Below are positions 1 to 20,135 of a stretch of DNA of 20,135 nt, in pieces. How positions within the stretch are numbered: the first letter of the stretch is position 1; each line of letters opens with the position of its first letter. Where the stretch lies: assembly GCA_031364845.1 (NCBI GenBank), contig JANLWX010000046.1, forward strand, positions 1 to 20,135, in the 5' to 3' direction. Below the pieces are notes generated by a model. That model was not told the origin of the DNA and made no database searches. It worked only from the letters and a program-made list of their open reading frames with translations. This stretch comes from Candidatus Eiseniibacteriota bacterium (GTDB taxonomy: Bacteria > Eisenbacteria > RBG-16-71-46). Made by a program: the position numbers and the translations under genes.

Positions 1-156
1 ATCGACGATCGCCTCGCGGTCAGGGTCCGCACTCGCCCCCGCAAGACTGGCATCGGCCAGTACACTCACATCCGCCGACCCAAGCCCAAACATCCCTGGA
101 AACAATCAGCCACCCTCACCGCTCCAGCGAAAACGACTGGCACAGGGGGGACATAA
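1..156 (+). CDS. C-terminal fragment of an ISNCY/IS1202-like transposase (5' part outside window)
   Basis: Frame +1 is open from base 1: IDDRLAVRVRTRPRKTGIGQYTHIRRPKPKHPWKQSATLTAPAKTTGTGGT*. The P-x-x-x-HPW(K/R) motif is typical of ISNCY/IS1202 transposase tails. The stop TAA (154-156) lies inside the inner sub-repeat of the terminal repeat. Not in the ORF track because no start is in the window. Confidence 0.75.
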   Translation: MDDRLAVRVRTRPRKTGIGQYTHIRRPKPKHPWKQSATLTAPAKTTGTGGT

Positions 157-192
157 TCACTTTGCAATTAGGCGGACATAATCACCTTGCAA
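149..192 (+). repeat. Two 19-bp direct repeats (putative transposase-binding sites), 25-bp period, 1 mismatch
   Basis: Read directly: ggacataatcactttgcaa-ttaggc-ggacataatcaccttgcaa. Confidence 0.9.
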
Positions 193-351
193 CGACAGGT
201 GGGGGAAAGACGATGTGGGGGAAAGGGGTGCCGATGCCTGATGCGGATGGTGCAGTTCTCGCAGGGATCGACAGGCCGCGGCTCAAGGGCCGTCAGCCAC
301 GGAACATCCCGGGCTGCCGGCCCCTTCGAGCACGCGACTGGACGCCAGGTG

Positions 352-3300
352 CTACCTGAGGATGACAAGCCTCCGGGTGCCCTGGACGCCGGAAGCGCCG
401 AACACGACCTTTACGAAGTACATCCCGCGCTGAAGCGGCCTGCCGTCAGCTCCTTCACCGTTCCACGGGATGACGTGCTGTCCCGCCGGCAGCGAACCCG
501 GCTCGATCGAATGCACCAGACGCCCTGACACATCGAACACATGGATGTTCACCCGTTCCTCGCGTGCCAGCGCGAATCGAATCCCGGTGCTTCCGTTTCG
601 CAGCGGGTTATTGGCGAGGCCGAGCATCACCGTCGATCCCGGAATCTCGTTGTCCGTCACACCGACGACCGTCTGCTTGCACTTGCCCTGACCATCGATC
701 GCGAACAGCGCTGCGATCTCGGAGGCGTCCAGAGCGCGATTGAACAGTTCAACCTCGTCGATGTCGCCATTGAAGCCGATCGAACCACCGTTATACGACT
801 GCCCCAGGCGCAGGGGTGCGTTGTTCGTGACACTGCCCGGGCGCAGCGTGGGATTGAACGTCGCGATGGCCACCCCGTCCACATACATCTTGCCGCCGGT
901 CGTTCCGCCCGCGCGATCGACGGTCACCGCCACATGGTGCCAGCCGTTGTTGACGATCACCGGCGAAGGCGTCCCGTAGTTCGTGAAGCCCGAGGCGTCC
1001 GCCAGTTGGAAGCCGATGTGCCCGAAGCTGATGTAAATCGAGTACCCGATGCCGCCGGCCCGTTTGTCGAGAATCGTGCGCACCGACGTCGCCGCATCGG
1101 CCGTCTGCACCCACGCATCGATCGTGAAACTGCCGGTGCCGAAGTTGAGCGCGGGGCTGTTGATCGCCTCGACGTACTGCGTGCTGGCGCCAATGTGCGC
1201 GCCGCCGGCCACGCGTCCGGGCACATGACCGGCTCCACCAACATAGGTCGCGTGCGACCGTGCGAGCAGATCCGCCGCGATCGTCCCCGAGGTCTCATCC
1301 AAAGGCCACCACGCCGTCATACCGGCGGGCGGCGGAAGGCAAGCTGTTACCGGCGTCTTACACTTTCCATTCGAGCCGGCGGAGTGGAGCTGTGAGATTT
1401 CCGTCGCCGTCAGAGCGCGACCGAACAGCTCCACCTCGTCGATCTCGCCATTGAACGCGATCGAGCCACCGTCGAACGACTGCCCGAGACGCAGTGCCGC
1501 GGTATTCGTGATGCTGCCCGGGCGCAGCGTGGGATCGAACGTCGCGATCGAGGTGCCGTCCACGTACATCCGGCCGCCGGTCGTTCCGCCCGCGCGATCC
1601 ACGGTCACGGCCACATGGTGCCATCCGTTGTTGACGACCACCGGAGAGCTCGTGCCGTAGTTCGTAAACCCCGAAGCGTCCGCCAGTTGGAACCCGATGT
1701 GACCGAAGCTGATGTACATCGAGTACCCGATGCCACCGGCGCGTTTGTCGAGGATCGTCCGCACCGAAGTCGCCGCGTCGCTTGTCTGTACCCACGCGTC
1801 GATCGTGAAGCTGCCGGTGCCGAAGTTCAGACTCGGCGCGTCCGCGGCCGTGACGTACTGCGAGCCCGTGGCCAGGTGCACAGCGCCCGCCACGTTGCCG
1901 GCCACATGAGTCGCGCCTCCGATGAAAGCTCCGTGTGCGTTTCCGATCCGGTCCACGGCAGTGGGGTGTGAGGTCTCGTCGAGCGCGTACCAGGCGACCA
2001 TGCCGGGCGGCGGCGTGAGGCAACCGGTCGCGAAGCTCGCCGAGATCGTGTGGTTCGCCGTCACGTTCGTAAAGGTGTATCCCGTCACGGCTCCCACCGA
2101 AGACCCGTCCACCAGCACGTCCAGCACGTAGTAGCCCGGTGCCGGTGTGATCGTGTACGGCTGGCTCCCCGCGCAATTCACCGCGGTGACGCCGCTCGGG
2201 CTGATGGACCCATCCGCTCCCGCTGAGGCAGAGATGGAATAGGTGTCGATCGCGAAGCTTGCTGCGATCGTATGCGCCGCCGTCACGCCACTGAACGTAT
2301 ACGCCGTCACGGGCCCCACGGATATGCCGTCCACCAGCACATCCGCCACGTGGTAGCACGGTGCCGGGGTGATCGTGAATGCCTGGTCGGCGCCGCAATT
2401 CACGGCTACCGCGCCGGTCGGGCTGATCGCTCCGTTCGGCCCGGCGCTCGCCGTGATCGTATAGGTATCGAGCGCGAAGCTCGCGGCTATGGTGTGGTTC
2501 GCCGTCACGGTATTGAATGTATGGGTGGTCACGGCCCCGACCGACAACCCGTCGACCAGCACGTCCACGACGTGCGCGCACGGCGCCGGAGTGATCGTGA
2601 ATGTTTTGCTCGCGTTGTTCTGCACGGACACCGACCCGCTGGGGCTGATGGATCCATTGGCACCCGCGCTCGCGGCGATGGTCCAGGTCGGTTTGCACTT
2701 GCCGTTCGCGCCCGCGGAGAAGAGCTGCGAAACCTCGGTGGCCGTCAGGGCGCGCGCGAACATTTCGACTTCGTCGATGTCACCGTTGAACGAAATGCCC
2801 GGCTGCCCGAGGAGTAGAGGAGCGGTGTTGGTGACACTGCCCGGCCGCAGCGTGGGATTGAACGTGTTGATGACGACACCGTCCACATACATCCGGCCGC
2901 CCGTCGTCCCGCCCGCACGATCGACGGTCACCGCCACGTGGTGCCATCCGTTGTTGACGATCACGGGCGAAGGCGTGCCGTAGTTCGTGAAACCCGAAGC
3001 ATCAGCCAACTGGAAACCGAGGTGCCCGAACGAAATGTAGATCGAGTACCCGATACCGCCGGCCCGTTTGTCCGCGATCGTCCGAACCGATGTCGCCGCG
3101 TCGTTCGTCTGCATCCACATGTCGATCGTGAAACTGCCGCTGCCGAAGTTTAAACTCGGGGCGTTCGCCGCGGATACCGAACCATTCGTGAGATGGACAC
3201 CGTTCGCCACCTTCCCGGCGGCAAATGCCGCACCACCCACCAGCGACCCCGGCGCGACCGCGATGACGTTCACCGCGGCCGAACCCGACGCTTCGTCCAG

Positions 3301-4662
3301 TGGATACCATGCCACCATGCCCGGCGGCGGCGTGAGACAGCCGGCGGCGAAGCTCGCCGAAATCGTGTGGTTCGCGGCGATGCTCGTGAAGGCATGGCTC
3401 GTGACGGCGCCAATGGACACGCCGTCCACCACGACGTCGAGCACGTAGTAAGCTGGATCGGGCGTGATGGTGTACGTCTGGCTCTGTCCGAAATTCAGCG
3501 TCGTGACGCCGGACGGGCTCACGGTTCCGTTCGGGCCGGTCGAGGCGATGATCGTGTAGGCATTCAGCAGGACCGACACGGTATTGGAGTTCGAGTTTGG
3601 CGCCGCGATGTCGGGCCGACCGTCGGCGTTGAAGTCTCCGACCGCGGCAAAGCGCGTTTCACTCCCGGTCGGGAATGCTGCGGGCGCGGCAAACGCGCCG
3701 GCGCCATTGCCGAGCAAGATCGCAATCGACCCACTGGAGTTGTTGTTGGCCGCGGCCAAGTCAACTTTGCCGTCCGCGTCGAAATCACCGGGTGCAGCCA
3801 TCATCACCGAACCACCGGTCGGGTACTGCACCTGCGCGCCGAAGCTGCCCAACCCGTTGCCGAGCAGGACCGAAACCGTCCCTGAGTTCCGGTTGCCGAC
3901 GATCAGGTCGAGCTTGCCGTCTGAACTGACATCGCTTAGTCGGACACCATTGGGAGCAAGGCCGGCCGCGAAGTTGGTCGTCGCACCGTAATTACCGCCG
4001 CCCGTCCCGAGGAGAATCGAGGCATTGTTCGAACCCTCGTTCGCGACGGATATATCGATGTTTGCATCCGCGTTCAAGTGACCCAGCGTAACGCTCATGG
4101 GATGTGTGCCGACCGGGAACGTCGGCCCGACGGCAAAACTGCCCGCTCCGTTGCCGAGCAACAGGGTCACCGTGTTGTTGCTGTACCGGGTGACTACGAG
4201 ATCGAGCGTCCCGTTGTTGTTCACGTCGGCGACCGCGATCGCCGAGGGGTTGTTGGAAAGCGCAAAGTCGGTCTTGGGGCCAAACCCTCCCGCCCCGTTT
4301 CCCAGCAGTACGGACACTGTGCCTGTGCCCCCAAAGTTCGGGCACGCCGCGTCGAGTCTGGAGTCACCATTGAAATCGCCGAGCGCCACGTCGTAGGGGC
4401 TGCCGCCCGTAGCAAAGTCGGTTTTGGCACCAAAGGCGCCGGAGCCGGTTCCCAACAATACCGAGATCGACGAACCGCCAAGGTTGGCTGTAACCAGGTC
4501 GGATCGGCCATCACCGTTGAGATCTCCGACGGCGACACGAACCGGCAGGCTGCCGGTGGTGTAGGGCGCGTGAGTGAACGTGTAGGCGTGGGCCGCCACC
4601 ACCCCGGCCGGCAGCGCGGCGGCAATCAACAGGAGTGCGTTCAGCAAGGAGCGGCCTGACAT
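352..4662 (-). CDS. Large secreted/surface protein: signal peptide, 7 FG-GAP/VCBS repeats, 4 InlB B-repeat-like Ig units, 3 LamG-like jellyroll domains, C-terminal FlgD-Ig-like (T9SS-CTD-like) domain
   Basis: ORF 352..4743. Preferred start is ATG 4662 (MSGRSLLNALLLIAAALPAGVVAAHA, a signal peptide), with GGAGG 8 nt upstream (4671-4675). It has seven DxNxDGxxD-like motifs, four 'TIxASxGxxGxxSPxG...HTIxASFA' units and three 'WHHVAVT...YVDG...FNGxIDEVExFxRAL' domains. The C-terminus reads 'IHVFDVSGRLVH...WNGEGADG...GMYFVKV'. Confidence 0.9.
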   Translation of the reverse strand: MSGRSLLNALLLIAAALPAGVVAAHAYTFTHAPYTTGSLPVRVAVGDLNGDGRSDLVTANLGGSSISVLLGTGSGAFGAKTDFATGGSPYDVALGDFNGDSRLDAACPNFGGTGTVSVLLGNGAGGFGPKTDFALSNNPSAIAVADVNNNGTLDLVVTRYSNNTVTLLLGNGAGSFAVGPTFPVGTHPMSVTLGHLNADANIDISVANEGSNNASILLGTGGGNYGATTNFAAGLAPNGVRLSDVSSDGKLDLIVGNRNSGTVSVLLGNGLGSFGAQVQYPTGGSVMMAAPGDFDADGKVDLAAANNNSSGSIAILLGNGAGAFAAPAAFPTGSETRFAAVGDFNADGRPDIAAPNSNSNTVSVLLNAYTIIASTGPNGTVSPSGVTTLNFGQSQTYTITPDPAYYVLDVVVDGVSIGAVTSHAFTSIAANHTISASFAAGCLTPPPGMVAWYPLDEASGSAAVNVIAVAPGSLVGGAAFAAGKVANGVHLTNGSVSAANAPSLNFGSGSFTIDMWMQTNDAATSVRTIADKRAGGIGYSIYISFGHLGFQLADASGFTNYGTPSPVIVNNGWHHVAVTVDRAGGTTGGRMYVDGVVINTFNPTLRPGSVTNTAPLLLGQPGISFNGDIDEVEMFARALTATEVSQLFSAGANGKCKPTWTIAASAGANGSISPSGSVSVQNNASKTFTITPAPCAHVVDVLVDGLSVGAVTTHTFNTVTANHTIAASFALDTYTITASAGPNGAISPTGAVAVNCGADQAFTITPAPCYHVADVLVDGISVGPVTAYTFSGVTAAHTIAASFAIDTYSISASAGADGSISPSGVTAVNCAGSQPYTITPAPGYYVLDVLVDGSSVGAVTGYTFTNVTANHTISASFATGCLTPPPGMVAWYALDETSHPTAVDRIGNAHGAFIGGATHVAGNVAGAVHLATGSQYVTAADAPSLNFGTGSFTIDAWVQTSDAATSVRTILDKRAGGIGYSMYISFGHIGFQLADASGFTNYGTSSPVVVNNGWHHVAVTVDRAGGTTGGRMYVDGTSIATFDPTLRPGSITNTAALRLGQSFDGGSIAFNGEIDEVELFGRALTATEISQLHSAGSNGKCKTPVTACLPPPAGMTAWWPLDETSGTIAADLLARSHATYVGGAGHVPGRVAGGAHIGASTQYVEAINSPALNFGTGSFTIDAWVQTADAATSVRTILDKRAGGIGYSIYISFGHIGFQLADASGFTNYGTPSPVIVNNGWHHVAVTVDRAGGTTGGKMYVDGVAIATFNPTLRPGSVTNNAPLRLGQSYNGGSIGFNGDIDEVELFNRALDASEIAALFAIDGQGKCKQTVVGVTDNEIPGSTVMLGLANNPLRNGSTGIRFALAREERVNIHVFDVSGRLVHSIEPGSLPAGQHVIPWNGEGADGRPLQRGMYFVKVVFGASGVQGTRRLVILR
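679..3339 (-). repeat. Three highly similar LamG-domain coding repeats (~679-1341, ~1360-2022, ~2695-3339)
   Basis: Long shared peptide and DNA stretches, e.g. DAATSVRTIxDKRAGGIGYSxYISFGHxGFQLADASGFTNYGT and NNGWHHVAVTVDRAGGTTGG, occur in all three. Confidence 0.9.
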
Positions 4663-4906
4663 GACTTCGACCTCCAAGGGAGATTCACGGTCCTGGTGGG
4701 ACCCGACGGGCGACGACACCACATCGTGATCCGTCGAGCGCATAATGCGCGTATCAATCTGCCGGGTTCAGGTTGAAGCGTGCAGGCCTCATTTCGGAGC
4801 CCTGTGTCATCGACCACACAGGGTGGCAAGCGTGAAATTGCTGGCAGTGATCGGGCACGTGACCTATGATGCGGACGAGCCTGCATCCCTCAGGCACGGA
4901 GTTCAT

Positions 4907-5965
4907 TTGGCCGCCCAAGCACGACTGCTGCTGCTGGATCGCGACGAATCGCGCCAGAGCGTGTTAGCGCACACGCTCGGTTCCATTTGCGAAGTCATCA
5001 TCGTCCAAGATCTGCGCGAGGCCACATCCGCCAGCATGGGCGGAAACTTCGACATTGGGGCCGCTGCGTACAGTCTGGATGGGAGCGGTAGCGGAATCGA
5101 GTTCCTGCAGAACCTCCAGTTGATCGATCCCACGGCGTTCCGCGTTCTCTATTCTTCGTTCTACTGTCGCGGAATGGTCCGCGAAGCAACGCGCATCGCC
5201 GGAGCGCATGGGGTGCTCGACGCAAACGAAGTGGGGTTTGTCACCAATCTCAATAGCATGGTGTCCTCCCTGCTCGCCTCACGCGCCGGAACCTCAAATG
5301 AGGCTCATGATCCCGAGCCCCCACCGTGGTGCGCCGTATCATCCATTTCGCGCCGGTTTCTTGCGGAACTGCGCCACGCAGCGTGCAGCCGGCGTGCGGT
5401 GTTCCTGTGGGGAGAGCCTGGGACGGGTAAGGACCTCGCTTGCCGGACACTGCGAGGGTGGCGAAACGAGTGGACGCAAAGAGTCCCGTGCAGGCCGCGA
5501 CATATGACCCTTCCCCCCGCGGTCATCAAGGTGCCCGCATTGCGAGATCGCCTTCTCGATGTACCTCATCTTTCGCGATTCCTGCTGTCCCGAATCCAAA
5601 CCGCGAACCAGTTGCACTCGCGTCCGATTGCGACGGATGCACTCGCGGTGCTGTCGAGCCGATCGTGGGCGGGAAACGTCTCCGAATTGCAGATCGTGCT
5701 GCAACGGGCCGACACGGTTGCCACCTCGTGCGGATCTCCGACGATCACGGGCAACCATGTGCCGACAGACCTGACTCCCCGACGCCGAACGTGCGACGCG
5801 GCGAAGGACGAAGGTCAGCGCCAGGCCATCCTCTGCGAACTCCAGGCCACCGGCAGCGTCCGCGCCGCCGCGAAACTGGAGGGCATCGATCGCGGCAATT
5901 ATACGCGCATGATGCGAAGACTCGGCGTGGTGCGCGCCGACGCCGTCAATCAGAACGAGGACTAG
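4907..5965 (+). CDS. Degenerate NtrC/sigma54-activator-like regulator: pseudo-receiver, truncated AAA+, Fis-type HTH
   Basis: ORF 4745..5965. Preferred start is TTG 4907, with GGAG at 4898-4901 immediately before receiver strand 1 'RLLLLDRD'; GTG 4832 and ATG 4745 are alternatives. It contains Walker A GEPGTGK, 'IKVPALRDRLLDV', 'WAGNVSEL' (canonical WPGNVREL) and HTH 'GSVRAAAKLEGIDRGNYTRMMRRLG'. Confidence 0.75.
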   Translation: MAAQARLLLLDRDESRQSVLAHTLGSICEVIIVQDLREATSASMGGNFDIGAAAYSLDGSGSGIEFLQNLQLIDPTAFRVLYSSFYCRGMVREATRIAGAHGVLDANEVGFVTNLNSMVSSLLASRAGTSNEAHDPEPPPWCAVSSISRRFLAELRHAACSRRAVFLWGEPGTGKDLACRTLRGWRNEWTQRVPCRPRHMTLPPAVIKVPALRDRLLDVPHLSRFLLSRIQTANQLHSRPIATDALAVLSSRSWAGNVSELQIVLQRADTVATSCGSPTITGNHVPTDLTPRRRTCDAAKDEGQRQAILCELQATGSVRAAAKLEGIDRGNYTRMMRRLGVVRADAVNQNED

Positions 5966-6054
5966 CGCGCTTCACGCTAGGGCGCCTTTTCGACCCCGCC
6001 CGTTGAATTCAGGCGGGCTCGTCCGGGCTCGGGTTTAAGTCGAGCGCCCGAGCC
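5962..6054. terminator. Cluster of three GC-rich hairpins between convergent genes; possible bidirectional terminator
   Basis: Inverted repeats ctagcg/cgctag (5962-5980), cccgcc/ggcggg (5995-6017) and ggctcggg/cccgagcc (6026-6054). No strong poly-U tail. Confidence 0.35.
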
Positions 6055-6107
6055 GGGAGGGTGACACGATTCGCTCCGGCATCACCCCGACGCATCGAGT
6101 GGCCCAC

Positions 6108-6830
6108 TCAGCCGATCGCCGCCCGGAGATCCTCCAGCGCTTCCGACGGACTCCTTTGGCGGAACACCGCATTGCCGGCGACGAACACCTCCGCTCCCGC
6201 GTCACGCGTGAGGCGCGCGGTGTCGGGCGCGATTCCGCCATCGACCTCGATCAGCCACCGCGATGCGTGGCTTCGCTTCCATGCGGCGGCCTCGTGGATC
6301 TTCGGGATCATGTCGTCGCGGAACGGCTGGCCGCCGAACCCGGGCTCGACCGTCATCACGAGCAGCAGGTCGATCGCATCGAGGAATGGTGCCGCGGCCG
6401 AGAACGGGGTTGCCGGCTTGAGCGCGAGGCCTGCACGCGCGCCGGTCGCTCGCACACGCCCGAGCGCTTCGTGCACGAGCCCCGCCGAAACCCGCGTCGC
6501 ATCGAATCCCGCGAGCGGCACGCCGGACTCGCGCAGTGCTTCGAGATGCACGGTGATCTGATCCGCCCCGGCTTTGCGGAAGGCCTCGGCCAACGCGACG
6601 GGGTGCTCGGTCATCAGGTGGACATCGAGGAATGCGCTTGTGAGCTTCCGGACTGCCTCGACGACGATCGGGCCGAACGTGAGGTTCGGCACGAAGTGCT
6701 GATCCATCACGTCGCAGTGCAGCCAGTCGCGCGCGGAATCGACGATCGCCAGCTCCGCTTCGAGGCGCGAGAAATCCGCGGACAGAATCGAGGGCGCGGC
6801 GATGGGCGGCGTGAGCGGATGCGAGGTCAT
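6108..6830 (-). CDS. rpe: Ribulose-phosphate 3-epimerase
   Basis: Motifs APSILSADF, HCDVMDQHFVPNLTFG, DVHLM, HLEA, MTVEPGFGGQ, EVDGGI and VAGNAVF. Start placed at ATG 6830 (MTSHPL); the longer ORF start overlaps the upstream gene. Confidence 0.96.
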   Translation of the reverse strand: MTSHPLTPPIAAPSILSADFSRLEAELAIVDSARDWLHCDVMDQHFVPNLTFGPIVVEAVRKLTSAFLDVHLMTEHPVALAEAFRKAGADQITVHLEALRESGVPLAGFDATRVSAGLVHEALGRVRATGARAGLALKPATPFSAAAPFLDAIDLLLVMTVEPGFGGQPFRDDMIPKIHEAAAWKRSHASRWLIEVDGGIAPDTARLTRDAGAEVFVAGNAVFRQRSPSEALEDLRAAIG

Positions 6831-6839
6831 CGGGCGGAC

Positions 6840-6870
6840 AGCATATCGCGAATGACTCGAGAGCGGGCAA
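6840..6870 (-). promoter_or_regulatory. Possible internal sigma70-type promoter for rpe
   Basis: Minus strand reads TTGCCC-19 nt-TATGCT, 9 nt before the ATG. No SD is visible. The spacer is long. Confidence 0.3.
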
Positions 6871-6906
6871 CCGGCGCTGCAGCACGCGCGCTCAGGACAC
6901 CGCGCC

Positions 6907-8172
6907 TCAGCGGATGATCCGTCCGGTCGCCTGCAGGCTGATCGGCGTGTCGAGCGTGATCCGCGAGCCGGAGGCGGGCTCCTGATAGACGATCGCACCA
7001 ACCGTGGGTGCCGCGGGCGGCGTGATCACGCGGAATCCGAGCGACTCCAGATGCCGCCGCACGCCCGAGATCTCCCGGCCGACGAGATCGGGCATCACGT
7101 ATTGCTCCTGCCCGGTGCCGGCCGAGACCAGGAGTGCCACCGATGCGTTGCGGGGCAGCACGTTCTCCGCGGGCGGATCGGTGCCCGCGATCAGCCCCTC
7201 GCCCACTTCGTCCGAAGGCGCGCGCGTGATGCCGGTGACGCGCAGGCCCGAACGCTGCAGCAGAAAGCGCGCGCTGCGCAGCGATTCACCGAACAGGCTC
7301 GGCACCGAGCTGAATTCTTCACCGAGGCTCACCACCACCATCACGCGCTTGCGGCCGCGCACCGGCGTTTCGGGCGCGGGATCCTGCGAAAGAATGAAGC
7401 CGCGGGGCACGGCAGGATCGAAGCGTTCACCGGCGCGCGAGAGCACGAGGCCGAGCGGCTTCAAGGCGATCTCGGCCTGGTCGTAGTTGAGGTTCGCGAG
7501 GTCCGGCACTTTCACTTCGGCGGTGCTGTGGATGAAGCGCGGCATGATCAGGTTGTTGAACACGAACATGCCGGTGCCGAACGCAGCGAGGGCCGCGACC
7601 ACGAGCAACACCATCGCACCGATCCGCCGCCGCGGCGGCTGTGGGCCGCTCTGCGCTTCGATCTGCTCGTCGGTGTAGACCGGAATCTCGGACGCGGAAT
7701 CGACGTAGGGTCCGGGGCGTCCGGTCGGGAGATCTTGTTCGCGGAGTTCGGGAACGGGCGCAGGTTCGGGTTCGACCGCGACAACCGGTGCCGCTGCTTC
7801 GACGGGAACCGGCACTGCCGGATCGGCAATCTTGCCCGCTGCGCCGCGCTTGCGCTTCGTGCGTCGCGGGGTGAATGCGGGAGTCGGCGGAACTTCCGGC
7901 GGCGCGGAGGCCGCGACCGTCGCCGGAGCAACGCTTTCCGCGGGCACGGTCTCGACCACATCCGCCGCGACGTCGGCCGGCGAATCCGCCGCGCCTCTTC
8001 CGCTCACTGCCGACGCGGGCTGCTCGCGCTTCGTGCCGCCCCATGGCCATCCCCACCACGCTCGTTTCGGCGCCGGCGGCGCCGAAATGACGGGCTCGCG
8101 GAACAGCGCTTCGTACTCGTCGTGATGTTCTGCGGGTTGCCTGCCGCGATCAGGGTCTTCCGATTCGCTCAT
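6907..8172 (-). CDS. PASTA domain membrane protein (disordered N-terminus, 1 TM helix, 3 PASTA repeats, no kinase domain)
   Basis: ATG 8172 overlaps the rsmB stop (ATGA). TM segment IGAMVLLVVAALAAFGTGMFVF follows RRR. PASTA starts are VKVPDLANL, SVPSLFGE and VMPDLVGR, with QDP/TDP/QEP motifs. Confidence 0.88.
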   Translation of the reverse strand: MSESEDPDRGRQPAEHHDEYEALFREPVISAPPAPKRAWWGWPWGGTKREQPASAVSGRGAADSPADVAADVVETVPAESVAPATVAASAPPEVPPTPAFTPRRTKRKRGAAGKIADPAVPVPVEAAAPVVAVEPEPAPVPELREQDLPTGRPGPYVDSASEIPVYTDEQIEAQSGPQPPRRRIGAMVLLVVAALAAFGTGMFVFNNLIMPRFIHSTAEVKVPDLANLNYDQAEIALKPLGLVLSRAGERFDPAVPRGFILSQDPAPETPVRGRKRVMVVVSLGEEFSSVPSLFGESLRSARFLLQRSGLRVTGITRAPSDEVGEGLIAGTDPPAENVLPRNASVALLVSAGTGQEQYVMPDLVGREISGVRRHLESLGFRVITPPAAPTVGAIVYQEPASGSRITLDTPISLQATGRIIR

Positions 8173-10604
8173 GTCTTGCGGAAGCGTGCGGCGAATGCGC
8201 CGTCGCAGCCGTGGACGTGTGGCAGCACGCTCATGAATCCGTTCTCGTCGACGACCGCATCGGGCAACAGCCCGCTCGCGGTCTCGAGCACGAACGACGG
8301 ATTCATGCGCAGGAAACGATCGACGACCATCGTGGTCTCTTCGGGTTCGAATGAGCACACGCTGTACACCAGCACGCCGCCCGGACGAATGCGCGGGCCC
8401 GCGGCCATCAGCAGATCGAGCTGGATCGGCGGCATCTCGCGCAGTGTGTCCGGCGTCTTGCGCCAGCGGGCATCGGCGCGGCGTCCGAGCACGCCGAGCC
8501 CCGAGCACGGCGCATCGACCAGCACGCGGTCGAACGGCATCGGGAACGCGTACGTGCGGCCGTCGCCCTGCACCACGTGAATCGCATGCGCGCCGAGGCG
8601 CGCGATCGTGTTCTCGAGCGCCTGCACGCGCTCGGGTGCGCGCTCCATCGCCCACACTTCGCCTTCATCCCCCATCAGCTCGGCGAGATGCGTCGACTTG
8701 CCGCCGGGTGCGGCACACAGGTCGAGCAGCCGCTCGTGCGGCTGCGGAGCGACCAGGCGTCCGACCAGCGCTTCGCTCTCGTCCTGCACGGTGCAGAAGC
8801 CCTGCTTGAACGCGGCGAGCTTGCCGGGCGAGTGATGCGCATCGACCCACACCAGATCGGGCGACAACTCGGCAACGCGCGACTCCACGCCTTCGGCGGC
8901 GAGGCGCGCGATCAGTTCGTCGCGCGTTCCGCGCAGCAGGTTCACACGGAGACCGACCGGCACGTGTTTGTTGTCGGCGGTCATCAGCGCGCGCGTGGCG
9001 TCGGGGCCGAAGCGCGCGAGCCACCGTTCGACGAGCCACAGCGGATGCGAGCCCCACGCGGACAGCGAGACCGCATCGTCGCCTTCGGGAAGCACGATCG
9101 AATCCTTCTCGTCCACCAGCCTGCGCAGCACGCTGTTCGCGAGCCCCGCGGTGCCGGGATGTCCGTACTGGTTCGCGAGTTTCACCGACTCGTCGACCGC
9201 CGCGTGCGCGGGAATCCGGTCGAGGAACAGGATCTGATAGGCGCCCATGCGCAGCACATTACGCACCCACGGCTGCACCTGCGCGATGCCGATGTGGACG
9301 AGCGGATCGAGGATCGAATCGATCCGTCCGCGCCAGCGCAGCGTGCCTTTGACCAGCTCGTGCAGCAGCGACTGATCGCGCGGATCCCACTCGGTGCGCG
9401 CATGCGCGCCGTCGAGCAGGCGATCGCTGAACACACCGCGCGTGTCGACTTCGTGCAGGATCCGCAACGCCGCTTCGCGCGGATTGTCGGGCAGCACGAA
9501 GTTCTCCTCGGGCTCGATGCGATTCGGATGCGCCCCACCGCGACCACGCGGATCCACATTGCGCTGCGGCGAGCGCGGGTCGCCGTGACGGCGTTCGTTG
9601 CGTGAGGTGTGTCCGCTGCTGCGCGAGAACTGGCGCGGATTGGGACCGCGCGATTCGCCTCCGCCGGACGGCGACGGGCCTCGGCCGCCACTATTGGCCG
9701 ATCCACGCGCGTCGCGACCGCCCGCGGCCGAGCCACGACGGTCGCGTCCATTGGATGCAGGCCCGCGTGCAGAGTCGCCGCGCGGTGCACCACCACGATT
9801 GTCGCGGCCGCCTGCAGAGGGTCCGCGCGAATAGCCATTGCCCGCACTCTCGCCTCGCGGATCGCGGCCACCGGCGGCCGGACCGCGCGAACGATCGCCG
9901 CGATTGTCACGGCCGCCGGGACCGCGTGAAACGTTCGCTCCGCCGCGATTGTCGCGTCCGCCCGCTGCGGGTCCGCGCGCATAACCACCACGGTTGTCGC
10001 GACTCGCTCCGGTGCTGGGCGTATCTCCGCCGTTTGATCCGCCACGATTGTCACGGCCGCCGGCCGCAGGACCGCGCGAATATCCGCCGCTCGCTCCGCC
10101 GCCACGATTGTCGCGCCCGCCCGCCGCGGGACCGCGCGAATACCCGCCGCTCGATCCACCACCGCGATTGTCGCGTCCGCCCGCCGCGGGACCGCGCGAG
10201 TCGCGCCCCCCGGCGTATCCGGCGCTACGGCCCGTGCCTCCGCCGCTGCGCCCATCGCGTCCACCCGCGGGCCCGCGAACGTATCCCGGCCGGCCGCCGC
10301 GCACACCGCGGGCCGGCTGGTCGTAGATCGGTCGCGAACGATTCACCGCGTGCTTCTGATCGTCGAGCGGATCGTTGTCGTACGACGTGCCGGAATCGGG
10401 TGCCGGGCCACTCTCGCGGGCGGGTCCGCGTTCCTCGCCGCGGAACGATCCGCCGCGGGTGTCGTGCGGCGCGCCGCGATCGGGGCGCGGGCCGCGCGTG
10501 GGAGTGCGATCGATGCGGCTGCGTCGCGCATCGGCGGCCGGACGCGCGGCCGGCTCGTCACCGGCGATGCGTTCGGGACCCTTCTCGGGTCGGTCTTCGT
10601 TCAC
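8169..10604 (-). CDS. rsmB: 16S rRNA m5C967 methyltransferase RsmB/Sun with ~370-aa RGG-rich N-terminal extension
   Basis: NusB-like domain (REAALRIL...AYQILFLDRIPAHAAVDESV...NSVLR), followed by SHPLWLV, DLCAAPGGKS, DAPCSGLG and YSVCS. The GTG start at 10604 overlaps the fmt stop (GTGA), with GGAGGA 6 nt upstream. Confidence 0.93.
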   Translation of the reverse strand: MNEDRPEKGPERIAGDEPAARPAADARRSRIDRTPTRGPRPDRGAPHDTRGGSFRGEERGPARESGPAPDSGTSYDNDPLDDQKHAVNRSRPIYDQPARGVRGGRPGYVRGPAGGRDGRSGGGTGRSAGYAGGRDSRGPAAGGRDNRGGGSSGGYSRGPAAGGRDNRGGGASGGYSRGPAAGGRDNRGGSNGGDTPSTGASRDNRGGYARGPAAGGRDNRGGANVSRGPGGRDNRGDRSRGPAAGGRDPRGESAGNGYSRGPSAGGRDNRGGAPRGDSARGPASNGRDRRGSAAGGRDARGSANSGGRGPSPSGGGESRGPNPRQFSRSSGHTSRNERRHGDPRSPQRNVDPRGRGGAHPNRIEPEENFVLPDNPREAALRILHEVDTRGVFSDRLLDGAHARTEWDPRDQSLLHELVKGTLRWRGRIDSILDPLVHIGIAQVQPWVRNVLRMGAYQILFLDRIPAHAAVDESVKLANQYGHPGTAGLANSVLRRLVDEKDSIVLPEGDDAVSLSAWGSHPLWLVERWLARFGPDATRALMTADNKHVPVGLRVNLLRGTRDELIARLAAEGVESRVAELSPDLVWVDAHHSPGKLAAFKQGFCTVQDESEALVGRLVAPQPHERLLDLCAAPGGKSTHLAELMGDEGEVWAMERAPERVQALENTIARLGAHAIHVVQGDGRTYAFPMPFDRVLVDAPCSGLGVLGRRADARWRKTPDTLREMPPIQLDLLMAAGPRIRPGGVLVYSVCSFEPEETTMVVDRFLRMNPSFVLETASGLLPDAVVDENGFMSVLPHVHGCDGAFAARFRKT
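10021..10200 (-). repeat. Three tandem 60-bp units encoding SRGPAAGGRDNRGG-type repeats within rsmB
   Basis: Lines 10021, 10081 and 10141 align at a 60-nt period, with mostly synonymous differences in the conserved core. Confidence 0.85.
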
Positions 10605-11557
10605 GAAACTTCCTCCTCATTCCAGGCCATGCGCTCTCCGGGAGTCACGCGAGTGCCGCGCGCCCATTCGTTCGCATCCATTTCAGAGCGACCCTCCGGC
10701 TTCACCCGCAACAACTCGAGCGATCCCTGCCCGCACGCCACCCGGACTCCCGTCGCGGTCAGACTCACGAGGGTTCCAGGTGCTGCTTCTGCCGGCAGCA
10801 GATCGTGCGGCCGGCATTTCTGGATCAACAGTCGTTTCCCGTCCCATCCGGTCATCGCACCCGGCCACGGAGTCACGGCACGCTGATGGTTCGCGATGGT
10901 GACTGCGTCGGCGGTCCAGTCGACGATCCCATCATGCTTGGCGAGTTTCTTCGCGTACGTGCCTTCGCGCGGTTGTGCGAAACGCGGCGCGGTTCCCGCC
11001 GCAGCGAGCATCAGGCTCTCGGCGAGCAGCGGCGCGCCGGCTTCGGCAAGGCGCGCGGCCAGCGTTTCCGCCGTGTCTTCGGGCTCGACCGGCGCCCATT
11101 GCTGCAGGATGCAGTCGCCGGTATCGATGCCGTGGTCCATCCAGATCGTCGTCACTCCGGTCCCGCTGCGTCCGTCCCACAACGCGCGTTGCACCGGTGA
11201 GGCTCCGCGATAATCGGGCAACAACGATCCATGAAGATTGATCGCACCCAGGCGCGGAAGCGCGAGCCACTCCGCGTTGAGGATCGCGCCGAACGCGACC
11301 ACCGCGAACAGATCCGGGCTCAAGTCTTTGATTTCGGCCATCAGCGTTGCCGACTTCATCGTTTCCGGTTTCCACACATTGAGCCCGAGTTCGTCCGCCG
11401 CCTGCGCCACTTCCGACGGCGTGACCTTTCGCCCGCGCCCGCGCGGACGATCGGGCTGCGTCATCACCGCGACCACATCGCAGCGTCGCGCCACCGCCCG
11501 CAGCGACGGTACCGCGAAGTCCGGCGTACCCATGAACACGACCCGCGGGCGCGACAT
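10601..11557 (-). CDS. fmt: Methionyl-tRNA formyltransferase
   Basis: Motifs VFMGTPDFAVPSL, TQPDRPRGRG, INLHGSLLPDYRGASP, GVTTIWMDHGIDTGD and PWPGA. Confidence 0.97.
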   Translation of the reverse strand: MSRPRVVFMGTPDFAVPSLRAVARRCDVVAVMTQPDRPRGRGRKVTPSEVAQAADELGLNVWKPETMKSATLMAEIKDLSPDLFAVVAFGAILNAEWLALPRLGAINLHGSLLPDYRGASPVQRALWDGRSGTGVTTIWMDHGIDTGDCILQQWAPVEPEDTAETLAARLAEAGAPLLAESLMLAAAGTAPRFAQPREGTYAKKLAKHDGIVDWTADAVTIANHQRAVTPWPGAMTGWDGKRLLIQKCRPHDLLPAEAAPGTLVSLTATGVRVACGQGSLELLRVKPEGRSEMDANEWARGTRVTPGERMAWNEEEVS

Positions 11558-11644
11558 CGGTGCGCGCGCGTCACGGCGCAGGCGTTCGAAGTCAGGAGCA
11601 TGAACGGATCACGAGCGTTTCCGGGACTTCCTCAAAGTACATCC

Positions 11645-12184
11645 TCAGCCGCCCAACGGCGGGTGATAGCCTTCGGGCAGCTCGCCGCGCGCGAGCGATT
11701 CGAGCGCGCGTTTCAGGAACTGGCGCTTGAGCGGCGACAACCGGTCCACGAACAGCACCCCGTCGAGATGGTCGACCTCGTGCTGGATCGCGCGCGCGAG
11801 ATAGCCCTGCGCTTCGATCTCGACCGGACGGCCGTGTTCGTCCTGTGCCGTCACCACCAGCTTCGCCGACCGCGCGACGTCGTCGTAGACGCCGGGGATC
11901 GACAGACAGCCTTCTTCGCCGGACTCCGAGCCCGACCGCGCGCCGATCACGGGGTTGATGAGCACATGCCGCGCGCGCCGGTCGTCGTCGGTCGGCACGT
12001 CCACCACCAGCACGCGGCGGGCGACACCGACCTGATTCGCCGCGAGCCCCACGCCCTCGTAGGCCTTCATGGTTTCGCGCATGTCGTCGACGAGCACACG
12101 CAGCGCGTCGTCGAACTCCGTCACCGGCTGCGCTTTCTGGCGCAGCACCGGATCACCGAAAATCCGCACGGGACGCAGCGCCAT
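11645..12184 (-). CDS. def: Peptide deformylase
   Basis: Motifs GVGLAANQVG, EGCLSIPG and QHEVDHLDG. Confidence 0.98.
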   Translation of the reverse strand: MALRPVRIFGDPVLRQKAQPVTEFDDALRVLVDDMRETMKAYEGVGLAANQVGVARRVLVVDVPTDDDRRARHVLINPVIGARSGSESGEEGCLSIPGVYDDVARSAKLVVTAQDEHGRPVEIEAQGYLARAIQHEVDHLDGVLFVDRLSPLKRQFLKRALESLARGELPEGYHPPLGG

Positions 12185-12212
12185 CAGTGCCGCTCCCGCC
12201 GACGCCCGCTCA

Positions 12213-12533
12213 TTACTTGGTTTCCGCCGGGATCACCTGAGTGATCGCGCTCTTCGAGAACTCGACCTTGGTCTCCTCGGCGATCTTGATGACCGCCTTC
12301 ACGCCGTCGATCCCGATCACGGTCCCGAAGATGCCGCCCGAGGTCAGCACGCGATCGCCCTTCTTCAAGTTCACGAGCATCTTCTCGAGCGTCTTCTGGC
12401 GCTGCTGCTGCGGGCGGATCAGGAGGAAGTAGATGATGAGGAAGATCGGGACGAACTGGAGGAACTGGAGCAGCACTGCGATCGTGGGGTTCGCGGGTCC
12501 GCCTGCGGCGCCCGTCTGCGCGAAGACATCCAT
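12213..12533 (-). CDS. yajC: Preprotein translocase subunit YajC
   Basis: IYFLLIRPQQQRQK...LKKGDRVLTSGGIFGTV...KSAI. ATG 12533 has AAGGAG upstream (12544-12549). It lies downstream of tgt, as usual. Confidence 0.95.
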   Translation of the reverse strand: MDVFAQTGAAGGPANPTIAVLLQFLQFVPIFLIIYFLLIRPQQQRQKTLEKMLVNLKKGDRVLTSGGIFGTVIGIDGVKAVIKIAEETKVEFSKSAITQVIPAETK

Positions 12534-12676
12534 TCGTTCGAATCTCCTTTGCGATCGGGGTTCCACGCGGCGCGCGGCGCGCGTGCGGGTCGCCCGGTGA
12601 AATCGCGGGTTCGCGAGAACCCGTGTCGGGAATCATCCAGTCGTGGTATCGAATCGTTTCTTGGCCGCGCGGGCGT

Positions 12677-13852
12677 TCAAGCCGGCGCCGGTGTCAGCGT
12701 CTCCCCGCTGTGGAACCGCTCCAGAAACTGCGAGCGGAACGCGGCGTAACGTCCTTCGAGAATCGCCTCGCGCGCTCCGCGCACGAGGTTCGCCATGTGA
12801 TGCACCGCATGTATCGTCGCGAGCCGCATCGCGAGCAACTCCCCCGCGGCGAACAGATGCCGCAGGTAGGCCCGCGAGAACCGGCGGCACGTGTAGCAAT
12901 CGCATTCGACATCGAGCGGACGCGGATCGCGCGCGTACGCCGCGTTCTTCACCACCAGCCGGCCGGTCGAGATGAACACCGTGCCCCGCCGCGCATTGCG
13001 CGTCGGCAGCACGCAGTCGAACATGTCCACGCCCCGCGCGACCGATTCCACGATGTCGATCGGATGCCCCACGCCCATCAGATAACGCGGGCGATCCGCG
13101 GGGAACATCCCGCAATCGTGTTCGACCATTTCCAAACCCAGCGAGCGCCCCTCGCCGACCCACAAACCCCCGAGCGCCCAGCCGTCGAACGCCATGCCGC
13201 TCAAACCTTCGAAACACCGGCGCCGTTCGGCGGGATCAGTGCCGCCCTGGTTGATGCCGAACACCGCCATCTTTCCGCGGCCTTCCCCGCGCAGCCGCTC
13301 GCGCTCCGCGAGCCCGCGCGCGGCCCACGCCACCGTGCGGTCCACCGCGCTACGCACGACCTCCGGGGTCGCGGGCAGCTCGACCAGCTCGTCGAACGAC
13401 ATCGCGATGTCGCTGCCGAGACCATCCTGAATACGGATCGCGTCCTCGGGTCCCAGATGATGCTTGCTGCCGTCCAGGTGCGAGCGGAACTCGACCCCTT
13501 GATCGGTCACCTTGCGCAGCGTCGACAGGCTCATGACCTGGAACCCGCCGCTGTCGGTGAGAATCGCGCGCGGCCAGTTCATGAACCGGTGGAGCCCGCC
13601 CATCTCCCGGACGATCTCGACGCCGGGACGCAACGACAGATGATAGGTATTGGCGAGCACAATCTCGACGCCCGCATCGATCAGTTCGTCCGGCGTCACC
13701 GACTTGACCGAGCCGGCGGTGCCGACCGGCATGAATGCAGGTGTGCGCGCCTCGATGTGCGCGAAGCGAATCCGCCCCGCCCGCGCCCGCGTGGTCTTGT
13801 CCACGGCATCGAGCTCGAAGCCGAGCGAAGACGGTTTCACCGATGAATCCAT
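12677..13852 (-). CDS. tgt: tRNA-guanine(34) transglycosylase
   Basis: Motifs TPAFMPVGT, LANTYHL, TDSGGFQV, RYLMGVG and DMFDCVLPTRNAR, plus Zn ligands CDCYTC...H. Start is uncertain (ATG 13852 or GTG 13840). Confidence 0.96.
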   Translation of the reverse strand: MDSSVKPSSLGFELDAVDKTTRARAGRIRFAHIEARTPAFMPVGTAGSVKSVTPDELIDAGVEIVLANTYHLSLRPGVEIVREMGGLHRFMNWPRAILTDSGGFQVMSLSTLRKVTDQGVEFRSHLDGSKHHLGPEDAIRIQDGLGSDIAMSFDELVELPATPEVVRSAVDRTVAWAARGLAERERLRGEGRGKMAVFGINQGGTDPAERRRCFEGLSGMAFDGWALGGLWVGEGRSLGLEMVEHDCGMFPADRPRYLMGVGHPIDIVESVARGVDMFDCVLPTRNARRGTVFISTGRLVVKNAAYARDPRPLDVECDCYTCRRFSRAYLRHLFAAGELLAMRLATIHAVHHMANLVRGAREAILEGRYAAFRSQFLERFHSGETLTPAPA

Positions 13853-13856
13853 CACA

Positions 13857-13886
13857 AAATTAGGCAAGCGCCGCGGCGGGCGTCAA
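13857..13886 (-). promoter_or_regulatory. Putative sigma70 promoter of the tgt operon
   Basis: Minus strand reads TTGACG (13886-13881), 18 nt, TAATTT (13862-13857). The -10 lies in a short AT-rich patch of the intergenic gap. Confidence 0.55.
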
Positions 13887-13890
13887 GCGT

Positions 13891-14583
13891 TCATCGACCG
13901 GCGCGGAGCGGCGTCAGCGAACCCTCGGCGTACGCGATCTTGACCTTGCCGACGGTCACGCACGACTTGCCATCGGGGCATGCGGTGACGTCGTTCCATC
14001 GATCGACATACCAGCGCGTCGGATCCGCGGCGAAACCCCGCGCAACCATGTCGGCCGGAATCTGCGCCGAATCGCCGCGGGTCACATAGAACACCGCGGC
14101 ACCGGAGGTCGAGTAGTCGGTACCGGGCGTGTTCACGATCAGGCGGACATTGGTCGCGATGCGCTTGTGGTGCGTGGCGCTCTTGCCGGGCCGGTCGTCG
14201 TTGGTGACGAGCAGCGGGTTGTCGAGCCCGAACACGATGCTCGTCGCCGCCGGTTTTCCGGGAGCGCCTTCCACGAACAGGTTCTTCGTGATCGCAAGCT
14301 CTTCTGGGCGGTCGATCTCCACCCCGATCGTCTGGGAATCCGAGACCGCGAACTCATAGATGAAGTCGTCCGTGAAGACATTGCGGTAGGTCACGGTGTC
14401 GCGCTGGTCCCAGCCCCACTCGAGCAACTTGAGGGCGTTCTGCGGCGAATTGGGGGTCGGCGGCACCGGCACTTCGGGTTCGACCGGCTTCTTCGACGAC
14501 TTGCCGCAGCCGGCCATGAGCGCCAGCACGAGCATTGCCGTGGTGACGCGGGTGCGGCCGCGCAGGAGTTGCAGGAAGGACAT
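13891..14583 (-). CDS. Hypothetical lipoprotein (possibly NTF2/SnoaL-like fold)
   Basis: ATG 14583 gives MSFLQLLRGRTRVTTAMLVLALMAG|CGKSS, a lipobox signal, then a Pro-rich linker and 'SPQNALKLLEWGWDQRDTVTYRNVFTDDFIYEF'. The upstream part of the listed ORF overlaps the divergent gene and is probably not translated. Confidence 0.75.
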   Translation of the reverse strand: MSFLQLLRGRTRVTTAMLVLALMAGCGKSSKKPVEPEVPVPPTPNSPQNALKLLEWGWDQRDTVTYRNVFTDDFIYEFAVSDSQTIGVEIDRPEELAITKNLFVEGAPGKPAATSIVFGLDNPLLVTNDDRPGKSATHHKRIATNVRLIVNTPGTDYSTSGAAVFYVTRGDSAQIPADMVARGFAADPTRWYVDRWNDVTACPDGKSCVTVGKVKIAYAEGSLTPLRAGR

Positions 14584-14857
14584 TTCAGATTTCCAGGGTC
14601 GTTGAGGTGGCCGCAGTGGGTGCCGCAGCACGGGGTGGCGGCAGCATACAACAACCGGGGCCGCCACAGGGAACCGGGTGGGCGGGAACCCGCCGCGCGC
14701 GGCCACCTCCAAACTGCACGGATTCCAACGGTTGAGTGCGCCGCGCGATCGGCCGATACCCCGGGCGACATTCCCGTTTGCGGGCGAAGCCATGCATTTC
14801 GCCCATCCCGCACCCCGTGGAACGCCTGGCTGGGCGCTCGAGGTCACTGTCGTCGGA

Positions 14858-17800
14858 ATGAATCGGAAGCGGAAGTTCCTTCTCGCGGCCGTGCTGGTCG
14901 TTGCCCTGTTCCCCCTCGGAGCATGGGCAGCAACCGCCGCACCCGAATCCCCTCGGGGAGGAGTGCGCGCGGCCGGGAAGGTCACTGGCGCGCGCGCCGC
15001 GGCAGGGATCGCAAAATCCGCCGGTCGCAACGGCGTCCTCGCGGATTCCGATCTCGAACTCGTCATGTCCGTGGACGACGCGACGCCCGATGTCGGCGAG
15101 GTCGTCACCTACACGGTCACACTCACCAATCAGGGTCCCGACGATGCGACCGGGATCGAGGTCACCGATCTGTTGCCGGCCGGGCTCACGTACGCGGACG
15201 CCACGCCGAGTGCGGGTTCCTATGTGAGCGGAACCGGAGTGTGGACCGTAGGCGATGTCGCGAACGGCGCCCAGGCGACACTCACGCTGAGAGCCACCGT
15301 GGATGCCGGTACCGGCGGAACTTCGATCGTCAGCGACGCCACGATCACCGCCAGCGACAACGCCGATGCCGATCCGCTCGACAACGCGGCGAGTCAGTCA
15401 GTGACCGTTCAGAGCGCGGATCTCGCGCTCTCGATGTCCGTCGACAATGCGACACCCGACATCGGCAACACCGTCACCTACACGCTCACGCTGACGAACC
15501 AGGGTCCGAACGATGCGACCGGCGTCACTGTCACCGACCTGCTGCCGGCCGGACTCACCTACGTGTCCTCCACGCCGAGCGTGGGCTCCTATGTGAGTGG
15601 GACCGGCGTGTGGACCGTGGGCGGCATCGCGAACGGCGCCCAGGCAACGCTCGCGTTGAGCGCTTCGGTGAATGCCGGGACCGCGGGAACTTCGATCGTC
15701 AACAGTGTCGCGATCACGGCCACGAACACGTTCGATGGCGATCCGCTCGACGACACGGCGAGCCAGTCGGTGACCGTCCAGAGCGCGGACCTCGCGCTCG
15801 CGATGTCGGTCGACGACACGACTCCGATCGTCGGCAGCACCGTCACCTACACCCTCACGCTCACCAATCAGGGTCCGGACGCCGCGGCAGGTGTCGCCGT
15901 CACCGACCTGTTGCCGGCGGGGCTCACGTATGTGTCCTCGACGCCGAGCGTGGGCTCTTATGTGAGCGGGACCGGTGTGTGGTCCGTGGGAGGCATCGCG
16001 AACGGTGCCCAGGCCACGCTCGCATTGAGCGCTTCGGTGAATGCCGGAACCGCGGGAACCTCGATCGTCAACAATGCCGCGATCACGGCCACGAACACTT
16101 TCGATGCCGATGCGCTCGACAACACGGCGAGCCGGTCGGTGACCGTCCAGAGCGCGGATCTCGCGCTCGCGATGTTGGTCAGCAATGCGACGCCCAACGT
16201 CGGCAACGCCGTCACGTACACGATCACGCTCACCAACCAGGGCCCGGATGCCGCGACCGGGGTGGCCGTCACCGACCTGCTTCCGGCAGGACTCACGTAC
16301 GTGTCCTCCACGCCGAGTGTGGGTTCGTACGCGAACTCGACCGGAGTTTGGACCGTGGGCGGGATCGCAAACGGCGCCCAGGCGACCCTCTCGCTGATTG
16401 CCACGGTGGATGCCGGGGCGGGCGGAACCTCCATCGTCAACAACGCGGCGATCACGGCGACCGACATCGCCGACGCCGATGCTCTCGACAACACGGCGAG
16501 CAGGTCGATCACGGTTCTGAGCGCCGATCTCTCACTGGCGATGGCAGTGAACAACGCAACGCCCAACGTCGGCAACACGATCACCTACACGATCACGCTC
16601 ACCAACCAGGGTCCGAACGCCGCGACCGGTGTTGCGGTGACCGACCTGTTGCCGGCAGGACTCACCTACGTGTTTTCGACGCCGAGTGTGGGTTCCTACG
16701 TGAGCGCGAGCGGAGTGTGGACCGTGGGCACGATCGCAAACGGCTCCAATGCCACGATGACGCTGAGCGCCTCGGTGAATTCCGGGACCGGCGGGACCTC
16801 GATCGTCAACAATGTTGCGATCACGGCCACGAACACATTCGATGCCGATCTCCTCGACAACTCGGCGAGCCGTTCGGTGGCCGTCCAGAGCGCGGACCTC
16901 AGGATCACGATGGCGGTCAGCGATTCCGTTCCGGATGAGCACGACTACATCACCATCACGCTCACGCTCAGCAATCTCGGCCCCAATGGCGCGAGCAGTG
17001 TGGTCGTCACCGATCTGCTGCCGGTGAAGCTCGAATACCAGAGTTCGACAGCAAGCCAGGGCGCCTACGTACCGGCGACCGGGCAGTGGAATGTCGGCAG
17101 CCTCGCGAATGGAGCGACCGCGACCCTCACGCTCGTCGTCAGGATCGGCAGCGGCACCAATGGATTACTGATCGTCAACAACGCGAGTGTCACGTCCGGC
17201 ACGTTCGATCCCGTGCTCACGAACAACTCGACGAGCCGGTCACTATTTGTCGACAGCTCCGAACTCGCGCTCACGATGACGGTGGACAACGCGACCTCGA
17301 ACGAAGGCCGCACGGTCACGTTCAATCTGAGCCTCAAGAACAACGGTCCCAAAGACGCGCATGGAACGAAGATCCAGGACATCCTCCCGGCCGGGCTCAC
17401 GTACGTCAGCTCGACTTCGAGCAAGGGGTCGTACTCGAGCGGGTCGGGCATTTGGAACATCGGGACGGTCAACAACGGCGTGACGGTGACGCTCGCGCTG
17501 CGCGCCTCGCTGAATGCCGGTACCGGCGGATCCACGATCGTCAATCGGGCCTCGGTCTTCGCTCTCGACGAGATCGACCCGGTCAGCACGAACGATTCGA
17601 CGAGCCGCTCGGTGAGGGTCCAGCTCGTCGAACTCGGCGTGGCGATGGCAGTGGACAACACCACGCCCAATGAAGGCGAGGCGGTCACCTACTCGCTCAC
17701 GGTGACCAACGGCGGACCCGATGCCGCGACGACGGTGGTCGTGGCCGACCTGCTGCCCTCGGGGCTGGCGCTTTCGAGCTCGACCCCGAGCCAGGGCACG

Positions 17801-20135
17801 TACACCGGTGGTACTGGCGCATGGGCGGTCGGAACACTCGGAGTCGGAGCGACGGCGTCACTCACGCTGGTGGCCACCCCATCGGCCGGCTCCGGCGGCC
17901 TCACGCTGGTCAACACCGCGACGGCGAGCGCCGATCAGGCGGATCACGTGACGCCCAACAACTCCGCGAGCAGAACCGTGATCGTCGAGAGCGCAAACCT
18001 CGGGCTCGCGCTGGCGGTGGACGACGCCACACCTAAGGTCGGGAACACGATCACCTACACGCTCACGCTCACCCACTACGGCCCCGATCCCGCTGCGGGG
18101 ATCACCGTCACGGACTTGCTGCCGGCCGGACTCACCTACTCCAGCTCGACCCCGAGCCAGGGAACTTATGTGAGCGGTACCGGTCTGTGGACTGTCGGAA
18201 GCATGACGCCCGGCACGAGCGCCACCCTGGTCGTCGTCGCCACCGTCAATAGCGGCACAGCGGGCACCACGATCGTCCACAACGCGAGCATCACCACGAG
18301 CGATCATCGGGACGTGGTGACCGCGAACAACTCCGCGAGCCGGTCGATCACCGTGCAGAGCGCCGATCTCGCATTGGCGATGGCGGTCAGCAATTCCACG
18401 CCGAACGTAGGCGCGACGATCATCTTCACGCTCACGCTCTCCAACAACGGTCCGGCCACTGCCGCAAGCATCGCGGTCACGGACCTGCTGCCCGCGGGAC
18501 TCACCTATGCCGGCTCGACGCCGAGCCAGGGAACCTATTCGAGCGGCACCGGCGTGTGGTCGGTCGGCAGTCTCGCGCTGGGCGCGAGCGCGACGCTCAC
18601 GCTGAGCGCGACCGTAGATGCGGGAACCCTCGGCACGACGATGACCAACACGACGAGCATCACGGCCTCCGACCAGGTGGACCTCGTGCCCGCCAACAAC
18701 ACGGCGAGCCGAACGGTGACGGTGCCGCTCGCCGATCTCGGCTACACGATGACCGTGAACAACTCGACGCCGAACGAAGGCGCGACGATCACCTACACGA
18801 TCTTCGTCATGAACTACGGACCGACCACCGCCACCGGCCTCGTCGTGGCCGACACGCTTCCGGCCGGGCTCACGCATGTGAGCGCAACGGCGACCACGGG
18901 CACCTATTCGAGCACCACAGGACTCTGGAGCGTGGGATCCCTCAGCACGGGCGCCACCGGCGCCACGCTCACCATCACGGCAGCGGTCGGCGCGGGCACG
19001 GGTGGCACGTCGATCACGAATCGCGTGGGCACCGCTTCCGCCAATCAGGCCGACCCGGTTCCCGGCAACAACACCGCGAGCGCGCCGGTCACGGTGAAGC
19101 TCGCGGATCTCGCTCTGACGATGTCGGTGGACAACACCTTCCCCAACGAAGGCACGACCGTCACCTACACCCTCACCCTGACCAACAATGGACCCGACGC
19201 CGCGAGCGGAGTGCGCGTCACCGACGTGCTTCCGGCGGGGATGACGTTCGTGAGCGCGACGCCGAGTCAGGGCACCTACACGAGTGGAACCGGCGTCTGG
19301 AACATCGGCACCACCGCCAACGCGGCGAGTGTCACCCTCGCGTTGCGCGGGCAGGCGAACACGGGTACGGGCGGCACGACCATCGTCAACTCGCCCACCA
19401 TCACGACGGCCAACGAGGCCGATCACAATGTCGCGAACAACGCCGCGAGCGTGCCGGTGACCGTTCAACTCGCCGACCTCGCGCTCGCGACGGTGGTGGA
19501 TGACGGAGGTCCGAACGAGGGCGCCACCGTCACCTACACGCTCACGCTCACGAACAACGGACCCGACCCGGCAACGGGCGTCTTCGTGTCCGACGTGCTG
19601 CCGACGGGCCTCTTCTACGCGAACTCGACGCCGAGTCAGGGCAGCTACGCGAGCGGCGCATGGAACGTGGGCAGTCTCGCCAACGGCGCGAGCGCCACGC
19701 TCTCGCTTGCGGCCACCGTCGGCACCGGTACCGGCGGCACCACGCTCGCCAACAGCGCCTCCGTCAGCGCCGCGGCCCAGGCCGACCACACGACGCCCAA
19801 CAACTCGGCGACCGCACCGCTGCTGGTGGAAAGTGCCGACCTCGGGCTCGCGATGATCGTGGACGACGCAGGTCCCAATGAGGGTGCCGCGATCAGCTTC
19901 ACACTCACGTTGTCCAACAATGGTCCCGATGTCGCGGCGGGCATTACGGTCTCCGATGTCCTGCCCGCGGGCCTCAGCTTCACCGGTGCGACGCCGAGCC
20001 AGGGCAGCTATGCGAGCGGCGATTGGATCGTCGGAACGCTTGCGATGGGCGCCAACGTTTCGCTCGTGATCGGCGCCACGGTCGATGCCGGCACCGGCGG
20101 CACCACGCTGGTTCACAGCGCGAGCGTCTCGGCGA
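14858..20135 (+). CDS. Giant secreted DUF11 (conserved repeat domain) tandem-repeat surface protein, partial at 3' end (>=1759 codons, >=14 repeats)
   Basis: ATG 14858 gives MNRKRKFLLAAVLVVALFPLGAWA, a signal peptide. Units resemble DLALAMSVDxxTPxVGxTVTYTLTLTNQGPDAATGVxVTDLLPAGLTYVSSTPSxGSYxSGTGVWTVGxxANGAxATLxL...IVNNAxIT...DxxxxDNxAS. All repeat starts and the window end are in the same frame. It is absent from the ORF track, consistent with no stop in the window. Confidence 0.92.
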   Translation, partial: MNRKRKFLLAAVLVVALFPLGAWAATAAPESPRGGVRAAGKVTGARAAAGIAKSAGRNGVLADSDLELVMSVDDATPDVGEVVTYTVTLTNQGPDDATGIEVTDLLPAGLTYADATPSAGSYVSGTGVWTVGDVANGAQATLTLRATVDAGTGGTSIVSDATITASDNADADPLDNAASQSVTVQSADLALSMSVDNATPDIGNTVTYTLTLTNQGPNDATGVTVTDLLPAGLTYVSSTPSVGSYVSGTGVWTVGGIANGAQATLALSASVNAGTAGTSIVNSVAITATNTFDGDPLDDTASQSVTVQSADLALAMSVDDTTPIVGSTVTYTLTLTNQGPDAAAGVAVTDLLPAGLTYVSSTPSVGSYVSGTGVWSVGGIANGAQATLALSASVNAGTAGTSIVNNAAITATNTFDADALDNTASRSVTVQSADLALAMLVSNATPNVGNAVTYTITLTNQGPDAATGVAVTDLLPAGLTYVSSTPSVGSYANSTGVWTVGGIANGAQATLSLIATVDAGAGGTSIVNNAAITATDIADADALDNTASRSITVLSADLSLAMAVNNATPNVGNTITYTITLTNQGPNAATGVAVTDLLPAGLTYVFSTPSVGSYVSASGVWTVGTIANGSNATMTLSASVNSGTGGTSIVNNVAITATNTFDADLLDNSASRSVAVQSADLRITMAVSDSVPDEHDYITITLTLSNLGPNGASSVVVTDLLPVKLEYQSSTASQGAYVPATGQWNVGSLANGATATLTLVVRIGSGTNGLLIVNNASVTSGTFDPVLTNNSTSRSLFVDSSELALTMTVDNATSNEGRTVTFNLSLKNNGPKDAHGTKIQDILPAGLTYVSSTSSKGSYSSGSGIWNIGTVNNGVTVTLALRASLNAGTGGSTIVNRASVFALDEIDPVSTNDSTSRSVRVQLVELGVAMAVDNTTPNEGEAVTYSLTVTNGGPDAATTVVVADLLPSGLALSSSTPSQGTYTGGTGAWAVGTLGVGATASLTLVATPSAGSGGLTLVNTATASADQADHVTPNNSASRTVIVESANLGLALAVDDATPKVGNTITYTLTLTHYGPDPAAGITVTDLLPAGLTYSSSTPSQGTYVSGTGLWTVGSMTPGTSATLVVVATVNSGTAGTTIVHNASITTSDHRDVVTANNSASRSITVQSADLALAMAVSNSTPNVGATIIFTLTLSNNGPATAASIAVTDLLPAGLTYAGSTPSQGTYSSGTGVWSVGSLALGASATLTLSATVDAGTLGTTMTNTTSITASDQVDLVPANNTASRTVTVPLADLGYTMTVNNSTPNEGATITYTIFVMNYGPTTATGLVVADTLPAGLTHVSATATTGTYSSTTGLWSVGSLSTGATGATLTITAAVGAGTGGTSITNRVGTASANQADPVPGNNTASAPVTVKLADLALTMSVDNTFPNEGTTVTYTLTLTNNGPDAASGVRVTDVLPAGMTFVSATPSQGTYTSGTGVWNIGTTANAASVTLALRGQANTGTGGTTIVNSPTITTANEADHNVANNAASVPVTVQLADLALATVVDDGGPNEGATVTYTLTLTNNGPDPATGVFVSDVLPTGLFYANSTPSQGSYASGAWNVGSLANGASATLSLAATVGTGTGGTTLANSASVSAAAQADHTTPNNSATAPLLVESADLGLAMIVDDAGPNEGAAISFTLTLSNNGPDVAAGITVSDVLPAGLSFTGATPSQGSYASGDWIVGTLAMGANVSLVIGATVDAGTGGTTLVHSASVSA
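15050..20135 (+). repeat. 14 tandem ~369-bp (121-124 aa) DUF11 repeat units
   Basis: Unit starts: 15050, 15419, 15788, 16157, 16526, 16895, 17261, 17630, 17996, 18365, 18734, 19106, 19475, 19838 (last unit truncated by the window end). Confidence 0.92.

Follow-up and report, generated by a model that had tools for sequence, protein, structure and literature searches.

What does a bacterial rRNA methyltransferase gain from several hundred Arg/Gly-rich residues in front of its core? The question is raised by rsmB of an uncultured Eisenbacteria bacterium, in the window, the whole stretch of 20,135 nucleotides that was analyzed.

The gene encodes an RsmB with an intact core

The gene and its neighbors are as follows.
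8169–10604, (−) strand: rsmB (P0001), GTG start at 10604; 811 aa, made up of a 372-aa tail and a 439-aa core
9114..9485, (−) strand: NusB-like N-terminal domain, aa 374–497 (Pfam PF01029)
8844..9047, (−) strand: ferredoxin-like domain, aa 520–587 (Pfam PF22458)
8178..8753, (−) strand: m5C methyltransferase domain with Cys700 and Cys750, aa 618–809 (Pfam PF01189)
10601..11557, (−) strand: fmt, upstream of rsmB and overlapping its start
6907..8172, (−) strand: gene for a three-PASTA membrane protein, with an ATGA overlap with the rsmB stop

The operon order is tgt-yajC-def-fmt-rsmB-PASTA-rpe. The RsmB core scores above the equivalog cut-offs of the NCBIfam models TIGR00563 (348.2 versus 269.05) and NF011494 (385.4 versus 319) and falls below those of NF008149, NF011493, NF011495, and the RsmF models. 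Its best PDB match is 1SQF of Escherichia coli (E 1.5e-57), with which both catalytic cysteines align, and C700, C750, and the CAAPGGK stretch, a SAM-binding motif, are unchanged in all 50 aligned sequences. AlphaFold2 modeled aa 371–811 with confidence. The 16S rRNA of the host genome itself is not assembled, and the target context was read in five relatives; around the base that we take to be numbered C967, in helix 31, all five family genomes show zero mismatches. Judged from its sequence, the gene encodes a true RsmB 16S rRNA methyltransferase with an intact core. The earlier note had placed the beginning of the catalytic core near 9486, which needs correction: it is the NusB-like domain that starts there, and the methyltransferase domain runs from aa 618, at about 8753. 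A fusion that takes the place of NusB was rejected, as a separate nusB is present in the genome.

The extension is likely translated

9487–10604, (−) strand: extension of RsmB, upstream of the core
10601..10616, (−) strand: GGAGGA Shine–Dalgarno sequence and GTG start; the former lies within the last fmt codons, and the GTG overlaps the fmt TGA (offset −4)

As the earlier note had reported, the sequence contains a GGAGGA, which precedes the long-form GTG by 6 nt, and the start overlaps the fmt stop in a GTGA. The arrangement recurs among the 38 relatives with fmt in view: all have an NTGA overlap, 35 have a Shine–Dalgarno match of at least 4 nt, and in 36 translation from the fmt stop would run in frame into the core. 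The other two carry assembly gaps, and the frame is thus kept in 36 of 36 gap-free loci. Long RsmB forms are also present in public gene calls. The note's argument for the long start holds in this respect, but it left unmentioned a second possible start, a GTG at 9497 that is in frame and that GAGGAG precedes by 6 nt. Were the protein to begin at this GTG, the extension would be untranslated or a minor form, and GC-rich DNA does keep long frames open (of 35 tails, 18 and 19 have no stop in the respective off-frames). Such a reading is scarcely credible, given that 36 of 55 relatives have no ATG, GTG, or TTG from −15 to +10 codons of the core, that only 4 of the 55 have one with a Shine–Dalgarno sequence, and that the frame from the fmt stop is retained and a motif in the tail is kept as peptide (see below). 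From its sequence, the 372-aa extension is likely translated.

Contigs from a public run that may be of the source sample showed no differing letters over 9300–10134 and four over 10146–10800, and an assembly artifact was rejected. A 71-nt contig bridges the gap from 10134 to 10146 with about 30 letters per side, just under the tool's bar, which leaves the number of copies in the 60-bp array (below) without independent confirmation; any change in that number would stay in frame. In contigs of a related strain from another study, net length differences in the tail amount to −249, +180, and +15 nt, several 3-nt indels occur as well, and one contig at depth 3.9 has a single 1-nt gap.

The tail is basic, repetitive, and predicted to be disordered

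10359..10604, (−) strand: tail part 1, aa 1–82; charged, near neutral, weakly conserved
9705..10280, (−) strand: RG/RGG repeat tract, aa 109–300, with 10 GGRD motifs
10039–10199, (−) strand: 60-bp tandem array inside the RG/RGG tract
9489..9704, (−) strand: linker, aa 301–372, holding the internal GTG at 9497

The Arg/Gly-rich extension of about 370 aa described earlier is indeed 372 aa long, and the 10 GGRD motifs attributed to it were counted again, along with 9 RGG and 31 RG. Its repeat units include SRGPAAGGRDNRGG (three exact copies), RGPxAGGRD (six), and GGRDNRGG (five). By chance, no more than one GGRD arose in any of 2,000 nucleotide shuffles and no more than three in any of 5,000 residue shuffles, at least nine RGG occurred in 1.1% of residue shuffles, and the frame was free of stops in 4 of 2,000 nucleotide shuffles. 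In seven aligned 12-codon units, deviations from the consensus at codon positions 1, 2, and 3 numbered 5, 3, and 28, and the codon changes comprised 24 synonymous versus 5 nonsynonymous. The repeat copies of this gene therefore change mostly silently, in agreement with the earlier claim, and this points to selection on the peptide.

The tail has a net charge of +27, a charged fraction of 0.30, 18% Arg versus 0.5% Lys, and a low aromatic content of 3%. The charge is not evenly spread: aa 1–85 have a net charge per residue of −0.02, and tail part 1 gave no BLASTP match to a same-genus tail. The linker stretch at about aa 326–367 is common to the same-genus relative, and contigs of related strains match 9508–9629, also within the linker. 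AlphaFold2 assigned pLDDT below 50 to aa 1–359, so that the tail is predicted to be disordered, as the earlier note had supposed. It thereby combines closely spaced RG/RGG with predicted disorder, as RGG/GAR domains do, and it shares the composition of the CsdA disordered regions (Arg/Gly/Pro-rich, charged, Arg far over Lys). A search of the ESM Atlas with aa 70–372 returned a top score of 0.81, the chance level.

A single-copy motif is conserved within the family

10323..10358, (−) strand: conserved short motif QKHAVNRSRPIY, aa 83–94; family consensus QAGAVNRSRPIY

The earlier description of the tail was right about the repeats but overlooked the NRSRP motif, the only element in it that is strictly conserved. 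The motif was found at 51 of 56 family loci and in all 33 complete tails of at least 70 aa (versus 22 of 70,000 shuffles); it is absent from two family members with tails of 27 and 47 aa. Over 40 rows, N, R, and R are invariant and S, P, Y, and A are conserved to at least 90%. It forms an island of peptide conservation in a fast-changing disordered region, in the manner of a short linear motif. Since its codons vary synonymously among relatives, a DNA or RNA element was rejected; no promoter-like site was found, and the one terminator, on the other strand, was at chance level. Mimicry of another protein was also rejected: the motif had no PDB match at E 10, a search of the host genome gave no second copy, and among 10 candidates the five hits were all RsmB.

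What might the motif bind? One answer is RsmB's own core, with the tail as a regulatory leash acting in autoinhibition or in release after methyl transfer. The motif is single-copy, confined to RsmB of one family, and lies 39 to 308 aa from the core across loci, never closer, all of which would suit such a leash. In two AlphaFold2 monomer models, one built from 30 sequences and the other from 50, the motif nevertheless had pLDDT 35–40 and was not docked on the core, and among core positions invariant in motif-bearers none was changed in both motif-less members. Both are weak tests, yet we regard self-binding as very improbable. Since neither model docks the motif on the core, its partner is most likely rRNA, a transcription factor, or a factor of early assembly. 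The motif would then be a docking site for a family-specific partner. We found no paper on the RsmB tail or its NRSRP motif, and none for RsmB with N-terminal extension and disordered; a search for RsmB with condensate gave only PMC9037510, which treats the RsmB small RNA.

Tail length and units vary, charge and composition persist

The earlier note had made its reading depend on comparable tails in orthologs, and these are present: tails in the family range from 27 to 404 aa, a 15-fold span with a median of 139 aa, and 32 distinct lengths occur among 35 tails. RGG numbers 0–9 per tail over the 35, mostly 0–3, with the host genome at the maximum, and relatives carry other units in its place, such as PRREGGF and RAPRPGGD. 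RGG is thus not conserved in orthologs as it is in RGG/GAR domains. Hence only part of the proposed fibrillarin likeness stands, namely a basic, predicted disordered tail with RG/RGG repeats. The units are unrelated between clades, some of which carry them ahead of the motif and others behind it.

Against nucleotide shuffles, the 35 pooled tails are enriched in Phe (4.2×), Asn (3.6×), Tyr (3.4×), and Asp (2.5×) and depleted in Cys, His, Trp, and Leu (down to 0.01–0.32×). Arg, Gly, and Pro stand at 1.19×, 1.14×, and 1.05× of the GC-driven expectation, and much of the Arg/Gly/Pro richness is thus attributable to a GC content of about 74%. Net charge is positive in 35 of 35 tails. What is kept among the tails, as read from their sequences, is positive charge, enrichment in Phe, Tyr, Asn, and Asp, and the single-copy motif. 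The tail evolves faster than the core; between loci L047 and L048 it differs at 14 nonsynonymous versus 19 synonymous codons, compared with 19 versus 53 in the core. The 15-fold length range and the two motif-less members indicate that neither length nor motif is indispensable. This range and the small Arg excess count against an RNA-binding arm, as do the faster change of the tail and the usable internal GTG.

In sister families RsmB tails measure 0–29 aa, and many families have fewer than 30 aa; in other families, basic arms of 12–57 aa precede the core at 12 of 20 loci, and 4 have longer tails. The expansions appear to have arisen independently in several lineages, although their number is approximate because it comes from quick trees whose deep branches are weak. 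The cores of the family are more acidic (median charge −7 versus −1 to +3), but their charge shows no correlation with the length of the tail (rho −0.21, p 0.23, n 35), and charge compensation was rejected.

Similar tails occur on other RNA proteins of the host genome. Among called genes with an Arg-rich, low-hydrophobic region of at least 100 aa, 7 of 9 encode RNA proteins in a survey by our own crude gene caller, which missed RluB; the other low-hydrophobic regions of the proteome are mostly Ala-rich and Arg-poor. The host RluB has a 310-aa tail, and RluB tails of 133–439 aa were present in 16 of 16 family genomes measured. Genomes with a longer RsmB tail do not tend to have a longer RluB tail (rho 0.12, p 0.57, n 25; within the family rho 0.42, p 0.11, n 16), and RlmI-like tails are clear in only about 3–4 of 29 genomes. 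A genome-wide indel bias was rejected on these grounds. Arg-rich low-complexity regions have been reported as enriched in bacterial RNA proteins (PMC6821194).

Such variability might mean that only the motif matters and that the repeats are a tolerated, near-neutral slippage spacer in GC-rich DNA, where selection just keeps the frame open through coupling to fmt and purges aggregation-prone residues. Near-expected Arg, Gly, and Pro levels, the scatter of lengths, unrelated units on either side of the motif, and the shifting distance from motif to core all fit a spacer. It is harder to reconcile with the silent changes among repeat copies, with the Phe, Tyr, Asn, and Asp enrichment, with Arg-rich tails that sit on RNA proteins rather than proteome-wide, and with protein-specific expansions (family f3 has a long RsmB tail and a short RluB tail). 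We consider a neutral spacer unlikely.

An RNA-binding arm is the favored explanation

On balance, and with reserve, we think it probable that the basic disordered tail serves as an RNA-binding arm and keeps RsmB on nascent 16S rRNA while the motif docks on a partner. E. coli RsmB is a co-transcriptional chaperone that acts on early intermediates of the 16S 3′-domain before S19 binding (PMC13674486). The tail here would grip newly made, protein-poor 16S rRNA, and many weak contacts of Arg and Phe/Tyr with RNA may raise local concentration and dwell time. The conserved motif would dock on its specific partner while the repeats hold RNA, and at the single rRNA operon the tail may recruit RsmB as a client to foci rich in RNA. 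The repeat units probably expanded by in-frame slippage on both sides of the motif, and selection appears to retain frame, composition, and motif rather than length or unit.

By analogy with CsdA, condensate nucleation by the RsmB tail is possible, and a CsdA condensate preprint makes the idea more plausible than before. According to the available text of that preprint (bioRxiv 10.64898/2026.09.17.752289), charged, Arg-, Gly-, and Pro-rich disordered regions of E. coli CsdA drive a condensate located at rrn, a compartment that favors early co-transcriptional steps, the stage at which RsmB acts. RsmB and RluB tails could likewise phase-separate with nascent rRNA and nucleate an rRNA-operon compartment, taking the role of CsdA in E. 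coli. The shared composition and the RluB tails would be consistent with this, as would a single 16S gene in each of the five near-complete relatives and the CsdA/DbpA RNA-binding domain in only 5 of 151 phylum genomes, the hit in the host genome not being on a DEAD-box protein. CsdA is, however, absent from searches of short-tailed families too, the median family tail is only 139 aa, many families fall below 30 aa, and RsmB and RluB tails vary in length without each other. RsmB is monomeric and probably of low abundance, unlike cold-induced CsdA. With few aromatics and a net positive tail, condensation would depend on RNA. The preprint's main text has no mention of "RsmB". Tails that act as scaffold thus seem quite unlikely. 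Decidedly unlikely, too, is the wider proposal that the CsdA-poor Eisenbacteria use the multivalent, Arg-rich tails of RsmB and RluB, condensing on nascent rRNA, to assemble a nucleolus-like compartment at their one rRNA operon, with NRSRP tying RsmB to the machinery of transcription or of early assembly; if true, it would be an independently reached bacterial counterpart of the fibrillarin/NOP2 nucleolar layer.

Comparison with known systems

The chaperoning of co-transcriptional 16S folding by E. coli RsmB is a recent finding, and a nucleolus-like condensate in bacteria has been reported to depend on Arg/Gly/Pro-rich tails. The family offers a natural series in which the same enzyme bears tails of 27 to 404 residues (0–29 in sister families) and one fixed motif, and the series allows a direct test of whether the tails increase affinity for RNA, promote condensation, or are carried along as passengers. 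The NRSRP motif points to a family-specific interaction in ribosome assembly.

Compared with E. coli RsmB (Fmu/Sun, 1SQF), the protein shares three domains, both catalytic cysteines, and the place after def-fmt. However, the E. coli enzyme has 429 aa and no tail, whereas the protein here is longer by 372 residues, which include repeats and a motif of the family.

Among bacterial rRNA methyltransferases, ErmE, PikR1, and PikR2 also have disordered, Gly/Arg-rich low-complexity tails, which the available portion of the source describes as proposed to bind assembly intermediates, and ErmC' still works without a Gly/Arg tail (PMC6787224). They are, however, actinobacterial 23S enzymes of another family, their tails are C-terminal and 64–93 aa long, and no conserved motif is reported for them in that portion. 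With these tails in print, fibrillarin is an analogy rather than the closest case, and since long RsmB tails also occur beyond this genome, the surprise is limited.

Similarly, CsdA, as the available preprint text presents it, is an early ribosome-biogenesis enzyme with Arg/Gly/Pro-rich charged disordered regions of repeated bacterial origin, but it is a cold-induced DEAD-box ATPase with dimerization and RNA-binding domains, and its condensation is an experimental result, whereas that of RsmB is a possibility. The RluB of Pseudomonas aeruginosa is likewise an rRNA-modifying enzyme with a disordered tail, and the host family's RluB is similar; ten independent mutations clustered in that tail in an evolution experiment, according to the accessible part of the report (PMC8662654). 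Unlike RsmB, it is a pseudouridine synthase, and its tail is C-terminal.

Finally, NOP2/NSUN1 is a homologous m5C methyltransferase whose human chain of 812 aa matches over residues 301–586 only. Disordered N-terminal or GAR regions target NOP2, fibrillarin, and nucleolin to the nucleolus. No likeness of tail sequence to these proteins was found, and RGG is not conserved in the RsmB family, where the tail appears to have arisen within bacteria, several times.

Identity of the window RsmB and its extension

The rsmB gene lies in a minus-strand operon ordered tgt-yajC-def-fmt-rsmB-PASTA protein-rpe and encodes the following features.

10604 (GTG) to 8169, minus strand: rsmB, 811 aa
RsmB residues 374–809: NusB-like, ferredoxin-like and m5C methyltransferase domains (domain matches)
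RsmB residues 83–94: conserved motif, consensus QAGAVNRSRPIY (family comparison)

The product is a true RsmB: it passes two curated RsmB cut-offs, retains both catalytic cysteines, has a confident AlphaFold2 fold across residues 374–809, and is the single Sun-family match in its own genome. In each of five near-complete relatives there is one 16S gene, and its C967 context is intact. Most of the nearest relatives bear the title Candidatus Eisenbacteria, and four loci titled otherwise nest among them in a tree. Overlapping the rsmB stop is a gene (6907–8172, minus strand) for a membrane protein that has three PASTA domains and no kinase domain and whose N-terminal region is Ala/Pro/Glu-rich. 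The window also encodes a secreted 1,463-aa protein that combines FG-GAP repeats, three laminin-G/concanavalin domains and, at its C terminus, a FlgD-Ig domain (352–4743, minus strand), as well as a large repeat protein of 369-bp tandem units that extends past the window end (14678–20135, plus strand).

The Arg/Gly-rich extension is a real feature. Its 372 residues comprise 24% Gly, 18% Arg and 0.5% Lys (net charge +27), with 9 RGG and 31 RG. The GGRD-rich tract described in the earlier note is borne out, as the 10 GGRD counted far exceed the maxima in nucleotide (1) and residue (3) shuffles, and the open frame survives in 4 of 2,000 shuffles. Compared with their consensus, seven 12-codon units show 5, 3 and 28 differences at codon positions 1, 2 and 3, respectively; the changes are 24 silent and 5 replacing, so the copies do vary mainly at synonymous sites. 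The suggested disorder likewise agrees with AlphaFold2, in which tail and motif have pLDDT <50 both in the window RsmB and in a short-tail ortholog. Docking of the motif onto its own RsmB core is judged highly improbable, and neither model supports it.

Probable translation of the tail

From 110 collected loci, 94 were distinct with the core start in view, and 56 of these had cores at least 60% identical (the family). An ATG, GTG or TTG overlaps the fmt stop in all 38 family loci with fmt in view; from this start 35 read through in frame to the core without a stop. Of the other three, one starts at an in-frame ATG at +1 and two have N gaps. An open frame alone is weak proof because about half of the tails also lack stops in their off-frames. 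The evidence for translation is the fixed start and frame despite varied tail lengths (32 different lengths among 35 tails). The sequence contains both long-start signals reported earlier, a Shine–Dalgarno (SD) sequence and the GTGA by which the start overlaps the fmt stop. Within −15 to +10 codons of the core, a start codon is missing from 36 of 55 loci, and just 4 loci have one accompanied by an SD. In related-strain contigs from another study, tails show net differences of −249, +180 and +15 nt plus 3-nt indels, with a single 1-nt gap in one low-depth contig. From these patterns, we infer that the tail is translated. An untranslated tail could draw on an in-frame GTG at 9497 with GAGGAG 6 nt upstream, but it is extremely improbable in view of the start and frame held across tails of varied length and the many loci without a start codon near the core. 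The same GTG may serve as a second start, possibly giving a minor short form in the own genome.

Variable tails around a fixed motif

Family orthologs carry tails too, with lengths that range from 27 to 404 aa (median 139), the shortest being 27 and 47 aa. They are assembled from unrelated repeat units that are not conserved. Against nucleotide shuffles, Arg (1.19×), Gly (1.14×) and Pro (1.05×) are barely enriched, and GC content thus accounts for much of the R/G/P appearance. Enrichment is found for Phe (4.2×), Asn (3.6×), Tyr (3.4×), Asp (2.5×) and Glu (2.1×), depletion for Cys, His, Trp, Leu and Ala; net charge is positive in 35/35 tails. Repeats follow the motif in the genus of the window and precede it in other clades, and their placement differs even in the sister pair L035 and L038, which points to separate expansions. 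The fibrillarin-like RGG tract claimed previously exists in the own genome, but tails carry 0–9 RGG each, the own genome having the maximum, and the tail is not a conserved GAR domain.

The motif is the sole fixed element of these tails. It occurs in 51 of 56 family loci; three of the exceptions are truncated at contig ends, and the other two have the shortest tails. All 33 complete tails of at least 70 aa contain it, compared with 22 of 70,000 shuffles, and the variation in its codons is silent. A profile search matched the motif exactly once in each of 46 of the 59 family genomes; among 91 others it gave a single match, at threshold and away from rsmB. Searches of the PDB, of second genomic copies and of other protein matches found no partner, and a literature search turned up no publication that deals with RsmB tails or this motif. 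A tail that is merely a neutral spacer surrounding a working motif is unlikely. In other long-tailed lineages (L026–L030, P0016; L131, L079), separate conserved stretches lie close to the core: that of family f3 reads about RxARPxRxDAxTG, with a faint likeness to the motif, and that of f16 reads MRRELGLPSDEDIERE.

Arms were read by eye in 20 RsmB loci of other phylum families. Twelve have basic arms of 12–57 aa, and four have either little or no arm (0–7 aa, or a start uncoupled from fmt) or one of about 46 aa. Families f18 (about 106 aa), f14 (232 aa) and f16 (422 aa) have long tails. Tails in f3 measure 16–19 aa at two loci and 263–397 aa at five. Among 28 RsmB-like proteins of at least 770 aa, 21 consist of one RsmB chain bearing long extensions or inserts, and the others are fusions or uncertain. 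Of five whose tails were read, one (402-aa tail) clusters with Bacillota, and a quick tree places two outside Eisenbacteria. Public gene calls P0020, P0023 and P0025–P0029 fuse RsmB to Fmt and Rpe, radical-SAM (RlmN-like) or TruA-type domains, some perhaps through frameshift artefacts. Genome G021 has two rsmB copies on separate contigs, and the single-contig genome G020 (L023) has frameshifts in rsmB and fmt that are probably sequencing errors.

Arg-rich tails on other RNA proteins

An ad hoc gene caller gave 3,166 genes in the own genome, nine with Arg-rich, low-hydrophobic regions of at least 100 aa. Seven are on RNA proteins: RsmB, whose region is longest, Jag/KhpB, RNase III, S1, an RlmI-like methyltransferase, a DEAD-box helicase and a Rho-like protein. 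Of the remaining two, one is probably a mis-set start. RluB, listed next, escaped this caller.

L162:1309–2961, plus strand: RluB-like pseudouridine synthase of the own genome, 550 aa in length; its C-terminal tail (310 aa) is built of Arg/Gly/Pro repeats

With 3 of 28 loci dropped as unclosed or broken, RluB tails measure 133–439 aa in 16 family genomes and 11–29 aa in five f3 genomes; their lengths showed no covariation with RsmB tails among the compared genomes. The preceding gene (L162:131–1312, plus strand), presumably scpB by resemblance, carries a very long tail, rich in Asp/Glu, at its end. Arg-rich extensions on RNA proteins lie at loci L111, L112, L113, L115, L116 and L126. The internal Arg/Gly repeats of Jag/KhpB span about 300 aa, RNase III has a long C-terminal tail, and Arg-rich tails are present on S1, the RlmI-like methyltransferase, an RhlE-like helicase and PNPase. 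The Rho-like protein (L118, contig C104) aligns to Rho models in their ATPase part alone; where the usual RNA-binding domain would be, it has an Arg-rich arm of ~105 aa at its N terminus. The CsdA/DbpA RNA-binding domain was detected in only 5 of 151 phylum genomes and is fused in the own genome to a non-DEAD-box helicase (L225:2–1393, minus strand). No SpoU/TrmH methyltransferase (PF00588) was found in the own genome (97% complete), and 14/14 controls matched.

Proposed role of the tail

One study describes E. coli RsmB as binding the 16S 3′ domain during transcription and aiding S7 binding, with S19 blocked until methyl transfer is complete and with weak binding in dilute solution (PMC13674486). 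We lean slightly toward the tail as an rRNA-capturing arm: basic and dotted with aromatics, it would help the enzyme to capture naked rRNA and to stay on it longer, and the motif would make one specific additional contact. The earlier note had suggested that the tail might nucleate ribosome-biogenesis condensates. An E. coli rrn condensate is described as depending on similar tails of CsdA and favouring early steps (bioRxiv 10.64898/2026.09.17.752289), but the main text of that preprint does not name RsmB and family tail length is too variable for a required scaffold, which leaves a scaffolding role quite doubtful.

The tail is likely to act as other Arg-rich tails on RNA enzymes do. Bacterial RNA proteins are reported to be enriched in Arg-rich low-complexity regions (PMC6821194). 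Gly/Arg-rich tails on bacterial RNA enzymes are already known; what is noteworthy here is the fixed motif together with a natural series of tail lengths. For the Gly/Arg tails of the rRNA methyltransferases ErmE and PikR1/2, capture and dwell on rRNA are likewise proposed (PMC6787224).
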